In this document: piece by piece, positions 1-64,000 of the stretch
Layout of the letters: the number at the start of each line of letters is the position of its first letter
How positions within the stretch are numbered: the first letter of the stretch is position 1
From: Rhodobacterales bacterium
GTDB lineage: Bacteria > Pseudomonadota > Alphaproteobacteria > Rhodobacterales > CAZPXZ01
Assembly: GCA_965217995.1 (NCBI GenBank)
Contig: CBDCKB010000004.1
Coordinates: 1,283,788-1,347,787 of the forward strand
Length of the DNA: 64,000 nt
Direction: 5' to 3'
Notes under the pieces: model-generated
The model's database searches: none
Told to the model about the DNA's origin: nothing
What the model saw: the letters and a program-made list of their open reading frames with translations, nothing else
Translations under genes and position numbers: made by a program

Positions 1-369
1 ACGATCGGAACCTGGTTGTACACGTCCCTTTGGGGCCGTTCCGTCGGCCAGGATGAAGAGGGCAACACCTACTACCAGACGCGGGATGGCGGTCGGCGCT
101 GGGTGGTGTATGCAGGCGAATCGGAGGCCTCGCGGGTGCCCCCCGGCTGGCATGGCTGGCTGCACGGAACCCAGGAGCAGCCGCCGAGCGAAGCACCGCT
201 TTTGCGGCAGCCCTGGGAGCGGCCGCATATCGCCAACCGGACCGGCCTGCCGGATGCCTGGCGGCCCGCGGGCAGTCTGCATGGAGAGGCGGTGCGGCCG
301 CATGCAACCGGTGATTATGAGGCGTGGACGCCGCCTGGAACAGAGGAGCAAGAACGGGATGTCGCGTGA
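1..369 (+). CDS. NDUFA12-like (B17.2-like) NADH:ubiquinone oxidoreductase subunit family protein; 5' end probably outside the window
   Basis: The frame is open from nt 1 (TIGTWLYTSLWGRSVGQDEEGNTYYQTRDGGRRWVVY...PPGWHGWLH). This matches the conserved NDUFA12-family signature seen in alphaproteobacteria. Stop at 367-369. Confidence 0.75.
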   Translation, partial: TIGTWLYTSLWGRSVGQDEEGNTYYQTRDGGRRWVVYAGESEASRVPPGWHGWLHGTQEQPPSEAPLLRQPWERPHIANRTGLPDAWRPAGSLHGEAVRPHATGDYEAWTPPGTEEQERDVA

Positions 370-802
370 CTATTTGGAGACCGCGGTTGGCGGGCTGGTG
401 CTCGCTGCGGCGGTGGGATTTCTGCTCTATGTGAACGGTATCCGTGAGGGTTCTGCCGGTGACGGGAGCTACGAGCTGGTGGCCTATTTCGGCCGTGCCA
501 ACGGCCTCGCGGTGGGCAGCGAAGTGCGGCTTGCCGGGGTGCGTATCGGTTCGGTGCGCGAGGTCCGGATTGATTACGATCGCTACCAGGCCGAAGTGCG
601 GATGGAGGTTGCCGCCGCGTCCCGCATCCCGGAGGATTCGGCGGCTCAAATCCGCGGCGATGGCCTGTTTGGCGGTTCCTATATCGGGGTCGAACCCGGC
701 GCCTCGGATGAGATGCTGGATGCCGGGGAGGTTTTTGCCTTCACCCAGGGCGCGGTGGATCTTGTTGATTTGCTCGGAAGGGTGGTCGCCGGGGGTGAAT
801 GA
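359..802 (+). CDS. mlaD: MlaD-family (MCE domain) lipid asymmetry maintenance protein
   Basis: ATG at 359 inside ORF 53..802. MSRDYLETAVGGLVLAAAVGFLLY is an N-terminal TM helix, followed by an MCE-like core (YELVAYFGRANGLAVGSEVRLAGVRIGSVREVRIDYDRYQAEV). It overlaps the previous stop by 11 nt. Confidence 0.75.
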   Translation: MSRDYLETAVGGLVLAAAVGFLLYVNGIREGSAGDGSYELVAYFGRANGLAVGSEVRLAGVRIGSVREVRIDYDRYQAEVRMEVAAASRIPEDSAAQIRGDGLFGGSYIGVEPGASDEMLDAGEVFAFTQGAVDLVDLLGRVVAGGE

Positions 803-1565
803 AGCAGAGGGTGACGTCTGGCATGCTGGACGCTACAGCACGGATGCATGTTTTGTCAGCGCGGCCGGTGCCGATCTGATCGAATGGCTGGCCCCCCGCC
901 CCGGAGAGCGCATTCTTGATCTCGGTTGCGGCGACGGGGAGCTCGGTCGGCGGATTGAAGAATCCGGTGCTGGAGTTACCGGCATCGACGCTTCCCAATC
1001 CATGGTTGAGGCGGCCTGCGGCCGGGGTCTTGATGCCCGGCAGGGCCGTGCCGAGGCACTGGAATACTGCCGCGAATTCGATGCCGTGTTCTCGAATGCT
1101 GCCCTGCACTGGGTGCCGCAGGCGGACGCGGTGCTGGCCGGCGTCGCCCGGGCGTTGCGCCCCGCCGGACGGCTTGTGGTTGAGCAGGGGGGGGCCGGCA
1201 ACATTGAAACGGTGCGTCGGGCCTTGGCCGAGGAACTCGCGGCGAGTTGTCAGATGGCCACCGACCTGTCGGATGTCTGGTATTTCCCGGAACCGGAAGC
1301 GCATGCGGAGCGGCTGCGGGCGGCGGGATTCGAGGTCGAAAAGATGATCCTGTTCGAGCGACCGACACCCATCGGCGGGAGTCTGGAGAAATGGCTGCAG
1401 GCACTGGCGGGGCCGGTGCTTGCCAGACTGCCGCGGGAGAAGCATGCCGGGTTTATGGATCGGGTCAGCCAACGGGCGGCACCGGCTCTGCGCAGCCCGG
1501 ACGGCAGTTGGATACTGGACTATGTGCGTCTGCGTTATCGGGCCCGGCTGGTAGCGACATCATGA
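795..1565 (+). CDS. Class I SAM-dependent methyltransferase
   Basis: C-terminal part of ORF 444..1565. It has the SAM-binding motif ILDLGCGDGELG and a downstream FSNAALHW...LRPAGRLVV. The GTG start at 795 was chosen because it abuts the mlaD stop, so the start is uncertain. Confidence 0.7.
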   Translation: MNEAEGDVWHAGRYSTDACFVSAAGADLIEWLAPRPGERILDLGCGDGELGRRIEESGAGVTGIDASQSMVEAACGRGLDARQGRAEALEYCREFDAVFSNAALHWVPQADAVLAGVARALRPAGRLVVEQGGAGNIETVRRALAEELAASCQMATDLSDVWYFPEPEAHAERLRAAGFEVEKMILFERPTPIGGSLEKWLQALAGPVLARLPREKHAGFMDRVSQRAAPALRSPDGSWILDYVRLRYRARLVATS

Positions 1566-2002
1566 GCCGACGGTGCAGTACGGCTTTCGCGGTCGCACTC
1601 GCACTCTGGGCGGCACCGGGGGAGGCTTCGGGGATCACGGTGCAGCCATTGCCGGAGGTGGATTCGGAAGCGCAGGAGTCGGCTCCGCTGCCCCCCGGTT
1701 CGGCCACGGAGTTTGCCGTGCTGCGAGGGCTCGACAAGGTGACCGGACGGGCGGAGACCTTTGATGTCCCGATCGGCGGGGAGGTCGATTACGGCCGGCT
1801 TTTCGTGCGCGTCATGGCCTGTGACCAGACCGCTCTCGACGAGCCCTTGGAATCGGCGGCATTCCTGCAGATCCGTGACCCGGCGCGGGCGAAGGATGCG
1901 GAGATGGTGTTCAGTGGCTGGATGTTCGCGTCCTCGCCGGAACTCTCGGCGATGGACCACGTCCGCTACGACATCTGGGTGCTCAGCTGCAGGATTTTTT
2001 GA
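1562..2002 (+). CDS. DUF2155-like secreted protein
   Basis: ATG at 1562 forms an ATGA overlap with the upstream stop. Signal peptide MSRRCSTAFAVALALWAAPGEASG. The remainder (AVLRGLDKVTGRAETFDVPIGGEVDYGRLFVRVMACD...FSGWMFASSP) resembles the alphaproteobacterial DUF2155 family. Confidence 0.65.
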   Translation: MSRRCSTAFAVALALWAAPGEASGITVQPLPEVDSEAQESAPLPPGSATEFAVLRGLDKVTGRAETFDVPIGGEVDYGRLFVRVMACDQTALDEPLESAAFLQIRDPARAKDAEMVFSGWMFASSPELSAMDHVRYDIWVLSCRIF

Positions 2003-2706
2003 GGAAGGACCCCGTCGGCCATGGCCGCGAAATCCGCTTTCCGTCCGGTTGCGTGCGCAAGGCGGGCAAGGAACCGCTCATGCGGGATTTCCACAGCACC
2101 GAAAGAGAGCATGTGGTCACTGGTCTGCTGCGCGTCGAGCAGGTCGAAGCCGCCATAGCGCAGGCGGGCGACCAGGTGCACGAGGGCGACCTTGGATGCG
2201 TCCGTTGCCCAGCTGAACATGCTTTCACCGATAAATGCCGAGCCGAGCGCGAGGCCGTACAGGCCCCCGACCAGCTCGCCAGCGCACCGGGCTTCCACAG
2301 AATGCGCGAAGCCCTGCGCGTGCAGCTGGAGGAAGGCATCCCGGATCGGCTTGGAAAGCCAGGTTGTCGACCGCGCCGCGCAGGCATCAATGGTGCCGGC
2401 AAAATCGCGGTCGGCGGTAATCTCGAACTGCTGGCGCCGGACGGACCGGGCCAGCGAGTGGCTGACATGCAGCCCGCCGATCGGCAGAACGGGTCGCTGG
2501 TCGCGAGGCTGGACCCAGGTGACCCGCGGCTCTTCATCGGGATCGCCCATCGGAAACCAGCCGAGGGCGTAGAGCCGTAGCATGTCCAGCGGCGCGGGCA
2601 TTCCCTCGGAGTCGAAGTGGATCGCTTCTGTGGAGCGCAGCAGATCGGAAATCCGCGGAATCTGTGTGCGGCCGTCGGTGTCGCCCGCGTCAGCCATGAT
2701 CCGCAT
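1966..2706 (-). CDS. aat: Leucyl/phenylalanyl-tRNA--protein transferase
   Basis: ORF 1966..2844 (minus). It contains YALGWFPM, the GGLHVSHSLARSVRR-type segment, GELVGGLYGLALGSAFIGESMF and LDAQQTSDHMLSFGA. The start was taken at an internal Met (2706, alternative 2697) because upstream codons overlap accC. Confidence 0.85.
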   Translation of the reverse strand: MRIMADAGDTDGRTQIPRISDLLRSTEAIHFDSEGMPAPLDMLRLYALGWFPMGDPDEEPRVTWVQPRDQRPVLPIGGLHVSHSLARSVRRQQFEITADRDFAGTIDACAARSTTWLSKPIRDAFLQLHAQGFAHSVEARCAGELVGGLYGLALGSAFIGESMFSWATDASKVALVHLVARLRYGGFDLLDAQQTSDHMLSFGAVEIPHERFLARLAHATGRKADFAAMADGVLPQKILQLSTQMS

Positions 2707-4051
2707 CTGCGGTGTCACCGGCCAGCCAGGCCTCCAGCGAGCCGGTGTGGTAGGTGCCATTGATAAAACTCGGCTGCCGCAGAATGTCGCGGAACAGCGG
2801 CACGGTGTTGTCCACCCCTTCCAGGACGATCTCGGACAGGGCACCGCGCAGCCGCATCAGACATTCTTCGCGGTTGCGCCCATGGATCACCAGCTTGCCG
2901 ATCAGACTGTCGTAGTCGGGCGGAATCCGGGAGCCGGTATAGACCGCTGAATCCATCCGCACGCCCAGTCCGCCCGGCACATGATATTGCTCGATGCGGC
3001 CGGGAGAGGGAGCGAAGGTGGTCGGGTGCTCGGCGTTGATGCGGCACTCGATCGCGTGCCCCTGCGGCACGGCCTCCGATTGCGAGACGCTGAGCGAGGC
3101 CCCGTTGGCGATCCGGATCTGTTCGCGCACGATATCCACGCCATACACTTCCTCGGTGATGGGGTGCTCGACCTGCAGCCGGGTATTCATCTCGATGAAA
3201 TAGAAGCTTCCGTCGACGTGCAGGAATTCTATCGTGCCGACACCGCGATAGCCGATGCGTTCGGCCACCCGGGCCGCGGCGGCGCCCAGTTCGGCGCGGA
3301 CGCAGGCATTGAGCGCCGGCGACGGAGCTTCTTCCAGGATTTTCTGGTGTCGACGCTGCAGCGAGCAGTCGCGTTCGCCGAGATGGATCGTGTTGCCGTT
3401 GGTGTCGGCCAGGATCTGGATTTCGATATGGCGCGGGTTGATGAGAAGTTTTTCGATATAGACGGAGCCATCGCCGAAGGCGGCGGCCGCTTCACTGCTG
3501 GCACTGGCGAGGGCTTCGGCAAGCTGGGCTTCCGCATGGACCCGCTTCATCCCCCGTCCCCCGCCGCCCGCCGAGGCCTTGATGAGAATCGGGTAGCCGA
3601 TTTCGGCGGCGATGCGCCGGGCTTCCCCTTCCTCGGTGACCGGTCCGTCGCTGCCGGGCACGCAGGCGAGGCCGGCATCCTGCGCGGCCACCCGGGCCGC
3701 GGCCTTGTCGCCCATCAGGGCGATATGCTCGGGGCGCGGCCCGATAAAGACCAACCCGTGTTCCTCGACGATGCGGGCGAAGGTGGTGTTTTCGGACAGG
3801 AACCCGTATCCCGGATGCACCGCGTTGGCACCGGTCAGGTCGCAGGCACTGATGATCGCAGGGATGTTGAGATAGCTGTCCCGCGCTGGTGCGGGGCCGA
3901 TGCAGACGCTTTCATCGGCGAGCCGCACATGCATGGCATCATTGTCTGCGGTGGAGTGCACGGCGACCGTGGCGACCCCCATTTCCCGGCATGCCCGGTG
4001 GATGCGGAGCGCGATCTCGCCGCGGTTGGCGATCAGGATTTTGTCGAACAT
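2690..4051 (-). CDS. accC: Acetyl-CoA carboxylase biotin carboxylase subunit
   Basis: 453 aa, starting MFDKILIANRGEIALRIHRACREMG, with the ATP-grasp GGGGRGM loop and EMNTRLQVEHPITE. Confidence 0.97.
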   Translation of the reverse strand: MFDKILIANRGEIALRIHRACREMGVATVAVHSTADNDAMHVRLADESVCIGPAPARDSYLNIPAIISACDLTGANAVHPGYGFLSENTTFARIVEEHGLVFIGPRPEHIALMGDKAAARVAAQDAGLACVPGSDGPVTEEGEARRIAAEIGYPILIKASAGGGGRGMKRVHAEAQLAEALASASSEAAAAFGDGSVYIEKLLINPRHIEIQILADTNGNTIHLGERDCSLQRRHQKILEEAPSPALNACVRAELGAAAARVAERIGYRGVGTIEFLHVDGSFYFIEMNTRLQVEHPITEEVYGVDIVREQIRIANGASLSVSQSEAVPQGHAIECRINAEHPTTFAPSPGRIEQYHVPGGLGVRMDSAVYTGSRIPPDYDSLIGKLVIHGRNREECLMRLRGALSEIVLEGVDNTVPLFRDILRQPSFINGTYHTGSLEAWLAGDTADADHG

Positions 4052-4069
4052 GGTCGTCGGGGTTGTAGA

Positions 4070-4525
4070 TCAGTCAAGAATGACCAGGGGGGTTCCGTAT
4101 TCGACCGCTTCGCCGTCCGTCACCAGGATGCGCTGGACGATGCCGCTGCGTGGCGAGGGGATTGCGTTCATGGTCTTCATCGCGTCGATGATCAGCAGGG
4201 TCTGCCCTTCGTGGATCGGGTCACCGACCTGGATGTAGGGAGTAGCCCCGGGTTCCGGTGCCAGATAGGCGGTGCCGACCATGGGTGATGGCACGGCGTT
4301 CGCGTTGATGCTGTCGGCCGATTCCGGGGTCGTTTCGGGAGAAGGTGATTCGGTCGGGTGCTGCGGTGCCGCGGCCGCCATTCCCGCTCCGCGTGACACG
4401 CGGACCGCGAGGCTGGTGCCGTCGCCGTAGGCGCGGCGCACCGAGATCTCGTTGAGTCCGGTTTCCTCGAGCAGGGCGGCGAGGTCGCGGATGCAGTCTG
4501 CGTCTTCTTCGGGGAAACCGGTCAT
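4070..4525 (-). CDS. accB: Acetyl-CoA carboxylase biotin carboxyl carrier protein
   Basis: 151 aa with a Pro/Ala-rich linker and a biotinylation motif (IDAMKTMNAIPS). It lies directly upstream of accC. Confidence 0.93.
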   Translation of the reverse strand: MTGFPEEDADCIRDLAALLEETGLNEISVRRAYGDGTSLAVRVSRGAGMAAAAPQHPTESPSPETTPESADSINANAVPSPMVGTAYLAPEPGATPYIQVGDPIHEGQTLLIIDAMKTMNAIPSPRSGIVQRILVTDGEAVEYGTPLVILD

Positions 4526-4986
4526 TTGTGTTCCTGTCCTGCGCCGGACTGGTGATAGATCGCATCGAGGGCATAGACATAGCCATCGGCACCGAGACCG
4601 ATGATCGCGCCCCGGGCGGCGGCACCGATGCGGGTGGTCTGGCGGTAGTCTTCGCGTGCATGGATGTTGGAAAGGTGCACCTCGATCACGGGGCAGGCGC
4701 AGGCGCGGACCGCATCGAGGAGGGCGATCGAGTCATGGCTGTAGCCGCCGGCGTTGAGCGCCACGCCGAGGGCGCGCTTCGACGCCTCCTGGATCCAGTC
4801 CACCAGCGTGCCTTCGTGGTTGGTCTGGCGGAATTCCAGTTCCATTCCAAGGGTTTCGGCCCGCTTCCGGCAGAGGGTTTCGATTTCGGGGAGAGTCAGG
4901 CGGCCGTAGAGTTCGGTCTCGCGTTCTCCGAGCAGGTTGAGGTTCGGGCCATTGAGCACATAGGCAACGGGGAGAGAGTCGGGCAT
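4522..4986 (-). CDS. aroQ: Type II 3-dehydroquinate dehydratase
   Basis: ORF 4522..5025, with start taken at the Met of MPDSLPVAYVLNGPNLNLLGERE. Also has HLSNIHAREDYR. The aroQ-accB-accC order is conserved. Confidence 0.92.
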   Translation of the reverse strand: MPDSLPVAYVLNGPNLNLLGERETELYGRLTLPEIETLCRKRAETLGMELEFRQTNHEGTLVDWIQEASKRALGVALNAGGYSHDSIALLDAVRACACPVIEVHLSNIHAREDYRQTTRIGAAARGAIIGLGADGYVYALDAIYHQSGAGQEHK

Positions 4987-4991
4987 GGCGG

Positions 4992-5729
4992 TCAGTTCAG
5001 GCCGTTCCGGATGTGGGCAGCCCAATCGGCAAGATCCTGGCGGTCAAGATAGCCAGGCTGCACATCATCTCCAAGAATGAAGGCTGGCGTGCCCCGGATT
5101 CCGAGCTCCCGGGCGGTGGCGTAGTTTTGGGCGATCCGTTCCCGGATCCGGTCTGAGTCCATATCCTGGAGGAGCTGCGTGGGGTCAAATTTGTGCGTGC
5201 TGGCGAGGGCGAGCACAGTCTCTTCGTCCAGGGGTCCTTTATGGAAGAGCAGGTCCCGATGGAAGGCGAGATACTGTTCTCCGCGGTCCTGCTCGCTTGC
5301 TGCGATGGCAGCGCGTGCGGCCGTTTCCGAAGCCGGGCTGAGAATGGGAAATTCCTTCAGCACATAGCGGATATTGCCGTCCGCTTCGAGGAAGGCCTGG
5401 ATTTCGTGGAAGGCCCGCTGACAATAGCCACAGCGATAGTCGTAGAACTCGACCAGGGTCAGGTCGCCATCGGGGTTGCCGGCCACGACCGAATAGCCAT
5501 CGTCATAGACCTCGTCGGGATGGGCACGAATCCACTTGGCATTGGCGGCTTTCTGCCTTTCCTGTTGCTCCTGTCGCTGCTGGTTGAGGGTGTTGATAAC
5601 ATCGACGGCCAATTTCGGATTTTCCAGCAGATAGGCACGGATCTCTTCCGGGGAATGGGCCGCGGCCGGAGCGGCGGCAAGACAGGCAAGGAGCAGGATG
5701 CGGCTGGCGGTGTGGATTGGGCGGGGCAC
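4992..5729 (-). CDS. DsbA-family thiol:disulfide oxidoreductase (secreted)
   Basis: 245 aa with a signal peptide (ILLLACLAAAPAAAHS) and the thioredoxin-fold active site DYRCGYCQ. Confidence 0.85.
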   Translation of the reverse strand: MPRPIHTASRILLLACLAAAPAAAHSPEEIRAYLLENPKLAVDVINTLNQQRQEQQERQKAANAKWIRAHPDEVYDDGYSVVAGNPDGDLTLVEFYDYRCGYCQRAFHEIQAFLEADGNIRYVLKEFPILSPASETAARAAIAASEQDRGEQYLAFHRDLLFHKGPLDEETVLALASTHKFDPTQLLQDMDSDRIRERIAQNYATARELGIRGTPAFILGDDVQPGYLDRQDLADWAAHIRNGLN

Positions 5730-5731
5730 GA

Positions 5732-7072
5732 TCAGTTCTCTTGGATTGCGGTGTCCAGGACGGTCAGGATATCCTGGGCGCGGTGCCAGGTCGGGGACCC
5801 TTCGGTCGAGGCCGATTGGGCACGCTGCGCGAAGCGGACCGCGGAGGCGGCATCGCCAAGGATCAATCGCTCCTCGGCGGTCATCAGTGCCGCATGGGCC
5901 TCGTCGCCGACGCGGGCGAACGCGACGGCCAGCAGGCGCCGGGACGCCGGATCAAGATCATCCTTGGCTACTGCGCGCTTGAGGACCGCGCGCGCTTCGT
6001 CGTCGGCTTCCCGGGTCTGCAGGGAGAGCAGTGCCTGGCCCAGGCTGGTGAGGATCAGTGGCTCGTCGGGTGCCAGTTCAACGGCCCGACGGTAGGAGAG
6101 GACGGCCGGGCCAGTTGCCCCGCTCTCGAACAGGATCTGGCCCCGCAGCTCGTGATAGTAGGGATCGTCGGGGCGTTTCTGCAGCAATCGGTCGACCGTG
6201 GCGATGGCACCCTCCCGGTTGCCGGCCCGATGCCGGGCGATGGCGAGGCCGAGGAGGGCTTCTTCGGTATCGCTCCCTGCATAGCGGGCTTCCGCCTCGG
6301 CCGGAATTCTGGCAAGGAACGCACCCAGCTTGGTGCGTATCCGGGCGTAGCGGTAGTCTAGATCTGCATCCGTTCCGGCCCCGCGCTGCGGTGATTTGTC
6401 AACGAGATTCTGCAGGTTGCGAATCCGCTCGCTGGCGATGGGATGGCTGAGCGCGTAGGGATCGAGATCGCCGTAGGTTTCCTGCGTGCGACGTAGCATG
6501 TGCATCAATGTGAGTAGTGCGACCGGGTCGACACCGCTCTTTTCCAGAAAACCGACCCCCTCGGTGTCGGCCGAGGTCTCTTCGTTGCGGGTGTAGCGCA
6601 GGAATGTCTGCTGGGCGATCTGCTGCGAGGCCGTAGCTCCGGCGATCACCAATTCCGGTTGTCCGCCGACGATTCCGAAGAGCAGTGCGAGAGCCGTGAA
6701 GGCACTCGCCTGTGACAGGGCAGTGGTATATTGCTCGATACGCCGGATCACATGGCCGCTGGAGATATGCGCGGTTTCATGGGCAATGACCGAGAGCAGT
6801 ACGGGATAGGTTTCGCTGGCTTCGACCAGGCCGCTGTTGAGAAAAATACGGTTGTCGCCGGTCGCGACGGCGTTGATGCCGCGCGCATTGACGACCGCGA
6901 TGTGTACGGTTTCCGGGTCGAGGCCGGCGGCATGCAGCACCGGTTCCGACATGTCCCGGATTACGGCTTCGATTTCTGCATCGCGGATCAGCCACCCGCT
7001 GGCCGCCACCGGTGCTGCATGCCACATGCAGGCGATGGTTGCAGCCAAAATTCCGACGACGAGGCGGTTCAT
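5732..7072 (-). CDS. M48-family zinc metalloprotease with C-terminal TPR repeats
   Basis: The real start is the Met of MNRLVVGILAATIACMWHAAPVAASG (signal peptide), at 7072. The HExxH motif is present (IAHETAHISSGH), and the C-terminal half is TPR-like. The 781-aa track ORF extends upstream only because it runs antisense-frame through the rne repeats. Confidence 0.85.
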   Translation of the reverse strand: MNRLVVGILAATIACMWHAAPVAASGWLIRDAEIEAVIRDMSEPVLHAAGLDPETVHIAVVNARGINAVATGDNRIFLNSGLVEASETYPVLLSVIAHETAHISSGHVIRRIEQYTTALSQASAFTALALLFGIVGGQPELVIAGATASQQIAQQTFLRYTRNEETSADTEGVGFLEKSGVDPVALLTLMHMLRRTQETYGDLDPYALSHPIASERIRNLQNLVDKSPQRGAGTDADLDYRYARIRTKLGAFLARIPAEAEARYAGSDTEEALLGLAIARHRAGNREGAIATVDRLLQKRPDDPYYHELRGQILFESGATGPAVLSYRRAVELAPDEPLILTSLGQALLSLQTREADDEARAVLKRAVAKDDLDPASRRLLAVAFARVGDEAHAALMTAEERLILGDAASAVRFAQRAQSASTEGSPTWHRAQDILTVLDTAIQEN

Positions 7073-7133
7073 GCGCCGGGGTTCGGTGCGAATGCCCATA
7101 TCTGCGGCCCCGTCCTGGTGCATCCTCTTGCCG

Positions 7134-10016
7134 CTAGGGCTGGGGATCTCCCGGCAGGGGCTTTGCCCCGACGGGAAAAGCGGGATTCCCGTCATCCAGG
7201 GAGTCGCTTTCCCACGGGCGCGCGGGCGAAAAACCGTCCTTTTTCGCGGTGCGCAGGGGCCGCCGTCTTCCGCGCCCGCCCGCCCGGGGGGCGCTTTCCG
7301 ACGGGGGTGCGCTGCCCCGCGGGTGCGCTGGCGGAAAATCATCCTCTTCCTTGTTGCGCAGGGGGCGCCGCCTTCCGCGTCCACCTTCCCGGGGGGCGCT
7401 TTCCGACGGGGGTGCGCTGTCCCGCGGGTGCGCTGGCGGGAAATCATCCTCTTCCTCGTTGCGCAGGGGCCGCCGTCTTCCGCGTCCACCCTCTCGGGGG
7501 GCGCTTTCCGACAGGGGTGCGCTGTCCCGCGGGTGCGCTGGCGGGAAATCATCCTCTTCCTCGTTGCGCAGGGGCCGTCGTCTTCCGCGTCCACCTTCCC
7601 GGGGGGCGCTTTCCGACAGGGATGCGCTGTCCCGCGGGTGCGCTGGCGGGAAATCATCCTCTTCCTCGTTGCGCAGGGGCCGTCGTCTTCCGCGTCCACC
7701 TTCCCGGGGGGCGCTTTCCGACAGGGGTGCGCTGTCCCGCGGGTGCGCGGGCGGGAAATCATCCTCTTCCTCGTTGCGCAGGGGCCGTCGTCTTCCGCGT
7801 CCACCTTCCCGGGGGGTGCTTTCCGACAGGGATGCGCTGTCCCGCGGGTGCGCTGGCGGGAAATCATCCTCTTCCTCGTTGCGCAGGGGCCGCCGTCTTC
7901 CGCGTCCACCCTCTCGGGGGGCGCTTTCCGACAGGGGTGCGCTGTCCCGCGGGTGCGCTGGCGGGAAATCATCCTCTTCCTCGTTGCGCAGGGGCCGTCG
8001 TCTTCCGCGTCCACCTTCCCGGGGGGCGCTTTCCGACAGGGATGCGCTGTCCCGCGGGTGCGCTGGCGGGAAATCATCCTCTTCCTCGTTGCGCAGGGGC
8101 CGCCGTCTTCCGCGTTCGCCCTCTAGAGGAGCGCTTTCCAACGGGGGAGCTGGCGAAACATCGTCCTCTCCCTCGCTGGGCCGCCGCCGTCCGCGCCCGC
8201 CGCGCCGGCTCCGGCGCCGCCGGCCGGAGCGGTCTGCGTCTCCCGCAGAATCCCGCGCTTCGCCCTCGCGGGTCTCCTCTTCCTCGTCGTCGGGAGACTC
8301 TTCCGTGCGGCTGCGTTCGGGCCGTTCCCTGCTGTCCTGCGGTTCGGTCCGGGTGGGCGGTTCGGCGCGATCCATCTGGCCGCCCCAGGAAAGATCGACT
8401 TTTCCGGCCTGCATGGAGGGATCTGCTGCGATCTCGATCTGCACCCCGTGCCGTTCCTCGATCACGTTGAGCGTCATGCGTTTGGTGTTGCTCAGGAAAT
8501 TGGCGACCCCGACGGAGACACGGAGCTTGGCGCGGCTTCCGGAGTGGGTGGCTGCCTGCTCCTCGGCCTGGCGCAAGGCGGACAGTCCGAAGGAGGCGTC
8601 GGTACGCATCCGTCCGCTTCCCGCACAATGCGGGCAGGGCTCGGTGGACATTTCCAGCATGCCTTTTTTGAGGCGCTGGCGGGACATTTCGAGAAGGCCG
8701 AAACCGGAAATCTGTCCGATCTGGCCCCGGGCCCGATCTGATTTCAGACATTCCTTCAGTCGGCTTTCCACGGCCCGGCGGTTGCGTCCGACATCCATGT
8801 CGATGAAGTCGATGACGATCAGGCCGGAAATATCCCGCAGCTGAAGCTGGCGGGCGACCTCCTCGGCCGCCTCGAGATTGGTATGCAGGGCCGTGTTTTC
8901 GATGTTCCGTTCCTTGGTGGAACGGCCGGAATTGACATCGATGCAGGTCATCGCCTCGACCGGTTCGAGGACGATCCAGCCTCCCGAGGGCAGCCGCACC
9001 TCCGGGTCGAAAAGCGCATCCAGCTGGTGGTCGACCTTGTGGCGGACGAAAATCTGGGTCTTTTCGTTGTATTGCTTGATGTTTTTCGCATGCGACGGCA
9101 TGAGCAGGCGCATGTACTGCTTGGCGTCGCGATAGGCGTCGTCGCCGTCGATCTGGATTGCGTCCATGTCCTTGTCATAGAGATCCCGGATCGCGCGGCG
9201 GATCAGACTGCTTTCCTCATGGATCAGACAGGGGGCATAGGATTCGAGTGTGGTGGTACGGATTTCCTCCCACTGCTTGAGAAGTGCCGCATAGTCACGC
9301 TTGATCTCGGCCTTGGTACGCTCGGAGCCGGCGGTGCGGATGATCACCCCGTGTTCGGGGGCGACGTCGAGCTCCTGGACGATGCTCTTCAGCCGGGTGC
9401 GGTTCTTCGAGGTGTCGATCTTGCGCGAGATCCCGCCCCCGCGGGCGGTGTTGGGGGCCAGCACGCAGTAGCGGCCGGCCAGCGACAGATAGGTGGTCAG
9501 GGCCGCGCCCTTGTTCCCCCGCGGCTCGCGGTAGATCTGCACCAGGAGAACCTGCCGCCGCTTGATGACCTCCTGGATGGCGTAATTCTTGGCCCGCGGC
9601 GGAGGCGGTCGGTTGATTTTCTCTTCTTCTTCTTCCGCATCAGGGTCGGGTTCATTCGCGGATTCGGTTTCGTTCCCTGTCTCGGAAGGCGGGGTGTCGT
9701 GGTCTTCACTTTCCCGTTCCGCATCGGCCGCCTTGCGGTCTTCGCGCAGCAGTACCTGCCGGTCGTGATCCGGAATCTGGTAGTAGTCCGGATGGATGTC
9801 GGGTAGCGCGAGAAACCCGTCCCGCTCGCCGCCATAATCGACAAAAGCGGCCTGCAGGGCCGGTTCTACATGCACTACGCGCGCAAGATAGATGTTTCCG
9901 CTGAGTTGCGCGTTCGCCTTGGCGTCGAATTCGAATGCGGTTAGGCGGCCATTGTTGATAATCGCTACCCGAGTTTCCTCGGGGTGGGCCGCGTCGATGA
10001 GCATTTGTTTTGCCAT
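7134..10016 (-). CDS. rne: Ribonuclease E
   Basis: Start at MAKQMLIDAAHPEETRVAIINNGRLTAFEFD (ATG 10016). It has the S1 and catalytic domains (GNIYLARVVHVEPALQAAFVDYG..., LVIDFIDM, CPHCAGSGR zinc link) and a long Arg- and acid-rich C-terminal region containing the repeats below. 960 aa. Confidence 0.93.
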   Translation of the reverse strand: MAKQMLIDAAHPEETRVAIINNGRLTAFEFDAKANAQLSGNIYLARVVHVEPALQAAFVDYGGERDGFLALPDIHPDYYQIPDHDRQVLLREDRKAADAERESEDHDTPPSETGNETESANEPDPDAEEEEEKINRPPPPRAKNYAIQEVIKRRQVLLVQIYREPRGNKGAALTTYLSLAGRYCVLAPNTARGGGISRKIDTSKNRTRLKSIVQELDVAPEHGVIIRTAGSERTKAEIKRDYAALLKQWEEIRTTTLESYAPCLIHEESSLIRRAIRDLYDKDMDAIQIDGDDAYRDAKQYMRLLMPSHAKNIKQYNEKTQIFVRHKVDHQLDALFDPEVRLPSGGWIVLEPVEAMTCIDVNSGRSTKERNIENTALHTNLEAAEEVARQLQLRDISGLIVIDFIDMDVGRNRRAVESRLKECLKSDRARGQIGQISGFGLLEMSRQRLKKGMLEMSTEPCPHCAGSGRMRTDASFGLSALRQAEEQAATHSGSRAKLRVSVGVANFLSNTKRMTLNVIEERHGVQIEIAADPSMQAGKVDLSWGGQMDRAEPPTRTEPQDSRERPERSRTEESPDDEEEETREGEARDSAGDADRSGRRRRSRRGGRGRRRPSEGEDDVSPAPPLESAPLEGERGRRRPLRNEEEDDFPPAHPRDSASLSESAPREGGRGRRRPLRNEEEDDFPPAHPRDSAPLSESAPREGGRGRRRPLRNEEEDDFPPAHPRDSASLSESTPREGGRGRRRPLRNEEEDDFPPAHPRDSAPLSESAPREGGRGRRRPLRNEEEDDFPPAHPRDSASLSESAPREGGRGRRRPLRNEEEDDFPPAHPRDSAPLSESAPREGGRGRRRPLRNEEEDDFPPAHPRDSAPPSESAPREGGRGRRRPLRNKEEDDFPPAHPRGSAPPSESAPRAGGRGRRRPLRTAKKDGFSPARPWESDSLDDGNPAFPVGAKPLPGDPQP
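7194..8138 (-). repeat. Nine in-frame tandem 105-bp (35-aa) repeats within the rne C-terminal region
   Basis: The landmark aaatcatcct recurs at 7441, 7546, 7651, 7756, 7861, 7966 and 8071, giving a 105-bp period. The peptide unit is ESAPREGGRGRRRPLRNEEEDDFPPAHPRDSA(S/P)LS. Eight copies are well conserved and one C-terminal copy is degenerate. Confidence 0.95.
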
Positions 10017-10384
10017 TGTTCCTGCCGGGAGCGCACAAGGGCGCTCCGCTTTGTCCAGGCATGGGAGCCATGTTCGAAGACTGCGCCGGGGCGCGTCAGA
10101 AGAAATGAGGCCATCATGCGTCCTCGGTGCCGTCGTGCAGCGCACGACGCCTGATTGGAAGGCGCGGGACGATGCCCGCAACCATGTTGCATCCGCCAAA
10201 CCACAGACCCGAATCGGGTGGGGAATTCGCGGGTGCAGGATCATCCCATAAAAAATGGGCGAAATCACGGCGGCGCGGGGACGGAAACTCCAAGAGGCTT
10301 TCCTGAAACCAAAATCCGCGCAACCACTGCGTTATTTGGGGAGGATAAGGCATTTCTGTCCCAAAGCAAGCCGCTTTGTCACGA

Positions 10385-11050
10385 TCAGCCGAAAAACGTT
10401 GCCATGACACCGTCCAGAATGAATTGCGCGGCGAGCGCGGCCATCAGAATGCCGAGAAGACGTGTGAACACGAGGGTGACAGACGGGCCGAGGCCACCGC
10501 CGAAACGGCTGGCAAGAAGAAACAGCGCCAGAGAGAAAACCAGAATGGCCAGCAACATGCCGACCAGCAGAGTCATGCCGCCAAGGCTGTCGCCATGAGG
10601 ACCGGCGGAGAGCAGCAGCACGGTGGCGATGGCGCCGGGCCCGGCAAGGAGCGGAATGGCGATCGGAAACACCGCGATCTCATGCACGCTGTCGGAATCG
10701 TCATCCTGCGCCCGCTCGCTCAGCGCGCGTTCGGCTGCCCGTTCGCGCCGCTTCCCGCGCTTGCCGAACACCATCTCGATCGCGATCAGAAACAGCAGGA
10801 GGCCGCCGGCGATCCGGAAGGCCGGCAGCCCGATGCCGAGCAGGCGGAGGACTTCGCCACCGCCGGCGGCGAACAGGATGAAGGTGATGCCGGCGATGAT
10901 ATGCGCGTTGATCGCCGTGCGTCTGCGGACGCGAATTTCCTGATGCGCGGTGAGGCTGACAAAGATCCACGCCGCGGCAAACGGGTCGATGATGATCGTC
11001 AGAGTCAGCCCGAGGCTGAGGAGTTCCTGCAGTGACCAGATATCCGTCAT
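10385..11050 (-). CDS. MarC-family (UPF0056) integral membrane protein
   Basis: ORF 10385..11068, with an ATG at 11050 (MTDIWSLQELL...). It is multi-pass hydrophobic, with IIDPFAA near the N-terminus and FPIAIPLLAGPGAI typical of the MarC family. Confidence 0.8.
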   Translation of the reverse strand: MTDIWSLQELLSLGLTLTIIIDPFAAAWIFVSLTAHQEIRVRRRTAINAHIIAGITFILFAAGGGEVLRLLGIGLPAFRIAGGLLLFLIAIEMVFGKRGKRRERAAERALSERAQDDDSDSVHEIAVFPIAIPLLAGPGAIATVLLLSAGPHGDSLGGMTLLVGMLLAILVFSLALFLLASRFGGGLGPSVTLVFTRLLGILMAALAAQFILDGVMATFFG

Positions 11051-11180
11051 GGTGTGTACCTTTTCCAATCTTCCGGCCCGTGCGGTCCGATTCGGTTCCC
11101 GGCCGTCCGAAAGAGCGGGGGAGGCGGAGACTTGCTACAAAATGGGGGTTGTTCCCCATTTCGGCAACTCCGCTTCCGGC

Positions 11181-12119
11181 ATGATCGATCTGACGCTCGC
11201 AGAGACTCCTTCCAATCCGGCCCCCCCCGGCGGGTACTGCTTTGCCGTCGACACCGCGGACGGGTTGGTCCTGCGCGCCGCAGTCTGGGAGGCGCCTGCC
11301 ACGAAAGGGACGACGATTGTCTATCCCGGCCGCGCGGAGCCGATCGAACTCTATTTTCCGGTCATCCGGTTTCTGCTTTCGCTCGGCTGGTCCGTAGCCG
11401 CTGTGGACTGGCGCGGCCAGGGGCGCAGCACGCGGGTTCTGCCCGACCCGCGCAAAGGCCATGTCAAAAGTTTTCTGGAATACCAGCAGGATACCGCAGC
11501 CTTGCTGGCTGCGCCCGGGATCGCGGCCCTGCCACGGCCACGTGTGCTCGTCTGCCATTCCATGGGAAGTGCCATCGCCATCCGCCAGCTCTCGGCGCAG
11601 CCGGATGCCGCCGATGCCATGGTGCTCTGCGCACCGCTTTTGCAGCTGCGGTTTGGTCGCGTCGGCAATCTTCTTCTCTGCGGCCTCGCCCGCCTGATAT
11701 CCGGAATGGGTGGGGAAAACCGCTATGCCAGCATCCGGGGCGGGACATCTGTTGCGCAGATGGGATTTCCGGGCAACCCCCTGACCGGGTCGCCGGAACG
11801 CTTCGCGGTCCTTCAGGAAATCGAGGAAACGATCCCGGGACTCGCCATCGGCGGTCCAAGCTGGGCCTGGCTCCGGGCCTGGTATCGGGACGGTGCCGAA
11901 TTGCGCCGGCTGCCGCCTCCGACGGTGCCGGTTCTGTTGCTGGTCAGTGCCCGGGACCGGGTGGTCGCGCCGGGGCCGGTGGTGGAATTCGCCCGGCGGA
12001 CCGCGAAATCCCGCCTCCTTGTGCTGGAGGAAGGCGAGCACAGTCTGCTGATCGAACGGGACGGGATCCGCGATCCGGTTCTCATGGAGATAGCCGGGTT
12101 TCTCAAAACATTCGCCTAG
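11181..12119 (+). CDS. Alpha/beta hydrolase (lysophospholipase-like)
   Basis: C-terminal part of ORF 10950..12119. It has the nucleophile elbow CHSMGS, plus DWRGQGRS and a late EGEHSLL. The start is ATG 11181 (alternative 11142). Confidence 0.75.
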   Translation: MIDLTLAETPSNPAPPGGYCFAVDTADGLVLRAAVWEAPATKGTTIVYPGRAEPIELYFPVIRFLLSLGWSVAAVDWRGQGRSTRVLPDPRKGHVKSFLEYQQDTAALLAAPGIAALPRPRVLVCHSMGSAIAIRQLSAQPDAADAMVLCAPLLQLRFGRVGNLLLCGLARLISGMGGENRYASIRGGTSVAQMGFPGNPLTGSPERFAVLQEIEETIPGLAIGGPSWAWLRAWYRDGAELRRLPPPTVPVLLLVSARDRVVAPGPVVEFARRTAKSRLLVLEEGEHSLLIERDGIRDPVLMEIAGFLKTFA

Positions 12120-12841
12120 GTGTGGAAGTTCATCTGGTTGCCCTCGTCCAGCTCCGGTCGGCTGATGGATGTCTGCTTTTCAGGCGGTCGTGAGGTCGGT
12201 GCCGGTTGCAACGATGAAACCGGTCGGATCGTTGCGGGGAGATCGGGCAGGTGGCCGCATAGGCCATTTCTTGGGGGCGGTCTGTATGTAACGCCCGGCC
12301 TTGTCGTGGATGCCCGGGGGGAGGAGCGCGACGGATATGGCAGATGTCGGGGCCGGTGCTGCGTTGCGGCAGACTCTGGAGGGAGCGCCGGATCCGTCGG
12401 CGGTCGTGAGACGCTCAATGGGGAGGTCGAAATTCGGGCAGCCGGCGATCACAACCTCAAGAAAGGCGTTGCGGATCAAGCGGTTTCGCCGGGCATCCTC
12501 CAGCACCGGACATCAAGGCGGGCCCGGCCCGAACCGCTCCGGAGCGGCGGATTTGACACCTCGGGAGAGATTTGTAATTTCCCCACCATGACTGATGCAC
12601 CGAGCCCCGGGGAATCGCGCATGGACGGTCCGTCCGCCCGCAAACCCCACCCTGTCCTCACTCCCGCAGCACAGCGGGCGTGCGGCTTGCTGCATGCATC
12701 GGCAGCACCTCCCGTACCGGAACCATCGCCGGTCGTCCGGGACCGCCTGCTCCCACCAGGGTCGGCGGATTTCGGACCAGCGGCTGGTGCAGGTGTTTCT
12801 GCCCGCAACAGGCCCGCCCAAACGCAGCGACACCCAAAAAG

Positions 12842-13939
12842 ATGGTATTTCCAATGGCCTCAGGACAGCAATCTCAGGCAACCTTTCGGCACAAACCCCG
12901 GCATGATGCCTGTTACAAGCAGCTCTTTGACCATGCGGTGGTGGTCAAAGATCTGATCTCCGGATTCATAGCTCCGCATCTGAGTGATAAGTTTAATTTT
13001 TCCACACTGGAAAAAGTCCCGTCCTCTTACGTAAGCAACAGCCTGAAGCAGCGTCACATCGACCGGGTCTGGCGCGTCCGCCTTCGTGGCAGCGGCCGGT
13101 GGCTGTACATCCTGCTGGAATTCCAGTCCACGGTCGATCTGCTCATGGGGGTGCGCATGCTGACCTATATCGGGCTGCTGTATGAGGATATTTGCCGGAA
13201 CAAGGCGAATCTCGGGCCGCAGGGCGAACTTCCGGAGATATGGCCGATTGTTCTCTTCAACGGCGACACGCCGTGGACTGCACCGCTCACTATCAATGCG
13301 GTGGCACTGACCCGGGGCGATGGGCATCGGGATCAAGTGTTCCCGGAGTATTTTGTGTTCTGCCAACAGGAGTATCCGTTGGACGATTTGCCACCGGACA
13401 ATGTTGTATCGCTCCTGATCAGACTGGAACGAATACCCCGGTCCGGCGCACCGATGGACCAGCTGCTGGATGATATCAGGGCATGGTTACGGAAATTTGA
13501 CAAGGATGATTACACCCGGCAGAGTCTCATCAGGGCGATTAGCAACTGGGTTGGGGAGTATCTGATGCTGAAAGACAAAATTGACTCCAGTCTTGATCCG
13601 TGGGATCAGCTGGAGCGGATGCAGAACCTCGCGATGAATTGGGAAGCCCCGGAATGGGCGCAGGGATGGCTTGAGGAAGGGCTTGCGAAAGGCCGGACGG
13701 AAGGCCGGACGGAAGGGATCGAGGAAGGGATCGAAAAAGGCCGGACGGAAGTGCTGGGGGCAATTCGGAAGAGTCTGTACCTTCAGGCCGGGTCGAGATT
13801 TGATCCGGAAACGGTCGGCCGGCTGACCCAGCATCTGGATCAGGTATCCGATCCGGAGCGGCTGTTGGAGATTTCCGGGAAGATCCACGAAGGCGCAACC
13901 TGTGCCGCGCTTCTCAAATGTCTCAAAAACCGATCATAG
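12842..13939 (+). CDS. Rpn-family recombination-promoting nuclease (YhgA-like PD-(D/E)XK, annotated 'putative transposase' in some databases)
   Basis: ATG 12842 within ORF 12680..13939. The N-terminal half (HDACYKQLFDH..VVKDLISGF...IDRVWRVRL...WLYILLEFQSTVD..MGVRMLTYIGLLYE...LPEIWPIVLFNGDTPW) matches the Rpn/YhgA-like nuclease core pattern. The C-terminal third is a separate Lys/Glu/Arg-rich domain. Confidence 0.85.
   Translation: MVFPMASGQQSQATFRHKPRHDACYKQLFDHAVVVKDLISGFIAPHLSDKFNFSTLEKVPSSYVSNSLKQRHIDRVWRVRLRGSGRWLYILLEFQSTVDLLMGVRMLTYIGLLYEDICRNKANLGPQGELPEIWPIVLFNGDTPWTAPLTINAVALTRGDGHRDQVFPEYFVFCQQEYPLDDLPPDNVVSLLIRLERIPRSGAPMDQLLDDIRAWLRKFDKDDYTRQSLIRAISNWVGEYLMLKDKIDSSLDPWDQLERMQNLAMNWEAPEWAQGWLEEGLAKGRTEGRTEGIEEGIEKGRTEVLGAIRKSLYLQAGSRFDPETVGRLTQHLDQVSDPERLLEISGKIHEGATCAALLKCLKNRS
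13553..13567 (+). promoter_or_regulatory. Internal Shine-Dalgarno-like GGGGAG plus in-frame ATG inside the rpn gene (candidate RpnS-type internal start)
   Basis: GGGGAG at 13553-13558 lies 6 nt upstream of the in-frame ATG at 13565 (codon 242 of 365). The identical element (14018-14032) precedes the free-standing duplicate ORF. Confidence 0.35.
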
Positions 13940-14029
13940 TCGATCGGATGCTCCTTTGCGGCCCATGAGGATGATTTCACCCGGCAGAGTCTCGCCAGGA
14001 CGTTCAGCAACTGGGTTGGGGAGTATCTG

Positions 14030-14440
14030 ATGCTGAAAGACAAAATTGACTCCAGTCTTGATCCGTGGGATCAGCTGGAGCGGATGCAGAACCTCGCGAT
14101 GAATTGGGAAGCCCCGGAATGGGCGCAGGGATGGCTTGAGGAAGGGCTTGCGAAAGGCCGGACGGAAGGCCGGACGGAAGGGATCGAAAAAGGCCGGACG
14201 GAAGGGATCGAAAAAGGCCGGACGGAAGGGATCGAAAAAGGCCGGACGGAAGTGCTGGGGGCAATTCGGAAGAGTCTGTACCTTCAGGCCGGGTCGAGAT
14301 TTGATCCGGAAACGGTCGGCCGGCTGACCCAGCATCTGGATCAGGTATCCGATCCGGAGCGGCTGTTGGAGATTTTCGGGAAGATCCACGAAGGCGCAAC
14401 CTGTGCCGCGCTGCTCAAATGTATCAAAAACCGATCATAG
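14030..14440 (+). CDS. Free-standing duplicate of the Rpn C-terminal domain (136 aa)
   Basis: MLKDKIDSSLDPWDQLERMQNLAMNWEAPEWAQGWLEEGLAKGRTEG... is collinear with Rpn residues 242-365. It keeps the SD-like GGGGAG upstream and contains three GIEKGRTE units where the parent has EGIEEGIEKGRTE. I cannot tell from sequence whether it is expressed or is only a duplication remnant. Confidence 0.55.
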   Translation: MLKDKIDSSLDPWDQLERMQNLAMNWEAPEWAQGWLEEGLAKGRTEGRTEGIEKGRTEGIEKGRTEGIEKGRTEVLGAIRKSLYLQAGSRFDPETVGRLTQHLDQVSDPERLLEIFGKIHEGATCAALLKCIKNRS

Positions 14441-14591
14441 TCGATCGGATGCTCCTTTGCGGCAGGCGGGGTAGATGTGTTGCCGGCCCGAATCAAAAAT
14501 GCCCTCCAACCATCCTGAAGTAGGGCGGGCATAAAACCGAACCCAGGCACTGATGGCGACGGTCAGGGCCGAATGGCGACCTGCTGGCAGA

Positions 14592-15428
14592 TCACACCTG
14601 GGCCTCTCCGGCGGCGGCGAGTTTTGCCATGGCCAGCTGGTGGAATTCCCGGCATCCGGCCGCGAGCACCCGGCCGCCACCGGCACAGTCGCTTCCGTCC
14701 CAGCCGGTGATGACGCCACCGGCCCCCTCTACCACGGGTATCAGCGCTGCGACGTCATAGGCCTGCAATCCTGATTCGACCACGAGATCAAGATGCCCGT
14801 CGGCGAGGAGCGCGTATTGATAGGCGTCACCGCCATGCCGACTGAGTCTGCATTCTGTCTCCAAGGTGCGGAAGGCGTGGCAATCTGAAGCTGTTGCGAA
14901 AGCGTCGGGATGTGTGGTGGCGATCACCGCCTTCGGAAACCCGGTGCAGGAGCGGGTCTGCATCCTCCGCGACCCGTCGCGGCCGGAAAATCCAGATTCC
15001 CGGGTCGGGTCGTTTGTAATTCCCCAATACCGTTCGCCGATATAGGGCTGGTCGATCACGCCGAGGACCGGCCGGGTGCCTTCCTGCAGGCCGATCAGAA
15101 TCGTCCAGAGCGGGAATCCGGCGATAAAGGAGCGGGTGCCGTCGATCGGGTCGATCACCCAGGTAAGGCCGCTGCGACTCTCGGAATTTCCGAATTCCTC
15201 GCCGATGATTCCGTCGTCCGGGCGGATTCGGGCCAGGGCTTCGCGGATTGCCAGTTCGCTCTCCCGGTCCGCGGCCGTGACCGGATCGAAGCCGCTTGCG
15301 TCCTTGTTTTTGACTTCCAGGCCGATGGTCCGGAAATGGCGTAGGGCGGGCTCCGCGGCAGCCTCCGCGAGTTGCCCGGCAACGGCAAGAAGTTCCCGCG
15401 CGGCGCGGGCCGAAATTTTTTGCGCCAT
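14592..15428 (-). CDS. Inositol monophosphatase-family protein (possibly histidinol-phosphatase HisN)
   Basis: Start at MAQKISARAARELL (15428) within ORF 14592..15659. IMPase motifs are present (DPVTAADRESE, WVIDPIDGTRSF, DVAALIPVVEGAGG). Confidence 0.8.
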   Translation of the reverse strand: MAQKISARAARELLAVAGQLAEAAAEPALRHFRTIGLEVKNKDASGFDPVTAADRESELAIREALARIRPDDGIIGEEFGNSESRSGLTWVIDPIDGTRSFIAGFPLWTILIGLQEGTRPVLGVIDQPYIGERYWGITNDPTRESGFSGRDGSRRMQTRSCTGFPKAVIATTHPDAFATASDCHAFRTLETECRLSRHGGDAYQYALLADGHLDLVVESGLQAYDVAALIPVVEGAGGVITGWDGSDCAGGGRVLAAGCREFHQLAMAKLAAAGEAQV

Positions 15429-15868
15429 GCGCTCCTCTACCACTTCGCGCACAGGAATGATGCGCCGGTCACTATAGTTCAGGCAGATGCAGAGCCCGGA
15501 ATGCCGGAAAGCGGCAGATCTCGGCGGCACGGTAAAGATCGGGGATCCTCGCGCCTGCCGCTTCCCGCAGGGGAATGCATTGATATAGAATCGCCCCGGT
15601 GGGGTTGCCTTGACGGAAGGCAAGCGGCGGAATTCATCCGGGCGCGCATATTCGTACAATGCAGGTCAGGATGAGGGGCGTGGCATGCCGGGATGTGGAG
15701 GTCGCGTCCCGGTTCACTCCGGGGCGGAGGCGTGGCTTGTCCGCGAAGGGTTTGGGGAGCCCGGCGGCTGGATGCGGAGAGCGGGGGAATGATGGTGCAA
15801 GACGGCAGGCATGACACCGAGACGGGGATTGCGGTCCGGTCGATATCGGCGCGGTGCCGCAGCTAGGC

Positions 15869-17281
15869 ATGGTGCAGATCCATCCAGTGATCCTGTGTGG
15901 CGGCAGGGGTTCGCGGCTCTGGCCGGTGTCACGGCAGATTCATCCCAAGCAGTTTCTGCCCATGATCGGCGAGGAGAGTCTCCTGCAGGCCACCCTTGCC
16001 CGCGTGCCGCCGGATCGCGGGTATCAGAAGCCGGTGATTGTCACTTCGGAAGAGAGCCGCTTTACGGTTGCCGCGCAGCTTCAGGAAACAGGCACCCAGG
16101 CAGGGGCGATCATTCTTGAACCGGCACCCCGAAATACCGCGCCCGCGGTGGCGAGCGCAGCTCTCCATGTGGGGGCCGCTGATCCCGGGGCGCTGATGCT
16201 CGTCATGCCCGCCGATCACCATATCGAGGATACTGCGGCATTCTGGGAGGCTGTGGCCGAGGGTGTGGAAGGTGCCGTTTCCGGCCATCTTGTTGTTTTC
16301 GGTGTGACACCCGAACGGGCCGAAACCGGTTATGGCTACATCCGTCGTGGCCAGCCGGATGGCGGGCGTTTCGACGTGGTTGAATTTGTCGAGAAGCCGG
16401 ACCGCGCCCGGGCAGAAAAATATGTCGCGGCCGGTGACTGCTACTGGAATGCAGGAATTTTTCTGTTCCGCTGCGACCGCTATCTGGACGCGCTGGCGCG
16501 CGCACGCCCCGAAATCCATGCCGCAAGTGTGGCGGCTTTCAGCGGCGCCGCCCGGGATCTGGATTTCATCCGCCTCGATCGGGAGGCGGTTCTCGGCTGC
16601 CCGGCCGAATCGATCGACCATGCGGTGATGGAGAACGACGAAAGGATGCAGGTCGTACCGGTTGGCTTCGGCTGGTCCGATATCGGCTCATGGGACGCTG
16701 TCCGGAGGGTGGGTGCACCGGACGGGAATGACAATGTGGTGCAAGGCGATGTGATGCTGGAGGATTGTCGCGGCTGCTACGTGCGGAGCGATGGCAGGCT
16801 GGCGGTGGCGATCGGTGTCCAGGATCTGGTTGTGGTCGAGACCGCCGATGCGGTGCTGGTCTGCCACCGCGAGCGCGACCAGGAGGTCCGGGCGGCGGTC
16901 GAGCGCCTGGAGGCTGCCGGCCGGCCCGAGCACCAGCTGCATGCACGGACCTACCGGCCCTGGGGCTATTACGAAATTCTTCATCGGGGAGACCTGCATG
17001 AGGTCCGGCATATCCTGGTCAATCCCGGTGCCAAACTCTCGCTGCAGATGCACCACCACCGCGCGGAGCATTGGGTGGTCGTACGCGGGACCGCGATTGT
17101 TGTGCGGGGCGAAGACGAGTTCACGCTGGAGGAGAACGAGTCGACCTATATTTCGTTGGGCCAGAAGCACCGGCTGAGCAACCCGGGAAAAATTCCACTC
17201 TCCCTGATTGAGGTGCAGACCGGAACGCATCTCAGCGAGGACGACATCGTCCGTTTCGAAGATATCTACAACCGGATCTGA
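15869..17281 (+). CDS. manC: Mannose-1-phosphate guanylyltransferase / mannose-6-phosphate isomerase
   Basis: MVQIHPVILCGGRGSRLWPVSR is the nucleotidyltransferase G-loop. The C-terminal cupin has RPWGYYEIL...HHRAEHWVVVRGTA... Confidence 0.9.
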   Translation: MVQIHPVILCGGRGSRLWPVSRQIHPKQFLPMIGEESLLQATLARVPPDRGYQKPVIVTSEESRFTVAAQLQETGTQAGAIILEPAPRNTAPAVASAALHVGAADPGALMLVMPADHHIEDTAAFWEAVAEGVEGAVSGHLVVFGVTPERAETGYGYIRRGQPDGGRFDVVEFVEKPDRARAEKYVAAGDCYWNAGIFLFRCDRYLDALARARPEIHAASVAAFSGAARDLDFIRLDREAVLGCPAESIDHAVMENDERMQVVPVGFGWSDIGSWDAVRRVGAPDGNDNVVQGDVMLEDCRGCYVRSDGRLAVAIGVQDLVVVETADAVLVCHRERDQEVRAAVERLEAAGRPEHQLHARTYRPWGYYEILHRGDLHEVRHILVNPGAKLSLQMHHHRAEHWVVVRGTAIVVRGEDEFTLEENESTYISLGQKHRLSNPGKIPLSLIEVQTGTHLSEDDIVRFEDIYNRI

Positions 17282-17440
17282 GGGGCGGGCCGGAAAGCGC
17301 GCACCGCCGGGAATCGATCGGGCGGAGGGCCGGATTCTGCGGGGTATGGCCGACGGCAATGGATGTTGCACGAAGGTCCCGCGGCCTCCGGGTTCCCTTC
17401 GGACCGACAGGCACCGGAGACCGTTACGGGTGGAGGAGCG

Positions 17441-18616
17441 ATGAGCCCTTACCGCTATGCGCGCCGGGCCGAGGTGCTGGGCACCTCCGTCTACGACCAC
17501 ACGTCGGATGCCATCGTCCTGAGCAGCGGCCTCGCCTATCCCCCGACGATGCCGGAGGTGGTCCGCGAGGCGATGGAGGCCGCCCGCGACCACCGCACCG
17601 AGACGCTCCAATACGGGCCTCTTATGGGACTGGACGACCTTCGCGACGAGATCGTTCGCTTCGTGGCTGAGGACAACGTCATCTGCACCCGGGAGAATGT
17701 CCTGGTCACCAACGGCGCGAAAGGCGCGCTGGACCTCGCCTGCCGTGTCTTCATCGAGCCTGGGGACCGCGTGATCGTGACGCGGCCGACCTACATGACC
17801 GCGCTCCAGATTCTGCGCGGCCACCAGGCCGTGCTCCTGGATGTCGGCCAGGACAGCGAGGGTCTTGATGCGGACGAGCTTGAGGGCAGGCTGAAGCGCC
17901 TGGCGGTGGTCGGCGAGCGGCTGCCGAAACTCCTGTTCGACGTGCCGGATTTCCACAATCCCTGCGGCATCACGACCTCGGCGGCGCGTCGTCGTCGTCT
18001 GGTCGAACTCGCCGAGGCCTACGGGTTTGTCATTCTGGAGGACGATCCCTACCGCCGCATCCGCTTCGAGGGGGAACCGGTGCCGCCGGTCAAGTCCTTT
18101 GACACGGCGGGCGTTGTCATCGCGCTCGGCACGCTCTCCAAGATCCTGGCACCGGGCCTGCGCATCGGATGGGCGATCGGCGAGCGGGAAGTGATCGACA
18201 GGATGGCGCTCCAGAAGGCAGAGGGCGGCAGCACCCCCTTCACACAGCGGGTCGCCGCCGACCTGATGCGCAGCAACAAGATGGCCGAGTATGTCACCAG
18301 CATCACGGCCGAGATGAAACGGCACCGCGACATCATGGTGGAGGCTCTCAGGGAGCATCTACCGGAGGCGGCGATGCAGGTCCCCCAGGGCGGTTACTTT
18401 CTCTGGACGACCCTGCCCGAGGGAACCGATGCGGAAGCTGTGGTCGCCCTGGCCCTCAAGCGCGGTGTGGAGGCGAGCAGCGGCCGCATCTCCTTCCCCC
18501 ACGACGATCCCGGCGGCCATATCCGTCTCGCCTACAGTTTTGTCGACGAGGATTCGATCCGCAGCGGGATCCGCCTTCTGGGAGAGGCCTATCGTGAATA
18601 CAGGGACCGCGCCTGA
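17441..18616 (+). CDS. PLP-dependent aminotransferase (class I/II fold)
   Basis: ATG 17441 is preceded by GGAGGAG. The PLP-lysine region is [19 protein letters not shown]. Overall it resembles aspartate/aromatic-type aminotransferases. Confidence 0.8.
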
Positions 18617-18653
18617 ACTCGCACCCCACCCAAGCCAAGGAGGACCGCATCAT

Positions 18654-18992
18654 GCCCTGCCCGGCGTCGGGCAGAACCTGATGGACCATTCCATCACCTC
18701 CATCCAGGTCGGGTGCCGGAAGCCGGTGTCGCTCTACCGGCATCTCAATCCGCTGGCGCAGGCCGGGATGGCGGTGCTCGATCCGCAATGTCGTGTGATC
18801 GGGGTCGAGGGGCTCCGCGTCGTGGATGCCTCGGTCATGCCGATGATCCCCTCGTGCAATCTCAACGGTCCGACCCTGATGATCGGCGAGAAGGCCGCGG
18901 GTCTGATTGCGGGGCGCGTCCCATTGCCGGCCTCGAACCTGCCCTATTTTGTGGATCCGCACTGGCGGACGCGGCAGCGGAGCGCGGCGTAG
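18654..18992 (+). pseudogene. Remnant of a GMC-family oxidoreductase (choline dehydrogenase-like), missing the N-terminus and with an internal deletion
   Basis: [12 protein letters not shown]...KPVSLY is joined directly to the extreme C-terminal block [47 protein letters not shown]. Full-length GMC enzymes are ~530-560 aa, and here only ~110 aa remain. Confidence 0.65.
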
Positions 18993-19056
18993 GATCCTGT
19001 CGGGCGGGGGACCGGGACGGCCGCGGGCTCCGGGATGCGGGCGGATGCGTCGGCCC

Positions 19057-19133
19057 TGGCGACCCCGGGAGGATTCGAACCTCCGACCTACCGCTTAGGA
19101 GGCGGTCGCTCTGTCCGGCTGAGCTACGGGGTC
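19057..19133 (-). tRNA. tRNA-Arg (anticodon CCT)
   Basis: The reverse complement reads GACCCCGTAGCTCAGCCGGACAGAGCGACCGCCTCCTAAGCGGTAGGTCGGAGGTTCGAATCCTCCCGGGGTCGCCA. The cloverleaf folds by eye, with anticodon loop CTCCTAA, T-loop GGTTCGAATCC and an encoded CCA. Confidence 0.9.
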
Positions 19134-19218
19134 GATCCAAGGGACAGGTTTATAGACCATCGGAGAATCCGGTGCCGTGCCGCGGCCCGCAGGCTCGGGA
19201 TGCCCGTGCCCGCGCATC

Positions 19219-19959
19219 TCACCCATAGCGCACCTCCTCGAGATACAGCCCGTCCGGGGGCGCGACCGGGCCGCAGGCGGTGCGGTCGCGCGCTTCGAGG
19301 GCGGTGCGCACCTCCTCGATCTTCCAGCGCCCGGCACCGACCCGTTCCAGGGTGCCGACCATGCTCCGCACCTGCCGGTGCAGGAAACTCCGGGCCCGGG
19401 CCCGGATGCAGATCTGCCCGCCGGTGCGGTGTACGGAAATTTCATCCAGGGTGCGGAGCGGCGAGCGGGCCTGGCATTGCGTGGAGCGGAAGGTTGTGAA
19501 GTCGTGATGTCCGATGAGATGCTGTGCGGCCTCGTGCATGTTTTCGGCATCGAGATTTTCCGGCCGGTGCCAGACAAGTCCGCGTTCGATGGCGGCCGGT
19601 GCCGCCCGGGCGGTGATGCGATAGAGATAGACCCGTTCGATCGCATCGTGGCGGGCATGGAAATCCTCGGCCACCTGTCGGGCATCGAGCACGGCAATCG
19701 ATTCGTATTTGAGCTGGGTGTTGGCGGCGGCCTGGAGGCGCTCCGGCTCCCAGTCGCGGGCGAGATCGACATGCGCGACCTGGCCCAGCGCATGCACACC
19801 GACATCGGTGCGCCCGGCTCCATAGACAGACGGCCGGGCCGGCTCGACCGCGGCCAGCGCATCCTCGAGTGTCTGCTGGACCGAACGTTCGCTCTTCTGG
19901 CGCTGCCAGCCGGCATATCGCCCGCCATGATACTCGATGCACAGCCGGTAGCGTGGCAT
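19219..19959 (-). CDS. truA: tRNA pseudouridine(38-40) synthase
   Basis: 246 aa, starting MPRYRLCIEYHGGRYAGWQRQ, with the catalytic-Asp region GAGRTDVGVHALGQVAHVD. Confidence 0.93.
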   Translation of the reverse strand: MPRYRLCIEYHGGRYAGWQRQKSERSVQQTLEDALAAVEPARPSVYGAGRTDVGVHALGQVAHVDLARDWEPERLQAAANTQLKYESIAVLDARQVAEDFHARHDAIERVYLYRITARAAPAAIERGLVWHRPENLDAENMHEAAQHLIGHHDFTTFRSTQCQARSPLRTLDEISVHRTGGQICIRARARSFLHRQVRSMVGTLERVGAGRWKIEEVRTALEARDRTACGPVAPPDGLYLEEVRYG

Positions 19960-19964
19960 GGACC

Positions 19965-20771
19965 CTACGGGGCCTCGTTGAGGCTCCAGTTGTATTCGTC
20001 TCTGGCGATGCCTGAAATTTCCTTGAGCGCGAGCTTCAGGTCGGGTTCGGCATGCGCCTTCAGATGGCTGATGATGCCCGCATCGTTGCCGCCGAAATCC
20101 TCTGCATACCAGGCATAGATCGAGGACACGATGAGTTTGCCATCCTCAATGCGGGCGGCGCGCGAATGATTCACATAGGCCTGCGCGGCAGCGTCCAGGG
20201 TCGCCTCGGCATCGGTCACGGGAAAGGATTTGAGGTCGAGATTCGGACAGCCGATGGAGGCGCAGTTGACCACATAATGGATCCGGGGGTCGTTCCAGAT
20301 CGGGCGCAGGATGCCGTGCTCGATGTCGTTCAGACTGAGGGTGCGGCCGGCGACTGTGACGGCATCGTCGTCCCACGGCCCGCGTGCGAACAGCCCGCCG
20401 CCGATATCGCGGATGCTGTCGACCGGCTGCTCGTTGAGGATCAGCGCCACGGTGGCGGCGTTGTAGAGATTCACCCAGTAGGCGAATTGCTCGGCGCGCG
20501 ACAGCGCCGTCGGGTCGGCGGCCTGCAGGTGTTCGAGATAGGCGGCCAGTTCGGTCTGGCCTCCGGCATCGACCTTGCTGTATGCGACGCGGTTGATGCC
20601 GTCCGGACTTGCGGTCGCCCAGCGGTCGAGAAACGCGTCCCAGGCCTGGTGGACGATGCTGCCGGATCCCGATTGGGTCCAGTGTTCGTCCACGAGTTCT
20701 GACTTTGGCGCAGCCTCGGCCGTGCTGGCGGTGGTCACGGCCGCGATGAGCAGGGCAGCAACAATTCGCAT
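19965..20771 (-). CDS. DUF547 domain-containing secreted protein
   Basis: Start at MRIVAALLIAAVTTASTAEA (20771, signal peptide). It contains FAYWVNLYNAATVALIL and HYVVNCASIGCPNL, which are characteristic of DUF547. Confidence 0.8.
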   Translation of the reverse strand: MRIVAALLIAAVTTASTAEAAPKSELVDEHWTQSGSGSIVHQAWDAFLDRWATASPDGINRVAYSKVDAGGQTELAAYLEHLQAADPTALSRAEQFAYWVNLYNAATVALILNEQPVDSIRDIGGGLFARGPWDDDAVTVAGRTLSLNDIEHGILRPIWNDPRIHYVVNCASIGCPNLDLKSFPVTDAEATLDAAAQAYVNHSRAARIEDGKLIVSSIYAWYAEDFGGNDAGIISHLKAHAEPDLKLALKEISGIARDEYNWSLNEAP

Positions 20772-21198
20772 GGGCTCTCTCCACTGATAGTGCGTGTTGC
20801 ACAGGCTGGTTTTCCGTGCGGGTCTCAAACAGTTCGGCATGCTACACTCCTGCCCCCTTGCATGATAGGTACTCTTCTCGATGGAAGGTCCATCGAGATC
20901 CCCTGTCTTTCCTGCATGTAGTGGGATGGCACTTGTTCTTGCTCTGGACTCTCCTTCCGCCGCACAGAATGGAGCAGGTCTCTTCCTGCGTGTCCATCTC
21001 TGCCTCATATCATTGCAATTATTGCATTTTCCGGTCCCCTGCGGTGTTAAGTTGTGGTTCCGGGTTTCTTTGTGCGGGGCTTCCCCGGATTATTGGTATT
21101 TGGTGGATCGGATTGCATATACGGAGCCCCATCTCACAATCGTGGAAAAGATTGTGAAACGGGTCTCCGTTGGTTTCGGAGAACCGGGATGCGCAATC

Positions 21199-21567
21199 CT
21201 ATGCTCGCATAGTAACGGTTAGCTCAACTCTGTGAATAGATATTGTTTCATCAATGCTCGCTGGATCATCAATGTTTGCTGAATCATCTACACAATCATC
21301 TATACGCGTCAAAGGTGGAAGCAATTTTATCGTCTCATTTCGCAATTGTCTGCTTTTGTCATAACTTTGACTTGAAATGATGATGGTGATTTGTTCATGT
21401 GTGATGCTACTACTTCGCAGTGTGTCGCTTATTTCGACACCGCTGGAATAGACAGCAATGTTCGGCATTGGACTATATTCGGGAACTACTCCGGCGTAAC
21501 ATTCTCCTTTTACGAGTGGGTCGAGCATTGACACCATATGGCTCACCGGGTCGGTTTGATCAGGCAT
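21199..21567 (-). CDS. Hypothetical protein in the AT-rich islet (weak resemblance to DUF3168-type phage head-tail/tail-completion proteins)
   Basis: 122-aa ORF in ~40% GC DNA. The pattern ...YAGVVPEYSPMPNIAVYS...EQITIIISSQSYDKSRQL...HRVELTVT loosely recalls DUF3168, with no recognisable motif beyond that. Confidence 0.35.
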   Translation of the reverse strand: MPDQTDPVSHMVSMLDPLVKGECYAGVVPEYSPMPNIAVYSSGVEISDTLRSSSITHEQITIIISSQSYDKSRQLRNETIKLLPPLTRIDDCVDDSANIDDPASIDETISIHRVELTVTMRA

Positions 21568-21671
21568 AATTTTTTACCTCTCGGGTTGTTCCTAGATGAA
21601 ATTCTTATCGAGCCAGCAGTATAGGATGTTCTGAGAAGGCAGTCAATGGCTGTTAGGGTTCTTTCTGGAAT

Positions 21672-22115
21672 TCACTTCGTTGGATCTGGCATGGCATCCA
21701 CGATTTTTACAGTCCCCATACTGATATGGAGCAGTTGCTCATAGCAGGCCAGTATCTCGCTTGGAGCGGAATACATGGCATTCGGGTCCGACATGTAGCC
21801 GGTTTCCTTGCCGTTGCGCTTCAGTTTCTTGATCGAGTGCTGGTTCATGAACCATTTTAGGGTTGATTTTCCGTTCAGCTCGTACTGGAAAGCATTTTTG
21901 GAGTTTTTCTCCAGGATCACATCCGGATTGACGGCGATCTCCCGGAATCCGTCTTTGGGCACTGGAGACAGGGCCTGTCCGGATGCGGTGAATTTCAGGT
22001 CTTTGAAGCCCTTGCCGTCTCTGCAGCGGATACGGTGAATATGACCGGCATCTAGGTGAAGTTCTTCCTCCGGATGGGATCCGCCGGAGTCGGATTCAGC
22101 TGCATCTGAAGCCAC
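21672..22115 (-). pseudogene. C-terminal remnant of a type ISP restriction-modification enzyme / associated DNA methyltransferase
   Basis: FQYELNGKSTLKWFMNQHSIKKLKRNGKETGYMSDPNAMYS..EILACYEQLLHISMGTVKIVDAMPD follows the conserved C-terminal block of type ISP enzymes (Y.lG.rSaLEW..dqY.......SGI.nDPN......i..li.rv..vSveTvkIv..lP). It is only 147 aa, versus over 900 aa for intact enzymes, and it lies in low-GC DNA. Confidence 0.55.
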
Positions 22116-22302
22116 GAGGTAATTTCCATCAGGATAGGCCAGAAACAGACAGGTTGCTTATTGCACGGGGATGCCGGAATTCGAGCCGCTCGGCCTGCGA
22201 CGATCCGCTCTCCGTTCGAGTGTTTGGACATCTGCCCCGTCTGGCTATACTCCCGTTCCCGAGCTCGCATCCGTTTCTGCATCCCGCTTCGGGGCGCTTC
22301 CT

Positions 22303-25209
22303 ATGCCCAAAGAATCCCGACCCGCGGACGCCGTCGCCAGCCCGTCTGCGTATCGCGACACCTTGTTTCTGCCCCGCACGGATTTTCCCATGCGTGCCGG
22401 GCTTCCGAAACGCGAACCCGAATGGCTGGCGCGCTGGGCGCGGATGAAGCAGCACCGCCAGCAGCGCGAGGCCGCACGGGGGCGGGAGCGGTTCATTCTC
22501 CATGACGGCCCTCCCTACGCCAACGGCAATCTGCATATCGGCCACGCGCTCAACAAGATTCTCAAGGACATGGTGTACCGCTCGCAGCAGATGATGGGCC
22601 GGGATGCCCGCTATGTGCCGGGTTGGGACTGCCATGGGCTGCCGATCGAATGGAAGGTCGAGGAGGCGTTTGCGGCCGCCGGCCGTCCCAAGAGTGAGGT
22701 GCCGGTCGCCGAGCTGCGGGCCGCCTGCCGGGCCTTTGCGGAGAAATGGATCGATATCCAGCGCGAGGAATTCATCCGGCTCGGTGTGGGTGGTGACTGG
22801 GAGGACGCCTATACCACCATGGCCCCGGAGAACGAGGCCCGGATCGCCGCCGAATTTCTGAAATTCGTGATGAACGGGGCCCTGTATCGGGGATCCAAGC
22901 CGGTCCTGTGGTCGACCGTCGAGAACACCGCCCTGGCCGAGGCCGAGATCGAGTATTTCGATCACACTTCGCCCACCGTCACCGTCCGGTTTCCGGTCCT
23001 GGCCGGGCCACCTGCGCTGGCCGGGGCTTCGGTCGCGATCTGGACGACGACCCCCTGGACGATTCCCTCGAACCGTGCCGTCGCCTTCTCGCCGGATCTG
23101 GTCTACGGCGTCTATCGGGTCGAGGCGGCACCGGAGGGCAACTGGGCGACACCGGGTGACCGGCTGGTTCTGGCCGACTCGCTCGCCGAAACGGTGTTTC
23201 GGGAGGCGCGGGTGGAACGTTTCACGCGTGAGGGCGATGCCGGCGGGCTGGCCGACACGATGTGTGCGCATCCGCTGCGGGAGGCTCCCGGGGGCGGGGA
23301 TTTCTGGGCTTATGACGTGCCGGTGCACCCGGCGGGGTTTGTGACCGGCGACACCGGCACCGGCTTCGTGCATGTGGCGCCTTCCCATGGTGCCGACGAC
23401 TATGAGCTCGGCGTCCGGCACGGGCTGGAGATCACCCACAACATCGACGCCGAGGGCCGTTTCACCGACAGGGTGCCGTTCTTTGCCGGCCAGGCAATCC
23501 ACGACCCGAAGGGTGCCGAGGGGACCGCCAATGAGGTGGTCACGCAGAAGCTGCTGGAGACCGGTTCGCTGGTCGCGCGGGCGCGGCTCCGCCATCCGTA
23601 CCCCCATAGCTGGCGCTCGAAAGCACCGCTGATCTTCCGCAATACGCCGCAGTGGTTTATCGGCATGGACACGCCTCTCAAGGACGGATTGGGCGAGGGT
23701 GGGGCCAGCATCCGGGATCGTGCCCTCACATCGATCCGGGAGCGGGTGCGCTGGGTGCCGGAAACCGGCCGCAACCGGATCGAGGCCATGATCCGGACCC
23801 GGCCCGACTGGGTGGTGTCGCGCCAGCGTGCCTGGGGGGTGCCGCTCGCCTGTTTCGTCGAACGCGCGACCGGCGAGCTGCTGCGCGACGAGACGGTGAA
23901 TGCCCGGATTGTCGAGGTGTTCCGCACCGAGGGTGCCGATGCGTGGTTCGCGGACGGTGCGGCGGCGCGCTTTCTGGGCCCCGGGCGCGATCCGGCGGAC
24001 TGGGAGAAGATCGACGACATTCTCGATGTATGGTTCGAATCGGGCAGCACCCATGCCTTCGTGCTCGAGGCCGCGGACGAACCCGGCCTCTGGCCGGCCT
24101 CGCTCTATCTCGAAGGCACCGACCAGCATCGGGGCTGGTTCCACTCCTCATTGCTGGAGAGCTGCGGCACCCGCGGCCGGGCTCCCTATGAAGCGGTGCT
24201 CACCCACGGTTTCGTGCTGGATGAGAGCGGCAAGAAGATGTCGAAATCCATGGGCAATGTCACCGCCCCGCAGGAGGTGATCGAGGCTTTCGGGGCCGAC
24301 ATCCTGCGCTTCTGGATTGCCGGAGCGGATTCCTCGCAGAATTTGCGCATCGGCCCGGGGATCCTGAAATCGACGACGGATTCCTATCGCCGGTTGCGGA
24401 ACACCCTGCGCTTCCTGCTCGGCAATCTCAGCGGCTGGGAGGAGTCCGAGCACGTGGCCCGCGATGAGATGCCGCTCCTGGAGCGCTGGGTGCTGCATCG
24501 GCTGGCCGAGCTCGACGTCACGATCCGCACGGCCTACGAGAATTTTGCGTTCCAGCGCGCGTTCTCGGAACTGTTCAATTTCTGCACCAATGATCTGTCG
24601 TCCTTCTATTTCGACACCCGCAAGGATGTGCTGTATTGCGCGGCGGCGACCGATCTCCACCGGCGCGCCTGTCGCACGGTGCTCGATCTGACCTTCCGTC
24701 GGGTGGTGACCTGGCTGGCACCGACGCTTTGCTTCACCGCCGAGGAGGCGTGGCTGTCGCGCTTCGGCGACAGCACATCGGTACATCTTGAAACCTTCCC
24801 GGAGACACCGGCGGACTGGGTGGATCCCGAGCTTGATGCGCGGATGGCGCGGTTGCGTGTTGCCCGGCGGGTGGTGACGGGGGCGATCGAAATCGCACGG
24901 CAGGAAAAACGCCTGGGCGGGTCGCTGGAAGCCAGGGCTGTGCTCCATGTCGCCGATCCCGAACGGGCGGCCGAGATCGAGGCGGTCGATTTTTCGGAAC
25001 TCTGCATCGTCTCGCAGTCTGAGCTGCGGCAAGGAGAGGGGCCGACGGATGCGTTTCGTATCGAGGGCGTGCCGGGCATTGCTGTCGGGATCGAGAAGGT
25101 CGAGGACGGGCGCTGTGCGCGGTGCTGGCGGATGCTTCCGGGGGTCGGTGCACAGGCGCGGCCGGATCTCTGCGAGCGTTGCGACCGCGTGCTGGGCCCC
25201 GCTGCATGA
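22303..25209 (+). CDS. ileS: Isoleucine--tRNA ligase
   Basis: ATG 22303 within ORF 22171..25209. The HIGH motif (PYANGNLHIGHAL) and KMSKS motif (GKKMSKSMGN) are present, along with a C-terminal zinc-binding CARCW...CERC. Confidence 0.97.
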   Translation: MPKESRPADAVASPSAYRDTLFLPRTDFPMRAGLPKREPEWLARWARMKQHRQQREAARGRERFILHDGPPYANGNLHIGHALNKILKDMVYRSQQMMGRDARYVPGWDCHGLPIEWKVEEAFAAAGRPKSEVPVAELRAACRAFAEKWIDIQREEFIRLGVGGDWEDAYTTMAPENEARIAAEFLKFVMNGALYRGSKPVLWSTVENTALAEAEIEYFDHTSPTVTVRFPVLAGPPALAGASVAIWTTTPWTIPSNRAVAFSPDLVYGVYRVEAAPEGNWATPGDRLVLADSLAETVFREARVERFTREGDAGGLADTMCAHPLREAPGGGDFWAYDVPVHPAGFVTGDTGTGFVHVAPSHGADDYELGVRHGLEITHNIDAEGRFTDRVPFFAGQAIHDPKGAEGTANEVVTQKLLETGSLVARARLRHPYPHSWRSKAPLIFRNTPQWFIGMDTPLKDGLGEGGASIRDRALTSIRERVRWVPETGRNRIEAMIRTRPDWVVSRQRAWGVPLACFVERATGELLRDETVNARIVEVFRTEGADAWFADGAAARFLGPGRDPADWEKIDDILDVWFESGSTHAFVLEAADEPGLWPASLYLEGTDQHRGWFHSSLLESCGTRGRAPYEAVLTHGFVLDESGKKMSKSMGNVTAPQEVIEAFGADILRFWIAGADSSQNLRIGPGILKSTTDSYRRLRNTLRFLLGNLSGWEESEHVARDEMPLLERWVLHRLAELDVTIRTAYENFAFQRAFSELFNFCTNDLSSFYFDTRKDVLYCAAATDLHRRACRTVLDLTFRRVVTWLAPTLCFTAEEAWLSRFGDSTSVHLETFPETPADWVDPELDARMARLRVARRVVTGAIEIARQEKRLGGSLEARAVLHVADPERAAEIEAVDFSELCIVSQSELRQGEGPTDAFRIEGVPGIAVGIEKVEDGRCARCWRMLPGVGAQARPDLCERCDRVLGPAA

Positions 25210-25664
25210 GAGGCGCGGCCGCAGGGCCTGCCCTGGTTGTCGCGGCCGGCATCTTTGCCATCGACCAGGCGATCAAATACTGGGCGCTCGGCCTGCCTCT
25301 GACCGGGGCGGGAATGGAGGTCAACGCGTTTCTGCGCATTGTGCGGGTCTGGAATACGGGGATCAATTTCGGCCTGCTGGACGGGGAGTCTGCGCTCTGG
25401 CTGCCCTATCTGCTTGCCGGTGTTTCCGTTCTTGTCGGCCTGGCGCTTATCTGGTGGGCGGCGCGTTCCGACAGTCTCTGGCGCAAGCTTGTCTGCGGTG
25501 CGGTGGCCGGGGGCGCCTGGGGGAACGGTTTTGACCGGCTGGTGCATGGCGCCGTGCATGACTATCTGAATGTCAGCTGTTGCGGTATCCAGAATCCCTA
25601 TGCGTTCAACCTGGCCGACACGGCGATCACGCTGGGGGCTCTGGCTTTGATCTTTCGTCGCTAG
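25206..25664 (+). CDS. lspA: Lipoprotein signal peptidase (signal peptidase II)
   Basis: ATG 25206 overlaps the ileS stop. It is a multi-TM protein with WNTGINFG and FNLADTAITLGA motifs. The ileS-lspA order is conserved. Confidence 0.9.
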   Translation: MRGAAAGPALVVAAGIFAIDQAIKYWALGLPLTGAGMEVNAFLRIVRVWNTGINFGLLDGESALWLPYLLAGVSVLVGLALIWWAARSDSLWRKLVCGAVAGGAWGNGFDRLVHGAVHDYLNVSCCGIQNPYAFNLADTAITLGALALIFRR

Positions 25665-26157
25665 CCGTGAACGGCCGCCGGGTGGCTGTCCGTTCGGTCC
25701 CTGCGGGAGTTTTGAGGTTTTCCAGCAAACTCGTTTTCGGGAGGATCGCACCGGCGGGTGAAAATCTGGCAGGCGACTGCACAGACCCCTTCTCCGGGGT
25801 GGCTGGCATGAAGCGTTCGGCCGGGCTGTGGATTCCCGGAGTGCCGGGCCAGGCGCGGATGTGGGGGACCTCGGGAGACCGGCAGGGCCGGTCCGATATC
25901 ACGCCGGAACAGCGGGTGTGCAAACCATCAAACACCTGTGTCACCTCCGACAGGCGGGGAACCAACGAGCAATGCCGGATGCAGTGATTGCGTACAGCCC
26001 CCTCGACTGTACGGCGTCAATCTGGCATCCTTGCGGATATTCATCCGGCCCTCTTGGAGGGTGGGTGATTTCCGGGAAGCATCGCATTTCAGACCCGGGC
26101 CGCATGAACCACAATCTGGCTGCAGTTCACAGCTGGCATTCGTCGAGGTGTTGCAGG

Positions 26158-26667
26158 ATGATCCGCTTACCCTTGTATTTTCTGTTGCCGCTGGCAGGGG
26201 CGCTTGCGCTGGCTGGCTGTAGCGGCGGCGAGCTCCGCCAACAGCTCGGCCTGGTCCATCAGGGGCCGGACCCGTTTGCCATCACGACCAACAAACCTAT
26301 TGAGCTGCCGGAAGACACAACCCTGCCGGTGCCGCAGCCGGGCAAGGCTTCGCGGGTAAATCCCAGCCCCCTGGACACAGTGCGGCGAATTCTTGGGGTG
26401 TCGGTTGTGGAGGCGGCATCGGCCGGTTCGGAGGAATCCCTGCTGGCCGCGCTCGGGGTGACGGAAGCAGATCCTGGGATCCGCGAATTGGTGGACCAGG
26501 AGGCGGAGCAGGAGCGGGAGGCCATCGGCGTGCCTCTGGTGCATCAATGGTTTGGCCTTGCGGACCGGGCGCTCCGGGATGCCCACATACTTGATCCCGC
26601 CGCCGAAACCGAGCGGCTCCGCGCCGCGGGTCTGGTTTCGTATCCGGGCGGCGGAGGGGAGCGCTGA
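26158..26667 (+). CDS. DUF3035-like lipoprotein
   Basis: ATG 26158 within ORF 25828..26667. It has a lipobox (LPLAGALALAGCSG) and then PDPFAITTNKPIELP..., typical of small alphaproteobacterial DUF3035 lipoproteins. Confidence 0.65.
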   Translation: MIRLPLYFLLPLAGALALAGCSGGELRQQLGLVHQGPDPFAITTNKPIELPEDTTLPVPQPGKASRVNPSPLDTVRRILGVSVVEAASAGSEESLLAALGVTEADPGIRELVDQEAEQEREAIGVPLVHQWFGLADRALRDAHILDPAAETERLRAAGLVSYPGGGGER

Positions 26668-26671
26668 ACGG

Positions 26672-28021
26672 GTGGAGGCCGCACGCGCGACCGCGTTTGG
26701 GGCTGCTTGTGTCACCGTGGCGGGGCTGCTGGCGGCATCGGCGGTGGGCGAGGAAGGTTCGAAGGTGAACGAGTTCCGCCTCGGCAACGGGATGCGCGGC
26801 GTGGTCATCGAGGATCGTCGGGCACCGGTGGTGACGCATATGGTCTGGTATCCGGTCGGCGGTGCCGACGATCCGGCCGGGCGCTCGGGGCTGGCGCATT
26901 TTCTCGAGCACATGATGTTCAAGGGCACCGAGCGGCTTTCCGGGGAGGGCTTCACGCGCAAGGTGGCCGAGAATGGCGGCCAGTCCAACGCTTTCACCTC
27001 CTATGACTACACGGCCTATTACGAGCGCGTCGCACGCGACCGCCTGGGGTTGGTGATGGAGCTGGAGGCCGACCGGATGGCGGGCATCACCCTCGGTCCC
27101 GAGGCGATCGGAAGCGAACGCAACGTGGTCATCGAAGAGCGCAATGAGCGCATCGATGTGAACCCGGATGCACTGTTCAGCGAGCGCATGGGGGCGGCCC
27201 TCTATCTCAACCATCCTTACGGCCGGCCGCTGATCGGCTGGCGGGGTGAGATCGAGGCTATCGAGCGCGAGGATCTGGTGGCGTTCCACCGTCGGCATTA
27301 TGCGCCGGATCGGGCCTTGCTGGTGGTCGTGGGGGATGTGAGTGCGGAGGAGGTCGAGCGGCTTGCCGAGGATGCCTATGGCGGTCTTCCGGCAGCGGGA
27401 ATCACTTCGGCCGCCCGGCCGGCCGAGCCGCCGCACCGCGCGGCCCGCCGGATCCGGATGGAGGATCCGCGGGCGGTAAAGCCGAATTTCCGGCGCGACT
27501 ATCTGGTGCCATCGCGGCACAGCGCCGGAGCCGAAGAAGCCGCCGCGCTCGCCGTTTTCGCCGGGGTGCTTGGCGACGGTCCCGACAGCCGTCTCGGCCA
27601 GGCGCTGGTGGAGACCGGGCGGGCGCATGTCGCTGGGGCGTATTACAGAGGCTCCCTGCGCGATTATGGCTCGGTCATCCTGGCGGCGGTGCCCGCGGAC
27701 GGAATTTCGCTGGAGGAGATCGAGGCGGATATCGACCGCGAAATCCGGAAACTGGCCACGGAGGGTCCGACGCAGGACGAACTCGCACGGATCAAGACCC
27801 TGGTGCTGGCGGGGGAGATTTACCGGCTGGACAGCCAGTTCGGGCTGGCCCGCCGCTATGGCGCAGCCCTGACCAATGGCGAGACGGTTGCGGAAGTCCA
27901 GGCCTGGTCGGGAAAGATCGAGGCGGTCAGTGCCGCAGAGGTCATCCGGGCGGCGCAGGAACATCTGCGTCTGGAGAGTTCGGTGACCGGCTATCTTCTG
28001 TCACCAACCGGGCCGGGTTGA
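26672..28021 (+). CDS. M16-family (pitrilysin-like) zinc peptidase, catalytic-type subunit
   Basis: Inverted zinc motif HxxEH (GLAHFLEHMMFKGT). The GTG start at 26672 was chosen just after the upstream stop and is uncertain. Confidence 0.85.
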   Translation: MEAARATAFGAACVTVAGLLAASAVGEEGSKVNEFRLGNGMRGVVIEDRRAPVVTHMVWYPVGGADDPAGRSGLAHFLEHMMFKGTERLSGEGFTRKVAENGGQSNAFTSYDYTAYYERVARDRLGLVMELEADRMAGITLGPEAIGSERNVVIEERNERIDVNPDALFSERMGAALYLNHPYGRPLIGWRGEIEAIEREDLVAFHRRHYAPDRALLVVVGDVSAEEVERLAEDAYGGLPAAGITSAARPAEPPHRAARRIRMEDPRAVKPNFRRDYLVPSRHSAGAEEAAALAVFAGVLGDGPDSRLGQALVETGRAHVAGAYYRGSLRDYGSVILAAVPADGISLEEIEADIDREIRKLATEGPTQDELARIKTLVLAGEIYRLDSQFGLARRYGAALTNGETVAEVQAWSGKIEAVSAAEVIRAAQEHLRLESSVTGYLLSPTGPG

Positions 28022-29383
28022 GTGCGGGGCGTGTTCTTTGCTTCCGCTCTGGTGGCCGCATCGGGTTGCGTGTCGGGCCGGGATGTCGGTTCCGCACCCA
28101 CGGTCGCCACACCCGCGGAATCCCGTCCGCGCATCCAGCATGTCGTCAGCCCGGGGGGGATCGAAGCCTGGCTGGTCGAGGAGCGGTTCATTCCGATGCT
28201 TGCCATCGAGATCGGTTTCGCCGGCGGGGCGTCCCTCGATCCGGATGCCGGGCATGCGGGCCGTGCCCAGCTCCTGGCCGGTGCGCTGGAGGAGGGCTCC
28301 GGCGAATACGACGCGCCGGCCTTCCGGCGCGAGGCCGACGCGGTGGCATTGCGGCTTCATGCCGGTGTCGGCCGCGACCGCTTCCGGATCGGTGCCAGGA
28401 TGCTGACCCGTCACCGGGCGCGGAGTCTCGAGCTCCTGCGGCTCTATCTTGCCGAGCCCCGCTTCGAAGCCGGGGGGGTCGGGCGGACCCAGGCACGCAC
28501 GGTCGCCTCGTTGGAGCAGTCGCTGGAACAGCCGGATGTGGTGGCTGGCATCGAATGGGGCCGCCTGGCCTATCCGGAGGATCCCTACGGGCGGCCGGTC
28601 GCGGGCACGCCGGAATCGGTGGCCGGGCTTTCGGTGCAGGATCTTCGCCCTGCGCATGCCGAGCAGTTCGATCTCGGTCGGCTGAAGGTGGGGGTGGTCG
28701 GGGATATCAGCGCCGCCGAACTCGGGCCGGTTCTCGACGAGTTGTTCCGGGGACTGCCGCGGCATGCCTATGTCCCGCCCGCACCGGTGGCGGCCCCCGT
28801 AGCGCGCGGACTCGCGGTGATCGAGCGGGATGTGCCGCAGAGCGCGGTGCGTTTCGGCCATGCGGGCCTGCGCCGCGACGATGCCGATTTCATTCCCGCC
28901 TATGTGCTCAATTACATTCTGGGCGGGGGTGGCTTTGATTCGCGTCTCAACGTCGCGGTCCGCCAGGAGCGCGGCCTCGCCTACAGTGCCTATTCCTACC
29001 TGGTCCCTCTCGTCCGCGCGGGATTGCTGCTGGGCGGGCTCAATACCTCCAACGAGACCGCCCGCGAGGCGGTGGCATTGGTGCGGGAGGAATGGCGGCG
29101 GCTGCTCGAGGCGGGTGTCGATGCGGAGGATCTCGACCGTGCCAAGCGCTACCTGACCGGGTCCTATCCGCTGAATTTCGATTCCAATGCAAAAATCGCG
29201 CAATGGATGATGAACACCCAATTTGAAAATCTCGGTATCGACTACATCGATCGCCGCAACGCGCTGGTGGAAGCGGTGACGCTTGAGGAGCTGCACCGGG
29301 TTGCGGCCCGGCTGATCGATCCGGACGCGCTTCTGTTCGTGGTGGTGGGCCGTCCGGCCGGCATGAGCACGGAGCTGAATTAG
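28022..29383 (+). CDS. M16-family peptidase, second (non-HxxEH) subunit
   Basis: 453 aa with the M16 fold pattern but lacking HxxEH. It is paired immediately downstream of the catalytic-type M16 gene, which is the usual two-gene arrangement. Confidence 0.82.
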   Translation: MRGVFFASALVAASGCVSGRDVGSAPTVATPAESRPRIQHVVSPGGIEAWLVEERFIPMLAIEIGFAGGASLDPDAGHAGRAQLLAGALEEGSGEYDAPAFRREADAVALRLHAGVGRDRFRIGARMLTRHRARSLELLRLYLAEPRFEAGGVGRTQARTVASLEQSLEQPDVVAGIEWGRLAYPEDPYGRPVAGTPESVAGLSVQDLRPAHAEQFDLGRLKVGVVGDISAAELGPVLDELFRGLPRHAYVPPAPVAAPVARGLAVIERDVPQSAVRFGHAGLRRDDADFIPAYVLNYILGGGGFDSRLNVAVRQERGLAYSAYSYLVPLVRAGLLLGGLNTSNETAREAVALVREEWRRLLEAGVDAEDLDRAKRYLTGSYPLNFDSNAKIAQWMMNTQFENLGIDYIDRRNALVEAVTLEELHRVAARLIDPDALLFVVVGRPAGMSTELN

Positions 29384-29387
29384 GGTC

Positions 29388-31148
29388 ATGCTTGAGGTGG
29401 TCCCGCAGATCCGCCGGCTTGGGGAAGCGGTCATCAACCGGATCGCTGCCGGCGAAGTGGTCGAACGGCCGGCCTCGGCCGTCAAGGAGCTGGTCGAGAA
29501 TGCCTTGGATGCGGGCGCAGGGCAGATCTCCGTCCATATCGAGGAGGGGGGTCGCGGGCGCATCCAGGTGACCGATGACGGGATCGGCATCCCGCGCGCC
29601 GAACTGCCCCTCGCGATCGAGCGCCATGCCACTTCCAAACTTGCCACCGAAGACCTGCAGCAGATCCGCAGCATGGGATTCCGGGGCGAGGCGCTGGCGG
29701 CGATTTCCGGGGTGAGCCGGTTCAGCCTGGTCTCCCGTCCCGCCGGTGCCGAGCATGCCTGGCGGTTGGAGGTGAATGCCGGCGTGGCCGGAGAGCCCGC
29801 GCCGGCTCCGGGCGGGGAGGGGACCACGGTCGAGGTTCTGGATCTGTTCTATGCGACGCCGGCACGGCTGGGGTTTTTGCGCAAGCCGCGCACGGAGGCG
29901 GCGGCGGTCGCCGATGTGATGCGCGATCTGGCGGTCGCCAGCCCGAGCACGGGTTTCCTGTTCTGTGATGACGGCCGCGAGGTGTTGCGGGTCACGCCCG
30001 AATCGGGCGACCGGGACGAGGCACGGCGCGCCCGCATCGGCGCGGTATTGGGGGAGGGATTCCTGGAGAATGCGGTGCCGGCGGCCGGGCAGCGGGAAGC
30101 GGGCGCAGTCTGGGGCTATGCCGGGCTACCGACCCACAACCGGAGCAACGGCCACGCCCAGTATGTGTTCGTCAACAACCGTCCGGTGCATGACCGGGTG
30201 GTGCAGGGCGCGATCCGCGGGGCCTATCGCGACCTGCTGCCGCGCGGCCGCTTTCCGGTGCTCGCCATCTGGATCGAGACCGAGGCCGATCGGGTCGATG
30301 TCAACGTGCACCCGGCAAAATCCCAGATACGGTTTCGCGATGAGGCGGAGATCCGGGCCCTGATTGTCGGCAGTCTGCGCCGCGCTCTCACCGGCGCCGG
30401 GCATCTGGCGACGAGTGAGGGGGGGCGCGCGGCGCTGACCTCTTTCCAGCGGCAGCCGGAGTCGACGGGGGTGTCCGCCGGCGGGCCGGAGCTGTTTGCC
30501 GCGCCGCCTTCCGCTCCCGGTGCCGACCCGGCGGTGGTCGAGGCGGAGGGGCCGGCGCCGGGGGACTATCCACTCGGGGCGGCGCGGGCGCAGTTGCATC
30601 GGATGTTCATCCTCGCCCAGACCGAGAATGGAATTGTTCTGGTCGACCAGCATGCCGCGCATGAGCGCCTGGTCTATGAGCGGATGAAGGCCGATCTCGA
30701 GGCGAAGGGCGTGACCCGCCAGAGTCTGTTGATCCCGGATGTCGTGGAACTGCCACCGGGGGATGCCGATCGGGTGCTGGCGCGCAGTGCCGAACTCGCC
30801 GAACTCGGTCTGGTGATCGAGCCCTTTGGCGGGAACGCGGTGTGCGTGCGGGAGGTGCCGGAGATTCTGGGCGTGGTGGACACCAAAGGCCTTCTGCACG
30901 ATCTCGCGGGGGATTTTGCGGAGGACGGGGATGCCCCGGCCAGCCTGCGCTCCCGGCTGGATGCCGTCTGCTCGCGGATGGCCTGCCACAGTTCGATACG
31001 TGGCGGTCGGGCGTTGAGTGTGAACGAGATGAACCAGCTCCTGCGCGATATGGAGTCGACGCCGCATTCCGGGCAGTGCAATCATGGCCGCCCGACCTAT
31101 GTCGAGATGAAGCTCGACGATCTCCTGACACTTTTTGAGCGTCGGTGA
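29388..31148 (+). CDS. mutL: DNA mismatch repair endonuclease MutL
   Basis: N-terminal GHKL ATPase (INRIAAGEVVERPASAVKELVENALDAGA). The C-terminal endonuclease region has ACHSSIRGGRAL and CNHGRPT. Confidence 0.95.
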   Translation: MLEVVPQIRRLGEAVINRIAAGEVVERPASAVKELVENALDAGAGQISVHIEEGGRGRIQVTDDGIGIPRAELPLAIERHATSKLATEDLQQIRSMGFRGEALAAISGVSRFSLVSRPAGAEHAWRLEVNAGVAGEPAPAPGGEGTTVEVLDLFYATPARLGFLRKPRTEAAAVADVMRDLAVASPSTGFLFCDDGREVLRVTPESGDRDEARRARIGAVLGEGFLENAVPAAGQREAGAVWGYAGLPTHNRSNGHAQYVFVNNRPVHDRVVQGAIRGAYRDLLPRGRFPVLAIWIETEADRVDVNVHPAKSQIRFRDEAEIRALIVGSLRRALTGAGHLATSEGGRAALTSFQRQPESTGVSAGGPELFAAPPSAPGADPAVVEAEGPAPGDYPLGAARAQLHRMFILAQTENGIVLVDQHAAHERLVYERMKADLEAKGVTRQSLLIPDVVELPPGDADRVLARSAELAELGLVIEPFGGNAVCVREVPEILGVVDTKGLLHDLAGDFAEDGDAPASLRSRLDAVCSRMACHSSIRGGRALSVNEMNQLLRDMESTPHSGQCNHGRPTYVEMKLDDLLTLFERR

Positions 31149-31229
31149 TAAGGTGCGGCCGGTTTTGCTACCGCGTTGCCGTTCCAGGTTCTGCGCATTC
31201 GGGGTAGGTCCGGCGGGGCGGGGCAGGGC

Positions 31230-32936
31230 ATGACAGATTCTGCCGGGAAATCTCCGGAGCGGGCCGCCATTCGCGGCGCACGCAAGGCGCGGACGCGGCC
31301 CAAGGGGCGGCCGCTGGATCCCCGGGCACTGGAAGAGGTGCGGGCGATTCTCGGCCCCGCACCGGTCCGGCCGGATCTTCTGATCGAGTATCTGCACCGG
31401 ATCCAGGATGCCAGGGGGTGTCTTCCGGCCGCGCATCTGCGGGCACTGGCCGAGGTGATGGGCCTCGCGCAGGCCGAGATCTGGGAGGTGGCCACCTTCT
31501 ACGCGCATTTCGACCCGTTGCGCGAGGGCGAGACCCCTCCGCCTCCCGTCACGATACGGGTGTGTGATTCGCTCTCCTGCGCGATGGCGGGTGCCGGGGA
31601 GCTTCTTGCCGCGCTGTCCGAGGGGGTTGCCGCCGATCAGGTGCGGGTCGTGCGGGCACCCTGCATGGGGCGCTGCGACACCGCCCCGGTCGCCGTGATC
31701 GGCGGCAACCATATCGACCATGCCTCGACTGGTTCGGTGCTGGCGGCGGTCGAGGCGGGGGTCACCACCCCCACGCTTCCCGAATACGAGACTTTGGACG
31801 CCTACCGTGCAGCCGGTGGCTATGAGCTGCTGGCAGAATTGCGCGCCGGCCACCGGCCTGTCGAGGAAATCGAGAAGACTCTGCTCGACTCCGGCCTGCG
31901 CGGACTGGGCGGGGCGGGATTCCCGACCGGCCGCAAATGGAGTCTGGTGCGTGCCGAGCCGGCCCCACGCTATCTGGCGGTCAACGCCGATGAGGGGGAG
32001 CCGGGCACTTTCAAGGACCGCTACTATCTCGAGCGCACGCCGCATCGGTTCCTGGAGGGATGCCTGGCAGCGGCCTGGGCGGTGGAGGCCGGGCGCATCT
32101 TCATCTATCTGCGCGACGAGTATCCGGCTGCCCGTGAAATCCTGGCCGCCGAAATTGCTGCCCTGGAAGCCGCAGGCCTGGCCGAATCCGGAATGTTCGA
32201 TCTGCGCCGCGGGGCCGGAGCCTATATCTGCGGGGAAGAGTCAGCGATGATTGAATCGATCGAGGGCAAGCGCGGTCTTCCCCGGCATCGACCTCCTTTC
32301 GTCGCCCAGGATGGGGTGTTCGGCCGCCCGACCCTGGTGCAGAATGTCGAGACACTCTGGTGGGTCGCGCGTGTGCTGCGCGAGGGACCGGAGATCCTGA
32401 ATGCCCATGGTGCCAACGGTCGCAAGGGGTTGCGCAGTTTCTCGGTCTCGGGGCGGGTGCGCGAACCGGGCGTCAAGCTCGCCCCGGCCGGCATCACGGT
32501 GCGTGAACTGATCGACCAGTATTGTGGCGGCATGGCGGAGGGGCATGGGTTCAAGGCCTATCTCCCCGGGGGGGCTTCGGGCGGAATTCTGCCAGCCTCG
32601 ATGGGGGATATCCCACTCGATTTTGACACGCTGCAGCCGCATGGATCCTTCATCGGCTCGGCGGCGGTGATCGTGCTCTCGGACCGGGACAGCGCCGCCG
32701 ATGCGGCCCGCAACCTGCTCCATTTTTTCGAGGATGAGTCCTGCGGGCAGTGCACGCCCTGCCGGGTCGGATGCGAGAAGGCGGGCCGGTTGATGGCGGG
32801 AGAGGTGTGGGATGTGCCGCTGCTCGAGGAGCTGTCGGAGGCGATGGAGGATGCGTCCATCTGCGGTCTCGGCCAGGCGGCACCGAATCCGATACGTTCC
32901 GTATTGCGGCATTTCCGGGAGGAGGTCGGCCAATGA
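31230..32936 (+). CDS. fdsB: NAD-dependent formate dehydrogenase beta subunit (NuoE-like plus NuoF-like fusion)
   Basis: An N-terminal NuoE-like 2Fe-2S module (CDSLSCAMAG...APCMGRCDTAPV) is followed by a NuoF-like FMN/NADH module (GLRGLGGAGFPTGRKW, ESCGQCTPCRVG). Its stop overlaps the alpha subunit start. Confidence 0.85.
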   Translation: MTDSAGKSPERAAIRGARKARTRPKGRPLDPRALEEVRAILGPAPVRPDLLIEYLHRIQDARGCLPAAHLRALAEVMGLAQAEIWEVATFYAHFDPLREGETPPPPVTIRVCDSLSCAMAGAGELLAALSEGVAADQVRVVRAPCMGRCDTAPVAVIGGNHIDHASTGSVLAAVEAGVTTPTLPEYETLDAYRAAGGYELLAELRAGHRPVEEIEKTLLDSGLRGLGGAGFPTGRKWSLVRAEPAPRYLAVNADEGEPGTFKDRYYLERTPHRFLEGCLAAAWAVEAGRIFIYLRDEYPAAREILAAEIAALEAAGLAESGMFDLRRGAGAYICGEESAMIESIEGKRGLPRHRPPFVAQDGVFGRPTLVQNVETLWWVARVLREGPEILNAHGANGRKGLRSFSVSGRVREPGVKLAPAGITVRELIDQYCGGMAEGHGFKAYLPGGASGGILPASMGDIPLDFDTLQPHGSFIGSAAVIVLSDRDSAADAARNLLHFFEDESCGQCTPCRVGCEKAGRLMAGEVWDVPLLEELSEAMEDASICGLGQAAPNPIRSVLRHFREEVGQ

Positions 32937-35701
32937 CTGATGTGACACCCGTATGGTTCGAACTCGACGGCCACAGGATCGAAGCGAAACCCGACGAGAC
33001 GATCTGGTCGGCGGCGGCCCGGGCCGGCACCCGCATTCCGCATCTCTGCCATGCCGAGGAGCCGGGCTACCGGCCGGACGGCAATTGCCGCGCCTGCATG
33101 GTCGAAGTCGAGGGGGATCGCGTCCTGCAACCCGCCTGTCGGCGGGTGGTGACCGAGGGCATGGTGGTGCGGGCGGCGACCGAGCGTGCCGAGCGCGCCC
33201 GCCGCACGGTCATCGAGCTCCTGCTGGCTGACCAGCCGCCCCCCGAGCTCGCCCATGACCGCCGCTCGCGGCTCTGGCACTGGGCCGGGGAGATGGGCGT
33301 GCAGGGGAGCCGGTATCCGGCCCGCGCCCGTGAAGACCTGCCGCCGCCCGATTCGAGCCATCCGGCGATGCGGGTCCATCTGGATGCCTGCATCCATTGC
33401 AATCTTTGCGTGCGCGCCTGCCGGGAGGTGCAGGTGAATGACGTGATCGGCATGGCCGGGCGCGGCCCGAACGCGAAAATCGTGTTCGACTTTGATGATC
33501 TGATGGGAGAGAGCACCTGTGTCGCCTGTGGGGAATGTGTGCAGGCCTGCCCGACGGGGGCGCTGATGGAAGCGAGCATGGTGGATGCGGCGGGTATCGG
33601 CGATTCGACCGCCTTCGATCGATCCGCCGATTCGGTCTGTCCGTATTGCGGGGTTGGCTGCCAGATCACCTATCGGATGCGGGAGGAGAAGATCGTCCGC
33701 GTCGATGGCCGCGACGGTCCGGCCAATGAGAAGCGGCTGTGCGTCAAGGGACGTTTTGGCTTTGACTACATCACGCATCGGCACCGGCTGACCCGGCCGC
33801 TGGTGCGCAGGGAGGGGGTTCCGAAAAATCTGGAGGTCGATCCGGGCAACCCACATGCCCAGTTCCGCGAGGTGGACTGGGAGGAGGCCCTTGATTTCGC
33901 CGCCGGCGGTCTGGCGCGGCTCCGCGATGCCCATGGCGGCCGGGCGGTCGCGGGTTTCGGTTCTGCCAAATGCTCGAATGAGGAAGCCTATCTCTTCCAG
34001 AAACTGATCCGGTCGGGTTTCGGCCACAACAATCTCGACCATTGCACGCGGCTCTGCCATGCCTCCTCGGTTGCGGCTCTGATGGAGGGCATCGGTTCCG
34101 GTGCGGTGACCGCCACGTTCAACCAGATCGAGCATGCCGATGTTGCCATCGCCATTGGCTGCAATCCGACCGAAAACCATCCGGTCGCGGCGACCTATTT
34201 CAAGCAGTTCGCCCGGCGCGGCGGCCAGCTGTTCGTGCTTGACCCGCGCGGGCACTCGCTCCGGCAGCATGCGACGCGGATGTTGCAATTCCGCCCGGCG
34301 ACCGATGTCGCGCTGCTGAACGCCATGCTCCACACCGTGATCGAGGAGGGGCTCGCGGACCGGCAGTATGTCGATGCCTATACGGAAGGATTTGAGGAAT
34401 TGCGCGCGCATCTGCAGGATTACGCGCCCGAACGCATGGCGGAGATCTGCGGGATCGCGGCGGAAGAGATCCGGGAGGTGGCCCGCGCCTTTGCCAAGGC
34501 CCGCGCGGCGATGATTTTTTGGGGCATGGGCATCAGCCAGCATGTGCACGGCACCGACAATGCCCGTTGCCTGATTTCCCTGGCGCTGATCACCGGCCAG
34601 GTCGGGCGTCCGGGCACCGGACTGCATCCGTTGCGAGGCCAGAACAATGTGCAGGGAGCTTCCGATGCCGGATTGATTCCGATGGTGCTGCCGGATTACC
34701 AACCCGTCACGGATGCAGGGGCGCGTGATGCCTGCGAAGAGCTCTGGGGCATCCGGATCGATCCGGAGCCGGGGCTGACGGTGGTCGAGATCATCAACGC
34801 GGCCCATGCCGGAGATGTGAAGGGGATGTATATCCTGGGAGAAAACCCGGCGATGTCGGATCCGGATCTGGATCATGCCCGCACGGCCCTTGCCCGGCTT
34901 GAGCATCTGGTCGTGCAGGACCTGTTTCTGACCGAGACGGCGATGCTGGCCGATATCGTGCTGCCCGCGGCGGCCTGGCCGGAGAAATCCGGCACGGTCA
35001 CCAACACCAACCGGCAGGTGCAGATGGGCCGGCAGGCGCTTGCCCCGCCCGATGGCGCGCGTGCGGACTGGCGGATCCTGGTGGATCTGGCCGGCCGACT
35101 CGGGCTGGACTGGAATTACGAAAGCCCGGCAGAGGTGTTCGCGGAGATGAAGCAGCTCATGCCATCCCTGGAGAACATCGACTGGGCCCGGCTGGAGCGG
35201 GAATCGGCCGTCACCTATCCGTCGCTCGGGCCGGAGGATCCCGGCCAGGCGGTGGTGTTTGGCGATGGATTCCCCCGCCCGGGGGGGCGGGGTCGGCTGG
35301 TTCCGGCCGCCCTCACATCTCCGGCCGAGGAGCCGGATTCCGAATATCCTCTGGTGCTGACCACCGGTCGGCAGCTCGAACACTGGCATACCGGTGCGAT
35401 CAGCCGCAGGGCTTCGGTGCTCGACCGCCTCGAGCCGGCCCCGACCGCTTCGCTGAATTACCTCGAACTCGACCGGCTCGGCATCGCGGCGGGCGATCCG
35501 ATACGAGTGCTGACGCGGCGCGGGGAGGTGGTGCTGACCGCGCGTGCCGATGACTCGGTGGCCGAGGGTATGGTGTTCATACCTTTCGCCTATGTCGAGG
35601 CGGCGGCCAATCTGCTGACCAACCCGCAGCTGGATCCGATCGGGAAAATTCCGGAATTCAAATACTGCGCGGCCCGTGTCGAACCGGCCCACACATCATG
35701 A
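32933..35701 (+). CDS. fdsA: Formate dehydrogenase alpha subunit (molybdopterin, Cys-type)
   Basis: ATG 32933. It has an N-terminal 2Fe-2S plus 4Fe-4S ferredoxin module ([31 protein letters not shown]) and a molybdopterin domain (CPYCGVGCQ, active-site region [10 protein letters not shown]). 922 aa. Confidence 0.92.
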
Positions 35702-35714
35702 AGCGGAGACTCCT

Positions 35715-36593
35715 GTGACGGCAAAAATTCTGAACGGCAAGGCTCTTGCCAACCGGCTGGTGGGGTGGGTCGCCGACGAGGTGAAAGCGATCGTGTCCTC
35801 CGGTCTGAAACCACCGGGGCTCGCGGTGGTGCTCGCCGGCGAGGATCCGGCCAGCCAGGTCTATGTGGCGAGCAAGCTTCGCCGGGCCGGAGAGGTCGGG
35901 ATGCATTCGGTCGAGCGCCGCCTGCCGGCGGATGTCTTGCAGCCGCAGCTGTTTACAGAAATTGTGGAGCTCAACGCGGACCCGTCGGTGCACGGAATCC
36001 TTCTGCAGCTCCCGCTGCCCTCCCAAATCGACGAGGCGGCCCTGCTCGATGCGGTGGTGCCCGAGAAGGATGTGGACGGTTTCCATGTGGTCAATATGGG
36101 CCGCCTCGCCTCGGGCGGAGAAGGGGCGGTGCCCTGCACCCCCAAAGGCTGCATGATCCTGCTCCGCGATCATCTGGGCGATTTGACGGGCGCGCGTGCG
36201 GTGGTGCTGGGGCGCTCGAACATCGTCGGCAAGCCGATGGCGCAATTGCTGCTGGCCGCGAATGCCACCGTTACGGTTGCGCATTCGCGCACCCGCGACC
36301 TGCCGGAGCTCTGCCGCGAGGCGGATATCCTGGTGGCGGCTGTCGGCCGCCCGGAAATGGTGCGCGGCGACTGGATCCGACCGGGTGCCACGGTGATCGA
36401 TGTCGGGATCAACCGCATTGCGGCCCCCGAACGGGGCGAAGGCAAGACCCGGCTGGTGGGTGATGTGGCATTTGAGGAAGCCTGCGAGACAGCCGGTGCG
36501 ATCACGCCGGTGCCGGGCGGGGTTGGGCCGATGACGGTTGCCTGTCTGCTTGCCAACACGTTCGAGGCCTATCGGAAGATCGAGGGCGTCTAG
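35715..36593 (+). CDS. folD: Bifunctional methylenetetrahydrofolate dehydrogenase / methenyltetrahydrofolate cyclohydrolase
   Basis: GTG 35715 follows GGAGAC. It contains [43 protein letters not shown] and [10 protein letters not shown]. Confidence 0.95.
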
Positions 36594-36635
36594 ATATGAA
36601 CGGCAGATAGGTTGTTGTCGATTTCCTGCGGTTTC

Positions 36636-36670
36636 CCCCGCCTGTCGGGCGGGGCCATATGTGTTTGACT
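36636..36670 (+). terminator. Candidate intrinsic terminator after folD (weak U-tract)
   Basis: A 7-bp GC stem (ccccgcc / ggcgggg) with a 5-nt loop lies at 36636-36654, ~45 nt after the folD stop. It is followed by ccatatgtgtttg, which is only a modest T-run. Confidence 0.3.
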
Positions 36671-37251
36671 GGTTGCATGTTTGTTTCTGTGCGCAACCAC
36701 GATGTCTGGCATTCATGCGGGTCTTTCCGGTGTCGGGTTCCTCCCGGAAGCGGTGGAGGCCAGGTTGCGACGAAGGCTCTCTCCATGGCGGGCGAGTAGA
36801 TACCCGACGGCAGGGCCCCATGTGTTTTGGTGGTCTGCAGTTCGTTCCCCACAGAATGTGAACCTCCACGCGACCCGGCAAGGCCAGGTTGGTTCCGTGC
36901 CGGGTGCAGGCGTTTTCGAGCGCGGGACCGAGGATGCTCGGGAGGCGGGTTCCGGGCACAGCGCTCCTGCGGCCGCCTCACGATCGTTGTTTGTTCCGAA
37001 GGGAGTTCTGAATTTGCGGGTGGATGGCGCGTGGCGGCCGCTCTGGAAGGGGTGAACGATTTCCAGCGCGTCAGGCGTAGCATTCCGCGGACCGGCAATT
37101 CGGGGAGTCGTTTGATCCTGTTCGGTGACCGGAAGGTACTTTGCACGACAGGGCTTTTGTGCCATGTGTTCCGTCGGGTGGAGGATTGGGGTATCCTCCC
37201 GTCAGGTGCCTTCCGGGTGCCTGGCGCACGGATTGTAGCGGGGCAGGCGGT

Positions 37252-37518
37252 ATGTCTGAAAGCGTCACGGAACGGATCATCGAGCTGGTGGCCGAAAAGG
37301 CCATGCTGGATGCTGAGAGCGTGACGGTCGAATCGACGCTGGAAGACCTCGGTCTCGATTCGCTGTCGCTGGTCGAATTGGTGTTTGCGATCGAGGAGGC
37401 GTTCGGGATCGAGATCGCCTACAACGCCAATGAGCCGGAGAGGTCGGATTTTGACATCTCGACGGTCGGTGCGGTTGCGGATTCGGTACGGAAACTCGTG
37501 ACGGTGGAGCCGGCCTGA
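37252..37518 (+). CDS. Acyl carrier protein (stand-alone)
   Basis: 88 aa, with ATG 37252 within ORF 37141..37518. The phosphopantetheine attachment motif is LEDLGLDSLSLVELVFAIEEAF. Confidence 0.8.
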   Translation: MSESVTERIIELVAEKAMLDAESVTVESTLEDLGLDSLSLVELVFAIEEAFGIEIAYNANEPERSDFDISTVGAVADSVRKLVTVEPA

Positions 37519-37627
37519 TCCATCCGGGAGGTTTTGCCGGCGGATTGTGGACATGTCCGGATGGGCAGGGTACCACGCGTTTCTTTCCGGCCCGGAGGTA
37601 GCGACGTTTTCCGGATTGCGGTGGCTT

Positions 37628-37703
37628 GCCCAGGTAGCTCAGTCGGTAGAGCAGGGGACTGAAAATCCTCGTGTCGGCGGTTCGATTCCGTCCCTGGGCA
37701 CCC
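37628..37703 (+). tRNA. tRNA-Phe (anticodon GAA)
   Basis: GCCCAGGTAGCTCAGTCGGTAGAGCAGGGGACTGAAAATCCTCGTGTCGGCGGTTCGATTCCGTCCCTGGGCACC. It has a canonical cloverleaf with anticodon loop CTGAAAA. The 3' CCA is not fully encoded (ACCC). Confidence 0.92.
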
Positions 37704-37779
37704 GCTCCCGTGATTCAGCGCACCGGCGGGAATCGCGGCTGGCGGGCAGATGGCATCGGGGCCATGCGCAATGGTGCGG

Positions 37780-37854
37780 TGGTGGGCGCGGGTGGGATCG
37801 AACCACCGACCCCTACGATGTCAACGTAGTGCTCTCCCACTGAGCTACGCGCCC
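37780..37854 (-). tRNA. tRNA-Val (anticodon GAC)
   Basis: The reverse complement reads GGGCGCGTAGCTCAGTGGGAGAGCACTACGTTGACATCGTAGGGGTCGGTGGTTCGATCCCACCCGCGCCCACCA. The anticodon loop is TTGACAT and the CCA is encoded. Confidence 0.92.
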
Positions 37855-37908
37855 ACGCCACGGGGTTTCTAGGAGGCCGCCCCCGGCCGGTCAACCCGTC
37901 CGCCCGAG

Positions 37909-38886
37909 TCACCGACCCTTCGCAGACCGGGGCGGTTCTGTGGAATGCCTTTGATGATAGGCCTCCCGCCGGTAGACGTAGAGTCCCGAGGCAATGATAA
38001 TGGCGATGCCGCCCCAGGCGATGAGAACCGGGAAATCCCCGTAGAAGATCCATCCGAGCAATGTCGCAGAGATAATTTCCAGATATTGCAACGGTGCGAT
38101 CAACATCACCGGGACATACCGCAAGGCTGTTGCCATCAGGGTGTGGCCGAGGGCTGCGACCGCTCCGAGTGCCGCGAGCCAGAGCAACTGGTTGGCATTC
38201 GGCAATACGGGCATGGCCGCCTCGATTCCTGCCGCCGAACCGGCCAGGATGAAGAGGCCGAGGGTCAGGGTCGCCGAGTAGCCGGTGTAGACCTGTATCG
38301 TGATGGGACTGGTGAAAGGAATCAGACGCCGGGCAGCGATAATATAGAGTGAGAAGCACAGCGCAGTGCCCAGCGGCATCAGGGCCGGCCAGCCGACCTC
38401 CATGAAATTCGGCCGGATCACCAGCATGGCACCGACAAACCCGACCAGGATCGCTCCTATCCGGTGCAGGCCGACTCGTTCTCCGAGCAGGAGCACGGCG
38501 AGGATGGTCAGTACCATCGGTTCGACGAAGAAGATCGAAATTGCGTCGGCAAGGGGCAGAAATTTCAGGCCGATGAAGAAAAACAGCGTCGCCAGTGCCA
38601 TGGCACAGCCGGGAGCGAGCAGCAGTGCCGGCCGCCGTATGCGGAATCCGTTGGGGCCCTCGATCACCAGGACCACGGCGGTGAGCAGGATGGAATGCAT
38701 GGCAAACCGTCCGAAGGCGATCTCGACCGCCGGCAATTCATCGGTCAGTCCTTTGGCGATGGCATCCAGTCCCGGCAGTATCAGCATCGCCGCGATGGCG
38801 ATCAGCAATCCGCGATGGGGGATGGGACCGGCGGGATCCGGCGCCTCGTTGCCGGTCAGACCGCCGGGCGGTCGGGGTGAGGGCAT
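37909..38886 (-). CDS. DMT-superfamily (EamA-like) transporter
   Basis: Start at MPSPRPPGG (38886) within ORF 37909..39471. It has ~10 hydrophobic helices and two EamA-like halves. Confidence 0.85.
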   Translation of the reverse strand: MPSPRPPGGLTGNEAPDPAGPIPHRGLLIAIAAMLILPGLDAIAKGLTDELPAVEIAFGRFAMHSILLTAVVLVIEGPNGFRIRRPALLLAPGCAMALATLFFFIGLKFLPLADAISIFFVEPMVLTILAVLLLGERVGLHRIGAILVGFVGAMLVIRPNFMEVGWPALMPLGTALCFSLYIIAARRLIPFTSPITIQVYTGYSATLTLGLFILAGSAAGIEAAMPVLPNANQLLWLAALGAVAALGHTLMATALRYVPVMLIAPLQYLEIISATLLGWIFYGDFPVLIAWGGIAIIIASGLYVYRREAYHQRHSTEPPRSAKGR

Positions 38887-39028
38887 GGGCTGCTTCCGGA
38901 TTGTCGGGGCACCGCCGGAGTTCTGTTCCGCCAGCACTACGTTGGGCGCGGCTATTGTATGGCCGTGGAGGGCTGGGTGCAGTCGCGGCGAGGTCCCTCC
39001 CTGCGAGCATGGCGCGGAGACCGGGAAT

Positions 39029-39604
39029 ATGCACGAAGCCGACAGCGACCCCCCGCCCAGCCGGGGCCGACTGGTGCGCTCGGTCGTGCTTGTCGGGCTG
39101 ATGGGCGCGGGCAAGAGTGCCATCGGCCTGCGGCTGGCGGATCGTCTGGGGGCGGCTTTTACCGACAGCGACAGGCTGGTTGAAAGCCGGGCCGGGATGA
39201 GCGTGCCGGAAATTTTCCAGCAGCAGGGCGAGCCTGCTTTCCGCGCCCTCGAGCATGCCGCGATGGCCGACAGCCTTCTGGCCCCGCCGCAGGTGATTGC
39301 GGCCGGTGGCGGGACGTTTCTGGATCCCCGCACCCGCGAGAACATCCACCGATGCGCCGTGTCGATCTGGCTGCGTGCCAGCCTCGACCTGCTCGTCGAA
39401 CGCTGTGCGCGGAACGACAGGCGGCCGCTCCTGCGGGGTCGGGATATCCGCGCCGTGCTCGAATCCCTCATGGCCGAACGCCATCCGGTCTATGCGGAGG
39501 CCGACATCACCCTCGATTCCGTGGCCGGGCCCCATGACAGGATGGTGACAAGACTGTGCGAGGCGCTCGAGGAGCGTGGATGGCTCGCCGGGAGAGACGG
39601 CTGA
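39029..39604 (+). CDS. aroK: Shikimate kinase
   Basis: ATG 39029 within ORF 38366..39604. Walker A motif VLVGLMGAGKSAIG, plus DSD and GGG(T/A) motifs. It sits directly upstream of aroB. Confidence 0.9.
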   Translation: MHEADSDPPPSRGRLVRSVVLVGLMGAGKSAIGLRLADRLGAAFTDSDRLVESRAGMSVPEIFQQQGEPAFRALEHAAMADSLLAPPQVIAAGGGTFLDPRTRENIHRCAVSIWLRASLDLLVERCARNDRRPLLRGRDIRAVLESLMAERHPVYAEADITLDSVAGPHDRMVTRLCEALEERGWLAGRDG

Positions 39605-40722
39605 TGGCGGAGAAAATACTGCGGGTGGAGTTGGGCGCGCGGAGCTACAACATCCATATCGGTGCCGGCCTGCTGGAGCGGACGGGCGGGATTCTCCGGC
39701 CGGTCCTGGGGGGCGGGCGCATCGCGGTGGTGACGGATGAGCGGGTGGCCGGGCTCCATCTCGACCGGCTGTCGGCCTCGCTCGCCGCGGCGGGTTTTGA
39801 CGCCTCGCCCGTGCTCCTGCCTTCGGGGGAGACAGCCAAGAGTCTGGATGAGTTTGCGAAACTCATGGACCGGCTGCTGGATCTGCGACTCGGCCGGGAT
39901 GGTACGGTGGTTGCGTTCGGTGGCGGTGTGACCGGGGATGTGGCGGGGTTTGCCGCAGCGGCACTCTATCGGGGCGTGAAATGGATCCAGATCCCGACCA
40001 CATTGCTCGCGCAGACAGACAGTTCTGTCGGGGGGAAGACGGGGATCAACATGCGCCAGGGGAAGAACCTGGTGGGGGCCTTCCATCAGCCGTCCTGTGT
40101 GATCGCCGATCCCGACCTCCTTTCGACCCTGCCGATGCGGGAGTGGCGCGCAGGCTATGCCGAGATTGCCAAGATCGCGTTGCTCGGCGATGCGGAATTC
40201 TTTGCCTGGCTCGAGCAGCGGGTTGCGGAGATTCTTTCGGGCAGCGGAAATGCGGTGGCCGAGGCGGTGCATGCCGCCTGTGCGGCCAAGGCAGAGATCG
40301 TTGCCGGGGACGAGACCGAGGAGGGGCGGCGTGCGCTGCTGAATCTGGGACACAGTTTTGGCCACGCTCTCGAAGCGGTGGCCGGCTACGACGGTGGTTT
40401 CGTTCATGGCGAGGCGGTGGCGGTCGGTACCGTCCTGGCTGTCGAGGCATCGAGACGCATGGGTTTCTGCGAGGAGAGTGTGCCGGTGCGGGTGCGCGCG
40501 CATCTGCAGGCGGCCGGCTTGCCGGTTTCGCTGCGGCAGCTGGCCGATCTCCCCTGGGACACCGGCCAGTTGCTTGAACGGATGGCGCAGGACAAGAAAT
40601 TCCGCGACGGCAGGCCGGTATTGGTGCTGCTTCGTGCGGTCGGTGAGGCGTTTGTCTGCCGCACCCCGGATATGGATGTGGTCCGGGAGGTGTTGCAGGA
40701 AGCCTGCGCCGCAGATCGATAG
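39604..40722 (+). CDS. aroB: 3-dehydroquinate synthase
   Basis: ATG 39604 overlaps the aroK stop. It contains GGGVTGDVAGFAAA, PTTLLAQTDSSVGGKTGIN and LNLGHSFGHALE. Confidence 0.95.
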   Translation: MAEKILRVELGARSYNIHIGAGLLERTGGILRPVLGGGRIAVVTDERVAGLHLDRLSASLAAAGFDASPVLLPSGETAKSLDEFAKLMDRLLDLRLGRDGTVVAFGGGVTGDVAGFAAAALYRGVKWIQIPTTLLAQTDSSVGGKTGINMRQGKNLVGAFHQPSCVIADPDLLSTLPMREWRAGYAEIAKIALLGDAEFFAWLEQRVAEILSGSGNAVAEAVHAACAAKAEIVAGDETEEGRRALLNLGHSFGHALEAVAGYDGGFVHGEAVAVGTVLAVEASRRMGFCEESVPVRVRAHLQAAGLPVSLRQLADLPWDTGQLLERMAQDKKFRDGRPVLVLLRAVGEAFVCRTPDMDVVREVLQEACAADR

Positions 40723-40730
40723 GGACCGGA

Positions 40731-42029
40731 ATGCCTTCCCTGTGCCGGGATTGCGGTGCCTCTGATTCGGATTCGAAACCGGCCGGAATCTGTGCCGCCT
40801 GTGGCGGGGTCCGCCGGGTCTCCCATGCCGAACTTGCGGAACTTTCGATCGCGCATGTGGACTGTGACGCGTTCTACGCCGCGGTCGAGAAGCGCGACCG
40901 CCCGGAATTGCGCGACCGCCCGGTGATCGTCGGCGGTGGTCGGCGCGGTGTCGTGGCCACGGCCTGCTATCTCGCCCGCCGCTCCGGCGTGCACTCGGCC
41001 ATGCCCATGTTCGAGGCCCGGCAGCGCTGTCCCGATGCCGTGGTGGTGCCGCCCGACATGCGCCGCTACCAGGAGGTGTCGGGGCGCGTTTTCGAGCGGA
41101 TGTATGCGCTGACGCCGAAGGTGGAATCGGTTTCGATCGATGAGGCCTATCTGGATCTTTCCGGCACCACCGGCCTGTTCGGGCGGTTTCCGGCGGAGTC
41201 GCTGGCACGGTTTGCAGGCGAGGTCGAGCGGGAGATCGGCATCACCATATCGGTGGGGCTGAGCACCAACAAACTCCTCGCCAAGATTGCCTCCGAGCAG
41301 AACAAGCCATGCGGATTTACGGTGATCGGGCGACAGGAGGCGGCGGCCCTGCTCGGGCCGATGCCGGTACGCGTTCTGCCCGGTGTCGGCCCCGTGCTGG
41401 AAAAGAAACTGGTCGCCGGGGGGATCTGCAAGGTGGGTGATCTCGTGCAGCTGTCTCCCGGACAGCTCTCACGCCGGTTTGGGAGCATCGGCCGACGGCT
41501 CGCGGAATACGCCCGGGGGGAGGATTCACGCCCCATCCGGGGTGCCCGGCCGGCGAAGAGCATCTCATCGGAGGTCACGCTGGAGCGGGATCTGTCGGAT
41601 CCCGCGGGTCTGCAGAAGGTTCTTGCCCGGGTCGCAGGGACGCTGGCAGGTCGGTTGGCCCTGCGGGGTCTGGCGGGAGAAAATGTCACCCTCAAACTCA
41701 AGACCGCGGATTTTCGGCTCCTGACCCGTTCGTGTTCGGTCGGCCGACCGGTCTGCTCGGCGGGCGAATTGCTGCGGACGGTGCGTCCGCTCCTGGAGCG
41801 CGAGGCCGATGGCCGGGCGTTCCGCCTGGTGGGCATCGGCGTCCACAAATTGCGGGCGATGGGCAAGGAGGAGGAGCTGCCGTCCCTGTTCGGGCCGCCC
41901 GGAGGCGTCGAGAATCCGCGGTTGCGCGACGCCCTGCGCGAGATCCGCGAGCGTTATGGCGCGGATGCGCTGCGGGAGGGGATCGAGGAGCTGGAGCCGA
42001 CGCGGGGGTCGGGGGGAGCGGATGAGTGA
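40731..42029 (+). CDS. dinB: DNA polymerase IV (Y-family) with N-terminal CxxC-x12-CxxC extension
   Basis: It contains AHVDCDAFYAAVEKRD, SIDEAYLD and the LPVRVLPGVGP region. The N-terminal CRDC...CAAC zinc-ribbon-like extension is, to my knowledge, common in alphaproteobacterial DinB. Confidence 0.93.
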   Translation: MPSLCRDCGASDSDSKPAGICAACGGVRRVSHAELAELSIAHVDCDAFYAAVEKRDRPELRDRPVIVGGGRRGVVATACYLARRSGVHSAMPMFEARQRCPDAVVVPPDMRRYQEVSGRVFERMYALTPKVESVSIDEAYLDLSGTTGLFGRFPAESLARFAGEVEREIGITISVGLSTNKLLAKIASEQNKPCGFTVIGRQEAAALLGPMPVRVLPGVGPVLEKKLVAGGICKVGDLVQLSPGQLSRRFGSIGRRLAEYARGEDSRPIRGARPAKSISSEVTLERDLSDPAGLQKVLARVAGTLAGRLALRGLAGENVTLKLKTADFRLLTRSCSVGRPVCSAGELLRTVRPLLEREADGRAFRLVGIGVHKLRAMGKEEELPSLFGPPGGVENPRLRDALREIRERYGADALREGIEELEPTRGSGGADE

Positions 42030-42030
42030 T

Positions 42031-42990
42031 TCAGCCCGAGCAACTGGCACCGCCGAGAACGCAGAATTTGGCGCAATGCGGATGGTTGAGTTTTACCGGG
42101 CGTTCGGCCTCTTCGAGGCTGTGTCCGAGTTCGAATTGCGGGTCTTCGGTGATCAGCGTGCAGGCGAGCACGCTTGGACGCTCGGCCCCCTTGCGCTTGA
42201 CGACCATGCGCGAGGAGGAGCACATGACCTCTTCGGGCTGGCGGCCGAGAATGTCCCAGCACTGCTCGGTGATCTCGGGGACATCGGCGGTCTCGTCCAT
42301 TTCCGGGAACAGCACGCATTGGACGGGATCGCTCGCGTCGATGGCGAATCCGTTTTGTGTGAAGAGCCGCCTGTAGCCGGTCCGGGATTTGGCGTCGTTT
42401 TCATTCCAGATGGTGCGGCCGGCAACATGCATCTGGAAGCCGTTTTCTGAAAGCCAGCGCATGCCGGCCAGGGTGACTTCAAAACTGCCCTTGCCGCGTT
42501 CGTTGTCATGGAATTTGGCGGAGAAGTGATCCATGGAGACGCGGAGCGTCAGTTGCGCCCCGAAGCGCTCGTGCAGATCCAGCAGCCCTTTCTGCACGCG
42601 CGGGCGCATCATTGGTCGCATCGCATTGGTGAGTACGAGGACCTTGTAGCCGGCTTCGAGCGAGGCTTCGATCATGCCGATGATCTGGGGGTTCATGAAC
42701 GGTTCCCCCCCGGTGAAGCCGATTTCGGTGGTCGGCCAGTCGCGTTCGCGGATCTGTTCCAGATAGTCGGCGACCTCGTCGCGCGTCATATAGACCAGGG
42801 AGTCGTTGGTCGGACTGGACTTGATGTAGCAGCGGACACATTCGATGTTGCAGAGCGTCCCGGTGTTGAACCAGAGGGTCTGCACCCCCTCAAGTTCGAC
42901 GACGGCCCGTCGTTCGCCGGTGGCGGTGCGGTCCGGGTGGCAGAATTTTGCCAGGCGCACCGTGCCGATTTCTGTCGTTTGCATGCTCAT
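42031..42990 (-). CDS. Radical SAM protein with C-terminal Cys-rich tail (ArsS-like / DUF3641-type family)
   Basis: 319 aa with a CxxxCxxC cluster motif (CNIECVRC), GGEPFMNP, and a C-terminal [17 protein letters not shown]. The tail resembles the Cys-rich end of the radical SAM/Cys-rich family that includes arsenosugar synthase ArsS. Confidence 0.8.
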
Positions 42991-43315
42991 CCGCCATCCC
43001 CGTAATGCTGACCTGTGCCCCTCTGGCGGGGGCCGTTGCTCGAGTGCTTTGGCCCAGAATGCCGGAATTTGGCGGGCAAAAGCAAAAAAGTCAATAAAGC
43101 CCGCCCAATCCGGGCGACGAGCACTCCGGCTTCCCGCCCGCTCGGGACGGCTACCCTTGCGCCCTTGGGCCGGTTTTCAGGATCATACCCCATTTGGAAA
43201 TTCGCCGGAGGTCCTTGCCTGGACTCCGCCCTCTGTGCGGTCGGTGGCGGAATGCCGGCTCTGCCGGTATATTCAGGTAGCCGGACATCGGGTCCGGGTT
43301 GTACGGAGATTCAGC

Positions 43316-43555
43316 ATGGGTATCGGCTGGCCACAGATTCTCATTGTTGTCGTGCTTCTTGTCCTGTTGTTCGGGCGCGGGAAGATTTCTGATCTGATGG
43401 GGGACGTGGCCAAGGGAATCAAGAGTTTCAAGAAGGGCATCCGGGAAGAGCCGCCGACGACCGCTCCGCAGGTTACGGATACCACGGACGCTACCGGGCC
43501 GACTGTGGAACCTGTTGCGGCACGGCAGGAAGCCGGCGGTCCGGGCAAGATCTAA
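43316..43555 (+). CDS. tatA: Twin-arginine translocase subunit TatA
   Basis: [41 protein letters not shown] is a canonical TatA/E N-terminus. Confidence 0.9.
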
Positions 43556-43567
43556 GTACCCCCCTCC

Positions 43568-43936
43568 GTGCTTGACATCGGTTGGTCCGAGCTCCTTGTC
43601 ATTGGCGTTCTGGCGCTCCTGGTGGTGGGGCCGAAGGAACTGCCACGATTGTTGCGTACCGTCGGCCAGTGGGCTGGCCGTGCCCGTAGCATGGCCCGCG
43701 ATTTCCAGCGCAGCATGGACGATGTGGCTCGGGAGGCCGATCTCGGTGATCTCGCAGAAACTCGCAAAATTATGGGGGACATGCGTGCGGTACGGGACGA
43801 GGCGACCCGGGGGCTTGCCAATCCGGGAGGCTGGGCGCGTGATGCGGCGGCAGGGGAGAAAGCCGGACCGTCCGGATCTCCCGGGGCACCGGAATCGGGC
43901 CCGGGGACTCCGGCTGCACCGTCCGGCAACGGCTGA
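43568..43936 (+). CDS. tatB: Twin-arginine translocase subunit TatB
   Basis: GTG start. (M/V)[34 protein letters not shown]. It lies between tatA and tatC. Confidence 0.88.
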
Positions 43937-43966
43937 CGCCGCCGGGCTTGAGGCCGGGCGCGGGTC

Positions 43967-44794
43967 ATGAGCCAGGAGGATATCGACGCTACCAAGGCAC
44001 CGCTGCTCGAGCATCTCGTCGAGTTGCGCCGCCGGTTGCTGTGGTCGGTTCTCTCTCTTCTGATTGCGGTGATCGGCTGCTACGTTTTTGCGGCTGACAT
44101 CTACCATCTGCTGACCCTGCCGCTGGTCGGGGCGATGGAGTCCCGAGGCCAGGAAGCGGAGCTGATCTTCACCGCCCTGCATGAGGCGTTTTTCACCTAT
44201 CTCCGCCTCGCTGTGTTCGGGGGCATCTGTGTGGCCTTCCCGGTGGTCGCCGCACAGCTCTGGATGTTCGTGGCCCCGGGCCTCTTCCGCAACGAGCGCA
44301 AGGCCTTCCTGCCGTTCCTCCTGGCCACCCCGGTCCTGTTTCTGGCCGGCGCAAGCCTGGTCTATCTGGTGATCATGCCGCTCGCCATCGACTTTTTTCT
44401 CGATTTCGAGGCACCGGGGGGCGACGAGGCAGCGGGGATCGTGTTCCTCGGCAAGGTGGACCAGTATCTGAGTCTGGTGATGACCTTCATCCTCGCCTTC
44501 GGCATCTGCTTCCAGCTGCCGGTGCTTCTCACCCTGCTCGGGCGGGTCGGGATCGTCACCGCGGCGGGTCTTGCCAGAAAGCGGCGCTATGCGGTGGTCG
44601 GGATTGCGGCCGCCGCCGCGCTGCTGACCCCCCCCGATCCGATCAGCCAGATCGGTCTCGCTGTGCCCATCTATCTGCTGTATGAGGCCTCGATCCATCT
44701 CGTGCGCCTGGTCGAGAAAAAGGCCGAGGCGCGCCGCCGCGCGGAGGAGGCGGCGGCGGAAAGCGAAGCGGAGGCACCGGCCGGTGATGGCTGA
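43967..44794 (+). CDS. tatC: Twin-arginine translocase subunit TatC
   Basis: 275 aa, six TM helices. It contains PLLEHLVELRRRLL, FVAPGL and LLTPPDPISQ. Confidence 0.95.
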   Translation: MSQEDIDATKAPLLEHLVELRRRLLWSVLSLLIAVIGCYVFAADIYHLLTLPLVGAMESRGQEAELIFTALHEAFFTYLRLAVFGGICVAFPVVAAQLWMFVAPGLFRNERKAFLPFLLATPVLFLAGASLVYLVIMPLAIDFFLDFEAPGGDEAAGIVFLGKVDQYLSLVMTFILAFGICFQLPVLLTLLGRVGIVTAAGLARKRRYAVVGIAAAAALLTPPDPISQIGLAVPIYLLYEASIHLVRLVEKKAEARRRAEEAAAESEAEAPAGDG

Positions 44795-45662
44795 ACCCGA
44801 TCTGGAGCGGCAGATGACGCGGATCGCGGCCGCGCTTGAGCGGCTGGCACCGGGCCCGCTGCCGGTGCCCGGATTCAGCCGGGGGGAAGCCTATGTCTGG
44901 CGCGCCGACCCGGACCGTTTCGAGGCGGTGGCCGAGGTCAACCGCATTCCGCTCCGGCTGCTTGTCGGAATCGACTCCGTCCGCGAGGCATTTCTCGGCA
45001 ATCTCCGGCAGTTCGCCCGCGGGCATGCGGCCAACAATGTCCTGCTCTGGGGGGCCCGCGGCATGGGCAAGAGTTCGCTCGTGAAGGCCGCCCATGCCGA
45101 GATTGCCGCGGAGTCGGGGCACGAGCCGCTGGTGCTGGTCGAGATCGACCGCGCCGAAATCAATGCCCTGCACCGTCTGCTCGAAGTGTTGCGGCCTGAA
45201 TCGGGATCGAGATTCCTGCTGTTTTGCGACGACCTCACTTTTGATGCGCCCGACCGGGACTACCGGGCGCTCAAGGCGGTGCTCGATGGCGGGGTTGCCG
45301 GTCGTCCGCCGAACACGCTGTTCTGTGCCACGTCCAACCGCCGCCATCTGGTCCCGCGCACGATGATCGAGAACGAGCGGCAGACCGCCATCACGCCGAG
45401 CGAGGCGACCGAGGAGAAGGTCTCCCTCTCGGACCGGTTCGGCCTGTGGCTGGGGTTCCACGCCTGCTCGCAGGATGCGTTTCTCGAGATGGTGCGTGGC
45501 TACTGCGACGCCTATGGAATCGAGATCGGCGAGGAGGAGCTGCGGGCCGAGGCGGTCGCCTGGCGGCAGGTGCGGGGGTCGATCTCCGGCCGGGTGGCCT
45601 GGCAGTGCGCGTGCCATCTCGCCGGCTCGCGCGGCCGCATGCTCGACTCCGGAGCCGCCTGA
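44787..45662 (+). CDS. DUF815-type AAA ATPase
   Basis: ATG 44787 overlaps the tatC stop. Walker A motif LLWGARGMGKSSLVKA, with an FCDDLTF-type Walker B region. Confidence 0.78.
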   Translation: MAEPDLERQMTRIAAALERLAPGPLPVPGFSRGEAYVWRADPDRFEAVAEVNRIPLRLLVGIDSVREAFLGNLRQFARGHAANNVLLWGARGMGKSSLVKAAHAEIAAESGHEPLVLVEIDRAEINALHRLLEVLRPESGSRFLLFCDDLTFDAPDRDYRALKAVLDGGVAGRPPNTLFCATSNRRHLVPRTMIENERQTAITPSEATEEKVSLSDRFGLWLGFHACSQDAFLEMVRGYCDAYGIEIGEEELRAEAVAWRQVRGSISGRVAWQCACHLAGSRGRMLDSGAA

Positions 45663-45663
45663 A

Positions 45664-46437
45664 ATGGCCGCCTGGGGGAAAATTCTGGGCGGGGTCGCCG
45701 GTTATGCGATTGGCGGTCCGATCGGCGCACTGATCGGGCTCGCGGCCGGTGCCGGCATCGATGCCCGGCGTTCGCGCAGGGCTCGCGACGTAGAGTGGGA
45801 TCAGCCTGGGGAGATTCCCGAGCAGGCGTTCACGGCCACGATTGCGGCCGGCGTCGCCGCCCTGGCGGCCAAACTCGCCAAGGCCGACGGCCTGGTCGGG
45901 CGCGCTGAGGTGGAGGCGTTCCGCAGTGTCTTCCCGCCCGAATTCGCCGAGCTGGAAGGGATCAGCGATGTCTACAACGAAGCCAAGCGCTCGGCCGAGG
46001 GCTATGAGGTGTATGCCCAGCAGATCGCCGCCATGTTTCAGGAGCGGCGCGGTGCCCTCCTCTATGTCTACGAGCTCCTTTGGGTGGTGGCACTCGCGGA
46101 TGGAGACCTGCATCCGGCCGAGGATAGGTTCCTCAACCATGTCGCGCTCATCTTCGGTCTGTCGCACCAGGAAGTCACGGCGGTGCGGGGACATCATCGC
46201 TGGTCCGCAGCGGTCCAGGGCGGTGACACCATTGACGCCGATCACGCGGTGCTCGGCCTTTCGACCGACGCCATGAATGAGGATGTGCGTCACGCCCACC
46301 GGCAGCTGGTGCGGGAACTGCATCCGGACCGGCTGATCGCGCAGGGGGTGCCGGAGGAGATGGTCGCGCAGGCCACCCAGCGCATGGCATCGGTGAATTC
46401 CGCCTATGACCGGGTCCGAAAGCATCGCGGGATGTGA
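45664..46437 (+). CDS. djlA: DjlA-like co-chaperone (TerB-like domain plus C-terminal J domain)
   Basis: It has an N-terminal Gly-rich membrane segment (WGKILGGVAGYAIGGPIGALIGLAAG), a TerB-like middle, and a C-terminal J domain (AVLGLSTDA...HRQLVRELHPDRL). Confidence 0.72.
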   Translation: MAAWGKILGGVAGYAIGGPIGALIGLAAGAGIDARRSRRARDVEWDQPGEIPEQAFTATIAAGVAALAAKLAKADGLVGRAEVEAFRSVFPPEFAELEGISDVYNEAKRSAEGYEVYAQQIAAMFQERRGALLYVYELLWVVALADGDLHPAEDRFLNHVALIFGLSHQEVTAVRGHHRWSAAVQGGDTIDADHAVLGLSTDAMNEDVRHAHRQLVRELHPDRLIAQGVPEEMVAQATQRMASVNSAYDRVRKHRGM

Positions 46438-46456
46438 TGGGGAGTGCGGTTCTGGA

Positions 46457-46840
46457 TCAGTTTTCCGGTTCTTCGAGCGGGGTGACCTTGACCGGATCCA
46501 CCGGCGCCGCGATGAACGCGGCACCGTCCTCCTCGCCGATATAGTCGGAGGCGGGGACGATGAGGGCCTGGCCGATCCGGACGCTGTAGGACCCGTCCAG
46601 ACGGTTGGCCTCCCGCAGGGCCTGCGGCGGGATTGCGTAGAGATGCGAGAGGGTGAAGACCGATTCGCCGGGTTCGATGATATGCATCCGCTCCCTCCCC
46701 CGTAGCGGCCGCCAGGGTTTTCCGAGCGGTGTGTCGGAGGTTGCGGTGGTACCGGCCGTCAGGAAGAACGGGGCACAGCCCGACAGGGGTGCCAGGCAGA
46801 GGATGCCGGCGGCGAGAAGAAGGACGGAGCGGGTCAGCAG
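46457..46840 (-). CDS. LysM-domain lipoprotein; start codon unresolved
   Basis: It has a lipobox (LLLAAGILCLAPLSGC) and a LysM domain (HIIEPGESVFTLSHLYAIPPQALREANRLDGSYSVRIGQALIVP). No ATG, GTG or TTG sits just upstream of the signal peptide. The options are CTG at 46840/46837, or GTG at 46936 with a ~100-nt overlap of surE. Confidence 0.65.
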   Translation of the reverse strand: MLTRSVLLLAAGILCLAPLSGCAPFFLTAGTTATSDTPLGKPWRPLRGRERMHIIEPGESVFTLSHLYAIPPQALREANRLDGSYSVRIGQALIVPASDYIGEEDGAAFIAAPVDPVKVTPLEEPEN

Positions 46841-47619
46841 TCGAACTCGATCGCCGCTGCAATATCCGGCTTGATTCGCGCATGTGCGGTGATGTCGGTG
46901 GTGATGGGGGTGGCCGTGATCCAGCCTTCGGAGCACAGATTCTGATCGCAGTTCTGGTCCGGTACAGGCTCGTCCGGGTTGTAGGCGAGCCAGTAGTAGT
47001 CGGCACTTAGGCGGGGGCTGTGCGCCGGTGCCGGGCGCAGGGCACTCTCCGGACGCATTCCTGCCGGCGCGAGGCGCAGCCCCCGGGCCCCCCCGGTCGG
47101 GCGGGCCGGAAAATTGACGTTGAAGCAGGCACGCGGGAGGCTGTTTGCGGACAGCAGGCGGCGGACCACCGCCGCGCCATGCTCGCGCGCCGGGGCGAAG
47201 ATGTCGTTCTGGTCGCTGCCGGTTCCGAAACCCTGGCTCAGCGCGATGCCGATCGTGCCGCGCAGGGAGGCTTCGATGGCGGCGGCGACGGTGCCGGAAA
47301 TCAGCACGTCATTGGCGACATTGCGGCCGTAATTGACGCCCGTGAGGACCAAATCAGGGGGCTGTCCTTCCAGGAACGTTTCCACGCCCATGATCACGCA
47401 GTCGGCGGGCGTGCCGTCGACCGAGTAGCGGCGCTCGCGGATCTTGCGGGTGCGGATGACCGAGGTGTAGGTCAGGGCATGTCCGGCGCCGCTGTGGTTG
47501 GTCTGGGGGGCGACGGTCCAGATCTCGCCGTCGGGGCCGGCGATCTCGCGGGCGATCTCCTCCGCCACCACCAGCCCCGGGGCGTCGATTCCGTCGTCAT
47601 TGGCGATCAGTATCCGCAT
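46834..47619 (-). CDS. surE: 5'/3'-nucleotidase SurE
   Basis: Start at MRILIANDDGIDAPG (47619). It also contains PQTNHSGAGHALT and GTPADCV. Confidence 0.93.
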   Translation of the reverse strand: MRILIANDDGIDAPGLVVAEEIAREIAGPDGEIWTVAPQTNHSGAGHALTYTSVIRTRKIRERRYSVDGTPADCVIMGVETFLEGQPPDLVLTGVNYGRNVANDVLISGTVAAAIEASLRGTIGIALSQGFGTGSDQNDIFAPAREHGAAVVRRLLSANSLPRACFNVNFPARPTGGARGLRLAPAGMRPESALRPAPAHSPRLSADYYWLAYNPDEPVPDQNCDQNLCSEGWITATPITTDITAHARIKPDIAAAIEFDC

Positions 47620-47620
47620 T

Positions 47621-49906
47621 TCAGGCTTTTCCTGCGAGTGAACCGTCGGGATCGATCCGCCGCGCACCCCCCATATAGGGGCCGAGGACGGGCGGCAGAT
47701 CGATGCCACCGTCTTCGGTCTGTCCGTTCTCCATCACTGCGATCAGGGCCCGTCCGATCGCGACACCGGATCCGTTCAGGGTATGGACGAATTCTGGCTT
47801 CCCTCCGCCCGCCGGGCGGAAGCGTGCGTCCATCCGTCGGGCCTGGAAATCTCCGCAGGTCGAGCAGGAGGAAATTTCGCGATAGCGGCCCTGACCGGGC
47901 AGCCATGTCTCGATATCGTAGGTCATTCCGGCCGCAAAACCGAGATCCCCGGTGCAGAGTGCCACGGTTCGCCAGGGGAGGCCGAGGGCTTCGAGCACGC
48001 CTTCGGCACAGCCGGTCATGCGCTCGAGCTCCCCCGCCGAATCTTCCGGCCGGGTGATCGAGACGAGTTCCACTTTCTCGAATTGGTGCTGGCGGAGCAT
48101 GCCACGCGTATCCTGCCCGGCGGCCCCGGCCTCGGAACGGAAGCAGGAGGTCCAGGCGACATAGCGTTGCGGGAGCTGGCCGGAATCGAGCACCTGCCCG
48201 GAGACGAGATTGGTGAGGGGCACTTCCGCGGTCGGGATCAGCCAGTGTTCCCGCGTTGTCTGGTAGAGGTCATCGTGGAATTTCGGCAGCTGGCCCGTGC
48301 CCCGGAGGACCTCCGGCAGCACCAGCGCGGGCACCCAGATTTCCTCATAGCCGTTTTCTTCGACATGCCGGTCGAGCATGAAGCGGCCCAGGGCCTGGTG
48401 CAGGCGGGCCAGGGCACCGCGAAGCACAACGAACCGGGAACCGGACAGCCTTGCGGCCGTCGTGAAATCCATCAGCCCGAGGGCTTCGCCCAGCACAAAA
48501 TGCTCGCGCGGTGGATATCCGCGCTCCGGAATCGTGCCGTTGCGCCGCAATTCAAGATTGGCACTTTCGTTGACGCCATCCGGCACTCCGGCGAGCGGCA
48601 GGTTGGGAAGCTGTTCGAGTTCGGCGGCCAGATCGGCACTGCGTTCGCGGGCGGCCTGCTGCAGTTCCGAGAGTCTGTGGCGGGACTGCGCCATCCCGTC
48701 GCGGAGCTGGGTGAAGGCCGCCATCACCCTCGCAGAGGCCTGATGGGCCTGCTCGTAGGCGGCCCAGGTCTTACGGGCCTGCTCGTAGGCGGTCTCAAGC
48801 TGTTTGATGGCGGCCTGGGCCCGGGCCTTACTAGCCTGCTCGTAGGCGGTCTTGAGCTGTTTGATGGCGGCCCAGGACTTACGGGTCTGCTCGGAGGCGA
48901 TCTCGATCTGCTTGATGGCGGCCTGAGCTCGGGCCTTACGATCCTGCTCGGAGACGGTCTTGAGCTGTTTGATGGCGGCCCAGGCCTTACGGGCCTGCTC
49001 GGAGGCGGTCTCAAGCTGTTTGATGGCGGCCCGGGCCTTACGGGCCTGCTCGGAGGCGGTCTCGATCTGCTTGATGGCGGCCCGGGCCTTACGGGCCTGC
49101 TCGGAGGCGGTCTCGAGCTGCTTGATGGCGGCCCGAGCCCGGGCCTTACGGGCCTGCTCGGAGGCGGTCTCGAGCTGCTTGATGGCGGCCCGAGCCCGGG
49201 CCTTACGGGCCTGCTCGGAGGCGGTCTCGATCTGCTTGATGACGGCCCGGTCCCGGTCCTTACTAGCCTGTTCGGAGGCGGTCTCGAGCTGCTTGATGGT
49301 GGCCCAGGCCTTACGGGCCTGCTCGGAGGCGGTCTCAAGTTGTTTGATGACGGCCCAGGCCTTACTGGCCTGCTCGGAGGCGGTTTTGAGCTGTTTGACG
49401 GCGGCCCGGGCTCGGATATTGCGGGCCTGCTCGGAGGCGGTCTCGAGCTGTTTGATGATGGCCCAGGCTTTGCGGGCCTGCTCGGAGGCGGTCTCGAGCT
49501 GTTTGATGGCGGCCCGGGCCTTACTGGCCTGCTCGGAGGTGGTCTCGAGCTGCTTGATGGCGGCCCGGGCCTTACTGACCTGCTCGGAGGCGGTCTCGAG
49601 CTGTTTGATGGCGGCCCGGGCTTTGCTGGTCCGCTCTGAAGCGGCGTTACACGCCGCCTGTAGATTCTCGATCTGTTTGATGATGGCGTTGCGCGTCGCT
49701 TGCAGATCATCGATGGCGGCCCGGGCCCTGCGGGCCTGCTCGGTGGAGGCGTTGCGCCCCGCCTGCAGATTCTCGAGCTGTTCGATGGCGGCCCGTCGGG
49801 CGGTATCGAGCGTGAGAAGTCGGGTGGCCGCCGGCTCCAGCCCGAGACGGGCGAGAGCGGCATCGAAGAGATCGGGGTCGGCGCGGACGGCCCGTATGTC
49901 GATCAT
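47621..49906 (-). CDS. serS: Serine--tRNA ligase with a greatly expanded repetitive coiled-coil arm (761 aa)
   Basis: Start at [18 protein letters not shown] (ATG 49906). The class II core is intact ([46 protein letters not shown]). Residues ~58-400 are tandem repeats, described in the repeat feature and findings. Confidence 0.9.
48710..49735 (-). repeat. In-frame tandem 51/57-bp (17/19-aa) repeats inside serS: ~16 conserved units (48770..49621) plus degenerate flanking units
   Basis: gatggcggcc recurs at 48971 and 49022, and onward, giving a 51-bp period. The peptide unit is A(R/W)[15 protein letters not shown], with some units carrying an extra two residues (AR, IR or DR). Confidence 0.95.
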
Positions 49907-50047
49907 CGGGTCCTCCGGCGGCGAGATGTCTCGGAAGCGGCAAGAACCCCTATCATGCTGCGTTGCGCGGGGCTTGTCGAGAACCGCGCATTGACAGGAA
50001 ATCCGGCGGCAGGAAATTGCAGGACCGGAGCAGAAGGATTGAAGGTT

Positions 50048-50812
50048 ATGGCCGAACACGCGGGCCGGCGGGCGGTGGCCGAGGCTGCCGCGGAATGGGC
50101 GGCCGATATGGCGGAATCACTCGCCCCCGAGCCATTCCGACTCGGTCTTGGAAGCGGCAGTACGGCCGAGATGTTTCTCGCCGCGCTCGGTGCCATGCCC
50201 GGCAAGCGGATCGCCAATATCGTGGGCATGCCGAGTTCGAAGCGCGTCGAGACTCTGGCCCGAAAATCGAAGATCGTGGTCATGGATGCCACCGGGCCGT
50301 CCTGGCTGCATCTTGCCGTCGACGGTGCGGACGAGTTCGATCGGGATCTTGTGCTCATCAAGGGCGGGGGCGGAGCCTTGCTGCGCGAGAAGATTGTCGC
50401 CGAGGCAGCACTGGAGATCATTATCATTGCGGATGCGGGCAAACAGGTTGATAGGCTGGGCGCGTTCCCGTTGCCGGTGGAGATCTCGCCCTTCTATCCG
50501 GGTGCTACGCTCGACGCGATTCGCACCGAGCTCAAGGGCCTCAATTATGACATCGCAGACGAATGCGTGCGGCTGCGCAAGATCGAGGGCGAGCCCTTCG
50601 TCACCGACGGGGGCAATTGGATCGTCGATCTGGAACTCGGGTCGATCAAGGACCCGTGGCTGACAGATACGATTCTGTGCGGCGTTCCCGGCCTCTTGGC
50701 CACCGGCCTGTTCTGCGGGCTGGCGGACAGGGTGCTGGTCGGCCATGAGGATGGGGGGATCGATATCCTCGAGCCGGATCCGTCGGAGGATACGGACAGG
50801 CGGGAATCGTGA
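50048..50812 (+). CDS. rpiA: Ribose-5-phosphate isomerase A
   Basis: ATG 50048 within ORF 49700..50812. It contains [20 protein letters not shown] and [15 protein letters not shown]. Confidence 0.9.
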
Positions 50813-52164
50813 GCCGGGACCTCTATGACCTGTTCGTCATCGGCGGCGGCTCGGGTGGCGTGCGGGCGGCGCGTCGGGCCGCGGAGAGCGGGGCGCGGGT
50901 CGGCATCGCCGAGGAGAGCCGGTTTGGCGGGACCTGTGTCATCCGTGGCTGCATCCCGAAAAAATTGCTGGTCTATGCATCGGGATTTTCGGAGGCGTTT
51001 GAGGCGAGCCGCGGGTTTGGCTGGCGCACCGAAGGGATCGGGTTTGACTGGCCGACCCTGATTGCCCGCAAGGATGCCGAGATTGCCCGGCTGGAATCCC
51101 TGTATCGGACGGGGCTTGCGAGTGCGGGGGTTGAGATCTTCGAGACGCGGGCCCGCCTGGACGGGCCAGGTCGGGTCCAGGTGGAGGACGGCCGGTCTCT
51201 CGAAGCCCGCCATGTGCTGGTCGCGACCGGGGGGCGGCCTTTCGTGCCGGAGTTTCCGGGTCGTGAACATGCCGCCATTTCGGACTCGGCCTTCGATCTG
51301 CCGGTGCTACCACGCCGTGTGCTGGTCATCGGGGGTGGCTACATCGCCTGTGAATTCGCGTGCATTTTTTGTGGCCTGGGGGTCGAGGTGGTCCAGATCT
51401 ATCGCGGGCCGCTGTTCCTGCGCGGTTTTGACGACGATCTTCGGGCCTATACGGCCCGGGAGATGCGCCGGAAGGGCGTTGATCTCCGTTTCGAAACCGA
51501 GATCGAGGAGCTGCGCCGGAAAGGGGACGGTTTTGAGGCTGTGCTCACCGGCGGTGCTGTGGAAAGGGCGGATTTCGTGCTGGCGGCGACCGGCCGTTGG
51601 CCCAATACGGCCGGCCTCGGTCTCGAGGAGGCGGGGGTCCGGCTCGGCAGGAATGGCGCGATTCCGGTGGATGCGTTCTCGGCGACCTGTGTGCCCGGCA
51701 TTCACGCGGTCGGGGACGTGACTGATCGTGTCAATTTGACCCCGGTCGCGATCCGGGAGGGAGAGGCATTTGTGCGGACGGTGTTCGGGGGGGTGCCGAC
51801 GGAGGTGGATCACGCACTGATCCCGCATGCGGTCTTCACACAGCCGGAACTCGGTTCCGTCGGCCTGTCCGAGGCGGACGCCCGCGCCCGTGGCGGGGTC
51901 GAGATCTATCGCACGGAATTCCGGCCCTTGCTCCAGACTCTCGGCGGGAGTGAAGAAAAGACATTGATGAAACTGGTGGTGGACCGGGACACGCGGCGGG
52001 TGCTCGGGGTCCATATCGGCGGGCATGGCGCGGCGGAGATGGTCCAGTGTCTGGCCGTGGCCGTGAAGATGGGGGCCACCAAGGAGGATTTTGACCGTAC
52101 CTGCGCGTTGCACCCGACCTCGGCGGAAGAGCTGGTGACATTGCGCGAACCCGTCTCCTCCTGA
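50809..52164 (+). CDS. gor: Glutathione-disulfide reductase
   Basis: The GTG start overlaps the rpiA stop (GTGA). It contains DLFVIGGGSGGVRAAR and the redox-active GGTCVIRGCIPKK, with a C-terminal HPTSAEE. Confidence 0.9.
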   Translation: MSRDLYDLFVIGGGSGGVRAARRAAESGARVGIAEESRFGGTCVIRGCIPKKLLVYASGFSEAFEASRGFGWRTEGIGFDWPTLIARKDAEIARLESLYRTGLASAGVEIFETRARLDGPGRVQVEDGRSLEARHVLVATGGRPFVPEFPGREHAAISDSAFDLPVLPRRVLVIGGGYIACEFACIFCGLGVEVVQIYRGPLFLRGFDDDLRAYTAREMRRKGVDLRFETEIEELRRKGDGFEAVLTGGAVERADFVLAATGRWPNTAGLGLEEAGVRLGRNGAIPVDAFSATCVPGIHAVGDVTDRVNLTPVAIREGEAFVRTVFGGVPTEVDHALIPHAVFTQPELGSVGLSEADARARGGVEIYRTEFRPLLQTLGGSEEKTLMKLVVDRDTRRVLGVHIGGHGAAEMVQCLAVAVKMGATKEDFDRTCALHPTSAEELVTLREPVSS

Positions 52165-52260
52165 CGTCCATCCGGTTTGGCGGTTAGAATACGCCCAACC
52201 GGCAGCGGCGTTTACTGCGGATCGTCGGACAGAACTTCAAAAAACAGAGAGAAAGACGGC

Positions 52261-52490
52261 ATGGCCAAGGAATTTTTTTACTCGTTTGGGGTCGATGTGG
52301 ATGCGGTGACTGGATGGCTGGGCTCCTAGGGTGGCGAGGACAGTCCTTGTGACATTTTGCGCGGGCTGTTTTTTGGTGAGGTCGGCTCGCCGCGGTTGCG
52401 GGAGCTCTTCCGGTGCTTTGACATCCAGACGACCTAGTTCATTCCGGGGCATCGGAATCTTGGCCATGAGATTTGTTCCGCCGAGTCGGC
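52261..52490 (+). pseudogene. Decayed fragment of a polysaccharide deacetylase-family gene (PuuE-like N-terminus) with in-frame stops
   Basis: Reading from ATG 52261 gives [66 protein letters not shown]. This matches the N-terminus of that family as I recall it (...[35 protein letters not shown].LF....I..TWF.PGH). TAG codons replace the expected Tyr and Trp, and the body of the gene is missing. Confidence 0.6.
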
Positions 52491-52641
52491 CTGGATTCCG
52501 GGCGAAACAGGCCGGGAGGGAAGGGGTGATGGGCGGCAGGCAGCGGTCTGCCCTCGGAGCCATGCGCAGGGGGGATTCGGGCGTGCCCGCTCTGCGGGCA
52601 TCCGGCCCCAGGATCCATCCGGTTCCAGGAGGATTCGGTTC

Positions 52642-53508
52642 ATGAAGATCCACACCGCCGTGCTGCCCGTGGCCGGGCTGGGCACAAGGTTCCTGCCCAT
52701 GACCCGTGCGGTGCCGAAGGAATTGCTGCCGATCGTCGATCGTCCGGTCGTGCATTACGTGCTGGAGGAGGCCATGAATTCCGGTATCGGCCGCTATGTA
52801 CTGGTCACCGCGCGCGGCAAAACGGTCATCGAGGATCATTTCGACCGCAATCCGACACTCGAACGGCAGCTCGAATTGCGTGACAAGAAGGATCTGGTTG
52901 CGGCTCTTCGCGACATCCCGGAATCGGGCCGGATCATCTATGTGCGCCAGGGTGTGCCGAATGGCCTTGGCCATGCCATCAATTGCGCCCGCCATGTGGT
53001 GGGCGACGAGCCGTTCGCGGTTCTCCTGCCAGACGATTTCATCGATTCCGAGCAGCCCCCGCTCGGCAGGCTGGTGGAGGCCTATCAGGAGGTGGGCGGG
53101 GGATGTCTGATCGGCGTGCAGGAAGTCGCTGCGGAGGATGTCGGACGCTACGGAATCATTGAGCCCGACGGTGCGGAGGAAGGGATCATACGGGTTCGCT
53201 CGATGGTCGAGAAACCCTCTCCGGGAGAAGCACCGTCGCGGCTTGCGGCCGTCGGCCGCTATATTCTCGGCCCTGAGATCTTTCGGCATCTCGACGCCAC
53301 CGGCGCGGATGGCGGAGGCGAGATTCAGCTCACCGACGCCCTCGCCGCGGTGGCGGCGGCAGGCGCTCTGCATGCCATCAAATTGTCCGGCACCCGGTAT
53401 GACTGCGGCAGCAAGATCGGATTCCTGCAGGCCAATATCCAGATGGCACTCAAGCGCGAGGATCTTGCGCCCCGCCTGCGGGCATTTCTGGCAACTCTCG
53501 ATTTGTAG
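52642..53508 (+). CDS. galU: UTP--glucose-1-phosphate uridylyltransferase
   Basis: MKIHTAVLPVAGLGTRFLPMTRAVPKELLPIVDRP, plus VRQGVPNGLGHAI and VEKP. Confidence 0.93.
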   Translation: MKIHTAVLPVAGLGTRFLPMTRAVPKELLPIVDRPVVHYVLEEAMNSGIGRYVLVTARGKTVIEDHFDRNPTLERQLELRDKKDLVAALRDIPESGRIIYVRQGVPNGLGHAINCARHVVGDEPFAVLLPDDFIDSEQPPLGRLVEAYQEVGGGCLIGVQEVAAEDVGRYGIIEPDGAEEGIIRVRSMVEKPSPGEAPSRLAAVGRYILGPEIFRHLDATGADGGGEIQLTDALAAVAAAGALHAIKLSGTRYDCGSKIGFLQANIQMALKREDLAPRLRAFLATLDL

Positions 53509-53544
53509 GGAGCGGCCCGGCCTTTCCCCGCCTCCCGGAGAGGA

Positions 53545-54003
53545 CTATCCGGTCGTCTTGGTGAGGTCGGCGGCACCTTTCGCGATCTCCTTGTGGAGTG
53601 CATCAAGTGCTTCGCCATGCGCCTTGGCGGCGGTTTCGACCAGCTGCGTGAGCTGGCCGGTGGCCCGCTCGAGTGCCGCCTGCACGATTTTGGCCTGTGC
53701 TTCCGGATCTTGCATTTTGCCGGCATCTTCCCGGAGTTTTTCAAAATCCTTCATGGCTTCCTCGGTCGCCGATTTCACGATCTCGACCTGGTCGCGAAAG
53801 AGATTTTCGTAGACTTTTGCCGTGGCGCGGCTGGTCTCGACCAGCGCATCCATATTGTGCTTCTGGTTTTCGAAGATCTGCTTCGGGTCGACGGAGCCGT
53901 AGCTGGCCTGCGTCAGCCGGTGGGCGGTTTGGGCGAATTCCTCGCCGATCTTGAAATAGGCGGCAATCCGTTCGGGATCGAAGCCAGGAAAATTCTTGTC
54001 CAT
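53545..54003 (-). CDS. Phasin-family (PHA granule-associated) protein
   Basis: ORF 53545..54126, with start taken at MDKNFPGFDPERIAAYFK (54003). It is an all-helical, Ala/Glu/Lys/Gln-rich 152-aa protein of alphaproteobacterial phasin type. An alternative start at 54072 would overlap the GNAT gene. Confidence 0.65.
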   Translation of the reverse strand: MDKNFPGFDPERIAAYFKIGEEFAQTAHRLTQASYGSVDPKQIFENQKHNMDALVETSRATAKVYENLFRDQVEIVKSATEEAMKDFEKLREDAGKMQDPEAQAKIVQAALERATGQLTQLVETAAKAHGEALDALHKEIAKGAADLTKTTG

Positions 54004-54061
54004 CTGTTGTTCTGCCCATTCTGTCGGTCTGGTAGTCAAATAGGGTAAATCCGGTTTCGAT

Positions 54062-54784
54062 TCAACCGTCATAGGCGGCCCGGGTGAGGGAGGACAGCGA
54101 GACCCGCTGGCATCCGTCGGCGTCAAAATTGCCGGGGGCGAGCCATTGCTGATAGGCGTTTTTCAGCCCCGGCCAGTGCCGGTCGAGGATCGAATACCAC
54201 GCCGTGTCACGGTTGCGGCCCTTGTATGTCGTTGACTGACGGAAGATGCCTTCAAAGACAAAACCGAGCCTCTTCGCGGCCCGCATCGAGGGTTCATTGA
54301 GCGCGTCGCATTTCCACTCGTAGCGGCGATAGCCGAGATCGTCGAACACATGGCGCATCATGAGAAACATCGCCTCCGTGGCCGCCACGGTCCGCTGCAG
54401 GATGGGCGCGAGGCAGATATGCCCGACCTCGATCGATCCATGTGGAGGGTCGATGCGCAGATAGGTTGCGACGCCGCCCGGGTGCCCCGATCGGTGATCG
54501 ACAACGGCATAGGCCTGCGGTTCTCCCGCCGCCACCCATGATTCCAGATGTCGCTGGTATTCTCCGGCGCTTTCAAAGGGCCCATACGCCAGATAGGTCC
54601 AGATCCTGTTCTCCCGGTCTTCCTGATAGGCGGCCAGGAGGTCGGCCGCGTGACGCTCCGGATCGATGGGTTCGAGCCGGGTATGGGTGCCCTCCAGCAC
54701 CCGGCGGGGCGGGGAAGCGGCGCCGTTCCATTCCGCGGGAAGAGGGGGTCCGACGGGCTGGCCGAGGGCGTTGGTATAGGTCAC
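54062..54784 (-). CDS. GNAT-family N-acetyltransferase
   Basis: 240 aa. The acetyl-CoA binding region is LQRTVAATEAMFLMMRHVFDDLGYRRYEWKCDALNEPSMRAAKRLGFVFEG. Confidence 0.85.
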   Translation of the reverse strand: MTYTNALGQPVGPPLPAEWNGAASPPRRVLEGTHTRLEPIDPERHAADLLAAYQEDRENRIWTYLAYGPFESAGEYQRHLESWVAAGEPQAYAVVDHRSGHPGGVATYLRIDPPHGSIEVGHICLAPILQRTVAATEAMFLMMRHVFDDLGYRRYEWKCDALNEPSMRAAKRLGFVFEGIFRQSTTYKGRNRDTAWYSILDRHWPGLKNAYQQWLAPGNFDADGCQRVSLSSLTRAAYDG

Positions 54785-55059
54785 CGGAAATCCTCCCTGC
54801 AGTCACCGCATGGCCAGCATAGCAACGGGCCGTGAGGGGGAAGATTTGAAAATCGCCCCGTTCCTCTTGTCTGCCCGGTGTTTCGGCCGCTGCCGGATGT
54901 GGGAGGCAGGCGGAAGGAGGCCATCCCGGGGTCGGGGGCGTGTTGTGCCGCAATGCGTTGCGTGGTACTCATAAATCTGCGTGGCGGCGTATCACTGCTT
55001 GCTATGTGTTCTTCCGTCGGCGGGGGGATCCTGCCGGGCTGTCCAATCAAGGGGGCGCC

Positions 55060-55622
55060 GTGTCCGATCTGTCGCCAGCACTGCACGGTGCCGCTGGCAG
55101 GTATGCGTCGGCGCTTTTTGAGCTGGCGGACGAGGCGGACTGTCTGGAGCCCGCTGCCGCGGATCTGCGGGCCCTTCAGGGGATGCTGGCGGAGATTCCG
55201 GATCTGGCGCGGGTGGTCCGCAGCCCGCTCTTCGGGCGGAGGGACCAGGCACGGGCGATGGTCGCCATGGCCCGCAAGGTCGGATTTTCCGATGTTGTCA
55301 CGAGATTTCTGGGCGTCATGGCGTCCAATCGAAGGTTGTTCGTTCTGGAGGATTCCATCAGGGCGTTCATGGCACTCCTGGATGCCCGGCGCGGCATTGC
55401 GCGCGTCCGGGTGCGGTCGGCGCGCCCGTTGGCCGCGGAGCAGCAGGAAGCGATGCGCAAGGCATTGGCCGGCGTTGTTGCGGGCGATGTAGAATTGGAG
55501 TGTGTCGAGGAACCCGGACTGATTGGCGGGATTGCCGTGCAGATCGGGAGCCGGTTGGTGGATGTGTCCATCCGCTCCCGTCTTGAGCGGATGCGGGTGG
55601 CGATGCAAGGAGGCAGACTGAC

Positions 55623-55626
<4 letters not shown>
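55060..55626 (+). CDS. atpH: F0F1 ATP synthase subunit delta (OSCP)
   Basis: GTG 55060 follows AAGGGGG. It contains [12 protein letters not shown] and [14 protein letters not shown], and is first in the atpHAGDC cluster. Confidence 0.9.
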
Positions 55627-57176
<1,550 letters not shown>

Positions 57177-57195
57177 TTGATCCAGGAGCCCGCCG

Positions 57196-58068
57196 ATGGC
57201 GAGCCTTAAAGCCCTCCGCACCCGCATCAACAGCGTCGTTTCGACGCGCAAGATCACTCGTGCCATGCGGGCGGTCGCGGCGGCCAAATTGCGCCGCGCA
57301 CAGGAAGCGGCAGAGGCGGCGCGGCCCTATGCAGAAGGGATGGAGGCGATGCTGGCCAACATCGCCGGGTCGATGGGCAGCACGGCGTCGGCACCGCCCT
57401 TGTTCTCCGGCCATGGCGGGGAGATCCGCAATGTGCTGCTGGTGGTGGCGACGAGTGAGCGAGGTCTCTGCGGGGGCTTCAATTCCACGATCATACGCCT
57501 TGCAGCGGAACGGATCGTGCGTCTTCACAAAGAGAACAAGACCGTGCAGATCCTGACCGTCGGGCGCAAGGGGCGCGAGGCACTGCAGCGAAGATATGGC
57601 GAGCTGTTTGTCGACCATGTCGATCTCGCGGGTGTCCGCCGGATTGGCTATGGAGAGGCGAGGGGGATCGCGCAGCGGGTGATCGGGCGTTTCGAGTCCG
57701 GCGAACACGATACGTGCTCGATTTTCTTCAACCGCTTCCAGTCGGTGATCGTGCAGGTTCCCACGGAACGGCAGCTGATTCCGGTGCAGGCTCCCGGGGA
57801 AGCCGCAGTCTCCGGGCACTATGAATACGAAGAGGATGAGGCCGCGGTTCTTGAGGAACTTCTGCCGAAGAATGTGGCGGTGCAGATTTTCACTGCGCTG
57901 CTGGAGAACGCTGCCTCCGAGCAGGGGGCACGGATGACGGCGATGGAGAGCGCGACGCGCAATGCCGGCGAGATGATCGACCGCTTGCGGCGGGAGTACA
58001 ATCGCTCCCGTCAGGCCTCGATCACCAAGGAACTGATTGAAATCATCTCGGGTGCGGAAGCACTCTGA
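57196..58068 (+). CDS. atpG: F0F1 ATP synthase subunit gamma
   Basis: Starts MASLKALRTRINSVVSTRKITRAMRAVAAAKLRRAQ, with the C-terminal ITKELIEIISGAEAL. Confidence 0.96.
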   Translation: MASLKALRTRINSVVSTRKITRAMRAVAAAKLRRAQEAAEAARPYAEGMEAMLANIAGSMGSTASAPPLFSGHGGEIRNVLLVVATSERGLCGGFNSTIIRLAAERIVRLHKENKTVQILTVGRKGREALQRRYGELFVDHVDLAGVRRIGYGEARGIAQRVIGRFESGEHDTCSIFFNRFQSVIVQVPTERQLIPVQAPGEAAVSGHYEYEEDEAAVLEELLPKNVAVQIFTALLENAASEQGARMTAMESATRNAGEMIDRLRREYNRSRQASITKELIEIISGAEAL

Positions 58069-59523
<1,455 letters not shown>

Positions 59524-59532
59524 GGACCGATC

Positions 59533-59898
59533 ATGGCCGACGCTCTGACCCTCGAACTTGTCACGCCGGAGCGGCGCCTGCTGCAGACGGAAGCGCAGAT
59601 GGTGGTGTTGCCGGGCGTGGAGGGGGAGTTCGGTGCCATGCCCGGACATGCGCCGGTTGTTTCGGCCCTGCGGCCGGGACTGCTTCGGGTGCATGGGGCG
59701 GACGGCGTTGCGGAATATGTCGTCATCGATGGTTTTGTCGAGGTGACGGGCACGCATGTCCGGGTGCTGGCCGGTGAGGCGGTGCTGCGTGCGGAGTTTG
59801 ATCCCGGCATGCTTGAGGCGCGGGTGCAGGGGGCCGACGAGGCGGAGGATCGGGAACGCGCTGGTGCGCTGCGGGAACTGACCCGGCAACTCTCCTGA
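59533..59898 (+). CDS. atpC: F0F1 ATP synthase subunit epsilon
   Basis: 121 aa containing LELVTPERRLL...VVLPGVEGEFGAMPGHAP. It is last in the atp cluster. Confidence 0.92.
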   Translation: MADALTLELVTPERRLLQTEAQMVVLPGVEGEFGAMPGHAPVVSALRPGLLRVHGADGVAEYVVIDGFVEVTGTHVRVLAGEAVLRAEFDPGMLEARVQGADEAEDRERAGALRELTRQLS

Positions 59899-59899
59899 T

Positions 59900-60376
59900 T
59901 CAGGCCAGGAAGTCCGCAAACTCCATCAGCACCCGGTCATAGATGGCCCGCTTGAAGGGGACCACCCGCTCGGCGAGATCCGCCGCCGCCAGCCATGCCC
60001 AGCAGCGAAATTCCGACGGATCATGCGCGGTGATGTCGATCGCGGTCTCGGGGGCCGTGAGACGGTAGGCAAACCATTTCTGCGTTTGCCCGCGATAGCG
60101 CCCGCCCCACAGTCGGCCGGCCAGCTCGGTCGGCAGCTCGTAATCATGCCAGTCGGCACTCTCGGCGAGCGGCTCCAGATGCTCCGGATGCAGTCCGGTC
60201 TCTTCCCGGAGCTCCCGCAGGGAGGCCTCCTGCGGAGTTTCTCCGTTTTCGATGCCGCCTTGGGGCATCTGCCAGGCATCCGCGTAGCGGTCGACGCGCT
60301 GTCCGGCAAATACGAGACCTTCCGCATTCGCCAGCAGGATCCCGACGCAGGGGCGCATGGGCTTGTCCATGCTCAA
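59900..60376 (-). CDS. rppH: RNA pyrophosphohydrolase (Nudix)
   Basis: Nudix box QMPQGGIENGETPQEASLRELREETG, about 158 aa. It is convergent with atpC with a 1-nt gap. Confidence 0.9.
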   Translation of the reverse strand: MSMDKPMRPCVGILLANAEGLVFAGQRVDRYADAWQMPQGGIENGETPQEASLRELREETGLHPEHLEPLAESADWHDYELPTELAGRLWGGRYRGQTQKWFAYRLTAPETAIDITAHDPSEFRCWAWLAAADLAERVVPFKRAIYDRVLMEFADFLA

Positions 60377-61677
60377 CGATAGAAGCTGATGCCGTGGATC
60401 AGATCGAGGGCGTAGGCAAGCTGGTTGTCGGTGCGGCGCAGTTCGGCCGCCGCCTCGGCGCGACGGCGCTGCTCTTCTTCTTCGCGGGTCTGCGCGTCAT
60501 CCTCCAGCCCGTCATCGATGCTGCCGCGCAGGTCCGATTCCTTCGAGCGCGGGCGGCCGGTCGGCTCTTCGGCTTCGCTGTCGATGGCGGGGATGTGCTC
60601 CACGATGATGTCCGGCTGCAGGCCGCGGCCCTGGATCGAGCGTCCCGACGGCGTGTAGTAGCGGGCGATGGTGAGGCGCAAGGCGCCCTTGTCCCCGACC
60701 GGAGAGATGGTCTGCACGGATCCCTTGCCGAAGGTTTTGGTGCCGACGACGACCGCCCGACGGTGGTCCTGGAGAGCCCCGGAGACAATCTCGGAGGCTG
60801 AGGCCGAGCCGCCGTTGACCAACACGACGACGGGCAGCCCGTCCGCAAGGTCGCCGGGCCCGGCGTTGTGCCGCTCGATGTCTTCCGGATTGCGGCCGCG
60901 GGTGGAGACGATCTCGCCCCGTTCGAGGAAGGCGTCGGAGACGACCACCGCCTGTTCCAGCAGGCCGCCGGGATTGTTGCGGAGGTCGAGCACATAGCCG
61001 CGCACCCGATCGGCCCCGATTTCACGGTCAATCTCCTGGAAAGCCTTGCCCAGATCGTCGCCTACATTCTGGCTGAAAGTGGTGATCCGGATGTAGCCGA
61101 CTTCATTTTCGGCCCGCTGGCGGACCGCGCGAATCTGGATGATGTCACGGACGATGTCGATGTCGAACGGATCGGTACCCTCGCGGGTCACAGTGACGGT
61201 CACGGGGGAGCCGACTTCCCCGCGGAGCAGGTCGACCGATTCCTGAAGGGTCAGGCCCAGGATGGACTGGCCGTCGACATGGGTGATGAAATCACCGGCC
61301 TCGAGTCCGGCCCGGTCGGCCGGGGTATCGTCGATCGGTGAGACGACCTTCACGAAGCCGTTCTCCTGGGTGATCTCGATTCCGAGTCCGCCGAATTCCC
61401 CGCGGGTCTGGACCTGCATGTCGTTGAAACTCTCTGGGTCCAGATAGCCGGAATGCGGATCGAGGGAGGAGAGCATGCCGCGGATTGCGGCCTGGATCAG
61501 TTCGACGTCATCGACCTCTTCGACGTAGTTGGAACGCACCCGTTCCAGGATGTTGCCGAAAAGGTCGAGATACTCAAAGGTCTCCTGGGTTCCCCGCTCA
61601 TCCGCCCGGGGCAAAGCGGGGGCGACGAGGAGAAAGCCGAAGGCAAGGCCGAGAATGGCGGGAATGGATCGATACAT
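60373..61677 (-). CDS. ctpA: S41-family carboxy-terminal processing protease
   Basis: It has a signal peptide, a PDZ domain (GLGIEI..., PADRAGLEAGDFI), and the catalytic region (GGSASASEIVSGALQD, TFGKGSVQ). Confidence 0.92.
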   Translation of the reverse strand: MYRSIPAILGLAFGFLLVAPALPRADERGTQETFEYLDLFGNILERVRSNYVEEVDDVELIQAAIRGMLSSLDPHSGYLDPESFNDMQVQTRGEFGGLGIEITQENGFVKVVSPIDDTPADRAGLEAGDFITHVDGQSILGLTLQESVDLLRGEVGSPVTVTVTREGTDPFDIDIVRDIIQIRAVRQRAENEVGYIRITTFSQNVGDDLGKAFQEIDREIGADRVRGYVLDLRNNPGGLLEQAVVVSDAFLERGEIVSTRGRNPEDIERHNAGPGDLADGLPVVVLVNGGSASASEIVSGALQDHRRAVVVGTKTFGKGSVQTISPVGDKGALRLTIARYYTPSGRSIQGRGLQPDIIVEHIPAIDSEAEEPTGRPRSKESDLRGSIDDGLEDDAQTREEEEQRRRAEAAAELRRTDNQLAYALDLIHGISFYR

Positions 61678-61778
61678 GAATCCGGTCGTTCCGTCTGCAA
61701 CCGAGTCGCGAGTCTAGCAGATTGACGGGAAAGCGAAAACATCCCCCCGGCCGGCGGATCGAAGGATCCGTGCCCGGG

Positions 61779-63347
61779 TCATGCCGGTCGGCCGGATGCG
61801 GAATTCCCGACGAGCAGGGTCCGTCCGCTCATCGCCTCCGGTGCCGCAATCCCCATCAGGTCCAGGAGGCTTGGCGCGATATCGGCGAGCTCGCCGCCGG
61901 AGCGGATCGATCGGACATGGCGGGGGAGGGTACCGGCAAGGAGGCAGGGGACCGGCACAGTAGTGTGCGCGGTGTGGGGTCGGCCCGTCTTCGGATCAAG
62001 CATCGTCTCGGCATTGCCGTGATCGGCCGCCACCAGAGCTGTCCCGCCGTGACGTGCGAGCGCATCCACGGCCCGGCCGAGTTCTTCGTCGACCACCTCC
62101 ACGGCGCGGATCGTCGCCTGGAGGCTACCGGTATGGCCGACCATGTCGGGATTGGCAAAATTGACGATGATGAGGTCGTGTTCTTTCTCCCGGATCGCCT
62201 GCACCAGCCGGTCGCCGACCGCCCGTGCGGACATTTCGGGTTTGAGGTCGTAGGTCGCAACCTTGGGGCTCGGCACCAGAAAGCGCTCTTCGCCCGGATT
62301 TGGGGCCTCCACGCCGCCATTCAGAAAATAGGTCACATGCGGGTATTTTTCGGTTTCGGCGATGCGGAGCTGGCGGTAGCCCAGCATTGAAATGTGCCGA
62401 CCCAGGGTCGGTTCGATGGCTTGGGCGGGGAACAGGATCCTGAGATGTGGATCCAGTTCGGCCGAAAGCGAGGTCATGGCTGCGAGATGCTTTGGCCGCA
62501 GGGCGGTGGAAGTGTCGAAGGCCCCGAATTCGGGATCGGCGAGGGCCCCCATGATCTGCCGGGCACGGTCAGCCCGGAAATTCGCGATCAGCAATCCGTC
62601 TCCGGAAAGGAAGCCGTCGTATCCGTCGATGACGGTCGGGGCGACAAACTCATCCGTCTCGCCCCGCTGGAGGGCCATGTCGATGGCGGCATCTCCGTTT
62701 GCGGCACGGGGTCCTTCCCCGAGTGCCAGCGCCCGCCAGGCCTTCTCGGTGCGGTTCCAGTTGCGGTCACGATCCATGGCGTAATAGCGGCCGGAGATCG
62801 TGGCGGGGGAGATCTCGCCGTCCATACCGGCAATCCGCTCCCGCAGGGAGGCCAGGTAGCCGGCGGCGGTGCCCGGCAGGACGTCGCGGCCGTCGAGAAA
62901 CAGATGGAGACGGACAGGGATGCCGTCGGCGGCAAGGTGCCCCGCCAGCGCGGCGATGTGGTCGAGATGGGCGTGGACTCCACCATCCGAGGCGAGGCCG
63001 ATCAGATGCGCGGTGCCTCCGGATGGGCGCAGGTCTGCCGCAAAGCTGGCGAGCGCGGAATTTTCGGCCAGTGCACCGCGGGCGATGGCCTGGTTGATGC
63101 GCGGCAGATTCATTTGCACGATGCGGCCTGCACCAATGGTCGTATGACCGACCTCAGAATTTCCGATCTGGCCTTCCGGCAAGCCAACCGCACTTCCGGA
63201 AGCGCGCAGGGTTGCAAACGGGCCGGTCTTGCGCAGGCGGTCGAATACGGGGGTGCGGGCGAGAGCGACCGCATTGCCTTCTTTCTGTTCGGGTCGTTCC
63301 CCCCAGCCGTCAAGAATCACCAGAACGACCGGCCGGATTCCGGTCAC
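61779..63347 (-). CDS. gpmI: 2,3-bisphosphoglycerate-independent phosphoglycerate mutase
   Basis: 522 aa. It contains VVLVILDGWG, NSEVGHTTIGAGR and ADHGNAE. Confidence 0.96.
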   Translation of the reverse strand: MTGIRPVVLVILDGWGERPEQKEGNAVALARTPVFDRLRKTGPFATLRASGSAVGLPEGQIGNSEVGHTTIGAGRIVQMNLPRINQAIARGALAENSALASFAADLRPSGGTAHLIGLASDGGVHAHLDHIAALAGHLAADGIPVRLHLFLDGRDVLPGTAAGYLASLRERIAGMDGEISPATISGRYYAMDRDRNWNRTEKAWRALALGEGPRAANGDAAIDMALQRGETDEFVAPTVIDGYDGFLSGDGLLIANFRADRARQIMGALADPEFGAFDTSTALRPKHLAAMTSLSAELDPHLRILFPAQAIEPTLGRHISMLGYRQLRIAETEKYPHVTYFLNGGVEAPNPGEERFLVPSPKVATYDLKPEMSARAVGDRLVQAIREKEHDLIIVNFANPDMVGHTGSLQATIRAVEVVDEELGRAVDALARHGGTALVAADHGNAETMLDPKTGRPHTAHTTVPVPCLLAGTLPRHVRSIRSGGELADIAPSLLDLMGIAAPEAMSGRTLLVGNSASGRPA

Positions 63348-63348
63348 C

Positions 63349-63699
63349 TCAGCCCGCCGCGGCTGGATGCGCGCCTATCGGACCCCAGAGTTTTTCCAGG
63401 TCGTAGAATTTGCGGATTTCTGGCCGGAACACATGAACGATGATGTTGCCCGCATCGACCAGGACCCAGTCACCGATTTCGGTGCCTTCCAGATGGCTCG
63501 GGAGATTGCGTTCCTTCTTGAGGCGCTCGACCAGGTTTTCGGCAATGGCACGGACATGGCGGTTGGACCGACCGGAGGCAATGACCATGCCATCGGCAAG
63601 CGGGGACTTCCCGCGGAGGTCGATATGGACGACCTCCTCTGCCTTCTCATCGTCAAGCACGGCCAGAAGGAAGCCGAGCAGGGAGTCCGATTCGGTCAT
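63349..63699 (-). CDS. rsfS: Ribosome silencing factor RsfS
   Basis: Start taken at MTESDSLLG (63699) within ORF 63349..63774. It contains DGMVIASGRSNRHVRAIAENL and WVLVDAGNIIVHVFRPEIRKFYDLEKLW. Confidence 0.88.
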   Translation of the reverse strand: MTESDSLLGFLLAVLDDEKAEEVVHIDLRGKSPLADGMVIASGRSNRHVRAIAENLVERLKKERNLPSHLEGTEIGDWVLVDAGNIIVHVFRPEIRKFYDLEKLWGPIGAHPAAAG

Positions 63700-63922
63700 C
63701 GGCCTGGACCCGGCGGTTCCGGTTGTGAATGCGTGTTGCGAAGCGGATGCTTGCAGCGGAAATCCTCCAGGCATCGGGCACCGTGTGCCCGTCTCATCCC
63801 CGGTGCAAGGATAGAGATGTGCGGGGGCGATTCAACACCCCGATCCCACAAAGGCGGATTTGCCGGGCAGAAAAACGGATCCGCTTCCGGCCCTCTTCGG
63901 CAGCAGGGGGCGGTCTGCGCAT

Positions 63923-64000
63923 TCAGCGGATCAAGTAGGTGAGCGGGATGCGGAAGGTAAACCGTTCTCCCGGCAGGCTGGCGGGGGCCGTGCGGTATTC
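63923..64000 (-). CDS. 3' end of an upstream CDS running off the window (possibly nadD, by synteny with rsfS)
   Basis: Minus-strand reading from nt 64000 gives EYRTAPASLPGERFTFRIPLTYLIR*. nadD-rsfS adjacency is widely conserved, but with only 25 residues visible the identity is a guess. Confidence 0.3.
   Translation of the reverse strand, partial: EYRTAPASLPGERFTFRIPLTYLIR

Follow-up and report, generated by a model that had tools for sequence, protein, structure and literature searches.

An in-frame coding minisatellite in the RNase E tail of a Rhodobacterales bacterium and its candidate role as a charge-block scaffold

According to Al-Husini et al. (2018, bioRxiv 10.1101/272286), the RNase E tails of alphaproteobacteria all contain alternating charge blocks, and the same pattern has been described in Sinorhizobium RNase E (PMC12691583). 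In Caulobacter, deletion of the Arg-rich blocks abolishes the RNase E foci (10.1101/272286). In the 64,000-nucleotide stretch of Rhodobacterales DNA analysed here (the window), such blocks are written as a literal tandem array of nearly identical units, which raises the question of whether this array is a genuine part of the protein, how it arose and is kept, and what it might contribute to the function of the tail.

The rne gene and the organization of the repeat array

According to the list of open reading frames, the coding sequence of rne (RNase E) occupies positions 7134 to 10016 on the minus strand and encodes 960 amino acids plus a stop codon. Reading the sequence directly, we placed the start at the ATG at 10016 (MAKQMLID...), which has AGGA 5 bases upstream; gene callers begin at a Met 4 codons downstream, giving a product of 956 amino acids (P0001). 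The beginning MAKQ/MxKKMLID, found as the first residues of P0004 and of the family consensus, agrees with the start at 10016. The assignment to rne made from the sequence alone, with the array in the C-terminal non-catalytic region, was borne out by the matches of the open reading frame (ORF) to the Pfam family RNase_E_G (PF10150, 8.1e-96, residues 178-448), to RNase_E_G_Thio (PF20833, 4.5e-21), a thioredoxin-like domain at residues 460-541, and to TIGR00757 (4e-151; 503.6 bits against a cut-off of 326). Moreover, the Zn-link motif CPxCxGxG is present as CPHCAGSG (P0001 residue 457), and the small domain is followed by a non-catalytic extension of ~412 residues, the trait that separates RNase E from RNase G. 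The product scored below the cut-offs of the NCBIfam equivalog models for the RNase E of enterobacteria, mycobacteria and cyanobacteria, as is expected for a divergent alphaproteobacterium. The nearest RNase E and seryl-tRNA synthetase (SerRS) share ~60-70% identity, and the relatives among the matches listed in a scan of species-representative genomes were all at 59% identity or below.

Based on the profile matches and an AlphaFold2 model, the folded catalytic half (residues 1-548; 8373 to 10016, minus strand like all segments that follow) comprises an S1 domain with an acidic insertion, the RNase E/G core, the Zn-link and the small domain. Downstream of it, the translation and a pLDDT below 50 from P0001 residue 545 delimit an acidic Pro-rich linker (residues 549-591, ...EPQDSRERPERSRTEESPDDEEEETREGEARDSA; 8244 to 8372), with which the predicted disordered tail begins. 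The linker leads into a proto-unit (GDADRSGRRRRSRRGGRGRRRPSEGEDDVSPAPPL; 8139 to 8243), the nine tandem 105-bp units (7194 to 8138) and a C-terminal tail (DGNPAFPVGAKPLPGDPQP; 7137 to 7193), which is kept in all seven distinct alleles.

Tandem Repeats Finder (TRF) reported an array at 7197 to 8147 with a period of 105, 9.1 copies, 93% matches, 0% indels and a score of 1571, which cannot be produced by chance. In register with the long minus-strand ORF, nine units of 35 amino acids fill exactly 8138 to 7194 without indels, precisely where the sequence-only reading had placed them, and the unit consensus that it proposed, ESAPREGGRGRRRPLRNEEEDDFPPAHPRDSA(S/P)LS, holds as given. Each unit consists of an Arg block (GGRGRRRPLR), an acidic block (NEEEDDF) and a Pro-rich spacer (PPAHPRDSAPLS). 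Counting from unit 0, units 1 and 5 are identical in their DNA, and units 0-7 show 0 to 9 differences from these two over their 105 positions, and unit 8 (7298 to 7194) is degenerate (23 nucleotides and 13 amino acids differ) and merges into the C-terminal tail. With nine in-frame copies of 35 amino acids, the locus agrees with the definition of a tandem-repeat RNase E tail (at least 7 amino acids, at least 3 copies, in frame, in the non-catalytic region), and its 315 amino acids make up about three quarters of the predicted disordered C-terminal scaffold.

The proto-unit directly upstream of the array, at 8243 to 8139 (GGRGRRRPSEGEDDVSPAPPL), represents a tenth, older copy, differing from the repeat unit at 64 of 105 nucleotides. 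It corresponds to the family-conserved Arg-rich segment followed by an acidic patch, and in an alignment of 37 homologues R596 is invariant and R597 nearly so. The proto-unit is likely the progenitor of the array. Its junction with unit 0 (PAPPL, then ESAPLEG) is of the 29-amino-acid type that occurs in a sister lineage, as seen by comparison with P0003 and P0125.

Authenticity, turnover and constraint of the repeat units

The array is a genuine in-frame coding minisatellite in rne. Tandem repeats of about 1 kb are difficult for short-read assemblers, and four other frames contain long ORFs (429 to 781 amino acids) across the array, so that one might suspect a tract mis-collapsed or mis-expanded in the assembly, or a true gene in another frame or on the opposite strand. 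However, a locus from a different ENA sample (L003), which over 13 kb shares 99.1% identity with the window, has an rne coding sequence 100% identical to that of the window, with all nine units in the same order; the recovery of the same gene in an independent metagenome assembly shows that the array is real. Furthermore, the contigs that carry the seven distinct alleles are 15 kb to 1.3 Mb long, and every allele is internally consistent. The alternative ORFs result solely from the repetition of a unit that lacks stop codons, and pN/pS among units is 0.42 to 1.65 in the other frames against 0.29 in the rne frame, which is the lowest of the six; on this frame-specific test, we reject overlapping or antisense genes through the array. 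We thus consider an artefact or another reading of the tract to be highly improbable.

The sequence-only reading had proposed to look for copy-number polymorphism in close relatives, and we found 7 to 10 units. The six other alleles contain 7, 8, 8 and 10 units of the 35-amino-acid type and 10 and 10 units of the 29-amino-acid type, the latter being the two alleles of a sister lineage that is ~5% diverged, and all six keep the frame. Strains with 98-99.3% identity differ in their number of units (7, 8, 8, 9 and 10), which points to ongoing expansion and deletion. The units at the edges of the array are common to the strains, and the count differs in its centre. In both lineages, the number of Arg blocks is 8 to 11. 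All alleles but two derive from one metagenome assembly, and seven distinct alleles are too few to test selection on copy number. The clade occurred in two ENA assemblies (ERZ25071859 and ERZ26693861) and one NCBI genome only; in the JGI metagenomes, neither the exact or IUPAC DNA pattern of the unit nor a scan guided by the tail protein gave a match. A protein search with a 124-residue piece of the tail returned no match at E<=1e-3, the source protein included, probably owing to composition filtering. A further 117 RNase E homologues and 80 rne loci contained no comparable array, which is thus clearly not required by the RNase E family.

The variants observed among the units indicate that the encoded peptide is under purifying selection. 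Across 32 interior units of 35 amino acids, 14 variants are synonymous and 11 nonsynonymous (the pN/pS of 0.29 given above), and in the core GGRGRRRPLRNEEEDDF the ratio is 6 synonymous to 2 nonsynonymous; the 29-amino-acid arrays gave a similar pN/pS of 0.28. Between the consensus units of the two types, 6 synonymous differences and 1 nonsynonymous difference were counted over 26 shared codons, corresponding to a dN/dS of ~0.05. A constraint on the peptide had earlier been suggested from a count of three synonymous changes to one, and these values of pN/pS and dN/dS carry that suggestion far beyond its original basis.

The same data bear on the possibility that the array is a largely neutral by-product of very active minisatellite expansion, tolerated in a disordered tail, with a copy number that drifts without functional effect. 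The same window contains a second array of ~860 bp in serS (seryl-tRNA synthetase), found in two strains (proteins of 761 and 692 amino acids) and missing in two others (433 amino acids), and a perfect 24-bp VNTR at 14166 to 14252. These other unstable coding repeats imply that mutational propensity explains part of the existence of the rne array; the differences in unit count between strains 98 to 99% identical, and the finding of nothing comparable in the 117 homologues and 80 rne loci, point in the same direction. A neutral tract, however, is hard to reconcile with the pN/pS among units and the 6:2 ratio of the core, with the even lower dN/dS between the two consensus units, with the retention of the frame in all alleles, with the presence of 8 to 11 Arg blocks in two lineages of unlike unit length and with the near-exact charge balance of the tail (78 K+R against 79 D+E). 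We consider neutrality as the main explanation quite unlikely.

Synonymous variants particular to one strain have come to occupy several of its units, for example, C at 0-based position 74 in six of seven units of L001 and T at 0-based position 80 in five units of L085. In the window array, the four differences quoted in the sequence-only reading, three of them synonymous and the fourth Pro/Ser, do distinguish unit 2 from units 1 and 5. However, unit 4 is of the ASLS type without the three synonymous variants, and unit 6 has the variants without the Ser; all four combinations thus occur in the array, and there is no linkage between these variants and the Ser/Pro site. Together, these combinations and the strain-specific variants indicate concerted evolution of the units.

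Over the first six units, the alternation of ASLS and APLS that had been pointed out is present. The 210-bp higher-order repeat derived from it is not supported, since TRF finds no such period, the mean distance between units at lag 2 (4.0) is barely below that at lag 1 (4.9), and the Ser/Pro site is unlinked to the synonymous variants, as described above. By enumeration, three Ser over eight positions alternate in 4 of 56 arrangements (~7%). The alternation is absent from the other alleles (in P0121 the order is P S S P P P P, and in P0122 all positions are P), and it is therefore private to the strain of the window.

As for the origin of the array, we propose that the family-conserved Arg-rich RNA-binding segment and the acidic patch that follows it were repeatedly duplicated in tandem. 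The 35-amino-acid register would also have included the nine residues with which the C-terminal tail begins (RPWESDSLD, becoming HPRDSAPLS), and a 29-amino-acid register of the same core would have been amplified in the sister lineage. Unequal recombination or replication slippage between units would then continue to shift the copy number (7 to 10) and homogenize the units within a strain, with selection preserving the encoded peptide through this turnover.

Charge pattern of the tail and its putative role

In the AlphaFold2 model, secondary structure stops at residue 543 of P0001, and residues 545 to 956 show no secondary structure and a pLDDT below 50, which is soft support for disorder, the model being built from 37 sequences and the catalytic domain being only moderately modelled. 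The mean hydropathy of the tail is 0.30, with the charge-hydropathy boundary at 0.42, and hydrophobic residues account for 7.8% of the tail compared with 27.8% of the catalytic half. On these grounds, the C-terminal domain is predicted to be intrinsically disordered. Reading through the tail, we noticed no membrane-targeting amphipathic helix; the hydrophobic residues of a unit are confined to a single Phe and one or two Leu, and the tail has no predicted helix.

The tail has a fraction of charged residues of 0.42 and a net charge of ~0. Its kappa is 0.34, compared with 0.15 +/- 0.02 for shuffled sequences and a family mean of 0.38, and lies in the lower part of the family range (106 of 121 tails are higher); these values were computed with an approximate delta-max, so that their comparison is valid and their absolute size approximate. 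The disorder and charge-pattern analysis suggested by the sequence-only reading hence describes a tail without predicted structure that resembles other alphaproteobacterial RNase E tails in its charged fraction and in the segregation of its charges. The number of alternating charge blocks is 21 against a family median of 8, and their density (5.6 versus 3.15 per 100 amino acids) is about twice that of alphaproteobacterial tails. [quoted passage not shown] These values fall within the range that characterizes alternating charge blocks (+2 to +8 and -2 to -8 per 10 amino acids), but the blocks, ~8 to 10 residues long when positive and ~5 to 7 when negative, are shorter than the 10-30 residues described for Caulobacter.

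We consider it rather probable that the repeat-duplicated Arg and acidic module of this coding minisatellite forms an RNA-binding, self-associating scaffold, the valency of which is set by the number of units. By analogy with the known systems, each protomer would present about ten cationic RNA-binding blocks (about forty in a tetramer) with acidic blocks between them, and as a near-neutral polyampholyte the tail could combine RNA binding with electrostatic self-association, thereby scaffolding the degradosome and condensates resembling BR-bodies. A condensate or degradosome-scaffold role, including the tuning by copy number that had been put forward from the sequence, is plausible by comparison with Caulobacter (10.1101/272286).

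The units could instead be repeated docking motifs (SLiMs) to which a component of the degradosome, for instance PNPase, a DEAD-box helicase, aconitase or RNase D, would bind; the array would then act mainly by multi-dentate recruitment of a client rather than by generic self-association of charge blocks. The end of unit 8 (ARPWESDSLD) and the C-terminal tail are conserved across the seven distinct alleles. In favour of docking, none of these alleles has the GWW motif, which is found in the last 25 residues of 102 of 124 homologues. GWW is the PNPase-binding motif of Caulobacter RNase E and was reported to be absolutely conserved in alphaproteobacteria (PMC3045602); its absence here implies that the composition of the degradosome may differ, and repeated docking sites could offset the loss. 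Furthermore, the PNPase site of cyanobacterial RNase E is a short Arg-rich peptide, RRRRRRSSA (PMC3964918), E. coli RNase E has been described as binding PNPase through several motifs (PMC12489471), and both the 29- and the 35-amino-acid units conserve Phe and Pro (DDFPPA), beyond charge. However, ten identical sites per protomer would exceed any known stoichiometry, the Arg block aligns to Arg-rich RNA-binding segments found throughout the family, and the genes of the candidate partners PNPase and helicase lie outside the window. Docking as the main role therefore seems unlikely to us, somewhat less so than neutrality; it is compatible with the charge-block scaffold, and the two are not mutually exclusive.

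Relating the charge-block scaffold to the alleles, it is possible to hypothesize that valency is a selected, rapidly adjustable trait, as the sister lineages would have independently amplified 29- and 35-residue registers of one Arg and acid module to a similar valency (8 to 11) under strong purifying selection, with copy-number alleles coexisting in one community. We offer this hypothesis tentatively and regard it as doubtful. If it were true, the valency of the RNase E scaffold would tune the properties of RNA-decay condensates or the stoichiometry of the degradosome in nature, and an unusually active in-frame repeat expansion in this lineage would remodel essential housekeeping proteins, including RNase E and SerRS.

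Related systems and gene neighbourhood

The closest known counterparts are the BR-body RNases E of Caulobacter crescentus and Sinorhizobium meliloti, which share with the protein of the window the enzyme, the S1-domain insertion typical of the class, the position of the tail after the small domain, the disorder without an amphipathic membrane anchor and the alternation of Arg-rich and acidic blocks, the charged fraction and kappa found here being inside the family range. The likeness is one of sequence and predicted structure; the BR-body type is also characterized by dynamic, RNA-dependent foci in vivo and by salt-sensitive droplets formed by the tail in vitro. The differences are a literal array of units 93 to 100% identical instead of a degenerate sequence, the shorter and about twofold denser blocks, a net charge of ~0 instead of a negative one and the missing GWW motif.

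In-frame tandem repeats in a disordered tail are also known from gammaproteobacterial RNase E (Ait-Bara, Carpousis and Quentin 2015, PMC4435900), where tandem repeats were recognized as a conserved feature of non-catalytic regions and repeat expansion was proposed as the evolutionary route of the tails, with slippage expansion balanced by deletion and the repeats serving as progenitors of microdomains. The published repeats have 7-28 amino acids and 3-11 copies, mostly as AEPV-rich spacers or short REE-type motifs, with 10 to 11 copies in Shewanella woodyi and Pseudoalteromonas haloplanktis (PMC4435900, Table S1). The array described here differs in its period of 35 amino acids (29 in the sister lineage), in its span of 315 amino acids, in having a full module of Arg block and acidic block in each unit and in the strain-level copy-number polymorphism and purifying selection documented for the unit. 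Since tail repeats and alphaproteobacterial charge blocks have both been published, we see the array as a striking variant and not as a new kind of feature. It offers an unusually clear snapshot of a disordered scaffold evolving through the expansion and concerted evolution of its repeats, with purifying selection acting on them, the same evolutionary idea having come earlier from the far more degenerate gammaproteobacterial repeats.

The alleles constitute a natural modular series of 7, 8, 9 and 10 near-identical modules, plus a 29-amino-acid version, on a nearly constant catalytic domain. Work on bacterial condensates alters the charge blocks of RNase E artificially, and these are natural variants, with which the influence of sticker number and spacer length on RNA binding, phase behaviour and degradosome composition could be tested directly. 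As the organism is uncultured, the practical use of the series is limited.

Outside RNase E, the alpha C protein of group B Streptococcus is encoded by a copy-number-variable coding minisatellite with long, near-identical in-frame units that change by recombination or slippage. Long near-identical units and a strain-variable copy number are common to both proteins, but the alpha C protein is a secreted antigen under immune selection, and RNase E is a cytoplasmic housekeeping enzyme. LAF-1 is a eukaryotic RNA granule protein with an RGG-rich, phase-separating disordered region. The GGRGRRR stretch of our units resembles the RG/RGG boxes of LAF-1 and Ddx4, which are unrelated proteins of another lineage and thus provide no more than an analogy; the units are poor in aromatic residues, with a single Phe each. 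In Ddx4 (cited in 10.1101/272286) and in LAF-1, alternating charge blocks drive electrostatic self-association.

As for the surroundings of rne, Rfam detected three tRNAs only in the 64-kb window, and a known rne leader element was not found there. A 781-amino-acid ORF at 5732 to 8077 arises because an alternative frame of the array spuriously lengthens the downstream neighbour of rne. This neighbour, outside the array at 5732 to 7123 on the minus strand, encodes an M48 peptidase of 463 amino acids with TPR repeats, and as its ATG is located 11 nucleotides past the rne stop, the two genes are probably co-transcribed.

The RNase E array and its distribution

The minus-strand ORF 10268..7134 is the only long ORF that crosses the array into a recognizable gene, and the encoded protein is recognized by the Pfam models for RNase_E_G (8e-96) and the RNase E/G thioredoxin-like domain (4.5e-21) and by TIGR00757 (504 bits versus a cut-off of 326). 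Tandem Repeats Finder (TRF) detected a single tandem array (7197..8147; period of 105 bp; 9.1 copies; 93% matches; 0 indels; score of 1571), and translation in the rne frame resolved nine 35-aa units at exactly 8138..7194 on the minus strand, so that the position, period, and unit number assigned to the RNase E C-terminal region by the sequence-only reading were confirmed. Directly upstream of unit 0, in the same strand and frame, lies a more diverged proto-unit, GGRGRRRPSEGEDDVSPAPPL (8243..8139). Units 1 and 5 have the same DNA sequence; measured against it, units 0 to 7 show 0 to 9 mismatches in 105 positions, and unit 8, with 23 differing positions, grades into the C-terminal tail. The ATG at 10016 (MAKQMLID) is the likely rne start, with an AGGA ahead of it and an N terminus that matches those of the homologues. 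Between this start and the MarC-family gene, about 370 nt are untranslated (10017..10384), consistent with a long regulatory rne leader; Rfam at gathering thresholds gave no match in this stretch.

An assembly artefact is ruled out by L003, an independent assembly from a different ENA sample, which is 99.1% identical to the window across 13 kb (93 mismatches) and carries a 100% identical rne CDS, the order of the unit variants included. Six more alleles, each on its own contig (15 kb to 1.3 Mb), are in frame throughout and have the common gene order MarC, rne, M48/TPR peptidase, DsbA-like, aroQ, accB, and accC. Beside this conserved neighbourhood there is a small variable region (window, ~12100..14400; L001, 1527..3667; L002, 1618..3836; L003, 1617..3218), where the hypothetical genes upstream of a hydrolase and MarC vary by strain: the L001 contig carries a Transposase_31-family gene and the other strains carry unannotated ORFs of differing lengths.

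The array is confined to a small clade. The copy-number polymorphism that the sequence-only reading had envisaged among related rne tails was found, with 7 (P0002), 8 (P0122 and P0124), 9 (window), or 10 (P0121) 35-aa units in strains that are 98.0 to 99.3% identical over the 1.76 kb upstream of the array. The sister-lineage alleles P0003 and P0125 (94.3 to 95.1% identical) have 10 units each of a 29-aa version, ESAPRAGGRGRRRPLRNEEEDDFPPAPPL, and the next closest homologues, at about 60% identity, have no array. The array is an extreme outlier in the RNase E family: the best self-repeat score among 117 other alphaproteobacterial RNase E proteins was 20, versus 175 to 272 in the clade, and the best TRF score in 80 other-species rne loci was 313 (1.8 copies), versus 1571 in the window. 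Minor length variation also occurs elsewhere in the protein. Upstream of the array (rne codons ~555 to 585), the sister lineage (L002 and L087) has a 9-aa micro-repeat, EPQDSRARP, in two copies in P0003 and three in P0125, with a single EPQDSRERP in the window, and the acidic S1-domain insertion shows small length polymorphisms (e.g., AEEEEEK versus AEDEEEEK).

Turnover of the array and constraint on the unit

The two lineages have in common the proto-unit, the first unit (ESAPLEG...), the PAPPL|ESAP junction between them, and the terminal unit, which continues into the tail ...FPPA(R/S)PWE(S/N)DSL(E/D)DG.... HPRDSAPLS, the additional stretch in the 35-aa unit, can be aligned at the DNA level (about 70% identity) with RPWESDSLD, the nine residues that open the tail. 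The 105-bp period would have been generated by tandem duplication of a segment comprising the last unit and the start of the tail, and the sister lineage would have amplified an 87-bp register instead. Edge units are orthologous across strains, the number differs in the array centre, and strain-specific synonymous variants are present in several units of one strain, a pattern that, judged from sequence comparison, appears typical of unequal crossing-over and gene conversion.

The alternation of units ending in Ser (ASLS) or Pro (APLS), from which a 210-bp higher-order repeat had been proposed, is present in units 0 to 5. However, the supposed linkage of three synonymous variants to the Ser/Pro site broke down, as units 0, 2, and 6 carry them, unit 4 (ASLS) lacks them, and all four combinations occur. 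Nor was the higher-order repeat itself recovered: TRF reported no 210-bp period, and the mean between-unit distance at lag 2 (4.0) is barely below that at lag 1 (4.9). No Ser/Pro alternation was seen in the arrays of the other strains. The Ser/Pro pattern is a private arrangement of a recombining array and is probably fortuitous.

The peptide constraint suggested by the sequence-only reading held when the units were compared with one another. In a set of 32 interior 35-aa units drawn from five strains (28 synonymous and 77 nonsynonymous sites), 14 distinct synonymous and 11 nonsynonymous variants gave a pN/pS of 0.29; the synonymous:nonsynonymous counts were 6:2 in the core GGRGRRRPLRNEEEDDF and 8:9 in the rest of the unit (N-terminal ESAPRE and Pro-rich spacer). 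The 29-aa arrays gave a pN/pS of 0.28. Furthermore, of the six frames the rne frame had the lowest pN/pS (0.42 to 1.65 in the others), and the 35-aa and 29-aa consensuses differ over 26 shared codons by six synonymous changes and one nonsynonymous change (dN/dS of ~0.05).

In other frames, too, the array is crossed by long ORFs (429 to 781 aa; 5732..8077 on the minus strand; 6731..8470, 6837..8126, and 7249..8844 on the plus strand), which are spurious by-products of repeating a stop-free unit. The 781-aa ORF joins an alternative array frame to the downstream M48/TPR peptidase gene, the real start of which is the ATG at 7123, 11 nt past the rne stop; the L003 gene call stretches this peptidase to 487 aa, overlapping rne. 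Annotation pipelines may mis-call the array region.

In the catalytic half (8373..10016), dN/dS between the 35-aa and 29-aa lineages (L002 and L087) is unusually high, at 0.45 to 0.48 (about 45 nonsynonymous and 30 synonymous differences; dS of 0.085), versus 0.09 to 0.32 inside each lineage; relaxed selection, positive selection, or recombination are possible causes.

Charge pattern of the tail and putative function

The array consists of 20% Arg, 16% Pro, 22% Asp plus Glu, 9% Gly, and 3% Phe. The disorder and charge patterning attributed to this region from the sequence were borne out by prediction. From residue 545 to the end, the AlphaFold2 model has a pLDDT of <50 and no secondary structure, a soft support because the alignment is shallow, and the mean hydropathy of the tail (0.30) is well below the charge-hydropathy boundary (0.42), on the side of disorder. 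The consensus unit contains seven Arg and eight acidic residues, and within one unit the net charge per 10 residues ranges between +5 and -5. For the whole tail, the charged fraction is 0.42 (family mean, 0.416), the net charge per residue is -0.003 (family mean, -0.07), and kappa is 0.34, versus 0.15 +/- 0.02 in 200 shuffles and 0.38 +/- 0.03 in 121 homologous tails. It contains 21 alternating blocks (family median, 8), i.e., 5.6 versus 3.15 per 100 residues. By composition and charge segregation, the tail is thus a typical alphaproteobacterial RNase E polyampholyte; it is unusual in its periodicity, block density, and near-exact neutrality.

It is accepted that charge blocks drive BR-body formation. 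In Caulobacter, the disordered RNase E tail is necessary and sufficient for RNA-dependent BR-bodies, and deletion of the Arg-rich blocks abolishes foci (10.1101/272286); alternating charge blocks have been reported in every alphaproteobacterial RNase E tail (10.1101/272286; PMC12691583). In the alignment, the Arg run of the proto-unit falls on the arginine-rich segment that is invariant across the family (R596, R597), and the array therefore multiplies a conserved RNA-binding segment along with the adjacent acidic stretch. By analogy, we infer that the array could act as a multivalent RNA-binding, self-associating scaffold, the valency of which would change with unit number.

Alternatively, the units may be repeated partner-docking motifs. 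A C-terminal GWW motif binds PNPase in Caulobacter and has been called absolutely conserved in alphaproteobacteria (PMC3045602). It occurs in 102 of 124 homologues and is absent from the RNase E C terminus of the clade (window, 7137..7220; P0002, P0003, and P0121 to P0125), as well as from the nearest relatives outside it (P0004 to P0006) and a group of shorter homologues; Arg-rich (PMC3964918) or multi-motif (PMC12489471) PNPase sites are known in other RNase E proteins. In the stead of GWW, the clade conserves ...PWE(S/N)DSLEDG(H/N)PA(F/L)PV...PGDPQP, which may represent a replacement docking motif.

Tandem repeats have been described as a conserved feature of the gammaproteobacterial RNase E non-catalytic region, with periods of 7 to 28 aa and no more than 11 copies, and they have been proposed to evolve by expansion and deletion (PMC4435900). 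Different from these, the unit in the window is 35 aa long, is near-perfect, and pairs one full positive block with one full negative block. A full-text literature search found no description of a comparable array in alphaproteobacterial RNase E. What is new is the combination of a long near-perfect module with a full block pair, the copy-number polymorphism documented among co-occurring strains, and the two unit lengths in sister lineages, with purifying selection on the unit measured.

Other repeats in the window

A second large in-frame array (48758..49621, minus strand; 51-bp period, 17 aa; ~16 copies; 82 to 84% matches) lies in the seryl-tRNA synthetase (SerRS) CDS (47621..49906, minus strand). 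It is inserted where the coiled-coil tRNA-binding arm at the N terminus has its tip, and the protein reaches 761 aa versus the usual ~430. In a related strain (L001 contig), SerRS is 692 aa long and its array is more diverged; the L084 and L085 strains have a normal 433-aa SerRS (91 to 92% identity), and the expansion is accordingly recent and strain-specific. An arm lengthened several-fold would in itself be a remarkable feature of a SerRS. Two arrays of >800 bp within 64 kb, both in housekeeping genes, suggest that the lineage as a whole is prone to in-frame repeat expansion, which tempers adaptive readings of the rne array. The rne array may be a tolerated by-product of repeat instability, but the selection signals on the unit argue against pure neutrality.

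Finally, a perfect 24-bp tandem repeat (3.6 copies; 14166..14252) lies inside a short hypothetical ORF; it is likely read in the frame of ORF 14030..14440 (plus strand), where it would encode an 8-aa repeat, GRTEGIEK. When L003 is aligned to the window by BLAST, the alignment is interrupted here, which suggests that the 24-bp copy number differs between the two assemblies.

Follow-up and report, generated by a model that had tools for sequence, protein, structure and literature searches.

The hallmark of Rpn proteins is a run of four-amino-acid repeats that differ in number between the strains of a single species, and the small protein RpnS can have a gene of its own (Zhong et al. 2023, PMC10400941). 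Downstream of rpnE there is ypaA (rpnESs), and downstream of rpnC there is rpnCSs; such separate rpnSs copies arise independently through duplication, and ypaA is expressed, its protein having been detected experimentally (PMC10400941). One extra repeat abolishes the neutralisation of RpnC-L by RpnC-S, the repeats of RpnS begin 8-20 residues past the initiating Met, and the annotation of rpnSs as DUF4351 (PF14261) holds in some species only (PMC10400941). The ends of rpn genes are variable, and no defined ones were found (PMC10400941). The binding and blocking of RpnL by RpnS and the protection against phages are known for the E. coli proteins only. In E. coli K-12, I found that the two parts of the rpnE-ypaA duplication are offset by 183 and 195 nt, that the SD and the ATG were copied along, and that the copy has one extra 4-aa unit; the record NC_000913.3 marks ypaA as a pseudogene.

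In this study I describe a locus in a window of 64,000 nt (the whole stretch of DNA that was analysed), in which the 3' end of a gene with an Rpn-family nuclease domain is duplicated in tandem. The duplication is inherited, it has left a conserved and intact open reading frame (ORF) with its own start signals, and parent and copy have recombined. The locus is a further example of a known design, as its layout is the one already described for E. coli rpnE-ypaA. I read it as a three-part Rpn toxin-antitoxin module of the E. coli kind, with a probability of about 0.7, the antitoxin function being putative. The parts are as follows.

12854..13939, forward strand: rpnL, putative toxin, a 361-aa Rpn/YhgA-like PD-(D/E)XK protein; ATG 12842, further upstream, is a possible alternative start
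13553..13567, forward strand: internal SD-like GGGGAG, 6-nt spacer and in-frame ATG (Met238 of the 361-aa protein), read from the sequence
13565..13939, forward strand: internal rpnS frame, 124 aa, predicted gene-within-gene antitoxin by analogy with PMC10400941, collinear with the 136-aa ORF
13673..13750, forward strand: 4-aa repeat tract in rpnL/rpnS (EEGLAK GRTE GRTE GIEE GIEK GRTE)
14018..14023, forward strand: SD-like GGGGAG of the free-standing copy; with 6 nt and the ATG it spans 14018-14032
14030..14440, forward strand: rpnSs, free-standing 136-aa copy of the C-terminal domain, which aligns collinearly to the final 124 residues encoded by the large ORF

In such a module, rpnL would encode a PD-(D/E)XK DNA endonuclease that acts as the toxin and whose C-terminal helical domain bears the 4-aa repeat tract, and the internal in-frame SD and ATG would give RpnS, the C-terminal domain alone, which would bind RpnL via the repeat-bearing helix and so block it. 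rpnSs, a second and free-standing copy of the antitoxin domain, would have arisen long ago, when the last 460 nt, with SD, ATG, stop codon and a hairpin spanning the stop included, were duplicated in tandem. Gene conversion and unequal crossing-over between parent and copy would continue, which would homogenise the coding sequence and at the same time shift the copy number (one to three), while the number of repeats would drift independently in each copy. The toxicity of RpnL, the translation of both small proteins, the neutralisation and a role against phages are what I infer from the E. coli work (PMC10400941). The initial annotation had described this work of the Storz laboratory correctly, and had proposed that an intragenic antitoxin was copied out into its own gene. 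As to architecture this proposal stands; the antitoxin function is putative, and the layout had already been presented in PMC10400941. Two observations on the surroundings count against a toxin-antitoxin module: no defence-island context was found around the locus, and PADLOC gave no match.

The large ORF was initially taken to start at 12842 and to encode 365 aa. Since homologues and the source annotation begin at ATG 12854, the ORF is most likely 12854-13939, with 361 aa; this protein is identical to P0170, and both the rpnL and the rpnSs proteins are called in the NCBI/ENA record. Its identity as an Rpn/YhgA-like PD-(D/E)XK protein holds, with a match to PF04754 over residues 20-218 (74.5 bits against a cut-off of 21, E = 1e-20) and a BLASTP alignment to E. 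coli RpnE (E = 6e-11) in which the D...ExQ motif is aligned ('SDVLW ... IEHQS' in RpnE). The narrower NCBIfam model TIGR01784 scores 33.6 bits, below its cut-off of 52.1, so that membership of the family rests on Pfam and on the alignment to RpnE. The codons of the catalytic motif, as aligned to that of RpnE, are the following.

13061-13063, forward strand: D70
13118-13120, forward strand: E89
13124-13126, forward strand: Q91

These three residues are invariant in 121 homologues, and the D...E-x-Q motif is intact in the window protein. The AF2 model of RpnL (mean pLDDT 81) has an alpha-beta-beta-beta-alpha-beta core with D70 at the start of beta-2 and E89 and Q91 on beta-3; its C-terminal part is helical and holds the repeat tract in a helix.

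The tandem duplication was delimited by a repeat search and pairwise alignment, with 13503-13962 repeated at 13968-14463. A hairpin lies across the stop codon of each copy.

13503..13962, forward strand: copy 1, the original 3' end of rpnL, extending 23 nt beyond its stop codon
13963..13967, forward strand: junction filler CCATG between the copies, 5 nt
13968..14463, forward strand: copy 2
13930..13947, no strand assigned: 7-bp hairpin across the rpnL stop codon (CCGATCATAGTCGATCGG), within the duplicated unit, with a terminator-like score on the minus strand only
14431..14448, no strand assigned: identical hairpin across the rpnSs stop codon, followed on the minus strand by a T-run, 144 nt downstream of the convergent inositol-monophosphatase gene

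The duplicate comprises two direct-repeat blocks, 13503-13728 matching 13968-14193 (offset 465 nt or 155 codons) and 13723-13962 matching 14224-14463 (offset 501 nt); the change from 465 to 501 nt comes at a tract of 12-nt (4-aa) repeats, of which copy 2 has three extra units (36 nt). A duplicate of the last ~460 bp with an offset of 465 bp had been noticed at first sight and is borne out, as are the GGGGAG 6 nt before an ATG in parent and duplicate (13553-13567 and 14018-14032) and the 136-aa ORF that matches the last 124 residues of the large one. rpnSs is thus the copied-out part of rpn downstream of the in-frame internal SD and ATG.

The region has 12-nt tandem repeats and several of the related contigs have a coverage of 2x-3x only, so an assembly artefact, in which strain variants of differing repeat number were chained together, has to be weighed. 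I regard its probability as next to negligible. The junction GCGGC/CCATG/AGGATGATTT is identical in five syntenic contigs (the window, W, and L001, L002, L070 and L071), some of them at 14x to 19x, and it comes with a unique CCATG filler and a diverged leader remnant; it is also present in the 2.37-Mb NCBI/ENA contig, and junctions homologous to it occur at the paralogous loci 2 and 3. The duplication is therefore inherited, and one of the five contigs carries two downstream copies, whereas the paralogous loci carry one to three. In species-representative genomes, a protein-only scan confirmed no relatives and a profile scan gave only relatives of at most 41% identity; the duplication is therefore not traceable in named genomes. 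No empty site was found among the metagenome contigs scanned for the neighbouring inositol monophosphatase, where no relative exceeded 53% identity, and an exact-protein look-up returned only the contig already known.

Compared with rpnE-ypaA, the window has the same kind of same-strand tandem duplicate of an rpn 3' end, reaching from just upstream of the internal SD and ATG to past the stop codon. In both cases the offsets are divisible by three (E. coli 183/195 nt, window 465/501 nt), the number of 4-aa units differs in the copy (+1 and +3, respectively) and the flanks of the tract are near-identical. However, the unit duplicated in the window is longer by a factor of 2.5 (124-136 aa as opposed to 57-61 aa), owing to an internal start located further upstream and to additional helices in the C-terminal domain; the two C-terminal domains share no detectable sequence similarity; and in the window lineage the copy number varies from 1 to 3 by strain or locus, the module being part of a cassette that has fixed ends and a conserved leader.

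The rpnL stop codon and the copy share a frame with no other stop between them, and this in-frame spacing is found at loci 1 and 3 and in E. coli rpnE-ypaA. Such a layout could serve stop-codon read-through, resulting in an RpnL with two C-terminal domains, and proteins with two or three tandem C-terminal domains do occur elsewhere. However, the copies of locus 2 are separated by 61 or 64 nt and do not share a frame, for which reason I rejected a read-through fusion as a conserved feature; the spacer of L001 has an in-frame TAG, and in-frame spacing is the plain result of the length of the ancestral duplication. This explanation I hold to be very improbable.

The likeness to RpnA-L/RpnA-S (7TH0) lies in the N-terminal PD-(D/E)XK domain with D...ExQ, the internal in-frame start ahead of a helical C-terminal domain, and a long helix that contains a hypervariable tract of 4-aa repeats. 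In the window the repeat units are GRTE, GIEK, GIEE and GLAK, that is, G, one hydrophobic or R residue, and E, K, T or A, and the rpnL tract measures 14, 26, 34, 42 and 50 aa across the five syntenic contigs. At loci 1-3, rpnL retains an internal SD and ATG; the Met is missing from the paralogue in L157. In contrast to RpnA, the locus lies outside a defence island, toxicity and neutralisation are putative here, and the repeats begin at residue 37 of the small protein (36 after the Met), outside the range reported for RpnS, which counts against a toxin-antitoxin module; an extra N-terminal helix precedes the tract in the models. In these, the C-terminal domain is all-helical with the tract in a helix; the model of the small protein has a pLDDT of 63. 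The C-terminal domain did not match the RpnA-S crystal structure (7TH0) in a sequence profile search of the PDB, nor did the small-protein model in Foldseek, its low pLDDT being a limit on that comparison.

Stand-alone DUF4351 (PF14261) proteins are likewise small, correspond to an Rpn C-terminal domain encoded apart from the nuclease domain, and often have repeats of the G-x-E-x type ahead of it. However, neither the window protein nor its 27 close relatives match PF14261 in Pfam, only two distant members of the alignment doing so; hhalign of the part after the repeats against DUF4351 gave E = 0.089, and a local iterative HMM search with the C-terminal domain never recruited DUF4351 carriers. 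As Pfam, hhalign, the iterative HMM search and the PDB profile search gave no link of the domain to DUF4351 or RpnA-S, which counts against a toxin-antitoxin module of the E. coli kind, I dropped its assignment to PF14261, and by sequence it is set apart as a different C-terminal type within the Rpn family.

The free-standing 136-aa protein is identical to database protein P0121 (NCBI and ENA), and its repeat tract (14138-14251) has three 4-aa units more than that of the parent. Given that a single extra unit ends neutralisation for RpnC of E. coli (PMC10400941), this surplus counts against a toxin-antitoxin module, and neutralisation of the neighbouring RpnL by rpnSs is putative. Separate C-terminal-domain ORFs, which the initial annotation had suggested looking for across rpn loci, were found at the paralogous loci and in 27 related stand-alone protein clusters with intact ORFs (40-97% identity), and 96 of the 150 best family representatives are without nuclease domain. 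Among C-domain copies, all 20 examined at eight loci keep SD, ATG and open frame. The dN/dS of the C-domain is ~1 in embedded and free copies alike, and purifying selection on rpnSs can therefore not be shown from dN/dS. A promoter scan found no promoter-like consensus site for rpnSs; this and the dN/dS result count against a toxin-antitoxin module.

Together with the lack of a Pfam family match for the copy and the pseudogene flag of ypaA in NC_000913.3, the dN/dS value and the lack of a detected promoter would fit an rpnSs that is a functionless, decaying partial duplicate from unequal crossing-over, as ypaA is annotated in E. coli K-12. However, I consider this improbable, as ORF, SD and ATG are intact in every copy examined and the ORFs are intact in protein clusters down to 40% identity, and as repeat-tract indels are in frame in every copy. 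Moreover, the ORF stays open although the non-coding remnant upstream of it has diverged (with the in-frame TAG in L001), the embedded and certainly functional copy has an equal dN/dS, and the ypaA protein was seen experimentally (PMC10400941).

Outside the repeat tract, parent and copy differ at 9 sites, six of them in 13512-13540, none in 13541-13722 and three further 3', namely 13875, 13912 and 13922 (S/F, a synonymous change and L/I); the substitutions S/F and L/I and the unequal repeat number had been recorded from the outset. Expressed by region, there are 6 differences in the 59 nt of the leader remnant versus 3 in the 373 nt of the rest (Fisher p = 3e-4). The coding parts of the copies cluster with the rpnL of their own locus. 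The expectation that a copy would let the two C-terminal domains diverge is not supported, as gene conversion has made the coding parts alike (no difference in 13541-13722) and repeat number is all that sets them apart. From about 13541 onwards, the window rpnL carries the Ss-type block 'WVGEYLMLKDK', whereas rpnL elsewhere has a distinct L-type block, and Ss-to-L conversion is therefore indicated; in L002 the copy carries the L-type block. By sequence, then, gene conversion runs both ways between rpnL and copy. Tract lengths span 10 to 50 aa overall across the copies, and those of rpnL and the first downstream copy differ in all eight loci examined, which counts against a toxin-antitoxin module.

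Alternatively, rpnSs may serve mainly as a donor cassette, a store of C-domains with other repeat numbers, rather than as the antitoxin at work on its neighbour. These C-domains would be swapped into rpnL by gene conversion or unequal crossing-over; as such a swap would change the internal RpnS too, the specificity-determining helix would switch in one step. The unequal tract lengths at the eight loci are in line with this, given that a one-unit mismatch breaks neutralisation in E. coli (PMC10400941), as are the conversions in the window and in L002 and the arrays of up to three copies, each with a different tract. However, a silent donor has no need of the SD and ATG that every copy has, ypaA is expressed in E. 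coli (PMC10400941), and one distal copy in L073 equals the rpnL tract in length. Moreover, with tracts of 10-50 aa an inequality in eight loci is, by my estimate, not statistically unusual, and tandem repeats undergo conversion whatever their function. I regard a donor role as a possibility of the lesser kind, which may coexist with the toxin-antitoxin module that I favour.

The module is set between housekeeping genes, and its flanks were compared with those of the paralogous loci.

12120..12547, forward strand: left segment 'A' of the cassette, variable and non-coding, with ~30% of sites varying among six copies and codon periodicity absent (38/41/45)
12553..12853, forward strand: conserved non-coding leader of rpnL, mean column identity 96% in eight copies from four paralogous loci including L157
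14441..14594, forward strand: cassette tail; the right end ...CTGGCAGATCA adjoins the stop codon (14592-14594) of the convergent inositol-monophosphatase gene or overlaps it

As initially proposed, this stretch has no other convincing coding sequence: variable sites in 12120-12853 are without codon periodicity, and close strains differ there by a 1-nt indel. The leader is shared by L157 although its RpnL is only ~46% identical. At its start the leader reads TTGACA (12553-12558), 16 nt and TAATTT (12575-12580), which I take as promoter-like from the sequence, although the promoter scan reported no site there. Codon periodicity is absent from the leader (16/13/14), Rfam gave no match, RNA folding gave weak support for a structure (z = -1.5, one compensatory pair), and a 32-mer of the leader had no match in viral contigs. 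No rRNA was found within the window, and for the neighbouring ManC-like protein the best hits among named organisms share about 57% identity.

The left end of the cassette reads GTGTGGAAGTTCAT, directly after the stop codon of an alpha/beta-hydrolase gene (12117-12119). It is found in a different chromosomal context in L156 and is joined to the right end of the cassette in L072/L073, and the right end recurs in other contexts in L156, L157 and L073. In the circularly permuted paralogue, where right end is joined to left end, a direct repeat of ~45 nt lies at the flanks, which would imply a circular or concatemeric intermediate. A more far-reaching interpretation, which I put forward as doubtful, is that the rpn module is a discrete cassette of ~2.5 kb (12120-14594) with fixed ends and a conserved leader, inserted at no fewer than four (at least 4) intergenic sites and once circularly permuted, whose downstream rpnSs array would be a recombination reservoir that re-tunes the repeat number and pairing specificity of toxin and internal antitoxin. 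If this were true, rpn genes would gain a defined mode of movement and a built-in generator of diversity, neither of which has been shown for the family.

For the toxin-antitoxin module itself, the additions to what was known are modest: two-way gene conversion between rpnL and its copy, a parent-copy repeat mismatch at every locus examined (8/8), a very conserved leader of ~300 nt, fixed cassette ends and one circularly permuted paralogue. The published rpnL/rpnS/rpnSs design is extended from the Enterobacteria to a high-GC proteobacterial lineage with a different type of C-terminal domain, which supports the idea that intragenic antitoxins are copied out repeatedly, and as a general step, in the evolution of Rpn. 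How rpn genes move is a question to which the conserved leader and the fixed ends are relevant. Three paralogous loci, together with five strain variants at a single locus, make up a natural series, with copy numbers of 1-3, tracts of 10-50 aa and conversion in both directions, which could address the purpose of a separate copy, given the reported loss of pairing on repeat mismatch.

The initial annotation proposed that the 3' end of an rpn gene is tandemly duplicated in the window, with an SD-like GGGGAG and ATG kept in both parent and duplicate, and a repeat search together with a pairwise alignment of both copies bears this out:

12854-13939, plus strand, rpnL, large Rpn/YhgA-like gene, putative toxin
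13503-13728 and 13968-14193, direct repeat block 1, 226 nt, 96% identity, offset 465
13553-13567, plus strand, GGGGAG, 6 nt and ATG inside rpnL (ATG 13565, predicted in-frame 124-aa product)
13723-13962 and 14224-14463, direct repeat block 2, 240 nt, 99% identity, offset 501
14018-14032, plus strand, the same GGGGAG, 6 nt and ATG at the small gene
14030-14440, plus strand, small gene, 136 aa, collinear with the final 124 residues of the large ORF

The second copy carries a single 36-nt insertion, equal to three 12-nt units of the repeat tract, and the copies are joined by a 5-nt filler, CCATG. Outside the tract they differ by nine substitutions, of which six fall in 13512-13540, none in 13541-13722 and three further downstream (13875, S to F; 13912, synonymous; 13922, L to I); the duplicate has 6 differences in its first 59 nt against 3 in the other 373 nt (Fisher p = 3e-4). 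A 7-bp hairpin that is part of the duplicated unit lies over each stop codon (13930-13947 and 14431-14448), with a T-run following on the minus strand, and the second of these could terminate the convergent inositol-monophosphatase gene, which has its stop codon at 14592.

The parent had been annotated as a 365-aa Rpn protein; the family assignment stands and the start does not, since homologues and the source record begin at ATG 12854, giving 361 aa. This protein is identical to database entry P0170, and the 136-aa protein to P0121, both from the same 2.37-Mb contig (NCBI and ENA). The large protein reaches 74.5 bits against PF04754 (YhgA-like, cut-off 21), scores under the cut-off of the narrower NCBIfam Rpn model, and matches E. 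coli K-12 RpnE over the N-terminal 130 residues (BLASTP, E = 6e-11), 'HIDRVW ... LLEFQS' aligning with 'YSDVLW ... VIEHQS'; D70, E89 and Q91 are invariant among 121 aligned homologues. In its AlphaFold2 model (mean pLDDT 81) the elements follow the PD-(D/E)XK order, alpha-beta-beta-beta-alpha-beta, with a helical C-terminal third that has the tract within a helix; Foldseek found no significant match to this model in the PDB. The small protein was modelled with low confidence (pLDDT 63), and this model had no PDB match. The PF04754 and RpnE matches and the collinear duplicate with the same start signal support both the annotated identity, an Rpn nuclease, and the architecture, a copied-out C-terminal domain.

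RpnL proteins are toxic endonucleases, blocked by small RpnS proteins from in-frame internal starts, and a plasmid Rpn confers phage protection (Zhong et al. 2023, PMC10400941). By analogy I infer the function of the module in the window: RpnL would be the toxin (the published reading and the best supported), the internal 124-aa product its cognate antitoxin, which necessarily shares its tract, and the 136-aa product a second, separately encoded antitoxin-domain protein. As a scan found no plus-strand terminator-like site and no promoter-like site between them, rpnL and the copy are likely co-transcribed. The four-residue repeats sit in a long first helix, vary in number among strains and tune pairing, and RpnC-S with a single additional repeat no longer neutralises RpnC-L (PMC10400941). 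With a mismatch of three units, neutralisation of the neighbouring RpnL by the 136-aa protein is uncertain.

Separate C-domain ORFs occur in syntenic contigs, at paralogous loci and in distant relatives. Four contigs from one metagenome (L001, L002, L070, L071) have the window's layout of hydrolase, rpn, small ORF and inositol monophosphatase, and the junction GCGGC/CCATG/AGGATGATTT is identical in all five, so the duplication predates strains whose RpnL differ by up to 17%. An assembly artefact was rejected, because this unique junction is common to independent contigs, including ones at 14x and 19x coverage. A read-through fusion of rpnL with the copy was likewise rejected as not conserved, the copies at locus 2 being out of frame with 61 or 64 nt between them, and the L001 spacer containing a TAG. 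There are two downstream copies in L070 (5249-6145), two or three at locus 2 (L072:6100-6970; L073:6136-7337), one at the third locus (L156) and two at the fourth (L157). Small-gene copies of loci 1-3 have in common a non-coding remnant between junction and ATG, so the duplication preceded the module's arrival at those loci. At L157 the duplicated unit takes in the cassette tail, so the duplication there is an independent one. Here (L157:5001-7514, = L158) RpnL has Lys at the internal-start Met (EVLEKSEAID) and both downstream copies begin with Met, so that the antitoxin may be made from separate genes only.

The related stand-alone proteins form 27 clusters. Further afield, C-domain-only ORFs directly follow full rpn genes, mostly in Vicinamibacterales MAGs (e.g. 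L004, L010, L025, L026, L034, L043, L052). Searching 1.84 billion representatives gave 229 matching proteins at E <= 1e-10; among the best 150, the nuclease domain is missing from 96, and 13 contain C-domains in tandem, two or three each. Some proteins are built of two or three tandem C-domains alone, with the nuclease domain absent: L027:7737-8654 (= L052:6935-7852), P0294, P0296, P0301 and P0303.

Across loci, small-gene copies read 'WVGEYL-M-LKDKID' with GGGGAG, 6 nt and ATG, and rpnL of loci 2 and 3 and of L002 reads 'WFKEYL(K/T)-M-E(S/D)KID' with AAGGAG, 9 nt and ATG. From about position 13541 the window-type rpnL has the small-gene type of sequence, and the L002 small gene is of the rpnL type, which implies conversion both ways at one chromosomal locus. 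The copy could be a donor cassette for rpnL, a serious alternative that may coexist with the antitoxin reading; SD, ATG and open frame are kept in 20 of 20 copies examined. The stretch 13220-13620, in the nuclease-domain region of rpnL, is a hot spot of differences among strains and paralogues, and 12854-13560 is without third-position excess (codon positions 32/36/23); these differences look like exchanged mosaic blocks rather than point divergence.

Tract lengths (amino acids between GW[LI] and VLG), rpnL / copy or copies
Window: 26 / 38
L001: 42 / 34
L002: 34 / 18
L070: 50 / 29 / 42
L071: 14 / 30
L072: 30 / 26 / 10
L073: 14 / 22 / 14 / 10
L156: 14 / 10

The first-copy tract never equals the parent's (8 loci), which, with many possible lengths, is not statistically unusual by itself. 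Each free-standing copy in the L070, L072 and L073 arrays has a different tract. C-domain dN/dS is about 0.6-1.7 in embedded and free copies alike; fast protein evolution belongs to this domain as such and does not signal decay of the copy.

The suggested accessory insertion is likewise confirmed: the interval 12120-14594, between the stop codons of two convergent housekeeping genes, has 59% GC against 64.7% for the window, and recurs with the same ends beside unrelated flanks (L073:4695-7794; L156:4259-6535; L157:4700-7640). The left end (GTGTGGAAGTTCAT) is also found in L156, and the right end (...CTGGCAGATCA) in L156, L157 and L073. L072/L073 show a permuted order: window 12548-14594 leads and 12122-12531 follows within 4 nt, which places the right end against the left end. 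A ~45-nt direct repeat ending in GGGTTTGAC lies on either side, and this arrangement suggests a circular or concatemeric intermediate. A ~300-nt leader (12553-12853) opens with a conserved TTGACA-16 nt-TAATTT and averages ~96% identity over four paralogous loci, far above the coding sequences beside it (down to 46% protein identity); it has no codon periodicity, no Rfam match and weak RNA-structure support. The plus-strand ORF 12120-12956 (278 aa, overlapping the rpnL start; predicted with 245 aa on related contigs) is unlikely to be a gene, having no family match or coding periodicity and being broken by a 1-nt indel among close strains, in agreement with the annotation of no other convincing coding sequence beside rpn.

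Checked directly, the 3' end of E. coli K-12 rpnE and ypaA form a tandem repeat (offsets 183 and 195 nt) in which the duplicate begins at the SD (AAAAGGAGAGATTAATG) and ypaA has one additional unit (KLEG), the same anatomy at a smaller scale. In contrast to E. coli Rpn, the window's C-terminal domain is not DUF4351 and has no detectable similarity to RpnA-S, its tract begins 36 rather than 8-20 residues past the Met, and the module adjoins housekeeping genes, with no PADLOC match. Separate copies arose independently, each from its own upstream gene, and can disappear through deletion or through fusion to the N-terminal domain of rpn, events that RpnL itself may promote (PMC10400941). The separate-copy arrangement is thus already published for E. 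coli, and the window is an instance in a new lineage, in which its population-level dynamics are informative.

Follow-up and report, generated by a model that had tools for sequence, protein, structure and literature searches.

A polymorphic in-frame tandem repeat lengthens the tRNA-binding arm of a bacterial seryl-tRNA synthetase

Seryl-tRNA synthetase (SerRS) is a cytoplasmic enzyme, and its arm serves as the textbook case of a tRNA being recognised by its shape. To our knowledge, the length of this arm is regarded as fixed across bacteria. The canonical bacterial enzyme (TIGR00414) is represented by solved structures from T. thermophilus (PDB 1SRY and 1SER), E. coli (6R1M) and P. aeruginosa (6HDZ), and in the 50 best PDB matches to the protein described here, chains of natural SerRS have 359-474 residues. 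Arms with an extended tip do exist as artificial constructs. In the SRS-dynein stalk/MTBD chimeras (PDB 3ERR), 3 to 12 heptads are carried on the T. thermophilus SerRS arm, and with up to ~85+82 residues plus a domain added these fusions are soluble and folded, so the tip is permissive (PMC6629372).

Here we describe a serS gene with a comparable extension of natural origin. It lies in a 64-kb stretch of DNA, which we analysed as a whole and refer to as the window. Compared to the solved bacterial enzymes, which are its best Foldseek matches (49-55% identity, E ~1e-43, TM(target) ~0.8), the encoded SerRS has the same core, the same N-terminal helices and the same arm base. However, its arm comprises ~406 residues (aa 27-432) instead of ~78, the 328 extra residues being located at the tip, and the protein (83.3 kDa, computed) is basic, with a pI of 9.55, whereas the canonical enzyme is acidic (5.3). 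The gene and its immediate surroundings are as follows.

47621..49906, minus strand: serS coding sequence for seryl-tRNA synthetase, 761 codons plus stop (ORF list, translation, TIGR00414, PF00587/PF02403)
49911..49916, minus strand: ribosome-binding site GGAGGA, 4 nt 5' of ATG 49906 (read from the sequence)
46834..47619, minus strand: surE, beginning 2 nt past the serS stop (gene tables, ORF list)

An earlier sequence-only reading of this DNA had claimed that serS is one uninterrupted frame of 761 codons, that the N-terminus, arm base and class II core are intact, and that the LPNLP motif is displaced to about residue 433. Our analysis agrees on each of these points. The ORF and its translation contain no internal stop. 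We take ATG 49906 rather than the upstream GTG 50059 as the start because the resulting N-terminus (MIDIRA...) matches that of orthologues; it is the same as in the cytoplasmic orthologues, with no added leader. LPNLP occupies aa 433-437, compared to ~105 in orthologues of 433 aa. The TIGR00414 model is matched at 456 bits (cut-off 301.65) over aa 342-745, profile positions 21-418, and tRNA-synt_2b (PF00587) over aa 551-727 with E 5.8e-37. Seryl_tRNA_N (PF02403) matches aa 1-57 only, corresponding to profile positions 1-58 of 108; the ~100-residue arm that is contiguous in this profile is present here as two halves with 328 residues between them. All columns that are invariant across 66 SerRS are kept, including FRSE, TAE, GSG..R and REISS, and the nearest named SerRS, from Paracoccaceae, Roseovarius and Inquilinus, are 64-66% identical.

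The insertion was expected between the ascending and descending helices of the arm, and orthologue alignment puts it exactly where they meet. In the 433-aa orthologues the arm tip reads ...SKARAAGDE(T/A)(T/A)F... (canonical string KARAAGDETTFTQLRDEM); in the window AGDETT is replaced by the array. The parts of the protein are encoded, from N- to C-terminus, as listed here.

49718..49906, minus strand: native N-terminal helices and ascending arm helix, aa 1-63 (Pfam Seryl_tRNA_N aa 1-57, orthologue alignment, AF2 pLDDT 89-98)
49613..49717, minus strand: old degenerate units, aa 64-98, namely an 11-aa partial unit (aa 64-74) and a 24-aa unit (aa 75-98) (unit segmentation)
48761..49612, minus strand: sixteen tandem units, aa 99-382, ten of 51 bp/17 aa and six of 57 bp/19 aa (Tandem Repeats Finder, pattern search, codon alignment)
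48722..48760, minus strand: degenerate last partial unit and junction, aa 383-395, in place of the native AGDETT turn (orthologue comparison, segmentation)
48611..48721, minus strand: native descending arm helix, aa 396-432, stopping just before LPNLP (orthologue alignment, AF2 pLDDT 90-96)
47624..48610, minus strand: class II catalytic domain, aa 433-761 (PF00587, invariant columns, Foldseek, dN/dS)

Measured against the 433-aa orthologues, the insert is 328 aa long (~19 repeats) and spans ~48722..49717, inside the interval 48710..49735 to which it had been assigned. The expectation of a ~330-residue in-frame tandem expansion, with ~16 conserved copies of 17 aa, some of 19 aa, and several degenerate ones, was accurate according to both Tandem Repeats Finder and segmentation. 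The program reports a repeat at 48758..49621 with a period of 51, 16.2 copies, 82% matches and a score of 1019, and gives higher-order periods of 108 and 159 as well; a 31-nt core pattern has 16 matches, compared to 0 in 100 shuffles. Identity between adjacent units reaches 0.98 at DNA level in the centre of the array, and the unit lengths (72, 51, 57 and 33 bp) are all multiples of 3. Residues 40-63 are the native 24-aa segment that is the progenitor of the repeat. The 24-aa unit at aa 75-98 retains the heptad NLQAACN. At DNA level, units of this 24-aa type share 74-82% identity with the native segment as well as with their counterparts in a related 692-aa allele. In the array E+K+R make up 31%, Ala 25% and I+L 12%, and over ~350 residues there is neither Gly nor Pro, the native AGD turn being lost in the window allele. 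Its net charge is ~+27 (+25 in the 692-aa allele), compared to -3 for the native arm, and the pI of the whole protein rises from 5.30 in the canonical form to ~9.5 with the array.

Flanking DNA was compared for four related loci, L001 (a serS of 761 aa), L002 (692 aa), L003 and L004 (both 433 aa). Apart from L001, which is closer still (see below), it is 96.8-97.9% identical to the window. All of them share the gene order rpiA/gor-serS-surE-LysM-djlA-DUF815-tatC with the window; at first sight rpiA is missing upstream of the 692-aa allele, but this is only a difference in gene calling. Neither the window nor the related loci contain a tRNA-Ser gene. The number of inserted units beyond the native segment is 0 in the 433-aa alleles, 14 (259 aa) in the 692-aa allele and ~18-19 (328 aa) in the window. 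Thus, alignment to relatives, which had been recommended as a check, reveals an array that varies in copy number and is absent from the 433-aa alleles. Three of these alleles, the canonical 433-aa ones included, come from one sample. The 761- and 692-aa alleles have the 17-aa unit type in common, with DNA identity of up to 94%. The units within the 692-aa allele differ by a pS of 0.24 and nevertheless keep A1, I2, K3, Q4, I/L5, Q11, A12, K14 and A15, whereas the genomes differ by 2-3%. Because the array is polymorphic in both presence and length among loci that are ~97-98% identical, the enzyme of this lineage can do its work without the expansion. With 82% matches, up to 98% between neighbours, lengths divisible by 3 and variable copy number, the array behaves as a VNTR; the carrier is SerRS, however, and not a surface or secreted protein as in VNTRs of the 'periscope' kind.

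RNase E, also encoded in the window, has a repeat of its own with a 35-aa unit in 9 copies. There are two units fewer on the contig with the 692-aa serS allele, and a shorter variant of the unit occurs in a third relative. Among named organisms, the most similar RNase E proteins, from Parvibaculum, Thermopetrobacter and Devosia, are 52-56% identical. Taken together, RNase E and serS suggest a lineage-wide tendency to in-frame repeat turnover.

If helical, as had been supposed, the insert would lengthen the arm considerably, and AlphaFold2 (AF2) models of both expanded alleles predict helix throughout. In the window protein the predicted helix extends over aa 27-432 with two short low-confidence breaks, and pLDDT exceeds 70 for ~27 extra residues per strand past the native arm. 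The individual helices, 27-119, 137-318 and 322-432 (lengths 93/182/111), are not compatible with a simple hairpin, and confidence here is low; this mid-protein topology is geometrically inconsistent, so we rejected it and used the model only as an indication of helicity. In the 692-aa allele helix is predicted for aa 27-363 with a turn at aa 202-209, close to the midpoint (~195), at pLDDT 55-70. The predicted picture is that of an all-helical insert replacing the native hairpin tip. Hydrophobic periodicity is strong in the 692-aa allele, at 3.41 (=17/5), and weaker in the window, at 3.35-3.5, where the strongest peak is 2.4. Positions I2, L5, 9, A12 and 16 of the unit are spaced 3-4-3-4-3. 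A single alpha-helix of the SAH/ER-K type does not describe the insert, in which E+K+R account for 31% and the hydrophobic stripe is regular.

What could have produced such an arm? Our preferred explanation, to which we would give a probability of about 60%, is that the window serS is an ordinary gene whose arm was lengthened by minisatellite-like expansion in frame, the array being largely a neutral passenger. Most likely we are dealing with a polymorphism in length that is tolerated because the structure permits it at this site. The sequence-only reading had left the origin of the repeat open, and this is no longer so, as the unit corresponds to the native ascending helix with one heptad taken out; unit/progenitor alignments and the 24-aa intermediates retained in both expanded alleles support this. 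The sequences show the following course of events. The last 24 residues of the ascending helix were duplicated as a 72-bp unit. One copy then lost exactly one heptad (21 bp), giving a more basic 17-aa unit with (S/R)KARA, and this 51-bp unit together with its 57-bp variant was amplified. The periods of 108 and 159 bp and the near-identical central units suggest slipped-strand mispairing or unequal recombination; we saw no feature in support of a DGR-like or phase-variation mechanism. The outcome is the present coexistence of alleles of 433, 692 and 761 aa in one population that is ~97-98% identical. If the insert forms a continuous alpha-helix folded as a hairpin, the antiparallel arm would grow from ~5.5 nm to ~30 nm. 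It is probably tolerated because the tip of the arm faces solvent beyond the surface that contacts tRNA, and by analogy with the engineered SerRS-dynein-stalk fusions this tip may be a permissive graft site. Selection presumably keeps the frame, helix-compatible residues and the hydrophobic stripe (I2, L/I5, position 9, A12, position 16), while the units would otherwise drift. The extension would not be required for serylation.

Several observations fit this explanation less comfortably. The pS of 0.24 between units, set against a genome divergence of 2-3%, means that the array has either persisted far longer than a neutral, deletion-prone repeat should or mutates unusually fast. The charge of +27 and +25, kept independently in the two expanded alleles, as opposed to -3 in the native arm, looks like a maintained property. 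The helix lengths predicted for the middle of the window protein do not fit a simple hairpin. Finally, a housekeeping enzyme would be expected to pay a price for ~330 additional residues.

It is possible, even if we incline against it, that the array is an adaptive appended domain. It would then be a long, basic rod of helix, used either for non-specific binding of RNA or some other polyanion, or as a scaffold or oligomerisation element for SerRS. Such a rod could raise the local capture of tRNA or keep the enzyme attached to ribosomes, to the nucleoid or to RNA-rich bodies, and its length could tune the effect. The high charge is found in both expanded alleles in spite of very different unit sequences, the unit that was amplified is the more basic form, with AIKQ for the AIEQ of its progenitor and R for S, and the 692-aa array kept nine unit positions while its units diverged to a pS of 0.24. 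Basic appended extensions are established in eukaryotic aminoacyl-tRNA synthetases, including the basic C-terminal extension of SerRS (PMC10817482), and in Streptomyces TopA processivity is increased by lysine repeats (PMC5714199). On the other hand, the rod is dispensable, since 433-aa alleles coexist with it in genomes that are 97-98% identical and come from the same sample. In addition, dN/dS among units is near 1, and a similar turnover of repeats is seen in RNase E, an unrelated protein. Since synonymous sites are conserved too, recent common descent or gene conversion accounts for the constant unit positions as well as selection does. We advance only tentatively, as the less likely reading, that the tip of the SerRS arm is a helical rod, strongly basic, variable in length and tens of nanometres long, with a function of its own and maintained as a polymorphism alongside the canonical allele. 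If true, the rod would serve, for instance, in non-specific RNA or ribosome tethering, in condensate partitioning or in higher-order assembly, and bacteria would have an equivalent of the domains appended to eukaryotic synthetases, arisen via minisatellite dynamics.

Much less probable is that the gene is a decaying or neofunctionalised paralogue, with a canonical serS elsewhere doing the housekeeping. The 64-kb window contains no second serS, and this is only a part of the genome. However, the expanded gene lies next to surE in the very setting that the canonical 433-aa genes have in sister genomes, no invariant residue is lost and the TIGR00414 equivalog score is well over its cut-off. The dN/dS of the core is 0.257 (~0.26) between the two expanded alleles (761 and 692 aa) and 0.262 between canonical ones. 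Judged by its codons, the core experiences the same purifying selection whether the allele is expanded or canonical. Synteny, dN/dS and the invariant residues thus argue against decay, which the sequence-only reading had named as grounds for abandoning its interpretation; as far as sequence can tell, the window serS is an ordinary, predicted-functional gene and the syntenic orthologue of the 433-aa serS.

The second such ground, that the array is a repeat mis-expanded during assembly, was also examined and rejected; we consider it highly improbable. Tandem arrays are a classic assembly problem, and one of the two records with the exact gene has 3x coverage according to its contig name. Nevertheless, L001 and the window disagree at 16 of 11,630 bases in the flanks, which makes L001 a separate assembly, while the 2286-bp serS, array included, is identical in the two. 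The 692-aa allele, whose array of 259 aa is related and more diverged, is on a 24x contig. An artefact is also hard to reconcile with 1 kb of open frame containing structured variants (51/57-bp units, degenerate edges, 24-aa relics), and the contig names, though only names, look like those of a long-read assembler.

The last alternative concerns the coding strand. The sequence-only reading had pointed to synonymous differences between units as a sign that the serS frame is the constrained one. The differences do exist (AAA/AAG, CTC/CTT, CGT/CGC), but they are weak as proof: the substitution pattern supports the serS frame only weakly because dN/dS among units is just 0.61 in the window (0.90 in the 692-aa allele), and in the antisense frame that shares its wobble positions it is lower, 0.375 (0.92 in the 692-aa allele). 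Being ambiguous between the two alleles, inter-unit dN/dS was rejected as a frame test, and the serS reading frame is established by context. That the repeat is instead kept by an opposite-strand gene, either the 618-aa ORF at 47783..49639 or the 344-aa ORF at 48960..49994, is scarcely credible: both plus-strand frames are long and open across the array, and the antisense value is the lower one among window units, but the antisense strand is equally open over the non-repeat catalytic core (1 stop/330 codons), the usual effect of a GC3 of ~0.8, its dN/dS in the 692-aa allele is 0.92, and the products are of low complexity and present only with the repeat, canonical alleles being without them.

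Has anything similar been seen before? The sequence-only reading was aware of no described precedent, and neither the literature nor the databases gave one. Searches of 1.84 billion representative proteins, of JGI metagenomes and of published work brought up no other SerRS with this repeat. When aa 1-440 were compared with these representatives by phmmer, only two matches fell below 1e-10, both to unrelated repeat proteins. The pure repeat (284 aa) matched nothing in a collection of 5.8 billion proteins, not even the 692-aa allele; this null is not evidence of absence, because it most likely results from the composition/repeat correction of HMMER. A scan of JGI metagenomes with a 24-nt unit pattern yielded 5 single matches, all in unrelated ORFs and attributable to chance, and a scan of genome contigs with mostly repeat-derived patterns yielded only distant SerRS cores, 34-53% identical, none of them closely related and none with the repeat. 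Within the databases and literature searched, an array-bearing SerRS is not described before.

In an otherwise near-identical enzyme, alleles with 0, 259 and 328 extra residues constitute a natural length series for testing directly how much of the arm matters in tRNA-Ser selection, and the same series can be used to test whether a bacterial synthetase can gain an appended RNA-binding or scaffolding module. The case also indicates that in-frame repeats of a housekeeping gene which is essential and presumably single-copy can be polymorphic on a kilobase scale in a single population, which is of relevance for the origin of new protein domains and for the annotation of long-read metagenomes.

We know other examples in which a protein of this family, or a protein of another family with similar repeats, has changed in a comparable manner. 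In animal mitochondria, the SerRS2-alpha/SLIMP pair shows the plasticity of the arm through its loss, i.e. in the direction opposite to the expansion seen here; this loss was coupled to gene duplication and heterodimer formation, the arm binding tRNA across the dimer (PMC10570016). SerRS of higher eukaryotes has, like the window protein, lineage-specific additions, namely Insertion I (G75-N97) in the tRNA-binding domain and basic C-terminal extensions including UNE-S (PMC10817482). Insertion I, however, has 23 aa, is non-repetitive and has become fixed throughout a large clade, the basic extensions sit at the terminus, and none of these additions is bacterial, tandem or polymorphic within a species. 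In the repeat itself the closest likeness is to 'Periscope proteins', whose length likewise varies between close relatives through in-frame repeats that are highly identical in DNA (PMC8201768), and to the lysine repeats of Streptomyces TopA, which are likewise basic and carried by a housekeeping nucleic-acid enzyme (PMC5714199). Periscope proteins are surface-located and beta-rich, and the TopA repeats are C-terminal and short, whereas the repeat in the window is internal, helical and part of a cytoplasmic synthetase. In the site of extension, the closest likeness is to the SRS-stalk chimeras with which we began. These are artificial, contain foreign sequence, end in a globular domain and were neither made nor tested for serylation, whereas the insert in the window is about twice as long, derived from the arm and repetitive. 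To protein engineering, the serS alleles offer a natural counterpart to the SerRS-arm fusion scaffold.

The minus-strand frame 47621..49906 is one uninterrupted stretch of 761 codons, as the ORF listing and its translation agree, and in alignment the first residues of its product are those of the orthologues. Because of this orthologue-like N-terminus and a GGAGGA 4 nt 5' of ATG 49906, this ATG is taken as the start of serS. Pfam finds the N-terminal domain of seryl-tRNA synthetase (SerRS) at aa 1-57 only, which match positions 1-58 of the 108 in the profile, and places the class II core at aa 551-727. The serS equivalog TIGR00414 scores 456 bits (cut-off 301.65), and LPNLP, the motif just after the arm, stands at aa 433-437. 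The sequence-only reading, an in-frame tandem-repeat expansion at the tip of the tRNA-binding coiled-coil arm, was right on every point that could be checked.

Tandem Repeats Finder places the array at 48758..49621 (period 51, 16.2 copies, 82% matches, score 1019), with higher-order periods of 108 and 159 bp. A 31-nt core pattern of the unit matches 16 times, against 0 in 100 shuffles. In the protein the arm runs as follows:

aa 40-63, minus strand: native arm segment, 24 aa
aa 64-74, minus strand: partial unit, 11 aa
aa 75-98, minus strand: full 24-aa unit
aa 99-382, minus strand: sixteen units of 17 aa (ten) or 19 aa (six), consensus ending (RA)[RW]A
aa 383-395, minus strand: degenerate junction
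from aa 396, minus strand: native descending helix resumes

The 17-aa unit is the 24-aa native segment less one heptad (NLQAARN), its 19-aa variant carries a 6-bp insertion, and every change of unit length is divisible by three. Units in the centre are near-identical (neighbour identity up to 0.98) and those at the edges more diverged, as is typical of unequal exchange or slippage.

Relatives of this gene exist with and without an array. A search of 5.8 billion proteins retrieved P0001, a SerRS of 692 aa that carries a related array, and two 433-aa SerRS (P0002 and P0003, the canonical alleles) that are 91-92% identical to the window SerRS across shared parts. Genes of all three lengths lie in one neighbourhood (rpiA/gor-serS-surE-LysM-djlA-DUF815-tatC), and the DNA flanking the window gene shares 97.5-97.9% identity with that of the canonical loci and 96.8-96.9% with that of the 692-aa locus. 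The three lengths are therefore allelic forms of a single orthologous gene within a population at species level. One sample yielded the 692-aa allele together with two 433-aa alleles. The canonical arm tip has an AGD turn and, shortly after it, (T/A)(T/A)F; in the window the array takes the place of that turn. In the 692-aa allele there are four 24-aa units, namely the native segment and three copies of it, and eleven 17-aa units, all far more diverged than those of the window. A derived 17-aa unit type is common to both (DNA identity up to 94%), so the two arrays share one origin.

A second assembly record (L001), which departs from the window at 16 of 11,630 flanking bases, is nevertheless identical over the 2286-bp serS, array included; the contig of the 692-aa allele stands at 24x. 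Over the 371 codons of the catalytic core, the pair of expanded alleles has a dN/dS of 0.257 and the canonical pair one of 0.262 (dS ~0.06-0.09). The window SerRS keeps every column that is invariant among 66 SerRS, the best structural matches of its AF2 model are solved bacterial SerRS (E ~1e-43), and no second serS occurs within the 64-kb window. We consider the expansion to be best explained, with a probability of roughly 60%, as a length polymorphism, driven by recombination or slippage, that a fully functional SerRS tolerates at a structurally permissive site.

It had been argued that synonymous changes between units show the serS frame to be constrained. This argument is weak, since the units show a dN/dS of 0.61 in the window and of 0.90 in the 692-aa allele, so that the sequence of the repeat is nearly neutral. 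Inside the repeat, GC3 of the serS frame reaches 0.85, versus 0.76-0.81 in the rest of the gene. Two long antisense ORFs run through the array, 47783..49639 (+, 618 aa) and 48960..49994 (+, 344 aa), with products that are low-complexity repeats, Gly/Leu-rich or Cys/Ala-rich. An overlapping antisense gene was rejected, as antisense frames are no less open in the non-repeated core and the antisense signal fails to replicate in the 692-aa allele; high GC3 and a stop-free unit account for these ORFs, which are unsupported as genes.

What might such an arm look like? AF2, run on the window SerRS with a 66-sequence alignment, gives helix over aa 27-432, interrupted by breaks of low confidence at 120-136 and 319-321. 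Since pLDDT is >70 at aa 1-90 and 361-432, the model is confident in placing the first and last repeats as ~27 more hairpin residues on each strand. We do not trust the middle of the model (helices of 93, 182 and 111 residues), a simple hairpin being impossible with such lengths. In the AF2 model of the 692-aa allele, helices span 27-113, 123-201 and 210-363, and the chain turns at 202-209, inside a 24-aa unit that contains Pro and lies close to the midpoint; a long hairpin is thus predicted, at pLDDT of only 55-70. Hydrophobic residues recur in the repeat with a period of 3.41 (17/5), the core positions being I2, L/I5, 9, A12 and 16, and the window array contains neither Gly nor Pro. A SAH-like helix was ruled out (E+K+R 31%, Ala 25%). 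If the window insert is a hairpin, it would have ~164 residues per strand and add ~25 nm to the ~5.5 nm native arm (1.5 Å per residue). Its net charge is +27 (+25 in the 692-aa allele) versus -3 for the native arm, and the pI of the whole protein moves from 5.30 to 9.55 (9.46 in the 692-aa allele).

A basic rod of this kind could be functional, binding RNA or polyanions or serving as a scaffold. This is the chief alternative, which we regard as rather unlikely: the maintained positive charge and the apparently old age of the diverged array speak for it, the coexisting canonical alleles and the near-neutral evolution of the units against it.

Units of the 692-aa allele (L002, its locus, 6190..6966, aa 64-322) show synonymous and nonsynonymous differences of pS 0.24 and pN 0.22, compared with only 2-3% genome divergence. 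This may reflect an old allele, balanced or introgressed, or a mutation rate of the array much above that of its surroundings, through repeat-associated hypermutation. Among the last six units of the array every second one ends AG(D/A) (KAGD, EAGA, KAGD, KAGD), and this alternation makes a 34-aa super-repeat that includes the native hairpin-turn motif; the alternating part may adopt a different fold, a helical zig-zag. Pairwise divergence among the four alleles peaks adjoining the array, at 8-11% per 150 nt versus 1-3% in the surrounding 1.5 kb:

49718..49906 and 48611..48721: arm-coding DNA flanking the array, divergence peak

Between the two canonical alleles the rise is smaller and confined to the descending-helix interval (7 per 150 nt).

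RNase E (7134..10268, minus strand; PF10150 and a thioredoxin-like domain) carries a C-terminal in-frame array at 7197..8147 of nine 105-bp (35-aa) units PRDSAPLSESAPREGGRGRRRPLRNEEEDDFPPAH with 93% identity. The orthologue on the contig of the 692-aa serS allele is shorter by exactly 70 aa (2 units), and a shorter variant of the unit occurs in a third relative. Given this variable copy number, in-frame repeat turnover touches at least two housekeeping genes of the lineage, serS and RNase E. A 781-aa ORF, 5732..8077 (-), overlaps the repeat of RNase E in a different frame. The N-terminal portion that this ORF takes from the repeat is probably spurious, and the true gene likely begins downstream of the array; judged by its HExxH motif, it resembles an M48-type peptidase with TPR-like repeats. 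Perfect short tandem arrays lie at 14166..14252 (24-bp AAGGCCGGACGGAAGGGATCGAAA x3.6) and 13689..13716 (12-bp AAGGCCGGACGG x2.3), the latter occurring twice, ~470 bp apart.

Has such an arm been seen before? A phmmer search of 1.84 billion representatives with aa 1-440 yielded just two matches below 1e-10, both unrelated repeat proteins; its other matches were ordinary SerRS N-termini. A scan of JGI metagenomes for the unit gave chance single matches only, and the literature searched yielded no expansion of a bacterial SerRS arm. Natural SerRS chains among the best 50 PDB matches have 359-474 residues. Known additions, according to a 2024 review, are eukaryotic basic C-terminal extensions, UNE-S and Insertions I and II, and in mitochondrial SerRS an N-helix and a C-tail (PMC10817482); loss of the arm is known from animal mitochondria (PMC10570016). 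In engineered proteins the tip of the SerRS arm bears a grafted dynein stalk and microtubule-binding domain, with up to 12 heptads (PDB 3ERR; PMC6629372). These grafts, artificial as they are, provide the nearest functional precedent for the arm extension in the window.
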